DNA of 48,243 bases from Chiloscyllium plagiosum (taxonomy: Eukaryota). A program made the position numbers and the translations under genes. This document shows positions 1 through 48,243 of the stretch, in pieces. The DNA lies in the NCBI RefSeq assembly GCF_004010195.1, contig NC_057718.1, forward strand, positions 5,173,930 through 5,222,172, given 5' to 3'. The notes beneath the pieces are model-generated. The model saw only the letters and a list, made by a program, of their open reading frames with translations, did no database searches and was not told the DNA's origin. Position 1 is the stretch's first letter, and every line of letters begins with the position of its first letter.

Positions 1-260
1 GACTGTAGAGAGGTTAGGTGCCGGCGCATTGCTGCAAGCGTGGAGCGGAGGATCTTGAAGGAGAATTTTTGCTGGTGTTTTTGAATCTGTAGTCTATACT
101 GTTTGTCCTGTTCGGGTCCGAACTCTGCTGGTTTAAAGGTGGTCCGGAGTCCGTCTGGGATGAGTTGGTTACGGAGGCAGGTACTGAGGAAGCAAATGTG
201 GCTGTAATAGCGGGTTTGTTTCAGGATATGGTTGAAGAGCTTCAGGGCAGAGGAAATGAC
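1..260 (-). mobile_element. Penelope-like element, N-terminal ORF region, runs off the left edge
   Basis: Stop-free minus frame (not in the ORF track, no ATG): VISSALKLFNHILKQTRYYSHICFLSTCLRNQLIPDGLRTTFKPAEF...ILRSTLAAMRRHL. The H-x2-FL-x2-C-x4-LIP-x-GL pattern resembles PLE N-termini. Abrupt junction with CR1 sequence at ~260. Confidence 0.6.
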
Positions 261-1105
261 CAATGAAGGCAAGCATACCATATGCCTTCTTGACCACTCT
301 CTCCACCTGTGCAGCCCCCTTCAGGGTACAATGGACCTGCACTCCCAGATCTCTTTGCCCATCACCTTTTCCCAATACTCTTCCATTTACAGTATAGTTG
401 GTTCTAGAATTAGACTTCCCAAAATGCATCACCTCATATCTGCCTGAATTGAACTCCATCTGCCACTTCTCCGCCCAACTCTCCAGTCTATCTGTATCCT
501 CCTGTATTTTATGACAGTCCCCTATGCTTTCTGCTACTCCACCAATCTTTGTGTCATCTTCAAACTTACTGATCAGACCAATAATGCCCTACTCCAGATC
601 ATTTATGTATATTACAAACAACATTTATGTATATTACAAACATTTATGTATATTACAAACACAGTTCCCTGTGGAACACCACTGGTCACCTTTCTCCATT
701 TCGAGAAACTCCCTTCTACTACTACTCTCGGTCTCCTGTTGCTCAACTAGTTCTTTAACCACCTAGCTAGAACACCATGTGACTTCACTTTCTTCATTAG
801 TTTACCATGGGGAACCTTATCAAATGGCTTACTAAAGTCCATGTATATGACGTCTACAGCCTTTCCTTCATCTATCAACTTGGTCTCTTCCTCAAAGAGC
901 TCTATTAAGTTCATAAGGCATGATCTACCCTGCACAAAACCATGGTACCTTTCACTGATAAGCCCATTCTTTTCCAAATATAAATATATTTTATCCCTCA
1001 CTACCTTCTCCAGAAACTTTCCCACCACTGACATCAGGCTCACTGGTCTGTAGTTACCTGGAATATCCCTACTAACGTTCTTGTACAGAGGGACAACATG
1101 AGCAA
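261..1105 (-). mobile_element. CR1 LINE ORF2 (RT) fragment, decayed
   Basis: ORFs 747-1187(-) PGNYRPVSL...HGFVQGRSCLMNLIE...VDVIYMDFSKPFDKVPH and 169-459(-) MEFNSGRYEVMHFG...DLGVQVH are typical CR1 RT segments. Confidence 0.9.
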
Positions 1106-1922
1106 CATTAAAGATGCATCCCCATTGAGAGTCGCTGTCCAGCAGAGACACTATTGTACCACCACTGGTGGAGGGGTGTAGTGACAATGTGGCATGTTTC
1201 CACGTGTAAATGTGGATGTCAGAATTTACAAATAGGAAATATAAACATTCACAGTAATATTTCTCTTTAAACTAAGGATTGAATAACACCCACACTTAGT
1301 ACTCTGTGAATTCTTTTCCTCTAATGCCACGCCTCTTGGAAAGTATTCGTTAACTACATGCAATATCACAAGCCTGATTGTTCTATAATCAAAATAAATT
1401 GCATTTTAATAACCCTAGTGTCCTCAGAATATTGTAAGACACTCCAGAGCCAATTAAGTTTTTGAATGCAGTCACTGTGGTAATGTTGGGAAGGCTGACA
1501 GCCAATCTGTACCCAGCAAGATTCCACAAAGAACAACGAACTAGTTAATCAGTTTTGGTGGCTTTGCACTTGAGAGAGATCAAGACCAAGACATCTTTGC
1601 TCTGTCCTTCAAGGTATGTTAATGCATCTTTCATCAGAAAAAAAAAGCATATGGGTCCTTGTTGGAGAAGTTAACAACTAACCTGAGAAATTTCAAGTCT
1701 GGTGATGTGGAACTCAGTGTGTTGTCTTCAGTGCAATATCGAAATGCCATCTTAAATCAGCTGCTGGAAGCCACAGCCAGATCATTCTGACTCAGCTTAA
1801 TGAACAAACATTAGATCTGAGTCAGTAACTATTATGTTTCATCATCACACATTATGTAGAATTAAAAGCTAGACTTTGTTTATATCTTTGTAGCTAGGCA
1901 CGAGCCTCCACTCTGTCTTGTA

Positions 1923-2145
1923 GGTAAAAACAATGACTGCAGATGCTGGAAACCAGATTCTGGATTAGTGGTGCTGGAAGAGCACAGCAGTTCAGGCAGC
2001 ATTCGAGGAGCAGTAAAATCGACATTTCAGGCAAAAGCCCTTCATCAGGAATAAAGGATGAAGGGCTTTTGTCCGAAACGTCAACTTCGCTGCTCCTCGG
2101 ATGCTGCCTGAACTGCTGTGCTCTTCCAGCACCACTAATCCAGAA
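1923..2145. mobile_element. Short palindromic PLE-derived element with hammerhead-like core
   Basis: Inverted arms centred near 2050. Minus strand 2021-2048 reads CTGATGA-AGGGC-TTTT-GCCT-GAAA-T-GTC. Perfect 16-bp direct repeat TCCACTCTGTCTTGTA at 1907-1922 and 2146-2161. Confidence 0.8.
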
Positions 2146-2451
2146 TCCACTCTGTCTTGTATTGACTGCACTAACAGTTTATGCTCCTGGTGCTGAGCTT
2201 ATACTACCCCCTGGTGTCAGAAACCTGCATTGCAAAGAGTAGTCAAGCTGCCAATATTGTAATTCTCTCCCCACCAATATCATTTAATCGGACATTGCAT
2301 CAGCAAGTTGCAAACTTTCCCCATATAAGTAGAGCCTTTATGTAAACAATATTTGGCATGGAGTGTTTGATTGGACAGTATGGAGTATTATGTTCCATGA
2401 TGGTCATACTGGGCAAGTCACATCTCAAGAGTGAGACCTGACTTATTATGA

Positions 2452-2580
2452 TGTTCTGAAGAAGAATCACTAGACTCAAAACCTTTAATTGTTTTCTCTC
2501 TACAGAAGATGCCAGACCTGCTGAGTCGCTTCAACAATTTCTGTTTTTGTTTCACATCTCCAGCATCCGCAGCTCTTTGG
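2452..2580 (+). mobile_element. Degenerate PLE terminal fragment
   Basis: CTGAAGAAGAATCACTAGACTCAAAAC followed by GATGCCAGACCTGCTGAG...CTCCAGCATCCGCAG. Similar to the 3' end at 5610-5706 and the copy at ~38255-38350. Confidence 0.55.
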
Positions 2581-4393
2581 TTGATATTATCTTGGTAAAC
2601 TATGTGTTTTATTCACCATTGTGGTCAATCACTGAACAAATTTACAAGAGGCTGCCAATGTACTTTTAACAATGAGCATAAAAAAGTCATTGTCCAATTG
2701 GGGATAAACCATTAACTGTATGAAAGCATACAAAAACTACAAAATTAATTAATTGCAAATATCAGGAGAGATTCAAACATTTGACCCCAACAATAACCTC
2801 AGAGATGCTCAAACTTCAGGAACAGACAGACAAACAAGGGGACAGACAAGGGACAGGAGTAGGCTTTTCAGTCCTTCGAGTCTGGTTTCATTTAATAAAA
2901 CCAGAGCTGATCTGAATTTAACCTCAACTCCACATTCCTGCATATCCTCAATAATCTTTCATCCCTGGGTCATCAAGAATCTACGTTTGCCTTAAAAATA
3001 TTTCAAGATTCTGCATCCACTAAGTTTTCAGGAAGGGAATTATAAAACCTCATAATTCTGAGAGAAATGCTTTTTTTTTGTTGCTCCTCTATTTTAACTG
3101 GGTAACCCCTTGTTTGTAAACTATGAACCCCTAATTCTAGACTTTTCCAAAAGAGGAACATCCTTTCAATATCCACCCAGTGAAGTCCCCTTAGAATTTA
3201 ATTTGTTTCAATTAGGTTGCATCAGACTCTTGCAAACTCCAAAGGATTCAGCTGCTCTCGCCGTACCATGAGATCCACAATCACTGCCACAGGTTGTCAC
3301 CCCTTTTCCAGTCCCGGCCCACTTACATCTGCGATTCCTCTGACACTTTACACCGGTGTCAGAATTTCCAGTTTGTGGGCTCCAGCTGCCTCCCTGTTAG
3401 CATGGACAGGCAATCCCTTTACACGTCTATCCCCCATCAGAATGGTCTCAGGGGTCTCTGCTTCTTCCTGGAACAAAGGCCTGAAATGTCCGCGCCCACC
3501 ACCAGCCACCTCCGCTTGGCTGAGTTTGTCCTCACCCTCAACTTCTCTTTTGATTCCTCTCACTTTCTTCCGGTCAGAGGAGTGGCCACGGATCTCCGCA
3601 TGGGCTCCAGATGTGCCTGTCTTTTTGAGGTGTACGTGGAATATTCTTGTTCCAGTCCTATTCCAGCCCTAACCCACATCCTGTTTACGATCAATGAGTT
3701 ATATCATCACTGCAGTTTCCCACTCTAGCCTGGAATTAGAAAAGTTTATCAATTTCACTTCCAATTTTCACACTGCTGTCATCTTCACCCGGCCCATCTC
3801 TGACTTCTCCCTTCCTCGACATCTATATTTCTATTTCTGGGATAGACTGGCCACTAATATCTACTACAAACCACAGACTTCCAAAGCTATCTGGAGTATA
3901 CATCCTCGCACCCTGCTTCCTGTGAAGACTCTATCCCTTTCTCCCAGTTTCTCTGTCTCCATTGCATCTGTTCTATTGATGCCAACTTCGACAAGGGGGC
4001 TCCGAAATCTCTGCCTTCTTCTTCAACCAAAGATTCCTCAGCACTGTAGTTGACAGGGCCTTCAGCCACATCCGACTGATCTCCTGCACTGCAGCCCTCA
4101 CCAACTCCCTTCCTCCCGCAGCAGCGTTAGGGTCCCCCTTGTCTTCACCTGCCATTCCCACCAGTATTTACATCCAGAGGATCATTAACCACCATTTCCG
4201 CCACCTCCCAACAGAATGCCACCATCAGATAAATAGAGCCCTTCCTTCCCTTGTCAGCCTTCTGCAAGGATCGCACCCCCCAGGACATCCTGGTCCACTC
4301 CTCTTTCATCACCAACATCACCAGCACTATGGCACCTTCCTCTGCAACTGCTGAAGGCGCAACGTCTGCCCATTTACTTTCTCCTTCCTCAGT

Positions 4394-4478
4394 GTGGAGT
4401 TAGTGCCTGAAACGTCGACTCTCCTGCTCTTCTGATGCTGCCTGACCTGCTGTGCTTTTCTAGTACCACACATTTAGA
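4394..4478 (+). mobile_element. Short PLE-terminus insertion (GAAACGTCGA...GATGCTGCCTGACCTGCTG family)
   Basis: Matches the arm of the 39807-40020 element. Flanked by CTCCTTCCTCAGT (4381-4393) and CTCCCTCCTCAGT (4479-4491). Confidence 0.65.
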
Positions 4479-4520
4479 CTCCCTCCTCAGTATCTAAGGG
4501 CCCAAACACACATTCCCAGT

Positions 4521-5055
4521 TGTTTTAAAAAATTCTCAAGGTCAGGTTCGTAGGAGAGTAGTCTGACACAGAACAAACGACCAAGAGGCGAGTCTGCTAG
4601 AATATGAGCATTTTATTCCCCGCAGCGTCGCCACAACCAGGTCTCATACTTACAACGGGTCTGGCTTATACTCACTCTACATGTTACCGGAACTGGGAGC
4701 CGTCAGTTCTCGTAGAGCGGTTGCCAACAACCCACGCTCGGCGGTTAAACGTAACCCCAGAGCAGACTCACCGAACTGGAGACTTTTCCAGCTGATATAC
4801 TCTTTTCCAGATATAAACATTCATGTGAACAGCAGAGCAAGGCTAAAAAACACATTCCATTCTGGTTACATACAGATAAGAAGATTCACACGGGGAGGTG
4901 TGTAATAAGATTCACACGGGACTAAGCAACACCTCCATTCCGGTTAGATTCACACATGTATTGGGACATAATTTTACACCACATTCCACTGCTTGGCCCA
5001 ATACATGTGTTACATTATGATTCACACATGTATTGGGACATAATTTTACACCACA
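4521..5055 (-). mobile_element. Solo LTR (535 bp)
   Basis: TG...CA ends with a 5-bp TSD CCAGT (4516-4520, 5056-5060). Interrupts the PLE. AATAAA on the minus strand at ~4611-4616. Internal ~37-bp duplication at 4947 and 5019. Confidence 0.7.
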
Positions 5056-5720
5056 CCAGTAAATCAGCACTTTCCCTGCACGACTCACAATATTGTCTCC
5101 TCTACATTGGGGTAACGAAGCATAGACTGGGTGACCACTTCACAGAACATCTAAGTTCTGTCTGCAAAAACGACACCGTGCTTCTAGTTGTCTGCCACTT
5201 CAACACACCACCATGTTAACCAGACAACGTTACTGTCTCAGGTTTGCTGAAGTGCTCCAGCGAAACTCAGTGCATGTGAAAGAACAACATCACATTTTCC
5301 ATTTGGGAACTCTACAGCCTTCTGGACTCAACAACAATTTTAGGGTTGGAGGCACCTTCTTCCATGTCCTTACCCAACACACCAGGCCTTGTTATCACAT
5401 GGTCTGCTATTACACACTACCCATTGTTAGCCACTAATTGTCACCATTAGCAACCATTCAATCACCTTTGCTGACCGTTGTCCTTTCCTTTGTCTGTGTG
5501 CAACTGTTCTTCTCTCTTTTTGGGTTCTATCCCCACCTTTTGTTTGCTCCTTACCCCCTCCCCAAACCCTATCTTCTGCATAAAAAACATTTTCCTAGCT
5601 ACCATCAGCTCTGAAGAAGCGTCACTGAACTTGAAACGTTAACACTGGTTTTACTCCACAGATTCTGTCAGACCTGCTGGTATTTTCTAGCACATTTTCT
5701 TTTTGTTCCAAAGGATTCAG

Positions 5721-6430
5721 GCCTAGTTTGTCTAGCCTTTCATAAGGCAATCCACTCATTCCAGATATTAGTCCAGTATACATGAACTGCTGACAATGCA
5801 TTAACTTCCTCCCTAAGTACAGTGACTATTATTGTACACTACTGCAGATATAGTCTCACCAATGCTCTGTATAACTGAAGCATAATCTCCTTACTCTTGC
5901 ATTCAATTCCCCTTGCAATAAACGATAACGTTCCATCAGCTTTCTGGATTATTTTCTGCACCTGCATAGAATCCTTCTGTGACTCAAGCTCCAGGACACC
6001 CAGATTTCTCTGCACATCAGAGCTCTGCAACATCTCACAATTTAGATCAAGTGCTTATTTTCTGCCAAAATTGACAATTTCATGCTTTCCCATTTGCAGA
6101 TCTTTGCCCACTAAATCAATGCATATCCCTTTGTAAGCTCATGTCCTCTTCACAACATACGTCGATTCTCCTGCTCCTTGGATGCTGTCTGACCTGCTGC
6201 GCTTTTCCAGCAACGCATTTTTCAGCTCTGATCTCCAGCATCTGCAGTCCTCACTTTCTCCTTCACAACACACTTTCCTACCTTTGTGTCAACAGCAAAT
6301 TTAGCAGCCAAGCCTTCATTCCCTTAATCTAAATCATTTATATAAAATGTAAAAAAAGAGCACTGGTCCCAATGCACACCACTTGTGATAACCTGCCAGC
6401 CTGAAAGAGACCAATTTATTCCTACTGTCA
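5721..6430 (-). mobile_element. CR1 LINE fragment (continues at ~2850-3251 on the other side of the PLE)
   Basis: ORF 5839-6033(-) DVQRNLGVL...LSFIARGIECKSKEIMLQLYRALVR. Confidence 0.75.
6161..6260 (+). mobile_element. Short PLE-terminus insertion
   Basis: Near-identical to the right arm of 39807-40020. TSD CTTCACAACA(T/C)AC at 6148-6160 and 6261-6273. Confidence 0.7.
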
Positions 6431-6769
6431 GCTTCCTGATTGTCTTAACCTATTCCCATTTCACCACCGTGCCTCTGCCACTCCTTTTATCTGTAGCTCT
6501 CCCGACACCCACCCCGAGTCCTGAAGAAGGTTATACCCAAAATGTTGACTTCTCTACCTCCTGATGCTGCGTGGCTTGCTGTGTTCTTCCAGCCTCCTGC
6601 CTGTCTACTTTAGATTCCAGTGTCTAGAGTTCTGTTTTGTTTCTAATCTTCTCCCTTTGCCAAGGTTACCTTTCTGTTACAGCAGGAGCTTTTAATTTCT
6701 GCAATAACGTTTGATATATTACATTTTGCAAATGTCTTCTCAAAGTTTCAATACAATATAACTGGCTCC

Positions 6770-7115
6770 CTTTCAACCACAAGTTAGTTCTTCAAAGAAC
6801 TGTAATAAAATAAATATTTTCCCTTTGACAAAACCACACTGGCCCGGTCTGATTACCTTGAACTTATCCAAAAGCACTATTATCATTGCCATTAACATTT
6901 TCCCTATGACCAATGTTAAGCTAACTGGCCTGTTACCTGCTTTCTTCCTCTCTCCCTTTTTAAATAAATGAGTTACATTAGTTAATTTGCAAATGAAAGG
7001 AACCTTCCCCAAATCTACTGAATTTTGGATAATTAAAACCACACATCAACAACCTGAACACCTGCTTCTTTTAAGATCCTAGGATGAAACCCATCAGGAC
7101 CCAGGGACTTATCTC
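6770..7115 (-). mobile_element. CR1 LINE RT fragment
   Basis: ORF 6773-7042(-) NVTHLFKKGERKKAGNRPVSLT...QCGFVKGK. Confidence 0.8.
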
Positions 7116-7140
7116 AGTTCTAAAACTTTACTCTGTACCA

Positions 7141-7470
7141 GGGATGGCATGGTGGCTCAGTGGTTAGCACAGCTGCTTCACAGCACCAGGGACCCGCATT
7201 TGATTTCACCCTCAGGTGTGTGGAGTTTGCACATTCTCCCAGTGTCTGTATCGGTTTCCTCTGGGTGCTCTGGTTTCCTCTCACAGTCCCAAAGATGTGC
7301 AAGTTAGGTGGGTTGGCCAAGCTAAATTGCGCATAACGTTCAGGGATGTGTAGGTTCGGTGGAATAAACATAGGAAATGCAGGGTTTTTTTTTGGGGGGG
7401 GGGTTCCCTTCAGAGGGTCAGTATTGACCTGGTGGGCCAAATGGCCTGCTTCCAGACTGTAGAGATTCTG
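7141..7470 (+). mobile_element. tRNA-derived V-SINE (HE1-like)
   Basis: A-box GTGGCTCAGTGGTTAGC followed by V-domain TGTGTGGAGTTTGCACATTCTCCC...GGTTTCCTC. Confidence 0.8.
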
Positions 7471-7806
7471 TGAACAGGATTCCCCAAAGGCTGTGAACAA
7501 TCACTTCAATCGTACTTAACGATTATCACTCTTCTTCACTTTGCTCCTACCAGTTCCCTGATAATTGTAAGTTTCTGGAGCTCCTCCCTCCCCCGAATCC
7601 CTGATTTCCAGAAGATTCTGTTTTTAACCCCGTGTTGTCCCTTTCCTGGAAAACCGTAAATGTTTCAATCGGTGCGGAAACAGCGAATAAATATAATCAG
7701 TTGTTTCCTGAATTTTAAACAAGATTAAATACGGGAGAGGACACAACCTTCGACACCAGGGACTCTGTGAAAACGACCAAAAAACCTCGGAGGTCAAAGA
7801 GACACT

Positions 7807-8035
7807 CCTCCAGTATCCCAACATGCTTCACTATTCTAGCCAATCAGAGCCCAGAACCCACGAGGCGGTCCTCCAGAATCCCAGGGTGCTTTACTACTCC
7901 AGCCAATCAGAACCCGGAGCCCAGCAGATGGTCCTCCAGTATCCCAGGGTGCTTTACTACTCCAGCCAATCAGAACCCGGAGCCCAGCAGATGGTCCTCC
8001 AGAATCCCAGAGTCCTTCATGGTTCCAGCCAATCC
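7807..8035 (+). promoter_or_regulatory. 63-bp tandem promoter array (4 units), each with a ZNF143/Staf-like site and a CCAAT box
   Basis: CCAAT at 7840, 7903, 7966 and 8029 (exact 63-bp period). Each is preceded by ATCCCAnnRTSCTTYA. Lies immediately upstream of the CpG-rich LTV1 first exon. Confidence 0.7.
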
Positions 8036-8040
8036 AAGTT

Positions 8041-8330
8041 AGCAGCGCGGCCGCATGGCGGCCTAGAGAGAGTTTGTTGCTTCTGAGGCTGCTCTCCATT
8101 TCGGAGCTTCGCCCGCGCCTGGGGATCGAGGGTCCGCTCCTGAAGCCGGGTGTTTGGATCGTGGAGGCGGGCGACATCTTCCAGCGACGATGGTGCAGAG
8201 ACTCGGGCTGGAGCTGAATTTTTGTAGCGCCCTTTACCGACCTCCCGGCCCTCTCCGAGGGAGCGCCGCAAGGAGACGCGGCCTCGCGTGCACAGCAAGA
8301 TCCCACTTGGGCCGCCCTGTGCCTGTCCTG
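8041..8330 (+). promoter_or_regulatory. CpG-rich region / LTV1 exon 1 with YY1-like motif
   Basis: Dense CpG compared with the CpG-poor flanks. CATGGCGGC at 8054-8062. Confidence 0.7.
8190..8192 (+). CDS. LTV1: LTV1 coding exon 1 (ATG only)
   Basis: ACG-ATG|gtgcag in the CpG island. Exon 2 starts in phase 0 with PHRKKK and needs an upstream Met. Confidence 0.65.
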
Positions 8331-8767
8331 GGCTGAGGGATAGATACTAGGGATTACTGTGGGATCTCCCCCGTCCTTCACTTTGTACAGTGAGGGCCTT
8401 TCAGCCCACCTGGGACAGTAGACAGTGGCCTAGTCCCACTCTGCCTCATTGAAGGATAGTGCCTGCAGTAGTGTAGCGCCTTGGATCCTGGGCTCACGCC
8501 CTGGAGTGGTACTTGCCTCAAAGGAGGAAGGTTGTGCGGGTCGTGGGTGCTGTGTGTCCAGTAATACCAGAGACTGTTTTGATCTGTGCATGCCAGATCA
8601 TTGGGGATCCATCGAGAGTCTTCCAAACTGTTTCCTCTTCAAGCTTAGATCCAAGGCCTTCTACTTGGTAACTCGAGAATTTCCATGTAGAATATCACCA
8701 CATCCAATTAACTCTGGCCAGTTCCTCCCTCATGTCTTGGTAGTTGTGTTTACTCAGTTGTAATTGT

Positions 8768-9082
8768 GGGGCAGCATGATGGCTCAGTGGTTAGCACCTC
8801 ACAGCACCAGGGTCCCAGGTTCAATTCCAGCATTGGGTGACTGTCTGTGTGGAGTTTGCACATTCTCCCCGTGTCTGCTTGGGTTTCCTCCGGGTGTTCC
8901 GGTTTCCTCCCACAATCCAAAGATGTGCAGGTCAGGTGAATTGGCCATGTTAAAGTGCCCATAGTGTTAGGTGCATTAGTCAGAGGCAATGGGTCTTGGA
9001 GGGTTACTCTTCGGAGGGTCGGTGTGGACTTGTTGGGTCGAAGGGCCTGTTTCCACACTGGGAAATCTAATAAAATAATCTA
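8768..9082 (+). mobile_element. V-SINE (HE1-like)
   Basis: A-box TGGCTCAGTGG, B-box GGTTCAATTCC, V-domain and AATCT-like tail. Confidence 0.85.
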
Positions 9083-9488
9083 ATACCATTACATCTGATT
9101 CCATTACATCTGAAAACTTTAATAATCTCTCCTGAGCTCTCCTCCCCTTTGACCATTTCCATAATTTTCCTTGGATCCTTGGACAAACTGAAATGAAATA
9201 TAATGGGAGCAGATGGTTATGGATCAGAGGTGATCACAAAGACCAGTTAGACTGAATAGCCAGAATCTGTGCTGTGATTTCATGGCATTCTCTGCTGATC
9301 TCCCTTTCCAAGGTCTTGACACTTTTGGCATGGTGTGGCATTATATTTGCTGGGCTTATAAACAGTGAAAAATCAGTCTGTGTGAAGCTGACACACCTGC
9401 AGCTGGAGTTATCCCTCTGATTTCTGAATGAACTGGGATTACTGCTTTATTCCTCTGCTCTAACCCGTTTTTCCGTTTTATTCTTCAG

Positions 9489-9617
9489 CCTCACCGGAAG
9501 AAGAAGCCCTTCATTCAGAAGAAGTCAGCGGTGACCTTTCACTTGGTGCACAGAAGCCAGAAGGACCCACTGGTCGCAGACGAGAACGCCCCACAGAGAG
9601 TTCTACTGCCGGCAGAG
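9489..9617 (+). CDS. LTV1: LTV1 exon 2
   Basis: ttcag|PHRKKKPFIQKKSAVTFHLVHRSQKDPLVADENAPQRVLLPAE, the recognised LTV1 N-terminus. The donor follows 9617 or 9620 (both in frame). Confidence 0.93.
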
Positions 9618-10118
9618 GTGGTTAACTTTGACATATAGTTACAAGTTGTGTGTGAATATGGTAGGGCTCAGCACTGGATGGGACAGCTTCCATGTGAATT
9701 GAATTTACATTTGCCCTTTGTTCTTTGGATCCAGATAGATTTGTAGGAGATAACTGAGCCCCTCAAGTCTGCTCCATCATTGAGATAGATCATTGTTGAT
9801 CTGTGCTTCAACGCCCTTCAGCCATCTTTGTTTCAGAGTGATCATGGGATATGGTTTGTTCACCTGACAAGGCTTGCTTTAACGTTGCCTGTAAGAAACA
9901 ATGTCTGACAGTGCAGCACTCCCTCTGTACTGCACTGAACTGTTAGTCTGCACTATGGGCTCAGACGTCTGGAGTCCTGACTCAAGGTGTGACCCACTGA
10001 GCCACTGTTGGACCTGAGGAGGGGCGCATAGTTCTTATGCCACTTACCTTGTGTTTGATCAGCTCAAGTCAATATAAAATCTGCAGCTGGTATAAAAGTT
10101 TTAACTCCTTTCTTGCAG

Positions 10119-10316
10119 AGAACAGATTTACAAAAGCGTAAAGAAGAGGAAAGGAAATACGGCATCTTCTATGATGATACTTACAACTATCTGCAGCATT
10201 TGAAAGAGGCATCTCCGGTTGCTGAGCTTGTGGTCTCCAGTGTACCCCGGAAGGAGAGCCAAGACACCGTAACCACCGGCGATGGAGACCTGCGGGAGGA
10301 AGTGCAACAGATTCCT
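10119..10316 (+). CDS. LTV1: LTV1 exon 3
   Basis: tgcag|RTDLQKRKEEERKYGIFYDDTYNYLQHLKE...QQIP|gtaagg. Confidence 0.92.
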
Positions 10317-10701
10317 GTAAGGGTCATGTGGGCACAATTATGGGAAATATTGGTCAAGTCTGTGATTTGGAGTTGATGTGAAACAGAAGCAGAAAATATG
10401 CATAGGCAATAGGTTTGGAGGGTGCGGCAAAGAGATGTCAATTCTCTTAATCACCCCCGTCCCCTACTGTGAATACATCTGTGCTTGGTGAAGATTAAAT
10501 TGATGGGTGTAGGATGTCTTGCAGTCATTCTCAGGATCTGGTTGGCACTGATGAGGCGAGCATGTGAGGTGCTTCCCTGATAAGATGATGTTGGGTTATC
10601 TTCAACCAGTGCTGCACTACTACTATCACCACAAAAAATGGATGTTTCTAGACCCTGTTGTTGGAGAGGAGACTGGAAACCTGTGATGTTTTTGATTTCA
10701 G

Positions 10702-10789
10702 GTTCACTCCATTAACCTGCCATCGTCAGTTTTTGCTTCAGAGTTTGAAGAGAAAACTGGATTGCTGAACAAAGCAGCTCCTGTTCGAG
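10702..10789 (+). CDS. LTV1: LTV1 exon 4
   Basis: ttcag|VHSINLPSSVFASEFEEKTGLLNKAAPVR-G|gtaaga. Confidence 0.95.
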
Positions 10790-11153
10790 GTAAGACTGGG
10801 TTCCCTCTTTGCACAGATTCCCTCAGTAATCTGCTGTGTCCGTCTGGGCTTTGTGCTTTAGTCCCTAGAGTAGGACCTGAACCTATGATTTCCTGCCTCA
10901 GGAATGTTAACCACTGAGCTAAGCTCCCTGTCATGAGCAGGCAGGGCAATGGATAAAGAGGACAATAATTTCAGTGTTCCTTTCTTTGAAGAAATCCCAT
11001 TGTACAAGTTGCATGTGTTGTACAGTGAATCACAATGTTTCATAACATGTATCAGATTTCTGTGCTGACTTCTCCTGAACACAAAGTAGAGTAAGCAAGT
11101 TTGATGTCAACACTTGTTTGGAACATTAAGGGTTTGTTTGCATTTGCCCTCAG

Positions 11154-11289
11154 GACCTCGCCCAGACCTCGATCCGGATATTGTTGCTGCTCTCGATGAT
11201 GATTTTGATTTTGATGATCCAGACAACATTCTGGAGGATGACTTTATGGTGAAGGCTGGTGGGAGAGAGAGTGCGGAGAATGCTGAAGT
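11154..11289 (+). CDS. LTV1: LTV1 exon 5
   Basis: ctcag|GPRPDLDPDIVAALDDDFDFDDPDNILEDDF...|gtatgt; phase 2 matches the next exon. Confidence 0.95.
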
Positions 11290-12360
11290 GTATGTGATTT
11301 AAACCTGGGGAAAGGGGAGAGTTAGTGTGCTGTGGAGGGTCAGAGAGGAGGGGTTAGGAACTAGAAGGTGTCGGTGAACTTGTGGACAGGTGGGCACGAC
11401 ACTAATCCTCCCTCATGGTGGTGAAATTGGCTGGAAGAGGCGCAAACCTGGATCAAATTCCAAGCCCATTAAGTTGGCAAAATCTAACAATTTCTTCTCT
11501 GAATGCCTTGGTCAATCGAAATTAGTATCGGAGATCACCCAGGGCCTAAATAACATTCGCAGCTAAGAGATGATGTCCACCCCAGTCAGAGAAAGGTCCT
11601 GCTCTCGCTCGACAGAACTTAGTGAATAGTTACTAACTGCACAAGATATAAGATTGTTCCAGTTTTCAGTCCTAACATCAAATTTTACCTTGCACTTAAA
11701 TTGTTATCCTTTATAAATTCAAAAGCATATGTAACCCTTCCACAAGGTTAAAGCTGAGATGGTTTCATTGCTTTGTTGTAATGTAACTATTTGCACAGCT
11801 GCCTGTAGGTTTTGTTTCCCGTCACTCTATATACTCCCTGATTGTGTTTTCTTTGTTTCTTTCCCAGCCCCTCGATCTTGATTCAGACACAATGCTATCC
11901 CTCTCCGTGTCACTACACAATCTCGGCAGTAAGCACAGAACCTAAGAAATAAGTCTGGGTGGAAGTTCAGCCTTTCAAAGTTGCCCTGCCATTCTGTAAG
12001 ATCATAGCTGAGTTGCCCCAGGCCTCAGTTGTGCTGACACCTGTGAAATGGGTGAAAGGTCTCCGTCAATTTCTTTCAGAAACACTGCAACATCTGAACC
12101 TAACATCTCCGTGCTAGGACAGAAGATCTCTTGCTGCAGCAGCTAAAGCGAGAGCCCCATTTATCTGTACTTCCCCACCATCACCATTATCACCACCACA
12201 CTGATGTTAACATAGACACTAAAAGGCCCTATGATACTGCTTTTGAATGAAAGGGATTTCCCATGCAGCATTCCTCTTTCCAACCAACTGCACCTGAGCT
12301 TTACTGGTAACTTATCTGATTCACTCTCCGAGGGATCTTGCTGTACACAAATTGACTGCT

Positions 12361-12475
12361 TTTGCCCGAAACGTCGATTTTACTGCTCCTCGGATGCTGC
12401 CTGAACTGCTGTGCTGTTCCAGCATCACTAATCCAGAATCTGGTTTCCAGCATCTGCAGTCATTGTTTTGACCTC
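12361..12475 (+). mobile_element. Short PLE-terminus insertion (same family as 1923-2145)
   Basis: GCCCGAAACGTCGATTTTACTGCTCCTCGGATGCTGCCTGAAC...GCAGTCATTGTTTT is the reverse complement of the left part of 1923-2145. Confidence 0.7.
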
Positions 12476-12615
12476 CCTGATTGCTGTCTTTGTCTACTTG
12501 CTGCTTCTGCAGTTATGATGGTGCTCCTGACGTTTCCTCTTTGTCTATAATATGCTTCTAATTGGAACTTTTGCCTGAGATGACCAAATGAATGATTTGT
12601 TGGTGTGTCCTTCAG

Positions 12616-12847
12616 GGATTCTGATGACGAGGAGTGGGAGGATACAGAGGATGAAGACTTTGACTCGGTCGGTGCTCTCTCTGATGATGATAATGATGGT
12701 TCAAAGATTGTTCGCTTTGAAGGCGGGATGAGGGAATTCTCCTTCATGGAGGAGGAAACCAGGAGTCGCTTCACTGCCTACTCCATGACATCATCTGTGA
12801 TGAGACGAAATGAGCAGCTCACCCTGTTGGACGATCGGTTTGAGAAG
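12616..12847 (+). CDS. LTV1: LTV1 exon 6
   Basis: ttcag|DSDDEEWED...EETRSRFTAYSMTSSVMRRNEQLTLLDDRFEK|gtcagt. Confidence 0.95.
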
Positions 12848-13452
12848 GTCAGTTTACTTTGCGAGGTACCATAGCAATACACAGGGCAAAAATCCATGCT
12901 GTCCATCATGGGTAGCACACTCCTCGGAGTCACAGGGTCAAGTTCCATTTGACAGGCTAGTTCAGCGCCAGGGAATGCTGCATTTTCAGGGCTGCCTTCA
13001 GCTGAGACCAGGGCTGTGTGTTCTTGTGCATGTAAGAAATACCAAGGCCACTGTTGTAAGAAGAGCAGGGGAGTTTGTCCTGCTCACTGCTTATCCCTCC
13101 ATCAGCATCACGAGAGAAATGGGTTGCCTCAATGTTATCATCGTATTGTTTGTGAGATTTGCAGTCGACAAGTTGGCTGCTGCGTTTTTTTATATTGTAA
13201 CAGTGCCTACCTTTCAGACTTTCTTCATTATTTATGACAAGTGCTTTTCTAAAATTTCCTTTCTCTCTTTTCTCCCACTCTCTGTTGGGTTTCTCTCCAG
13301 TGTAGTAAGCAATGGGAAAGGTGATGCTACTCAGGGTTGGAGTTGATAATTCTGAAATGCTGCACCTCTCCAAAGGTGTTGGAAGTAGATGGATCCCTTC
13401 AGGTATTGCTCTGTTTGCTGTAACCCTGTTTTTTTTTTTTTGTCTGCTTCAG

Positions 13453-13580
13453 TTGTACGAAGAGTACGATGACGATGAGATTGGAGCTCTGGATCACCAC
13501 GAACTTGAGGGATCGATTCAGGTGGACAGTGCACGGCTGGATGAAGTTATCAATGATTACCACACTCAGAAAGCAAAAGA
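13453..13580 (+). CDS. LTV1: LTV1 exon 7
   Basis: ttcag|LYEEYDDDEIGALDHHELEGSIQVDSARLDEVINDY...|gtaagt. Confidence 0.95.
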
Positions 13581-14160
13581 GTAAGTGGTTTTTAAAATGT
13601 AAATCACAGAATGGTTCTGCATGTGTTGCCTTTTGGCCAGTGAAACTTTTTTTAAACAGCATATCTATAACTTGCCCTTCTCTAAAGTTTATCTATAGTT
13701 CTACAACCTGTTTTTGGTGTGTTTTTGCAATATCCAGTCGAAAACTTTTGTTGAATCTGCTTCCACTGCCTTTTCAGGCAGCTCTTTGATGATTCTAAGC
13801 ATTCAAATTGGAAAACAGTCTTCTCCACCTCATCCCCTGTAACTCCCTCCCAAACCTTGGTTACTTTTCTAAATATCTTAAATCTGTGACTGCTGGTTAC
13901 TCTCCCTCCTGATAGATTTGACTGCTGCTGCTCAATTCCAAGTGAACCTCTCTCTTTGAAGGAGGCAATTCCAACCTCTTCACAAATCTAGAAATCACTC
14001 CTCCCCAATCTCGGAAAATGTGAATCTTCAATAAACTTAACAGTACACTTGTGTTCAATGGGATAAGTCCTACAGAGATACTCGAGGTGGGAGTGTGGGG
14101 TCTGTGTCACTTTAATTGTTTTTTAACGGACTTTTCAACTTCTTTCAATCCCACCTGCAG

Positions 14161-14294
14161 CTGTCAAATGCCCGATGAGCTGGGACCAAGGGGAGGTGTT
14201 CTATTAAAGGGAGATGAGGAAGAGGAAAACGAGGAGATTGAAGTTCTCGTCATTGAGGAACCAACCGAGCAATGGGATTGTGAATCCATCCTGA
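14161..14294 (+). CDS. LTV1: LTV1 exon 8
   Basis: tgcag|CQMPDEL...EQWDCESIL|gtaagt. Confidence 0.93.
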
Positions 14295-14755
14295 GTAAGT
14301 ACTGACTGTTAGATGGCTCTGTGCACCATCAAAATCTTCTACTGTTTCTTTTGTAGTTTAGGCGTGACACACCTGCCTCTTGTCAGAAGGTTATGGGTCA
14401 AATCTTGCTCCTGAAAATTGAGCGCAACATCCAGACTGATGCTCCCAGAGCAATTCTGAGGGAGTGCTGCACCTTTGGAAGTGCGGTTTTTCTGATGAGA
14501 CATTAAGAGTGGTCTATTCTCCCAGGCAGATGTAAAACGTACAAGGACACTATGTGGAGGAAGGATGAGAAGGTTCTTGCTGACGTCCTAGCTAACATTT
14601 ACTCTTCAATCAATGTCATTATGATGAAGCTGGTAATTTGTGCGATTTGAGAGCGTGCTCAAGTTCCGTATCCATCCCAATACTGGAGGCGGAGCTGGTG
14701 GAATTGCAATGATACATTTGCTCAAATCCTCAGTTTGAATCTTTTGTTTTTACAG

Positions 14756-14808
14756 GCACCTATTCAAATTTATACAACCACCCGAAGCTGATAACTGACC
14801 CACCTAAG
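14756..14808 (+). CDS. LTV1: LTV1 exon 9
   Basis: tacag|STYSNLYNHPKLITDPPK|gtatga; completes the WDCES..STYSNLYNHP signature. Confidence 0.95.
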
Positions 14809-16366
14809 GTATGAGCAGGGGCTGCTGCCGGAAGTGTTTGAGACTGAGTTCCTACTTCTGAATAAGGTTGGGGTTATGGGAAGTGGCTGGTGTTCACCCT
14901 TTGCTCGATTTCCTCACCCAGTGAGACTGCAGCTGGGAGGTTTGTCTGGCTTGGGCAGAGTGGCCTGAGGCTGGAGCACAGTCAAGACCAGCTTCGTCTC
15001 CTTATTCATCTCAACTGCATCTGGACCTTCAGTTCTGGAAGAATAAATTGCAGAGGCTAAGTGTTCACACCCAGTGATGGGCTGTGCAAGTGAACAAAGC
15101 AATTTGGTGATTTCTTTAGGCTGGTTCAGTAATGTCGTTCAGCAAAGGGAACTTGTAGTTCTTGCAAATGGTCTCCATACGGTTACAGTATTAGGGGTAC
15201 TTTGGACTTTGGGTTATGGTGTAGTATGGATAGTATCCATTAATTGGGGAGTGATGTATAACAAATAGCTGAGTTCAGTATCAGTCACCTCCCAGTGTTG
15301 ATCAGTGTCTGACTCCACTTCCCAATGACCCTTGCTACTCTTTGTGCAGCCTGTACCCACTCACATCACAGAAGATCATGGTCCCTCTCACCCAACCTCC
15401 TGTTGTGTATCTCCCTCTGAGAGACCTCTCAGACTGTGGGGTGAGGACAGTAGACTTTCACCCTAACTGCGTAGCAGCTGAATTCATTGAACCCGTGTCA
15501 GTGGCATTCCATGGTTTGGTTTTAGGAAGTGTTTAAAAGAGGTTTCCTCCAAGGTCTACATTCTATCCCCCATGCGATTTGCTGTTGGATTTATTCATGA
15601 TTGCTTTATGTTTAGCATGCCAGTTCTGTAGGACCTGCATTTCTATAAGGCAATGTAATGCAGTAAATACTCCACAGAAATCTCATCATTGTATGTGCAG
15701 CGATGGTTTAGAGAGACATCTGTTCATTTGACACTTGTCCGTGTTTGTTAGTTTGTCACTGTGCTGGTGGTGACTATGCTTTCAGTTGCCTTGGTCCAAG
15801 ATTCTGAGATTCCCACCTGAAACCTCTCGCTCTCTACCTGACACCTACCAGTTTGAGCAAGCTATTGAACATCTGTCTTCATTTCTCATTCTGTAATGCA
15901 AAGACAGATGTTGCCAAACAATGCTCTAGTAAAGTGCCAAGGGACATTTTTGAAGTGTTAAAGAGGGAGAGGGTAGCATGGTGATAATGCCATTGGTATC
16001 CGGAATGTCAAAGGCCCTGAGGGGGCATAGCTTCAAATCCCACAGCAGCTGATTAAATTTGAATTAAATGAATAACACTGGAGTTGAAAGCTAGTCTTTG
16101 TAATGGTGACTTGATTGGTATAGAAACCCACTTCGTTCACTGTCCTTTAGGGAAGGAGATCGTTCCTTCTTTGGTTCGACCTCAAAGTCACTCTGGGCTT
16201 ACAGCAATGTGATTGTGATTGACTCTTAACTGTCCTCTGAAATAGCTCCATTTGTTCCAGGGGAATGGGCAACAAGTACTGGCTATGGCAACAGTGCCCA
16301 TATTGTTGATTTTATAAGCACACATAGTCCAAGTTGGAAATTGTTATTCACTCGACTCTCTTTCAG

Positions 16367-16567
16367 CTCAATCCAGTCAAGGTGTCCAGGAAAACCGGGA
16401 TTCCCTTGGATGTTTTACCGAAAAAGAGTCTGACCACTAAACAATTGGAGAGGATGGAAATGATTAATGTCAATGACATTCCCAGAGCCTCGACGCAGTC
16501 ACGTCCACCGAATGAGAGCAAAGAGGACAAGAAAATCCGGAAACAGAAAATTAAAGAAGAAAGGAAG
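16367..16567 (+). CDS. LTV1: LTV1 exon 10
   Basis: ttcag|LNPVKVSRKTGIPLDVLPKK...ESKEDKKIRKQKIKEERK|gtgagg. Confidence 0.95.
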
Positions 16568-17378
16568 GTGAGGAAAATCCTGTGCTGTGTAATGCGGCCA
16601 GAAGCTAAACTCAGGATGCTCTCTGATGAGGCTGGAACTATTGTGGAACGCGGTTGCAGAGTGTACCCTCCTCGGAGTGTATCAACCAGTACTCTACAAT
16701 CACTGGTTTCAGTATTTAATGGATGTTATTGAAGCTGCTGTTGGCTATCTGTCCAGACAGAGTGTACATTTTCATTTGGATGACACTACAGCTGCACAAA
16801 GCTTCAAGCTTAATGGGCAACTCAACTGAGCTTGGTACCTGGTCCCAGATTGTCAGTTCTGCTCTCCTCTCTTCTCCTTTCCACAACATGTCAGCATATT
16901 AGGAAATGAAGAGTGATACAGCACCAAAGGAGGTCAATTAACCCGTTGGGCTAGCTTTTGAAATAATTTAATTCCTGCATTAATTCCCCCCTGCACCCCC
17001 ATACAAAAGTTCTATCATGGTCCTGCAACTTACTCTTTTCCAATTCATGTTAGAGCAGAAATTTGTTTTTCTGCCATCCTTGTAGGTAATGCATTTTCAA
17101 ACCCAATGCTGGACTTTTACCCGTTCCATTAAGTCACAGTCCTGTGGTTCATAAATGTACTGTGGAAAGGTTCTTCTCATTTTGTCAAACCTGGAATGAT
17201 TTTGTAAACCTATAAACCATCAAATCCTAACCGTCTCTGCTGTAAGAAAGCAAAGCCTGGTCTATTCAGTCTCTCCATTAATGTTTGGATTACTAATTAA
17301 TTTGGTGATTATTGGAAAATATGCTGCCTTTTCTAATCCTCTCTCTGTCTCTCTCCCCCTCCACCCTGCCACATATAG

Positions 17379-17495
17379 GAGCGAAGACTGGAGAAAAAAG
17401 CCAACAGAAATGCATTTAAAATAGAGAAAGTAAGACAGGAACAAGTGATACTGAACCTGAGGCAGAACTTGCAGGGAATCAGACTAGAGTTATAG
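17379..17495 (+). CDS. LTV1: LTV1 exon 11 (last coding exon)
   Basis: tatag|ERRLEKKANRNAFKIEKVRQEQVILNLRQNLQGIRLEL*. Summed CDS is 1419 nt and stays in frame. Confidence 0.95.
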   Translation, partial: ERRLEKKANRNAFKIEKVRQEQVILNLRQNLQGIRLEL

Positions 17496-17954
17496 TACAT
17501 AAGGGTCTCCCTCTCCCACCGGACATTGGATAAAGGAGGGAATTTGTTGGAGGTTCGTTCACTGACTGACAGTTCAAATGAAGAGTTCAAACTAACCCCT
17601 CTGCTGCCTCTGACCATCAGCCAAACCAATAGACTTGATTCCTTACCAAGATAAAGCTTTGGCCCTTGCAGCGATTGCAGCATGGACCTGCACTTTTCCT
17701 CAAGAGAAACTCACCCTTTCATCAAACGCCGAAGTTTCTTTGGGATGTCTGCGGAATGTTCTTCTTAACTCTGATCATCTTCAGCATGGAAAGGCACTCT
17801 CATAGGTGGACCTTTATCCCACAAAAGACAGTTCATTAAAAAAAAGGCCTGTGCCTCGACTTATTTATGGAATGCTTGAGTTTTCTCAGCCAGTGAGGAG
17901 ATCAAGTTAATTGATGTGACTTTTCACAATGAAGTTCTATTGGCTGTGTCTGTT

Positions 17955-18152
17955 CCGTTGACTGGACAGCTGGCTCAAGACAACAAGGCCATGTATTCAA
18001 TTCCTGCACCAGCTGAGGTTACCATGTCAGACTTTCCTCTTCAACCTCTCCCCTCTCTTGAGGTGCAGTGACCCTCAGGTTAAACTACTACCATTCTTCA
18101 CAGTCTGATGAAAGAACAGCTCTGTGGTCTGGTAAGACTGTGGTGACTTTAC
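17955..18152 (+). mobile_element. SINE-like repeat (related copies at ~25830-26045 and ~26510-26625)
   Basis: Shared CCAGCTRAGGTTACCATG...GTGACCCTCAGGTTAAAC blocks after a B-box-like TTCAATTCC. Confidence 0.55.
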
Positions 18153-18935
18153 CATTCGCTTTAGTGACTAGTCCATGCAGCTGCAGACGGTCTGCGTGGG
18201 AGCTGGGCTCTTGACCTTTAGGATCGGGTCAGTGGCACTCTGGAAAGTGTGATGCCATAATCTGTTGTTCAGATGGTGCAGCGCTGCTGAGATACTGTTC
18301 CTTGATGAGATATTGGAATGATGCAATGCAAAATTGAGATTTTGTGAACTAATTGCAAAGCTGCTTCCATTGACTGGAGTGACAGTACCAGGATGGGGGA
18401 CACAAATTTATGATTACCAAAAGATGCAGAATGGGAGATGAGAAATGTAGTAAGATATGTCCTGAATGTGCTACTTGAAAGAGTAATGAAGTGAATTCAA
18501 TAATCACTTTCAAAAGGAAATTGGATGAATCCTTCAATGGGGAAACGTTTGAAGGTTTATTGGCAAAGAGCAGATCAATGAAACTAATCAAATAGATTTT
18601 TCAAAGAGCCAGCACAAGTGCAAACGGGCTGAGTGGCCTTCCATCCTTTGTAATTTATGGTACTTCAACCTACTGTCAGCTCTTTCTCCAGACCGTAGTT
18701 GTGATGTTTCCCTGTGTGCTGTGAGATGTGCAACCTCTGTCTTTGTTGCTTCTCCTGATGTGTAGCGAGTGCAGCAAGGAAGGTAATGCACAGTTGAATA
18801 TCATCATCCACTGATTGTAACTAATACAAATGAGCTCCAGGAAAACATTTTAAAACTCAAACTGCAGGCCTTTTCCACTATCTTCTCATTTAACTAGCAC
18901 CACTTCTCATATTGTTTGAGACAGGGAGCAGTGAG

Positions 18936-18938
<3 letters not shown>

Positions 18939-18966
<28 letters not shown>
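18939..18966. repeat. (GT)14 microsatellite
   Basis: Read directly from the sequence. Confidence 0.95.
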
Positions 18967-19716
18967 ATTCCACACAGTGCCTTCACCTTCCCACGCCATC
19001 TCCCTTACCAGAAAAGCCCTGTGTTACACCGAGCGTGTGGATGCAGGAAACAAACATTGGTGGAGAGAAACCTCCCATTGCTGTGCTGGGTCTAATGTAT
19101 GAGGAAATTGTCAGAGTTCACTGCTATTTCAGGGCATTGCGGGGAGTTTTTTCTCCTCTGCTGTACAGTGCATTGCGGTAATTCAGAAAATGAAGGCCTG
19201 ATGTGGTCGGTAATAACTTTCTGCCATTGCTCAAATGGCCTGACACCTCAGATAAATGTCCTGAGTCCTTTCTTTGGACTTGTTTCCACTAGTGACTATC
19301 TTTTGTCAGCTTTGTAATAGCAAGAGGCAGGCAACCATGTTTAAAGAATCACGAGATGTGGGTGTTGCTGCTAACACCAGCATTTCTTACCCCTGCATAA
19401 TTGCCCTGGCGAAGGTGGTAATAAACTGCTCCTTCAGATACACATGAGAATCTTGCTGGGCCTTTGCAGACATATAAAGGCTAGCCGTGTTGCCTTGGAT
19501 CTAGAATTACAAGCAGCTCCCTTCACTAAAGGAGCAGGTTTACCACCACCTCTAGGAATGCTGCAGATTTTTCAGGAATCTAAGGCTTATTCTTTCAATA
19601 TTACTGTAAGCAACCTGCGACGTTAAAATAAAGATAGATTTATTATTTTCTCTGGACTTGTTTTGGTTCTACACTGATCAGCAATGGGTTAAAACAGACT
19701 GCCAACACATTGATTG

Positions 19717-20062
19717 AAGTTAAAATCACAACACCAGGTTGTGTTCCAACAGGTTTATTTGGAAGCACTAGCTTTCAGAGCGCCGCTCTTTCATCATAGT
19801 GGGGTAAGATCATAAGACACAGAATTTATAGCTAAAGATCACTGTCTCGAAATGTTGATCACACCTAGATTTGCTCAATATTTTGTTTTAATTGCACGAC
19901 AATTATCTTTTGCTATAAATTTTGTATCTTACGATCCTGCCCCACTAGCTACCTGACAAAGGAGTGGCGCTCTGAAAGCTAGTACTTCCAAATAAACCTG
20001 TTGGAATATAACCTGGTGTTGTGTGATTTTTAACTTTGTCCATCCCCATCCAACACCACCTC
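19717..20062. mobile_element. Inverted-repeat PLE-derived element, second family, with degenerate hammerhead cores
   Basis: Arms at ~19717-19840 and ~19904-20036 are reverse complements. Right arm CTGACAA-AGGAGTGGCGCTCT-GAAA-GCTA. CACATTG(A/T)TT occurs on both flanks. Confidence 0.7.
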
Positions 20063-20634
20063 CACATTGTTTACGAGTCATGGATAGTTCGCTATCTGCT
20101 GATGAGCTCGCATTGAGGTTTAGAAAACAAAATCGTCACAGACTCCAGTCGTGAGGTTAATTTCCTGCCCCACACTAGCAAACCGTTTTGCCAGAACTAC
20201 TCGTTGACAACACCCACACCCACAGGGGCTGTCACCCAGGAGGAGCTCGGCCAGGAAGAGGAAGGGTGGAACCACCACCGGTAGCAGAAACTGGAGAAAG
20301 AGTCAGGTAACCGTTTCTGGAGGTTATGCCTGGGCATTTGCTAAGGAGCCAGCACCCGGCACTGAGCCATTCGGTTGACAGGAAGCAAGTTTTCCTTCAT
20401 CTTAAACATAATGTTTTGTAATTCAACCATAATAAATATTTAACTTTTCCAATTTACACATTTCCCACAAGGTTTTGTACCTTGTGATATTTTTCATTAC
20501 TGATAAATAGTGCTTATTGAGGTAAAAGGTTGAGACCACTGGTTAAAGCTACACGTTTATTAGATTGGTCATGAAGAAGATGGTTGATTATTTTTTGAGA
20601 CCTTGTTTGTGAACCAGGCAATTTTGATAAGTTT

Positions 20635-20893
20635 GTGGTTGCTGTTGCTGAGATGAGTGTTTTTTTTGCAGATTTATTGATTACCTGAATTTAAATTCTC
20701 CCTGCTGCTGCAATAGGATTTGGACTTTTGCCACTGTACCTTCAGAGCTGTGTCATCTCCCGAGTGGTTGCTGTTGCTGAGATGAGTGTTTTATTTTGCA
20801 GATTTATTGATTACCTGAATTTAAATTCTCCCTGCTGCTGCAATAGGATTTGAACTTTTGCCACTGTACCTTCAGAGCTGTGTCATCTCCCGA
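20635..20893. repeat. ~129-bp direct tandem duplication
   Basis: 20635-20763 and 20764-20893 differ only in a T-run and one substitution. Confidence 0.9.
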
Positions 20894-22385
20894 GGTTGAA
20901 GGAAGTCAGTTTTCTTCTCTTTGTTCAGTGCTGTAGCTCTGAAAAGCCTTGGATTACTGACTGGATGTCGTGTCCACTGCTTCTCCATTGTGGGGTTTCT
21001 TCTCTATTTCTGGGCCAGAAGTTTCCTGAGTTTGATTTGCAGAACTTTGATTCGTGGACATCTGAGAGCTGGGATGGTTTTCGCTCTCGGGATTCTCCTC
21101 TGAGTGAATACAATATCCAGAGTTCCATTAGCAGCACTATTGTCTCCATACCAGAAAGTTGAGGTTTACTTTACTCCTGAATAAAATATCTCAGCTCTCG
21201 ATTTCAGTGGAATACTGAGGGAGTACTGCATTGTTGATGGTACCTTCTTTCTCATTAAATTTTAAAAGTCTCGTCTGTCTTTGGGGATGTAAAAAATTTA
21301 ATTGCACCATTTGAAGACAGCTAGAGAAGTATCTTGTCGAATATTAACCCTCCATTATCTCATGATTGCTTGTGAATCCTCCTGGGCGCACCTCTATTTC
21401 TATGTTTATTACATCCGTGCTTCAGAAGTAAGTCATAGGCTGTGAAATGCTTCTTTTTTTTTGCATATCCTGGGTTTGTAAAAGGTGCTCAATAAATACA
21501 GGTCTTCATTTTGAAGGGTGACTATTAGTAAAACCCTTGTTGCACTGTCCCACAGGTGGTTGAGCGATTTAGGATAGACAACCATACTTTAACTGCGTAT
21601 TGTCTGTTGTGGCACTATCTTGGCATTTGGAAAAGCTCCACAATGCAACAAAATGTCACCCCACGCCACCACCTCTTATGTCACAATGGGGAGTATCACA
21701 CAATTTATGTGTAGTGAATATCGAATGGCCATTCTATCTTTTCAAGCATCTACCATTCAATAAGTATTTTATACGTCACCCTTTAAAGCCTAATCTATCT
21801 CTTGGTTCCTTTAGTATCAAAATCTGTTGACCTTGATCTTGAATAGATGCGATGATTGATCATCCACAGCTCAACAGACTAAAAAATACAAAAACTTCTT
21901 TCCTCTCTAAGGGAGCAAAAAAAAAGTAGGCCATTCGCATCATCTGGTCAATTCAATGTTTCAGCCATTCACTATGATCGTGATTGGTTATCCAACTCTA
22001 CCCTTTCCCCACTCCAATACCCTTTGATTGCTTTATCCCAACCCTCTCAAGTCCCTTGACTTTTTTTCTTCATGAAGCTACCATTCATTCTTCTGAGCTG
22101 GGGAAAACAGGTCTAATCTGCTCCACTTCTCATAGGACAATCCTCTTGTCCCAAGGAACTAATCCAACATGAATGAACAGCCTCCAAGCACATGTTCTTG
22201 TTACAATTCAAGGTGAACTTAGAATTGAGTTGGCTCCATCTTCCTTGTTTTCCTGCTAAAAGTAGTTTTCATTTTGTTTGTTTTACTTTTGTGCTGAATA
22301 AAAACTGCAAATCAGTAAGGTACAATTTCATCATAGGTCAGTGAAAGGGAACAATGGAGGAAAATGATGGGAAAGTGTTTTCTTT

Positions 22386-22415
22386 GTTTGCCCCAGCAAC
22401 AGTTGCTATGGAGGA
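22386..22415. promoter_or_regulatory. Paired RFX X-box-like motifs upstream of the ZC2HC1B-like start
   Basis: GTTTGCCCCAGCAAC-A-GTTGCTATGGAGGA, about 110 bp before the ATG at 22523. Confidence 0.5.
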
Positions 22416-22522
22416 TAGCCCAGTCTGACACATTTGATGGGGGAAGAGGGCTTGAGTTAAATATCTGCCAAGAGACCTATACCATCTGATTTGGAGGTCA
22501 CGTTTCTCTTACCAAACCTAAA

Positions 22523-22535
22523 ATGAATGCTTCTC
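22523..22535 (+). CDS. ZC2HC1B: ZC2HC1B-like coding exon 1 (MNAS-)
   Basis: AAA-ATG AAT GCT TCT C|gtaagt. Phase 1 fits the exon 2 acceptor at 29952. Confidence 0.55.
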
Positions 22536-23241
22536 GTAAGTATACATGTTAATGCTTCAGATAACATTGATGTGAAAAATGGGAACAAGTGCAGTGAGGG
22601 GCTTATTAGGAATAACAAAACTGCTGAGGGGAGTAGAGGGAGAGTGGATTGTTCAGAAGAATATAAAATATTGCAGTCAATCTCTTGTTATAACCTTTGA
22701 GTCATGTGCATCACTACATTGCTGCACTGACATCACAGTGGTCTCTATTCTTCAGATATTTATCTTACAGAGAGGGGGGGCTGGGGATCATGAAGATATT
22801 GTTTTGAGTGTTTTTGAGATGTATTGATTTTTCAATGGACTCTTGTTCACTCTCCATGGAGAACAACAATGTGGACTGGGGATAATTGGGGGAGGCATGC
22901 AGGATGCCTAACATTTGTTCATGAAGGAGTGTTACTGTCCTGTTACTGGGAACAGGGTACTTAGTTTGATGATCAGCTATGATCATATTGATGATCGAGT
23001 GAATGGCCTACTCCAGCTCCTATATTCACTGTCAATGTTTATCCAGTCTGGATTTTCATGTGACTGCAGTATCATGAACATTTTGGACATACTTGAAAAG
23101 AATTGGCTGATATTCCCCAGCCAGTAGTACCAAGTGGATGATGCCTCCCTGATCTCCAGTATCCCTGATCCCAGTCTTCAGCCAATTTAATTTACTCCAT
23201 GTTATGCAACCAAATAAAACCTGGGCACATGTGATACAACA

Positions 23242-23528
23242 GGGCAGCACAATGGCTCAGTGGTTAGCACTGCTGCCTCATAGCACCAGGGTCCTGGGTT
23301 CAATTCCTGCCTGTCTGCGTGGGTTTCCTCTCACAATCCAAAAATGTGCAGGTCAGGTGAATTTACCATCCTAAATTGCCCAGTGTTAGGTGCATTAGTC
23401 AGGTGTAAATATAGGGTAGGGGAATGGGTTTGGGTGAGCTTCTCTTCGGAGGGGCGGTGTGGACTTGTTGGGCCAAAGGGCCTGTTCTCACACTGTAGAG
23501 AATCTAATCTATTAATCTAATCTAATCT
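23242..23528 (+). mobile_element. V-SINE (HE1-like)
   Basis: A and B boxes, partial V-domain and (AATCT)n tail. Confidence 0.85.
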
Positions 23529-24429
23529 GACAGAATCCCAGTTGAATTGATGAAGGTTAATGACCACTACATGTTTCAGTTGAAACTGGTATCAACTCAG
23601 TAAAAATTGCTCTGTTTTATCCTGTCTGGACAAATCCTATGACCAATTATAGTCCTGTCAGTCTATGGTCAATCATCAGCAAAGTGTCATTGAGACTTCT
23701 ATAAAGTGACATCCGTTCTCTGTTGCTCAGTTTGGACTTTGGCAGGATTGCTCTGTTCTGGACCTCATTATGACTGTGTCCCATACATGGATAAAAGAAC
23801 TTAATTCAAGAGGTGAGAGTGCCTGCCCTTGATATCAAGGCAACATTTCACCATCAAATGTGGCATCAAGGAGCCCTTGCAAGCTAGAATCACTGCGATA
23901 AGAAAAGAAAATGCTGGAGAAGCTCAGCAGGTGTGGCAATATCTATGGAGAGAGAAACAGTGTGAACATGTCCAATATAATTTCTTCTTCAATGAGATTC
24001 GGGAAAGTACTCTTCATTGGTTCAAGTCTTATCTGACGCAAAGGTTGTGGTTGATAGATATTAGTCATCAACAGGACATCACTGCAGGAGTGTCTGAGGA
24101 TCGTGCCTTAGGCTCATCCATCTTCAGCTTCATCTTAAGGTCAGAAGTGCAGATATTAGGCAATAATGGCACAATGTTCAGCACCATTCACAATTCCTCA
24201 GATACTGAAGAAGTCCATGCTGCATTCAGGAAGACCAAGACAGAATTCAAGTTTAAGTTGAGAAGTGACAAGTAACATTAATGTTATACAAGTGCCAGGC
24301 AATTGTGTGCTTCAGCCAGAGAGAATCTAATCATCTTCCCTTGACATTCAATTCCATTAACATTAACTCCATCCGTGCAAAGGTAGCCCATTTGCAAACC
24401 CCCCAATCTGCCAATCTACCACTTTCTAT

Positions 24430-24855
24430 GGAGGAGGTTTACAGGATTGTTCCTGGGGATGATGGGCTTATCATGTGAGGAGTGGTTGAGGACTCTGGAT
24501 CTGTACTCTACAGTGTTTAAAAGGATGAGGGAGGATCTCATGGAGATGTACAGAATACTGAGAGCCCTGAGGTACAGTGGACTCAGGAGAAGTTGTTTCC
24601 ATTAGTGAGAGAGACTAAGACCAAGGGAAAAGCCTCAGAGTGAAGGAATGGCCCTTTAGAACTCAGCTGAGGAAGCATTTCTTCAGCCAGAGGGTCGTCA
24701 ATCTGTGGAACTCATTGCTGCAGAAGGCTGTGGAGGCCAAGTTACTGTGTGTAATTAAGACAGAGATAGGTTATTGATTAGTAAAGGGTTCAAAGGTTAC
24801 CGGGATCAATGGTGGAACAGACTGGATGGGCTGAATGGCCTAATGCTGCTCCTAA
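24430..24855 (+). mobile_element. CR1 LINE 3' fragment
   Basis: Typical CR1 end: AGGATGAGG.AGGATCT...TTCTTCAGCCAGAGGGT...GATGGGCTGAATGGCCT. Confidence 0.65.
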
Positions 24856-27169
24856 TCTTGCAGCATTACCATTCTGACCTGGGAATATAATATTCCATCA
24901 CTGCTGCTGGGATAAAGTCCTGGAGGACCCTCTGTAATAGTATTGTTGGTGTCCCTACACCCCATGGGCTCAAGGTGGATCATCACTCACCATCTCAAGG
25001 GCAAATATCAATGTAGCAACAAGTACTTGTCTGACCAGTAATACCTGCATCAAAGAATGAATCATGAGCAATTAAGGGAAAGTGAATTATTCTATCTGAA
25101 AACCTTTTTCCAGCCATCTGACTTCTTTATAATCATTACTCGGTATAAAGGCAGGGGAGAATACCTGTATGTGTTGTGTGGTGGGGATGAAAGAAGTGAT
25201 TCAAGGAGTATCCACACATCATTATATACCACAAACCTGTGGAGATTAACCTTTGGGATTCATGCGGGGGCCAAGGGAATTGTCTTGTGAATTAATTGCA
25301 CATCCCTGGTTTGTCATCAAACAGTTCTCTGTAGATTATGTTTTGGCTTTTTGCTTTCTCAGAACCATCAAATCAAAGTAAAGAGCTGGTGTCATCCATT
25401 GAAGAAGAGTAGGGCACCTGATATCTACACCTCCATTTGCTCATTTGACTCTAATCAGATATGGATGTTTGAAAATCTGCAATATTTCTGCAGTATTCCT
25501 CAAGCTCACCTACAAATTATTAGCTGAGATCTTTTCACACAGTCTCTGTGTGCCAATCTTGTTCACCCAACACACTATGTTTTCTGACCTACATTGGTTC
25601 CCTGTCTAGATTTTGAAATGTTCATCAAATCACACCTGCCTTCTTCCCTCACCTCCTCCACACCCTGCCTTTTATTTGGCTTCTCCAATTCCCGACTCTC
25701 ACATCTCCCCAGTTTTCATGGATTTCCAGTTGCAGAGCCCTGGAGTACCCTCTCAATTTTCTTAAAATTTGCCTCTTTTACCAAGCTTTTCATTGCTTGT
25801 GCTAATCTCCATATGTAACTTAGCAGTGGGTCAGTTACCCCAGTTGGCTGGATGGCTGGTTTGTGATGCAGTGACACCAATAGAGTGGGTTCAATTCCCA
25901 CACCAGCTAAGGTTACCATGAAGGTCTCTCCTTCTCCATCTTGGTCCTCACCTGAGGCATGGTAACCCTCAGGTTAAACCACATCAGTTGTCTTTCTCTC
26001 TCTTTGATGAGAGACCAGCCCTTTGGTTTAGGAAGACTCTGTCAAATTTACATAGTTTAGAGTCAAATCATGTCTGACAACATTCCCATAAGCACATTGG
26101 GAGGCTACCATGAATGGTGCTAAATAAATACACGTTCTTTAATCAGAAAGTGACCAATCCAGTCTGTTTCTGTGCTGAATAACTCTATGACTCTAACAAT
26201 CCAGTATATTCAATAAACGTCTCAAGGAATATGCAAACTCACATGGTAAGAGTTCTATGTTGGATTTTGCTAATTGCATGGTGTTTCTCTCTCTCTCATT
26301 AATGTTGTTTTCCACCCACTGTACAGGAAACTGGGATATTTTCTCACCGTGTGGAGATGTGCACTTGAACAGGGTGAATTGCCAAACCTTTCATTGCTTC
26401 TTGTCCCAGTGCCTCTAGATTCTCTTTGGTTCTTGTAACTTTGCTCAGTGCTTCTGAGACTTCTGTCTCCTTTTTCCTCAAAGCCCAACTACAAGGACCA
26501 TGATTGTCCTGTCTTTTCGACCTTGCCCCTTGCCTCCGACGTGGTGACCCTCAGGTTGAGCCACTACTAGTCATCTCTGCAATGAGAGAGCAGTTCTATG
26601 GTCCTCTTGGACTGTGGCGACTGCTAAACAGACGCAGTGGCCATTTGAGTTCCAGCTTGTTTTCATGTTTGGTGGAGTATGGGTGAGTTAAATTGATCTC
26701 CCACAGTGGCAACAAACCAGGGATGATGATTTCTATACAGAAAGCTCCTGCAATATAACAATATGCCATCGAAGCAGTGAGAAATATGTGAGCAGGACCC
26801 TGAGAATAACTCATAGGAAACATAGGAGCAGGAGTAGACCATTCAGCCCCTCAAGCTCATTCTGCCACCATTCAATGTGATCATGGCTGATCTGTAACCT
26901 AATTCCATATACCTGCCTTTAGACCAGATCCCTTATTATGTTTGCTTAACAAAAATGTATCTATCTCTGATTTAAAATTAATAACTATCCCCACTGCTGT
27001 TTGTGGAAGACAGTTCCAATCCTCTCTTACCCTTTGTCTGTAGAAGTGCTTTCTAACATTTCTCCCGAACGGACTCACCCTAATTCTTATACTATGCCCC
27101 TGTGCAAATAGTTTATCTATCTCGTCCTTTCCTGTTAATATCTTGATGACTTTGATCAGATCAACAAAG

Positions 27170-27870
27170 AGACCTGGGGTTGGAGGTACAAAGTTCCTTG
27201 AAATTGGGGTCAAAGATGGACAGGGTGGTGAAGGCAGTGTTTGGCACACTTGCCTTTCTTGGTCAGTACACTGAGTACAGGAGCTGGGAGGTCATGTTGA
27301 AACTGCACAGGACATTGGTAAGGTCACTTTTGGAATACCACATTCAATTCTGGTCTCCCTGCTCGCAGAAAGATGTTGTTAAACTTGCAGGAGTGCAGAA
27401 AAGATTTACAAAGGTGATGCCAGGACTGAAGGATTTGAGCTACGGGGGAGGCTGAATAGGCTGAGGCTGTTTTCCTTGGAATGTCGGAGGCTGAGGGGTG
27501 ACCTTATAGAGGTTTATAAAATCATAAGGGGCATGGAAAGGTTAAATAGCCAAGGTCTTTTCCCCAGGGTAGGGGAATCCACAACCAGAGGGCAGAAGCT
27601 TAAAGTGAGCGGGGAAAGATTTAAAAGGGATCTGAGGGGGCAACTTTTTTGTGCAGCGGGTGTTGCGTGTATGGAATAAGCTGCCAGAGGAAGTGGTGGT
27701 GGTAGGTACAACATTTAAAAGACATCTGGATGGGTATATGAAGAGGAAGGGCTTAGAGGGATATGGACCAAATGCTGGCACATGGGACTAGGTTCATTCA
27801 GGATATCAGGTCAGCATAGATGAGTCGGTCCAAAGAGTCTGTTTCTGTGCTGTATAACTCTATGACTCTA
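27170..27870 (+). mobile_element. CR1 (HER1-like) 5'-truncated copy
   Basis: ORFs YRSWEVMLKLHRTLVRSLLEY..QFWSP and RLRGDLIEVYKI. CTCTATGACTCTA tail. CAGATCA on both flanks. Confidence 0.9.
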
Positions 27871-29952
27871 ACAGATCACGCCTTAATCTTCTAATTTGTA
27901 TAATCACATACAATGTAACCCCTGATCTTTAGTTATCATTCTTGTAAACCTACCTTGTCCTCCATCAAGGCCATTATACCCTTCCTAAGGTGTGGTGCCC
28001 AGATCTGCTCACAGTACTCCAAATAGGGTCTAATCAGTGTTTTGTACAACTGTCATATAACTTCTGCAGCCTTATACTCAAGACCTCTAAATCTAAAAAC
28101 CAGCTTTCTTTTACCTTCTTTTCTGTGTCTGTTTGTGACATTTTAAATATCTATATACCTGAACTCGCAAGTTTCTTTGGACATCCATTGTATTTAAGTT
28201 CGTATCATCTATAAAGTCCCCGATCTAACCTATATCACTTCAAAATGGATAATCTCACACTTGCTTATATTGAACCCCATTTTCCCCATTCTTTAGTCTA
28301 TTAATATCCCTTACTGTCTATAATGTTGCCTAACTTTATCTCATCAGCAAATTTGGATATATGACTTTCTACGCCATTATCCAAATAAATGATGTGAGTA
28401 ATTGAGGCCCTAACACAGATCCTTGTGGGACATCCTCCTGCTGTTCGTTAAAATAATGGCAGATAGAATAGATTGCAACACTCCTGTCAATCTAGCACTC
28501 CCTCAGTACAGTCATTCTACATTAATGTGCTGCAGTCATTCAACTTCAAGTTTTATTTTTATCAATGACAGAAAATGGGCAAGTCAGCATTTGTTACCCT
28601 TTGCTAATTGTCCTTGGAATGGTTGATTGTCTAGGTCATTTCTGAGAGCAGTTAAGAATTAACAACATTGCTCTGAAATCACTTGCGGACTAGACCAGGT
28701 AAGGAATTTCTTTCCTAAAGGGCATTAGTGAACCAGATGGGCTTTTATGACAATCAACAATGGTTACATGGTCACCATTAAGCCAGATTTTTTAATCCCA
28801 GACTTTACTGAATTCATATTTCACCTTGGTGTCAGTCGAAGCCATGTTGCAAGTGCATCAGCTAGGATGCTGAATTACCAGTCCAGTGATATCATCACTA
28901 TATCACCTTATTTTTCTAAATAGATTGGAAAGATTGGGGAAGAGAAGATAAAGGGAAGATTTGATCAAGATGTTCAAAATCATGAGGGGTCTGGACAGAG
29001 TAGAGAAAGAGAGAGAGAAACTGTTCCCATTTGTGGAAAGAACAATAGGGAACAGATTTATGATTTTAACTAAATAAACAACGGCGATATGTGGAAGGTT
29101 ATGGAAACAGGGTCAACAGAGATGTTCCAGAGAGAATTGCATTGTCATCTGAAAAGGAAGAATGTTCAGGATTATGGGGATCAGGCAGGAAATGGTATGG
29201 ACCATGTGAGATGCCCTTTCAGAGAACTGTTGCAGACACGTGGGCTGAATGGCCTCCTCCTACACCATAACCTCTCTGTCATCCTGTGGTATCTCTGGTG
29301 AAGAACTTGAATGCACAATCTTCTGACATCAAGAGGCAAGAGTGTCATGCACTGAACCAGAGCTAAAGCCCACAGCTACTGATAGGAATGAGTTTAATGG
29401 GCCAAATGGCCTTTTAATATCCAGAATTTATTGCGTTCTTGTTAGCCATTATGGTGTATTCCAGCCTTTGATCACTCATTCATTCTTGGGATGTGTGCAT
29501 TCCTGACAAAGCTGGTACTTATTGTTAAATTCCTAGTTCATCATAGAAGGTAACTGAATAGCTTCTGGGTGATTTTCAAGGGCATTGCTGAGTCAGTTGC
29601 ATTGGTGTGGGTTTTGTGTCACATACAGAAAACAGCTAACTCGCACCTTCTCAAGGGACGACTAGGGACAGGCAATAAATGCAGGCCAGTCAGTGATGCA
29701 TGCATCCCACGAGTGAATAAAATGAACAGCACCAAACGGTGAGAAAAGCAGATAGCCTTCTCCATAGGGACATTGAATTTACAACAATCCTGAACCTTTC
29801 ATTGGAGACTTTCACCAATATAACAGTTTTCTCAACAAACTACTAGGATGAGATTTGAACTCAAATCGAGTCCTCTGGATTACTAGTCCATTTAACAATG
29901 AATGAAAAGCATTGAATTTTGATTTATTTAACTTTCTTTTTCTTGAAAACAG

Positions 29953-30014
29953 AGCAGAATTTGAATCTCGTACCCTGCAGAAACTGTGGAAGAAATTTTG
30001 AACAAACAAACCTG
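29953..30014 (+). CDS. ZC2HC1B: ZC2HC1B-like exon 2
   Basis: aacag|QNLNLVPCRNCGRNFEQTNL|gtaagt; first half of C2HC finger 1. Confidence 0.85.
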
Positions 30015-30368
30015 GTAAGTTTGTACAGGATTTGTGTGTGTCTACACTTGTTTCATAAATTGCGGTTAAAACATCCAAAACTCTGCTACCCTGTCTTAAC
30101 ACACACAAAGTCTCCTTGCCATATCATCCCTTGTGGTCCCTGACCTGCATTAGTTCATGGGTAAGCAACATTGAGGTTTTAAAATTCCCACCTTTGTTTT
30201 CAAATTCATCCAAAACCTCAGACTCTACCTATCTCTGCAATCCCCTCTCATCCCACAATCCTTCGAGGTATCTGCACTCCTCTAATTGTGACCTCTTATA
30301 TGCCTCTGATTTTCATTGTTCTACCATTGTTTCTTCATTCCCATTGGGGAGGCGATGGGCAAGTGGTA

Positions 30369-30587
30369 CTGGTAATTCTTCTATAATGTGAAAGTTGTGT
30401 TTTTTGTGCAATCCCGCATTATAGAAAAATCATGCTTTAGAAAAGTGCTTAAAGTGTTGGCAAAGTAATAGTGTTACAGCCAACACACGTTTTAAAAGTT
30501 CCTGCTTTAGAAACCGTGTCCCCAAGTCATCAATTATGTTACAGAGAACTTGCAATCACGAAATGCACATTATAGCAGAACAACCTG
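30369..30587. mobile_element. Tc1/mariner-Tigger-type MITE inserted in a SINE
   Basis: TA on both flanks. Imperfect TIRs CTGGTAATTCTTCTATAATGTG / CACATTATAGCAGAACAACCTG. Confidence 0.7.
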
Positions 30588-31200
30588 TATTATCGCTGAG
30601 CTGTTAATGCAGGCAATTTTCTGGGGATCTGGGTTTGAATCCTATCATAGCAGATGGTTGAATTTGAATCCAATTAAAAAAATCTGGAGTGAAGAGCCCA
30701 CTGATGGCCATGTCTCCATTGTTAATTGTCAGAAAAACCCATCTAGATCACTAATGTCCTTTAGGGAAGGAAACCACATCCTTGCTTGGTCTACTCAAAT
30801 GTGACTCCAGACCCACCGCAATGTAGTTGACTCTTAACTGCCCTCTGGATAATTAGGGATGGGCAATAAATGCTGGCCTGGCCAGAGATGCCCTCATCCC
30901 ATGATTGAATAAAGAAAAATTCACTATAGCCCTAAACTCTGAAATTTCCTCCCTTTCTCTCACCCCTCTCTCTACCTCACTAACGTCTTTCACTCCTTAA
31001 ACCCTATGTCTTTGATGTAGTATTTATGTAATTTATATTCTCCTTATGTGGCTTAGTATGAAATTTTGTTTTATAAAGGCTCTGCGAAGCATCTTGGGGA
31101 ATTTTATAAGTTAGAATTATTATAAAAATTAGAAACTATTGTTTTAGGGTCACTTGCTATGCTTAGGGCTATTTTATCTAAAATAAGATGTTCTGGTAAT

Positions 31201-31532
31201 GTTATGGTTAGGGTTAGGCTTAAGGTTAGAGGTAGGGTTAGGGCTTGGGTTAGGGTTAGGGTTTGGGTTGGCATTAAGGTGAAGTTTAGGGTTAGAGTTT
31301 GGATTAGGTTTGGGATTAAGGATTAGGTTTGGGATTAAAGTTTAGGTTAGAGTTAGGGTTTAGGTTAAGGCTAGGGTTTGGGTTAGGATTGGGGTTAGGG
31401 TTAAGGTTAAATTTAGGGTTAGGGCTAGGGTTAGCATTATGGTTCGGGTTAGGATTTTGTTTAGAATTAGGGTTTGGGTTAAGGTTAAGGTAAAGTTAAG
31501 GTTTAGGGTTATGGTTAGGGTTGGGGTTAAGG
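31201..31532 (+). repeat. Degenerate interstitial telomere-like array (TTAGGG and variants, ~55 units)
   Basis: TTAGGG mixed with TTAAGG, TTTGGG, TTAGGA and TTATGG, mostly in a 6-bp register. Confidence 0.9.
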
Positions 31533-31769
31533 TATGACCCAAATCAGCTGCTGGTTAATGTGCTGCCATCTTGGAGCCTAGTGCCCTGCTCAAATTTTGC
31601 CTACAGCGTTCTGTGGCACTATTGAACAGGGAGACAGTGATGTCATGTTTGCTATTCCCTTTTTCCATGTAGAATACTGCAGAGTGATTATCTCTGCATG
31701 CAGAAAGTCATAAAAACTCAAGCCTGCGTTTACTGGTCACTTTGAGTGCAGAATCGAGGACGAGGGGGG

Positions 31770-34700
31770 CATCAGTTTAAGGTTTGAGGGGAAAGAATAA
31801 AAGGGAACCTGAGGGGCAACATTTTTTACACAGAAGGTGGTGCGCATATGGAATGAGCTGCCGCCGGAAGTGGTTGAGGCAAGTACATGAACAACATTCA
31901 AAAGGCATTTGGACAAATATGATATAGGCCAAGTTCAGGGGGGTTAGTGTAGATGGACTTATTGGGCAGCAGGGACCAGTCTGGGCCAAAGGACTTGTCT
32001 CCGTGCTGTAGGACTCTATGATTTCACCCTTTTAAGCTCCCAAGGCCGGTTTTCTTGCTTATTCTGTGCAAGGAATTTTGTTTGCTGCTTCGGGGAGCGA
32101 CACTTCTTGTGAGAGATTTGAAAGTGGACAGATAGGATCAAGAGTTCACAGAATCATTGAGAGTCACAGTTGTTTTGCACAGCACACCAGGTCAGAATTT
32201 GCACAGTTAATGCTAGGGCCCTGGGGAACGTTGTTGAACAGATGGGGTGAGCACTACAAGTTCATAGTTTCTTGAAAATGGTGTCACAGGTAGACAAGAT
32301 GATGAAGAAGGCATTTGGCATGCTTGCCTTCACTGGTTAGAGCATTGAGTATAGGAACTGGGACGTCATGTTGCAGTTGTACAGGGTGTTGGCCACTTTT
32401 GGAATACTCCATACAATTCTGGTTGCCCTGCTATAGGAAGGATGTTATTAAAATAGAAAGGCAACAGAAAAAAATGTGCAAGGATGTTACTGGGACTGGA
32501 GGTTTTGAGTTATACGTAGAGGCTAGATAGGCCGGGACATTTTTTCTTGGAGTGTCGAAGGCTGAGTGGTGATCTCATGGAGATTTATAAGGTCAATTAT
32601 TAAAGAGGTAATAACTAAGCATTTGGAAAATGGTGACAGAATCTGACCTTGTCAGCATGGATTCACTAAAGGGAAATTATGCTTGACAAATCTTCTGGAA
32701 TTTCTTGAGACTCTGACAAGTAGAGTGGACAAGGGTGAATCAGTAGATAGAGTCATAGAGATGTACAGCACAGAAGCAGACCCTTCGGTCCAACCCATCC
32801 ATGCCGACCAGATATCCCAACCTAATCTAGTCCCATCTGCCAGCATTCGGCCCATATCCCTCCAAACTCTTCCTATTCATATACCCATCCAAATGCCTTT
32901 TAAATGTTGCAATTGTACTAGCCTCCTGCACATCCTCTGGCAGCTCATTCCATACACGTACCACCTTCTGTGTGAAAACACTGCCCCTTAGGTCTCTTTT
33001 ATATCTTTCCCCTCTCACCCTAAACCTATGCCCTCTGGTTCTGGACTCCCCCACCCCAGGGAAAAGACTTTGTCTATTTATCCTATCTATGCCCCTCATA
33101 ATTTTGTCAATCTCTATAAGGTCAACCTCTATAAACCTCAGCCTCTGACGCTCCAGAGAAAACAGCCCCAGCCTGTTCAGCCTCTCCCTATAGCTCAAAC
33201 CCTCCAAATCTGGCAACGTCCTTGTAAATCTTTTCTGATCCCTTTCAAGTTTCACAACATCTTTCCGACAGGAAGGAAATCAGAATTGCATGCAATATTC
33301 CAACAGTCGCCTAATCAACATCCTGTGCATCTGCAACATCACCTCCCAACTCCTGCACTCAATACTCTGACCAATAAAGGAAAGCATACCAAACGCCTTC
33401 TTCACTATCCGACCTACCTGCGACTCCACTTTCAAGGAGCTACGAACCTGCACTCCAAGGTCTCAGTAACACTCCCTAGGACCTTACCATTAAGTGTATA
33501 AGTCCAGCTAAGGTTTCCTTTCCCAAAATGCAGCACCTCACATTTCTCTAAATTAAACTCCATCTGCCACTTCTCAGCCCATTGACCCATCTGACCAAGA
33601 TCCTGTTGTAATCTGAGGTAACCCTCTTCGCTGTCCTCTACACTTCCAATTGTGAAATAAGGCAAGCCAGGTGACTGAGGTGTCAGTAGGGGAATACTTT
33701 GGGGCCAGCGACCATAATTCTATTAGATTTAAAATAGTGATGGAAAAGGATAGACCAGATCTAAAAGTTGAACTTCTAAATTGGGGAAAGGCTGATTTTG
33801 ACGGTATGAGGCAAGAACTTGCGGAAGCTGATTGGAGGCAGATGTTCGCAGGTAAAGGGACGGCTGGAAAATGGGAAGCCTTCAGAAATAGGATAACAAG
33901 AATCCAGAAAAGTATATTCCTGTTAGGGTGAAAGGGAAGGCTGGATGACTAAAGAAATTGAGGGTTTGGTTAAGAAAAAGAAGGAAGCCTATGTCAGGTA
34001 CAGACAGGATAGATTGAGTGAATCCTTAGAAGAGTAGAAAGGAAGTAAGAGTATACTTAAGAGGGAAATCAGGAGGGCAAAAAGGATATATGAGAAAGCT
34101 TTGGCAAATAGAGTTAAGGAGAATCCAAAGGGATTTTACAAATACATTAAAGAATAAAGGGTAACTAGGGAGAGAGTTGGGACCCTTAAAAGTCAGCAAA
34201 GGCAGCCTTTGAGTGGAGCTGCTGAAAATGGGGGAGATACTAAACAAGTGTTATGTATCATTATTTACTGTGGAAAAGGACATGAAAGGTATAGAGTGCA
34301 GATGGTGACATCTTGAAAAATGTCCATATTGCAGATGAAGCGTTGGATGTCTTGAAACGCATAAAAGTGGATAAATCCCCAGGACCTGATCATGTGTACC
34401 CGAGAACTCTGTGGGAAGCTAGGGAAGTGATTGCTAGGCCCCTTGCTGAGATATTTGTGTCATCGATAGTCACAGGTGAGGTGCTGGAAGACTGGAGGTT
34501 GGCTAATGTGGTGCCACTGTTTAAGAAAGGTGGTAAGGACAAGCCATGGAACTATAGACCGGTGAGCCTGTGTCAGTAGCGGGCAAGTTGTTGGAGGGAA
34601 TCCTGAGGGACAGGATGTACATGTATTTGGAAAGGGGAGAGATAGTTAACATGGCTTTGTGTGTGAGAAATCATGTCTTAAAAACTTGATTGAGTTTTTT

Positions 34701-36560
34701 GAAGAAGTAGCAAAAAGGATTGATGAGGGCAGAGTGGTAGATATGATCTATATGGACGTAAGTAAGGCGTTCGACAAGGTTCCCCACAGGAGACTGGTTA
34801 GCAAGGTTAGTTCTAATGGAATACAGGGAGAACTAGCCATTTGGATACAGAACTGGCTCAAAGGTAGAAGACAGAGGGTGGTGGTGGTGGAGGGTTGTTT
34901 TTTCGACTGGAGGCCTGTGACCAGTGGAGAGTCACAAGGATCGGTGCTGGGTCCACTACTTTTCGTCATTTATATAAACGATTTGGATGTGAGCATAAGC
35001 GGTATAGTTAGTAAGTTTGCAGATGACACCAATGTTGTGTATCTGGACTTTCAAAAGACTTTTGACAAGATTCTACACAAGAGATTAGTAAGGAAATTAA
35101 ACCTAATGGTATCGGAGGTAATGTATTGACATGGATAGGGAACTGCTTGGCAGACAGGAAGCAGAGAATTGGAATAAACAGGTCCTTTTCAGAATGGCAG
35201 GCTGTGAGGAGTGCAGTATTGCAGGGTTCAGTGCAGGGCCACAAGGTGTTCAAAATATACATTAATAATTTGTCGAAGGAATTGAATGCAGTATCTCCAA
35301 ATTTGCAGATGACACTAAGCTGAATTGCTGCGAGAAGGATGCTAAGAGGCCGCAGGGTAACTTGAACAGCCTGGCTGAGTGGGCAAATACCTGGCAAATG
35401 CAATATAATGTGGATAAATGTGAGGTTATCGACTTTGGTCACAAAAACAGGAAGGCAAATTATGATCTGAATGGTGGCAGTTTAGGAAGAGGTGAGGTGC
35501 AGTGAGACCAGGGTGTCATGGTGGAACAGTGGCTGAAGGTTGTTATGCAGATGCAGCAGGCAATGAGGAAAGCTAATGGCACGCTGACCTTCATAGTGAG
35601 AGGATTGGAGTATCGGAGTAAGGATGTCTTGCTGCAGTTACACAGGGCCTTGGTGAGGCCAGACCTTGAGTATTGGGAGCAGTTTTTGTCTCCTAGTCTG
35701 AGGAAGGACATTCCTGCTATTGAGGGAGTCCAGTGAAGGTTCACCAGACTGATTCCCAGGATGGCAGGACTGACCTATGAGGAAAGACTGGATCGACTGG
35801 GTTTGTACTCACTGGAATTTAGCGGAATGAGGGAGGATCTTATAGAAACATATAAAATCCTGATGGGTCTGGACAGGCTAGATGTGTGAAGAATGTTCTC
35901 AATGTTGGGGAAGTCCAGAATAAAGGGTCATGGTCTAAAAATAAGGGGTAGGTCATTCAGGATTGGGATGAGGAAGGATATTGTTCAAAGGGTTGTGAAC
36001 CTGTGGAATTCTCTCCCGCAGAAATCTGTTAGGGTCAGTTCATTAGATATATTCAAAAGGGAGCTGGACGTGACCCTTGCAGCTAAAGCGATCAAGGGGT
36101 ATGGAGAGAAAGTGGGAATGGGATACTGAGATTGCATGATCAGCCATGATCGTGTTGAATGGTGGGGCACGCTCGAAGGGCCAAATGGCTCACTCGTGCT
36201 CCTATTGTCTATTTTCTACAAAATTGTGAGAGGCATAGATAAGGTGAATAGCCAAGCTCTTTTTCCCAGGGCAATGGAGTCCAAAACCAGAGGGCATAGG
36301 TTTAAGGTGAGAGGGGAAAGATTTAAAAGGGACCTGAGGGATAATGTTTTCAAACAGAGGGTGGTGCGTGTATGGAAAGAGCTGCCAGAGGAAGTGGTAG
36401 AGGCTGACACAATTATAACATTTAAAATACATTTGGACAGATACATGGATAGGAAAGGTTTAGAGGGATATGGGCCAAATGCAGCCAAACAGGACAAGCT
36501 CAGTTTAGGAAATCTGGTTGGCATGGACGAGTTGGACCGAAGGGTCTATTTCTGTGCAAT
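31770..36560. mobile_element. Nested CR1 LINE cluster (several fragments, including a 5'-inverted copy at 32749-35032)
   Basis: APE end GASDHNSI. RT motifs KSPGPD, NYRPVSL, YMDVSKAFDKVPH, QGSVLGPLLFVIYINDL, KFADDT. Several 3' ends; frameshifts and stops throughout. Confidence 0.92.
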
Positions 36561-36808
36561 ACTCTCTATACCAATTGACTGTAGTAAAGTAGAATATTGT
36601 GGGATTGGTATGCCAGATAACCAGTGGCGAGAGGGTGAGGCTGAGAGTCCCTGTGATGAACCTTCAGTAACTGACGTTGGCCCCGAAATGGGGATTGGGT
36701 AGGAACGAGATGGGAGAGAAAATTTGAGAAGAAAGTGTTTCGTTTCAGATTTTTTTGAGGGAATAGATTGAAAGTATTCTGAAACTCAATGCTGTCTTTT
36801 GTCTCAAG

Positions 36809-36928
36809 GAAAGACATGAACCCATTTGTAGCAAAGTTTCTAACAAGAAAAAAAAAGTCTTCAGTTCGTACAAGCAGAGAGTTGCTGGGACAGACGTTTC
36901 ATCAGTGAGAGGTCCATCAGCTGCCAAG
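36809..36928 (+). CDS. ZC2HC1B: ZC2HC1B-like exon 3
   Basis: tcaag|ERHEPICSKVSNKKKKVFSSYKQRVAGTDV...AAK|gtagga; completes C-x2-C-x11-H-x3-C. Confidence 0.9.
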
Positions 36929-37796
36929 GTAGGACTCATCTCTTGGAGGGAAGGCTCTTCCATGTCCTGGCGCAAGTTTTGAAGAGACTAAAGTGAAAAG
37001 TTCAAATTCACTGGTTCAGAAGTGGAGACGATTGAATCAATATGGTCGTGGTTAAAAATTTGAAATATAAACACACTATGACAGAGAACCATGGGTAATC
37101 CACCCTGGGACATCAAACCCCAGGTTTATTACTAAGCCCCCTTGAATGTTGAGACAAAAAAAATTACATTGGATTGTGGGTCTAGATTTCTTTCAGTTTT
37201 ATTTCGTTTGAATATCTTATGGGATTTGTGAGGTGGATTTAAATATTGTGTATAAATCTAAAGTACATAGTTATGTTACAACTATCTTTGATAGTCTATG
37301 ATACAGTGGTAATTCTGAAATTATAATTTAGAATTGATACTTACAATAAATGTTCATAAGTAACTCTTTAAAAAAAAATGACATTCTCACACTGAGCTCC
37401 TTGTGAACCCATTTTCAAATAACAACACCCTGAAATTGTAACTGCCGATGTGGTAAACTTAAACTCAGAAGTTGCTTTTGTTTTAACATATTGTACCCAG
37501 AGTTAGCTTTGCTCGTTTGAAAACTTCTGGGGAAAGGACACTTCATTGCAAAACTTGGTCTGTAGCTATGAAAGGTGACCAAATTTGTAAGCTTTCACTT
37601 TGTTGAGATTTTAAGCTGACGACAAGTTGGACTGGGGTGGTTTATCAGGAAGTGGGGGAGAGGGAGGAGAGCTGTTTACACCCATGCTGTCCAATTCTGT
37701 GGTTGTACTCCAGGTTTCTTTGGGATGTTATGTCTGGGAGTGTCCTGGGTGGCAGTGACTGGAAATGTGATTCCAGACTGTGTGGCTCTTCTACAG

Positions 37797-37932
37797 ATGC
37801 CTCAACCTGTGTCACATTGGAAACAACAGCATGAAGATTTCATCAACACCATCAGGTCAGCTAGACTCGCCACAGATGCTGTTAAAAAGGGACTTCCTCT
37901 TCCCCCTCCACCACCTGCCAGCATCAACCCAG
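37797..37932 (+). CDS. ZC2HC1B: ZC2HC1B-like exon 4
   Basis: tacag|MPQPVSHWKQQHEDFINTIRSAR...GLPLPPPPPASINP|gtaaca; ZC2HC1 (FAM164) family signature. Confidence 0.93.
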
Positions 37933-38801
37933 GTAACACCTTGCTTTTATTGAGTTGCTTTCATTGGCATTTCGGTCTGTACAATTCAACACGACAGGGT
38001 GATGTGTGGCTAGTCTCACAAAAATCCTCACCTTCACTGATCACATTCACTTCCCAAAACCTTTGCTCTTCACTCACTCAAGGGGCTAACCTCGATCTCT
38101 CCACTTGCATTTTCTGGGAATAATCTCTATCAAATAGCTTCTGGGAATCCATTAGATAATTTCCACCCTCAGTCTGCCTTTCATGGTGTGGAATTGGCCC
38201 ATAGTCTCCCGTAGTCTGTAAAAAAAAAAACAGGGAATTTCAGGCAACCTTCCAAAGAGAGATCACTGGACCCGAGGAATTAACTTTCAGTTTGTCTCTC
38301 CATAGATGCTGCCGGACCTGCTGAGTTTCTCCAGCAACTTCTGTTCCTGTAATTTGAGGTTTCAATTAGATCTCGCTGACCATTGTCTTGCCCCTCTGTC
38401 TCTCTTGGGTTTAACAGGGCGAATTAATCAGGCCGTAGCTCTAATATCTTCACTTCCACTTACAGATGGGCCAGGAAGAAGAATGGGCCATTCAGTGCCC
38501 TTGAGCCTGCTTGGTAAGATGGTGGACTGTGAGCTTAGTTTCATTTTGTCATGGAGCTGGAAGGCAATCACTGAGATAGCAGTGGGTTGATGGCTGTGCT
38601 GAGCTGGCATGAAAGAGGAGGTGATCCCCAGAGCAGATCAGCCATCAGGATGGGGTTGCAGGCTTGAGGGGCAGAATGGACTAGTCATGCTCCCTTTTAT
38701 GATGTTGCAAGGCAATGATAGCATTGCGGTCCTAAGTGTAACACTATGGCCGCGTCACGATGAGGCCTGTCCAGGGAATGATTGTGTGTGTCTAATTCCA
38801 G

Positions 38802-39118
38802 ATTACATCGAGTGTCCGTACTGTAACAGGCGTTTCAACGAAACAGCTGCCGAGCGACACATCAGCTTCTGCAAGACCAACGTCAACCGCAAAGTTGTGG
38901 CCAGGCACGACCCGACGCCGTCCTCCTTCCATCCTCGAGCTCCCCCTCCCCCAGCACAAGTGCAGCTGGCCTCAAAGCAGCCTACAAGCCCAATGCGGGC
39001 TCCAGCTGTACCAGCCACCTCATACCAGGCACCGCGAGGGCCTCCAGTTCAACCAGTACCTCCAATACGGACAGCACAGGCTGTACATTCACGCCCCACA
39101 ACACTTTCATCACCTTCG
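38802..39118 (+). CDS. ZC2HC1B: ZC2HC1B-like exon 5
   Basis: tccag|DYIECPYCNRRFNETAAERHISFCK (finger 2), then a Pro-rich stretch, ending TCG|gtaagg. Confidence 0.85.
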
Positions 39119-39227
39119 GTAAGGACATCCATCCAGACAGACACTTGGTCTAATACTGGCCACTCCTTGGCCTCTCCAATTTTCTGTTTTTTCATTTTTA
39201 GCTAATAATCTCTATCTCAACCCAGCC

Positions 39228-40200
39228 TAGTACGGTCCATTATGATCATTCCACCTGGTATGGTCACTGTGTCCAATACAGTCACTCTGTCTAAAACGGT
39301 CACTCCACACGATATGATCACTCTGTCCAGTATGGTCACTCTAACCAGTGTGGGTACTCTGTCCAATAAGGTTACTCTGTCCAATACAGTCACTCCACGC
39401 AGCGCAGTAATTCCATCCAAAATGGTCACTCCACCCAATATGGTCACTCTGTCCAATATGGTCGCTCGATTTGGTATGGTCCCTCTGTCCAAAATGGTCA
39501 TTCTGTTTGGTATTGTCACTCCACACGGTATGGTCATCTGTCCAATAACAGTCACTCCACTCAGTACGGTCACTCTGTTCAGTATGATCACTCTGTCTGA
39601 TACAGTTATTTCATCCAGTATTGTCACTCTGCCCAGTACAGTCACTCCCTCCATATGGTCACTCTACCTGGTATGGCCATTCTGCCCGAAATAGTCATCT
39701 ACCCAGTATGGTCACTCTCTCTGGTATGGTCACACTGTCTGGTTCTGTGATTCTGTCCAGTGCAGTCACTCTGTCCTGATTGTCTCCTGGGGGGGCTCAT
39801 TCATTGCTGAAAATGTGTTGCTGGAAAAGCGCAGCAGGTCAGGCAGCATCCAGGGAAGAGGAGAATCGACGTTTCGGGCATAAGCCCTTCTTCAGGAAGG
39901 GCTTATGCCCGAAACGTCGATTCTCCTGTTCCCTGGATGCTGCCTGACCTGCTGCGCTTTTCCAGCAACACATTTTCAGCTCTGATCTCCAGCATCTGCA
40001 GACCTCACTTTCTCCTCAAAGGGGTCATTCATTGTCATTCTGTTGGTATGGTTACTCCATCTGTACAGTCACTTTGTCCGACGTGGTCACTGTCCAGAAT
40101 GGTCACTCTGTCTGGTACAATCATTCTCTCCAGTACAGTCATTTTGCCCGCTACACTCTGCCCGCTATGGTCACTCTGTCCAGTACAGTCAGTTACAGTC
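39228..40200. repeat. Degenerate 18-bp minisatellite (TATGGTCACTCTGTCCAG), interrupted at ~39780-40035
   Basis: GTCACTC recurs with an 18-bp period, producing hexapeptide-repeat ORFs on both strands. Confidence 0.9.
39807..40020. mobile_element. Palindromic PLE-derived element with an intact minimal hammerhead core
   Basis: ~85-bp near-perfect arms around TTCAG (39891-39895). Minus strand 39868-39895 reads CTGAAGA-A-GGGC-TTAT-GCCC-GAAA-C-GTC. Flanks GGGG(C)TCATTCATTG at 39792-39806 and 40021-40034. Confidence 0.85.
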
Positions 40201-40420
40201 CTTCAGGACTCTGTTCTGAACTTTCTAGAGTGGGCTTTCTTGAAGCCAGCACCTCCAGGCTCAAAGGTGAGAAAGTGTTCGAAAAATATTCTGAAGAACA
40301 GCTGAACGTTGGTTCACTAACATAAACCGTCAGAACTGATTGTATTGATGCAGTCAATGTTTGTAATTGCAGAATTTCTTACTGATTTCTTTTTGCCTTC
40401 CCCTTGTCCCTGAATCAAAG

Positions 40421-40487
40421 GCAGCAGGTTCTCCATCAAGGGGCAAGCTGTCTTCAGCTGCCCAGGCTGTCATGGGAGTCAGAGCAG
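40421..40487 (+). CDS. ZC2HC1B: ZC2HC1B-like exon 6 (putative)
   Basis: Strong polypyrimidine tract, aag|AAGSPSRGKLSSAAQAVMGVRA-G|gtaagg; phase 0 to 1 fits the neighbours. Confidence 0.6.
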
Positions 40488-40714
40488 GTAAGGGCTATGT
40501 GTACTGCTAGAGTAATGTCAGGCAGCAACTCAGAACTCAGAAAAGTAGAAATATTGAACAGACTGAGGAGCTTTCCTTTCAAAAACAGAAAGCTGAGGGG
40601 GTGGAATGATTGAGCTCTGTCAAAGAGTTGATGATGTTTCAGTCATTAAGGCCAAGACTGAAATTGATAAATTTTGAGATATTTTCATTTTTTAAAACTG
40701 ATTTCTCATTGCAC

Positions 40715-42865
40715 ATGGGCATCGTTGACTGAGCCAGTCAACGTTTATTGCCCATCCATCCCCAGTTGTCCCTTGAGAAGGTGGTAGTGAGCTGCCTTCT
40801 TGAACTGCTGCAGTCCATGTGCTGTAGGTTGACCCCAATGCCCTTAGAGAGGGAATTCCAGGATTTACGACAATGAAAGAATAGCAACATATTTCCAATC
40901 AGGATGGTGAGTGTCTTGGAGGGAAACTTGCAAGGGGTGGTGTTCCTATACATCTGCTGGCCTTGTCCTTCTCAATAGAAATTGTCATGGGTTTGGAAGA
41001 TGCTGTCTGAGGATCTTTGGCGAATTTCTGCATTGCATTTTGCAGTAGTACACACTGCTGCTACTGAGCATCAGGAGTGGAGAGGGCGGATGTTTGTGGA
41101 TGTGGTGCCAATCAAGGGGCTGCCTTGTTCTGGATGGTGTCAAGCTTCTTGAATGTTGTTGGAGCTGCACCCATCCAGGCAAGTGGGGAATACTCCATCA
41201 CACTCCTGACTTGTGCCTTGTGGATAGTGGACAGGCTTTGGGGAGTCAGGAAGTGAGTTAATCGTTGCAGTATTCACAGACTCTTGACTTGATCTTGTAG
41301 CCACTGTGTTTGTGTGACAAGACGAGTTCAGATTCTAGTCAATGGTAACCCCCCTTCAACAGGATGTTGACAGTGGGAAATTCCGTGATGGTAAAACTAT
41401 TGAATATCAAAGGGTGATGGTTAGGTTGTCTTTTAATGGAGATAGTGATTGCCTGGTACTTGTGTGGTGTGAATGTTACTTGTCACTTCTCAGCCCAAGT
41501 CTGGGCATTATCCCGATATTGTTGAATTTGAACCTGGGCTGCTTCAGTTGTGATGATGTTGCTCTTTAACAAGGTTACATTGTCCTTGGTATTTTTTTCA
41601 GAGGGGTCGTAAACATAGAGACTCCAGGGTGTCTGGTTTTCATGGGTTTTAGGGCCAATTTGATGATAGCCTACAGATACTGCCTCAGGAGAAAGGCTTT
41701 CTAGTAAAAAAAACACTGTACGATGAAAGGGGAGTGGTCAGTTCTGCCAGCCCAGTTTGTTCTGGTTTGGTTTGAGCTGTCTGGCTGAACAGGGCAAGTA
41801 GTCAATTTAAGGCTGCTGGTCAAAGAAATAGCTACATGGAAGAAGGCGTTCCATGCTGAATCTCCTTGCCATCTCTCTCTCTGTCTCTCTGTCCTGTCAG
41901 GCCCCGTATTTGATTTTACCTTTTGTGCCAAGGGGAGTTTATGGGGATTGTTACAAGTAGTTGGAACAGCATCATTTAAATTGGGGTAATCTGTTGCATT
42001 TTCGTATAGGTTGTTATTTTGCATTTTGTTCTGTCTTTTCTGTGTTGCATTCAGTCATCTTGCAAATAAATTCTATTTTGTTTTAAAACTAAGTGTTGGG
42101 CCAGCTGCATCACTCCTAGAATATCCACTTTATATTTGCTTAAAACAGCTAGCAATGTTAGAGTCCTGGCTACTTTCTTGAAATATTTTGAGGAGGTCTG
42201 GCCTGGTCCATAACACAGTATCTGAGGAGTCACGAACGGTGCTGAGCATTGTGCAATCACCAGTGAACATCCCCACTGCACACCTTATGATGGAGGGAAG
42301 GTCATTGATGAAGCAGCTAAAGACAGTGAGCCTGGGATACTACCCTGAGGTACTCCTGATACCCATTGATTCCAGTTTTGCCGGGGCTCCTTGATGCCAC
42401 ACTCGGTCAAATGCAGCCTTGATGTCAAGGACTGTCACTCTTCCCTCCTCTTGGGAATTCAGCTCTTTTCCAGGTTTGAACCAAGGCTGTATTGGGGACA
42501 GGAGCTGAGTGACCCTGTCAGAACCCAAACTGGGTGTCACTGAGGAGGTTATTGCTGAGTAAGTGTTGCTTGGTAGCACTATTACTGACACTTTCCATCA
42601 CTTCACTCATGATTGACAGTAGACTGATGGGGCAGTAATTGACTGGGTTGTATTTGTCCTATTTATTCTGGCAAGTTTTGGAGCACAGGCCTTCAGTACT
42701 ATTGCTGGAATGGTGTCAGGGCCCATAGATTCTCTGTTATCCAGTGTCTCCAACTGTTTCTAGATAGCACGTGGAATGAGTCAAATTAGTTGGGGACCAC
42801 TGGAGGAAGGCAAGATGGATCATCCACTTGGCAGTTCTAGTTGAAGATTGCTGCAAATGCTGATA
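40715..42865 (-). mobile_element. Decayed CR1-group LINE (minus strand) hosting a solo LTR
   Basis: ORF 42340-42591(-) VTVLDIKAAFDRVWHQG. A related plus-strand copy lies at ~23600-24430. Confidence 0.7.
41549..42215 (+). mobile_element. Solo LTR (667 bp)
   Basis: TGTGATG...CATAACA ends (6/7 inverted match), 4-bp TSD CAGT (41545-41548, 42216-42219), AATAAA at 42065-42070. Confidence 0.75.
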
Positions 42866-43854
42866 TGCTAAATATGAAAGATCTCCAAGGATGTAGGGAA
42901 ATGGAGTTGAGGAAGAAGATCAGTCATAATCTCACTGAATGGTAGAGCTGACTCAATGGGCTGAATTGGCCTGTCCCTCTGCGTATTTTCCACGTTCCTC
43001 GGTAAGAGATACATGGATAACGGATTTTGCAGTTGTGGAGTTGTGAAGGTGGTCAATACAATGGAGATGGAAATGGCGTGCTTGGTCACAGAATAGAATT
43101 CTGCAGAACTGTTTTCCCAGAACATGGTCAGAGGGTGGAACCCGTCAGCACTGGGAGTAGAAACACAGAGAAAAGGGGCAGGAGTAGGCCATTCGGCCCT
43201 CTGAGCTTGTTCCATCATTCATTGTGACTGTTCATCCAACTCAGAAACCAGTTCCCACTTTCCCCCTGTGCCCTTTGATGCCTTTAGACCTAAGAACATC
43301 AAACTAAGAATTATAGCTAACTCCTTCTTAAAAACATTCAATGTTTTGGCGTCAACTGCTCTCTGTGGCAGAGATTTCCAGAGGCTCATCACTACCTGGG
43401 TGAAGACATTTCTCCTCATTTCAGTCCTAAATGGCCTACCCTGTATCTTTAGACTGTGGCCTCTGGTTCTGACTCGTCAGTCATCAGCAACATCCTTCCT
43501 GCATTTACCCTGTCTAGTCCTGTTAGAATTTTACAGGATTGTATGAGATTCCCCTCATTCTTCAAAACTCCAGTGAATACAGTCCTAACCAATCCACTCT
43601 CTTATTGTACTTCAGTCCCAGGTATTAGGACAATGGTATGGCTGTGTTCCAGGGTAAACTAGAATAAACACATGAAGGAGAAAAGAATAGCTGGAGTTGG
43701 TTGAGGCAAGATCATGTGGGAGGATGTTAGCCTGGATTTTGTGTCTGTTGGATTGAATAGCCTGTTTCTCTATTCCGAGTTTGTAATTCTTTGACTTTAA
43801 TGGTAAATGTATTTTTTATATTTAACATTTTATTGTATATTTTGCAAATTGTAG

Positions 43855-43936
43855 ATTACAATGATCCATCCACCAGTCGGCCATCAGCCAACATGAGAGG
43901 ACCACCTGATGCAAGAGGACCACCTACTACACAGCA
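43855..43936 (+). CDS. ZC2HC1B: ZC2HC1B-like exon 7 (putative)
   Basis: tgtag|DYNDPSTSRPSANMRGPPDARGPPTTQ-CA|gtgagt; phase 1 to 2. Confidence 0.55.
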
Positions 43937-44138
43937 GTGAGTACGTGCAATGGACCCATCCACTAAGTGTTCCCCTCAGAGAAGGATATCTGCCAATCCC
44001 TGGGTTGTTACATCCAGTAGACTGAGAAGTGGAGAGACATTAAGATGTAGGAGCAGAGTAGGCCATTCAGCCCATTGAGACTGTTCCATAATTCAAAATC
44101 ATAGCTGATCTACTGATAGCCAAGAAGGTTACCTCAGA

Positions 44139-44476
44139 TGTTCAAAGTCTGTGCGAAGATTTGTAGCTCGGGTGCTCGTTGTTGTGGTTCTGTTCGCCGA
44201 GCTGTGTTGCAGACGTTTCGTCTCCTGTCTAGGTGACATCCTCAGCGCTTGGGAGCCTCCTGTGAAGCGCTTCTGTGATCTTTCCTCCGGCATTTGTAGT
44301 GGTTTGAATCTGCCGCTTCCGGTTGTCAGTTCCAGCTGTCGGTTGCAGTGGTCGGTATATTGGGTCCAGATCGATGTGCTTATTGATTGAATCTGTGGAT
44401 GAGTGCCATGCCTCTAGGAATTCCCTGGCTGTTCTCTGTTGACACAAATTCCCAGCTCGGCGAACAGAACCACAAC
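44139..44476 (-). mobile_element. Penelope (Poseidon-like) 3' fragment with hammerhead and inverted terminal copy
   Basis: ORF 44229-44447(-) AREFLEAWHS..SINKHIDLDPIY resembles a PLE GIY-YIG C-terminus. 44179-44204 is inverted at 44453-44478. TSD AAGGTTAC(C/T)TCAGA at 44125-44138 and 44477-44490. Confidence 0.8.
44209..44248 (-). ncRNA. Minimal type I hammerhead ribozyme motif
   Basis: GCG-CTGAGGA-T-GTCACC-TAGACA-GGAGAC-GAAA-C-GTC-TGC. The catalytic core is complete, stem II has one mismatch, stem I is 3 bp, and stem III is the palindromic ACGT. Confidence 0.7.
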
Positions 44477-45341
44477 AAGGTTACTTCAGAGTATAACGGG
44501 ACCTTGATCAGATGGGCCAGTGGGCTGGAGATTGGCAGGTGGAGTTTAATTCAGATAAATGTGAGGTGTTGTGCTTTGGAAAGACAAGTCAGGGCAATAC
44601 TTATATACTAAATATTAAGGTCCTGGGGAGTGTTGCTGGACAAAGAACTTGTAGTGCAGGTTCATAGTTCCTTGAAAGCGCAATTGCAAGTAGATAGGAT
44701 AGTGAAGAAGGCGTTTGGTATACTTGCCTTTATTGGTCAGTGCATTGAGTACAGGAGTTGGGAGGTCATGTGGCTGTACAAGACATTGGTTAGGCCAGTG
44801 TTGGAATACTGCATTCAATTCTGGTCTCCCAGCTATAAGAAAGATGCTGTTAAACTTGAGATGGTGCAGAAAATATTTACAAGGATGTTGCCAGAGTTGG
44901 AGGGCTTGAGCTATGAGGGAGACATTGAATAGGCTGGGGCTATTTTCCCTGGAGCATTGGAGGCTGAGGGGTGACCTTATAGAGGTTTATAACATCATGA
45001 GGGGCGTGGATAGGATAAATAGACAAAGTATTTTGTCAGGGTAGGGGAGTCCAAAACTAGAGAGCAGAGGCTTAAGGTGAGAGAGAATAGATTTAAAAGG
45101 AACGTAAGGGGCAACTTTTTCATGCAGAGGGTAGTGCATGTTTGGAATGAGCTGCCAGAGGAAGTGGTGGTACAATTATGATATCTAAAAGGCATCTGGG
45201 TGGATATATGAATAGGAAGGGTTTGAAGGATATGGGGCGAAATACTGGCAAATGGGACTAGATTAGGTTGGGATATCTGGTCGGCATGGACAAGTTGAAC
45301 CGAAGAGTCCGTTTCCATGCTACACGTCTCTATGACTCTAT
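44477..45341 (+). mobile_element. CR1 (HER1-like) 3' portion
   Basis: ORF AFIGQCIEYRSWEVMWLYKTLVRPVLEYCIQFWSP; CTCTATGACTCTAT tail. Confidence 0.9.
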
Positions 45342-45576
45342 CAGATAATACTTAACTCAACTCTCCTCCCTTTTCCTCATAATCCTTACTTCCCTTATTT
45401 CTTAAAAATCTATCTCAGCCTTGAATATATGCATTGACCCAACATCAACAGCCCGTGTAAAGAATTCCATAGATTCACTACCCTCTGACAGAAGAGCTTC
45501 CTTCTCATTTATCTTCAATGTGTGACCCCACTATTTAATGGTGGTGTGGTGATAATGCCAGTAATTTCACTGAACT

Positions 45577-45692
45577 AAAAATCACACAACACCAGGTTAT
45601 AGTCCAACAGGTTTATTTGGAAGCTTTCAGAGCGCTGCTCTTTCATCAGGTGGTTGTGAAGCAGGAAACATCTAACACTGGCTCCTCCACAT
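45577..45692 (-). mobile_element. Short PLE-terminus insertion (same family as 19717-20062) with hammerhead core
   Basis: Minus strand 45621-45649 reads CTGATGA-A-AGAGC-AGC-GCTCT-GAAA-GCTT. TTCACTGAA(C/T)TA on both flanks. Confidence 0.65.
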
Positions 45693-46391
45693 ATTCACTG
45701 AATTAGTCATTCAGTGGGCTAGCCCAGTGTTCTGGCAAAATGGGTTGAAATCCCAAATGGTGCAATGTAAATTCAACTCGTAAACTCTGGAGCTGAAAGC
45801 TACGCTCTGTGATAGTGACCATAACATTGTTGTTAAAAACCCATCTGGTTCACCAGTGCCCTTTAGGGAGGAGAATGAGTTGACTGGGCTTGGCCCAAAT
45901 GACAGTCCAGACCAACAGCAATGTGGCTGACTCTTCACAGCCAATGGCTGAACAAGGCACATTCTTGTCACTCATTGGTTTTGTAAGGTTTTTCTGAACT
46001 GCATGTGGGACTCTGTGGTGCCTCTTGTGTAACAATCATCTGAAGCTACACTCTTCCCCAGAATAGGGAACCTCCTTAAGACCATCCATTGGCTATGCGT
46101 TTTCAAAAGGAACACTCCTCTGTGACTCTTCATAAAACAGCACATTCCGGGATCTGTATCATTTCATATCCTCACCAGCGGATTCTTTCACTTTATACCG
46201 GCCTGCAATCCTCCTTTGGAAGCAGGGACAGGAAGGCAGATTCCTACCTGAATTGTGGAACTCGCCACCAAAGGGGATGGGTGGGATAAATAGCATTGAT
46301 GGACCCAAGAGGAAGCTCCATAAACCAAGGAGGCAGAGACACGCGTTAGTCTGAGCAGCAACCAGCAGCAACAGAGCGAAGGAGAATGAAG

Positions 46392-47158
46392 CTGGGGGTG
46401 AACAGCAGGGTAAATACCTGGGGGGTGGGGTCAGTAAGTGACCCTGGGTGTGAACAGCAGGGTAAATACCTGAGGAGTGGGGTCAGTCAGAGTGACCCTG
46501 GGGGTGAACAGCAGGGTAAATACCTGAGGAGCGGGGTCAGTCAGAGTGACCCTGGGGGTGAACAGCAGGGTAAATACCTGAGGAGTGGGGTCAGTCAGAG
46601 TGACCCTGGGGGTGAACAGCAGGATAAATACCTGAGGAGTGGAGTCAGTCAGAGTGGCCCTGGGTGTGAACAGTAGGGTAAATACCTGAGGGGTGGGGTC
46701 AGTGAGAGTGACCCTTGGGCGTGAACAGCAGGGTAAATACCTGGGGGGAGGGGGTCAGTCAGAATGACCCTGGGGGTGAACAGCAGGATAATGCCTGAGG
46801 AGTGGAGTCAGTCAGAGTGACCCTTGGGGGTGAACAGCAGGCTAAATACCTGAGGAGTGGGGTCAGTTAGAGTGACCCTTGGGCGTGAACAGCAGGGTAA
46901 ATACCTGAGGGGGGGGGTCAGTCAGAGTGACCCTGCGGGTGGACAGCAGGATAAATACCTGAGGAGTGGGGTCAGTCGGAGTGACCCTGCGGGTGGACAG
47001 CAGGATAAATGCCTGAGGAGTGGGGTCAGTCAGAGTGACCCTTGGGGGTGAACAGCAGGGTAAATACCTGAGGGGGGGGGTCAGTCAGAGTGACCCTGGG
47101 GGTGAACAGCAGGGTAAATACCTGAGGGGGGGGTCAGTCAGAGTGACCCTGGGGGTGA
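46392..47158. repeat. ~54-bp minisatellite, 14 copies
   Basis: Unit GGGGGTGAACAGCAGGGTAAATACCTGAGGAGTGGGGTCAGTCAGAGTGACCCT. Confidence 0.95.
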
Positions 47159-47609
47159 CCAGTGGCTGCTCATTATTCCTCATGATCACCTTCTTGCCCT
47201 TTCCCAGTATCGCTAGACCCTTTACTGATCAAACACATTTCTAACTCAACCTTAAATATCCACAAGGATTGTGCCCTCACAGCTCGCTGTGGCAAGGAAC
47301 TCCAAAGACTCACAACCCTCTGAGAGAAGAAATTCTTCCTCATCTCAGTCGTAAATTGGCGTCCCCTTAATCTGAGGCTAATACCTCTGCTCCCTTGAGG
47401 GGAAACATCCACTCAGCATTAACCCTGGCAAGCTCCTTAAAAATTCTGCATGTTTCAATGAGATCACCTCTTGTTCTTCTCAGATGCAATGAGTAAAGTC
47501 CCATCTCAGCCAATTTGGATCAGCTTGGCCTCATTAGAATATCAAACGGTGATAAGACAAAGTCCTGGTCAGAGGCCACTCTGTCTCTTTCTCTAATTTA
47601 TTTTTGCAG

Positions 47610-47631
47610 GTCTCGACACGCTCGGAGATAA
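47610..47631 (+). CDS. ZC2HC1B: ZC2HC1B-like last coding exon (putative)
   Basis: Strong acceptor tttttgcag|G TCT CGA CAC GCT CGG AGA TAA; phase 2 fits. ATTAAA at 47940-47945 is followed by GT-rich sequence. Summed CDS is 819 nt. Confidence 0.55.
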
Positions 47632-47949
47632 TGGCAGAGTACAGAGATCAGGAAGGGTTGGGGGAAGAAGTTCCAAACTGCAGCAGGACCAAATACCTGA
47701 GCGATCGCAGCTACAGCTAATCCTCCTTGTGTCTCTTCAGCACCAACTGGTCTCTCCCCACAGTCAAAAAGCAGTAAAGCTCAACACAGTACCGTCTGGT
47801 TCATTTAGTGGGTACGAGGGCTGGAGGGGAAGAGGGGCAGACAGTGGATGGGTGAGTGCGGTCAGTCTGATAACAGGACACCCATTTCACATATGAAGGA
47901 TCGAATGCTTCACTTAACAACACCCAGACTCGGTGTTTAATTAAAGTCG

Positions 47950-48243
47950 GTCTGTGTTTGTGAGAGTGACTAGGGCAGTGCATGTGTGTGGGGAGAGACT
48001 GGGCGGGTGGGTGAGAGAGTGCACATGGGCACAGGGCACAGTGAGGCAGCTGCAGTGCAAGTGTATGTGAGTGAGAAAGGGGGGGGGCAGTCATGTGCGT
48101 GTGAGAGAGAAGGTGCAAGGGTGTTTGTGTCACTGAGAGTGAGTGGGGTTTGTGTGTATATGAGTGAGGGTGGGTTGTGTGTGAGGATGGGATCTATGTC
48201 AGTGAGAGTGGGGTGTATGTGAGGGTGAAGTGTGTGTGTGTGA
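47950..48243. repeat. GT/GA-rich low-complexity region
   Basis: Degenerate GTGTGTGAG-type repeats. Confidence 0.7.

Follow-up and report, generated by a model that had tools for sequence, protein, structure and literature searches.

A 214-bp hairpin with a hammerhead motif at its apex in a shark genome is probably a minimal insertion of an EN+ Penelope-like element

A near-perfect hairpin centred on a hammerhead ribozyme motif lies towards the right end of the 48,243-nt stretch of Chiloscyllium plagiosum DNA analysed here (the window), and raises the question of whether such a structure is an element in its own right or a product of integration. The initial annotation had offered both alternatives, a SINE- or retrozyme-like class and a signature of Penelope-like element (PLE) integration, and it is the second that finds support here. 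We read the hairpin (insertion A) as a dead-on-arrival insertion of an EN+ PLE, cut to the terminal region, with the mirror shape being built at each insertion (probability about 0.85).

Insertion A spans 214 bp (39807-40020) and consists of two head-to-head arms of 84 bp, at 39807-39890 and 39896-39979, with one mismatch (83/84 identical), as originally described. Its fold of -178.6 kcal/mol (z -25.5) was equalled by 0 of 200 shuffles, and at the apex 3 bases of microhomology enclose a 5-nt loop. The insertion and its target site duplication (TSD) comprise the following parts.

39793-39806: left TSD, 14 bp, 13/14 identical to 40021-40034
39807-39898, minus strand: inverted tail-less arm that includes the full minimal hammerhead core (39868-39895) and extends 3 nt into upstream sequence
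39896-39898: junction, 3 bases common to both arms (microhomology), compared with the family-1 upstream consensus
39896-39979, plus strand: second arm, beginning 5 nt inside the CUGA box; cleavage predicted after 39918
39980-40020, plus strand: one-sided tail, 41 bp, the final 3-4 bases differing from the family consensus
40021-40034: right TSD, where contigs without the element start aligning exactly

The upstream family-1 sequence was read from the loose ends of reads and contigs before 39896. A pattern for the hammerhead core matched three times in the window against 0.01 expected, one match being the minus strand of A at 39868-39895, where a complete minimal core had been reported. The plus strand does hold an incomplete copy, but this lacks CUGAA (5 nt) and not just CU. 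An extra hammerhead-like pattern match at 40563-40594, where profiles find no arm homology, is probably due to chance. Rfam returned neither a hammerhead match nor a tRNA or other head at A. Identity as a microRNA precursor was considered and rejected, mir-680 (38 of 104 bits) and mir-3127 (32 of 82 bits) being sub-threshold in Rfam.

The insertion sits within a degenerate 18-bp minisatellite, between a zinc-finger exon upstream (approximately 38800-39120) and a probable last exon at 43857; judging from these flanking exons, it is probably intronic. Exons in the window were assigned by Pfam as LTV1-like (PF04180, E 5e-12) and C2HC zinc-finger (PF13913), and the closest named relatives of the window's retroelement reverse transcriptase (RT) are bamboo shark proteins. 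Other repeats are present in the window: a 63-bp repeat of 3.4 copies with CCAAT-like motifs (7806-8017) and a 54-bp minisatellite of 14 copies (46392-47162), both upstream of an LTV1-like exon; a 130-bp tandem duplication, exact-looking at 98% (20635-20894); and an interstitial degenerate (TTAGGG)-like array of about 55 units (31155-31556).

The match between the two copies of the A TSD is of a quality reached in 58 of 2000 random pairs drawn from the surrounding minisatellite, and the TSD therefore rests mainly on empty-site contigs. One contig from a relative (organism B, X12 record 8) and one from a second organism-A sample (X5 record 23) align from 40021 only, and run on for 1,095 and 302 letters, respectively, that are unlike the element; we take these letters to be the left flank. 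A further contig (X3 record 16) enters element A with 0 differences. The locus is read as having an empty site in the relative and in the other sample of the same species, with A being a young insertion that is probably polymorphic within the species. Each DNA run has between 63,535 and 73,114 contigs that align to the A element. Whilst this is not a copy number, it does indicate that the element is very abundant in both organisms, as the very high genome-wide number proposed earlier would have it. Both arms of A carry variants at 39929 and 39933, the latter being a minority state in all three DNA runs. The 39933 variant accounts for approximately 27-35% of depth in organism A and 2% in organism B, which suggests that it marks a subfamily expanded after the two organisms split.

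Profile searches of the window recovered 18 arms in 13 insertions belonging to four families, covering about 5% of its length at a density of about 270 PLE-end insertions per Mb. The annotation had counted about ten copies, without those at 5611, 23900-23992 and 44139-44476. In addition to A, the insertions are as follows.

1923-2145: fold-back B, family 1; tailed arm on the minus strand, tail-less arm on the plus strand, tail on the left
1907-1922 and 2146-2161: TSD of B, 16 bp, perfect
2452-2578, plus strand: arm D, family 2, single tailed; begins 3 nt before the CUGA box; TSD not found
3294-5710, plus strand: decayed PLE with copy H, family 2; RT and thumb 3294-4396, GIY-YIG C-terminus 5097-5332
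within 3294-5710, plus strand: end region of copy H, with 3' UTR, TATA-like box at 5579, hammerhead core at 5611 and tail-less end
4394-4478, plus strand: arm G, family 1, single tail-less; 13-bp TSD (1 mismatch); sits inside the PLE ORF remnant
6161-6260, plus strand: arm I, family 1, single tailed; 13-bp TSD (1 mismatch); begins 3 nt before the cleavage site
6460-6650, plus strand: older copy J, full core at 6521; left end uncertain
12358-12475, plus strand: arm K, family 1, single tailed; no clear TSD
19717-20062: old fold-back C, family 3; TATA box in both arms, each of which extends 55 nt or more upstream of the core; 10-bp TSD (1 mismatch)
23900-23992, minus strand: decayed arm N, family 2, a profile match
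38250-38350, plus strand: decayed arm L, family 2; possible similarity upstream
44139-44476: insertion O, family 4; long tailed minus-strand arm with core 44213-44245, 26-nt tail-less arm; 14-bp TSD
45578-45693: insertion M, family 3; inverted tail-less arm that extends to -17; 12-bp TSD (1 mismatch)

Seven of the 13 insertions possess TSDs, of 10-16 bp. The 12-16 bp range first given holds for B and for the copies at 4394, 6161 and 45578, but the TSD at 19717 is of 10 bp and none that is convincing was found for 2452, ~6520, 12361, ~38255 or 23900. Two opposed arms occur in 5/13 insertions (A, B, C, M and O), and in every case one arm is tailed and the other tail-less. The resemblance of 1923-2145 to A was well observed: B has the same build, with a tail of 33 bp and 4 extra bases at the apex. 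Its arms differ at 8/91 sites, all of which lie within the inner 44 (P 0.002 if uniform) and three of which are CpG sites. The sequence at 19717-20062 is also a fold-back, as proposed, but its arms extend past the ribozyme and its apex is not there. The supposed single arm at 45577 (M) proved to be an inverted tail-less arm joined to a tail of about 25 nt in the opposite orientation, with no overlap between the two pieces. The copy near 6520 (J), described as starting at or near the hammerhead, does have a full core but probably carries upstream element sequence, 3/300 shuffles aligning as well. About 140 bp separate arm K from a downstream LTV1-like exon, whose splice acceptor is at 12616.

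The affiliation of these ends with PLEs is provided by the decayed copy at 3294-5332, whose RT and GIY-YIG remnants match RT+GIY-YIG proteins and run into the 3' UTR and arm H (5611). The continuity of ORF remnant and arm ties family 2 to a PLE. The proposed PLE origin is supported, as is the presence of several families, four in all. Arms of families 1 and 2 are homologous (E 2e-8 to 1e-3), and it is only via this homology that family 1, including A, would be linked to PLEs. Furthermore, the hammerhead core, stem II and palindromic stem III are kept in all four families, in line with the minimal, dimer-type hammerheads recognised earlier. Pfam found no domain in the four broken PLE frames, and the identification is by matches to RT+GIY-YIG proteins. 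The family-1 arm peptide had no match in 1.84 billion proteins, and the arms of families 1-3 were matched by 0/121 PLE-like proteins. A conserved ATG in the arms was entertained as a PLE start codon and discarded, with 0 protein matches, 0 motif matches in the 121 proteins and a downstream frame that is not kept between subfamilies. No full-length pLTR-ORF-pLTR partial tandem copy occurs within the window. The hammerhead pattern had 0 matches in viral contigs and 0 in prokaryote genomes; six matches in metagenomes, confined to 23-34 bases with unrelated flanks, were treated as chance. Additional PLE sequence is found on the minus strand of 1-258, an open N-terminal ORF stretch (E 1.5e-13 to P0005 residues 20-103) that is cut on its 5' side by a LINE-like fragment and continues beyond the window start. 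The ORF remnant carrying H is split between thumb and endonuclease by about 550 bp of unrelated sequence (4510-5060), within which lies a short internal duplication near 4950-5050.

Breakpoints had been said to cluster at the ribozyme, and the insertions described as ribozyme-bounded. Clustering was indeed observed, though it falls on the ribozyme's 5' edge rather than on the cut: the inner ends of 6/13 insertions (A, B, D, G, K and N) lie within -4 to +10 of the CUGA box. The scan P, corrected for the choice of window, was 0.003-0.04 when lengths were modelled as exponential with means of 60-150 nt; among TSD-bounded insertions only, 3/7 fall in the cluster (P 0.15-0.44, not significant). Arm L was left out owing to its possible upstream similarity, and the inner ends of D, G, L and N, together with the overlap values given below, were called by eye from alignments. 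Modest clustering at this edge is thus a plausible feature of the inner ends. The left ends of A and B lie at -3 and -4, at a pyrimidine-purine step. In RNA, 723 reads extend upstream past 39896 against about 1,136 covering 39903, and the consensus upstream of 39896 fades after about 13 letters (agreement 0.5), which fits, and does not prove, an edge near -4. A spliced intron was rejected as the cause of this edge, an AG being present there in H and J and not in the A/B family, and the stubs being without a common upstream exon.

That hammerhead cleavage itself defines the arm ends is very improbable. The conservation of core, stem II and palindromic stem III in four families would suit such a role, as would copy I with its start 3 nt from the cut. 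Against this, 0/18 arms begin at the cleavage product, so 'ribozyme-bounded' does not hold in the strict sense, and most keep 17-31 nt upstream of it. Neither do the loose ends listed (24 of 899) include any at 39918-39919, nor do 3,052 RNA reads show a pile of read ends; in Anolis, too, no reads were found to end at the site (PMC11167929, accessible part). Forcing the ribozyme core to fold inside the hairpin costs 26 kcal/mol in A and 30 kcal/mol in B, and the pairing probability of stem II in the A hairpin is about 1e-14. The mirror hairpin being far more stable, the hammerhead cannot fold within the palindrome. The ribozyme would be a passenger at the apex whose cleavage does not set the arm ends.

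The outer ends indicate how the arms may have been primed. In three DNA runs they form two classes, with loose ends behind 40015-40016 and 39972-39976, a match to the one-sided tail in the available text of PMC3846280 and PMC8557442 and to the two start sites in that of PMC11167929. Additionally, outer ends overlap the target by 1-5 bases: by at least 1 base at 8/9 scorable ends (P 1e-4) and by at least 2 bases at 6/9 (P 5e-6), two further ends being dropped from the count as they had no valid comparator. Two routes to the second arm were weighed. In fold-back self-priming, a proposal made in the accessible part of PMC3846280, one nucleic acid strand hairpins at a short self-complementary stretch of the hammerhead and is copied back. 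Taken alone, A fits this as well as it fits priming at both target ends: its arms are 83/84 identical with common subfamily variants, as fold-back copying predicts, its apex consists of the short microhomology and loop noted above, and the richness of the hammerhead in short palindromes would explain where the junction lies. Fold-back cannot, however, make M. The pieces of M cover non-overlapping template, so neither was copied from the other and two separate primings are needed. The clustered arm differences of B, which include non-CpG changes, and the 4 extra bases at its apex also speak against it, and a solo tail-less arm with its own TSD (G) shows the tail-less end to be a start site. On the geometry of M, the inner arm differences of B and the outer-end overlaps, dual priming with head-to-head joining is favoured as the somewhat likelier account, self-priming being rather unlikely as the main route.

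It is improbable that A represents a non-autonomous SINE- or retrozyme-like element, in which PLE enzymes would copy, as whole units, the ribozyme-processed transcripts of one or a few palindromic masters. Such an origin could be suspected from the similar size and build of A and B and from two centre forms that recur across the three DNA runs, one with 5 letters missing at 39895 (29, 20 and 17 contigs) and one with 3 letters inserted at the centre (24, 5 and 15 contigs); the summed depth of both is high, is not convertible to copy number and may in part be an alignment artefact. Non-autonomous PLE derivatives are, moreover, described in the accessible parts of PMC8557442 and 10.64898/2026.07.22.740005. 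Set against these observations, the junctions of A and B differ, tandem units are absent and the ribozyme fold is costly in competition with the hairpin, and the master hypothesis of the annotation is not supported. Of the 3,052 RNA reads on the element, 96 in 100 continue into sequence unlike it, the pattern expected of read-through transcripts. The annotation had also asked whether junctions are shared or unique. Here they are largely individual, the 14 skips among the joints listed (15 of 290) having 14 different second-arm starts, from 39930 to 39992; the first side of each joint is fixed by the use of A as reference, and the sides measure 19-32 letters, where misplacement is possible. Some joints nevertheless recur in all three runs, and there may be a minority of master-derived or hotspot junctions.

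The RNA data derive from one polyA single-cell run, of which about 2 in 100 were sampled, a weak library for testing ends; no read in that run covered the flank of the A locus beyond the TSD. In run X21, 182 reads over 39880-40016 share a common loose end behind 40014 (agreement 0.86) that contains a polyadenylation-signal-like hexamer, and another copy of A's family seems to sit in an expressed 3' UTR elsewhere. A>G was seen at 17 places in RNA and at 7-9 in DNA, and T>C at 27 and 14-16, respectively; C>T and G>A hardly differed between the two. A>G was skewed to one mate direction at 3/4 sites (P 0.02 versus 18 other rows) in a test based on 27 rows of adequate depth, from 33 typed, among the rows listed (40 of 144). 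Allele shares in RNA versus DNA were discarded as evidence of editing, as non-editing changes were also enriched in RNA. A few highly expressed copies could mimic the strand skew, and editing is therefore a hint only. Near-perfect 84-bp hairpins in introns are likely editing substrates, and editing of Penelope RNA in a lizard is reported in the accessible part of PMC5625713.

We propose that insertions such as A arise as follows. Staggered cutting of the target leaves the duplication of 10-16 bp. RT would then start at two internal sites about 35-40 nt apart, as published for another PLE; both sites would lie downstream of the hammerhead, one yielding the tailed and the other the tail-less end, and priming seems to be aided where the RNA pairs with the target end over 1-5 bases. 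Both DNA ends would prime one cDNA each, a step that we consider reasonably probable, and the two cDNAs would be joined head to head, in A via 3 shared bases. Many cDNAs may possibly stop just upstream of the CUGA box, where the RNA would begin: initiation on a 5'-proximal copy of the start sites would then lead, some 90 or 130 nt further on, to run-off at the transcript end.

The last step can be extended into a tentative model, one that we regard as doubtful. PLE RT would start on the 5'-proximal start-site copy and run off the capped mRNA end about 4 nt before the CUGA box, and a dimeric enzyme priming both target ends would weld two run-off cDNAs into a hammerhead-centred palindrome. Run-off at the element's own mRNA 5' end would be possible because PLE RT initiates internally. 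The reading relies in part on the spacing rule between TATA box and start: in copy H a TATA-like box precedes the equivalent of the A at -4 by 28 nt, for which the background chance is about 0.06 per 9 positions. In D. virilis Penelope an intron begins 46 bp after the start site (PMC2377424) and, in the accessible part of PMC4209133, ends at helix I; the ribozyme would thus also be near the mRNA 5' end in that element. Conversely, M-left reaches -17, 8 nt past the start site predicted by the TATA box of its family (-39), J has no TATA-like box, and the A base at -4 is also explained by stem I pairing. Within the accessible parts of the literature searched, the run-off idea was not found. If true, shark genomes would contain a vast fossil record from which the PLE start site could be mapped and two-template priming tested, the 4-5 bp stem I of these hammerheads would be explained, and the palindromes would supply self-contained dsRNA substrates for A-to-I editing.

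Comparison with known systems places A with EN+ PLE insertions, whose inverted terminal copy and one-sided tail are published (PMC3846280, PMC8557442 and PMC8969392, in their accessible parts). Like the insertions in the available text of PMC3846280 and PMC8557442, those described here have a head-to-head inverted terminal copy, a TSD, heavy 5' truncation, a tail of 30-40 bp at one end and a palindromic or microhomologous junction. The window displays the following traits: a minimal type I hammerhead with palindromic stem III in four families, an inverted 5'-truncated copy adjoining the 5' end in 5/13 insertions, a one-sided tail of 41 bp in A and 33 bp in B, and a TSD with an empty site. Unlike the published insertions, as far as those texts are accessible, often only the terminal 85-135 nt remain per arm, with no ORF between; and whereas A. 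vaga PLE copies are few and mostly long in the accessible parts of PMC3846280 and PMC8557442, the window has about 270 insertions per Mb.

The ribozymes share with the metazoan PLE minimal hammerheads in the accessible part of PMC4209133 the extra base after CUGANGA, the G-C closing pair, the palindromic stem III and the short stem I. There, hammerheads form opposite-strand pairs 100-700 bp apart and are mostly solo motifs from truncated PLEs, and no shark is named; the ribozyme and such pairs are also described in the available text of PMC6765202. In contrast to the PMC4209133 pairs, the two cores here abut or overlap at the apex, abolishing the fold. For Poseidon of Anolis carolinensis in vitro, the accessible part of PMC11167929 describes two internal start sites that lie downstream of the hammerhead and bound the tail; both target strands are extended, a dimer is predicted and cleavage is dispensable. 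Homology between start site and cut DNA is reported to be absent there, whereas 8/9 outer ends overlap the target here, and short fold-back products such as ours are not discussed in that part of the paper.

Animal non-LTR retrozymes (PMC7229834; 10.64898/2026.07.22.740005, both in their accessible parts) are, like the stubs, small, non-coding, hammerhead-bearing and derived from PLE termini. They are, however, head-to-tail tandem units from which ribozymes release monomers and circles, whereas the stubs are head-to-head or solo and dispersed, with variable ends and a buried ribozyme. In the window, 0/17 tandem-repeat rows cover a hammerhead arm, and unit ends are not set by self-cleavage (0/18 arms; fold blocked). 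SINE features are likewise missing, with no tRNA-, 7SL- or 5S-derived Rfam head and inner ends that vary, and the stubs differ from MITEs in having a tail on one side only and TSDs of 10-16 bp that are not of a fixed short length. L1 twin priming yields two oppositely oriented, non-overlapping pieces inside one TSD. Insertion M has this geometry; in A, B, C and O, by comparison, the same template stretch is represented twice, for which two RNAs, a second pass or fold-back are necessary.

How PLEs make inverted ends is stated as open in the accessible part of PMC8557442, and no paper dealing with PLE stubs in sharks came up in our literature search, with most subscription papers outside reach. 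Such stubs, young, in part polymorphic and present in their tens of thousands, constitute test material from which answers can be obtained by counting: whether one or two templates are used, whether start sites are paired and whether the RNA 5' end sets stub length. A works like, and belongs with, EN+ PLE insertions, and is a known class at its smallest. What is new here, all from small numbers, is the stops at the 5' edge (6/13), the dual priming of M and the overlap of outer ends with the target (8/9).
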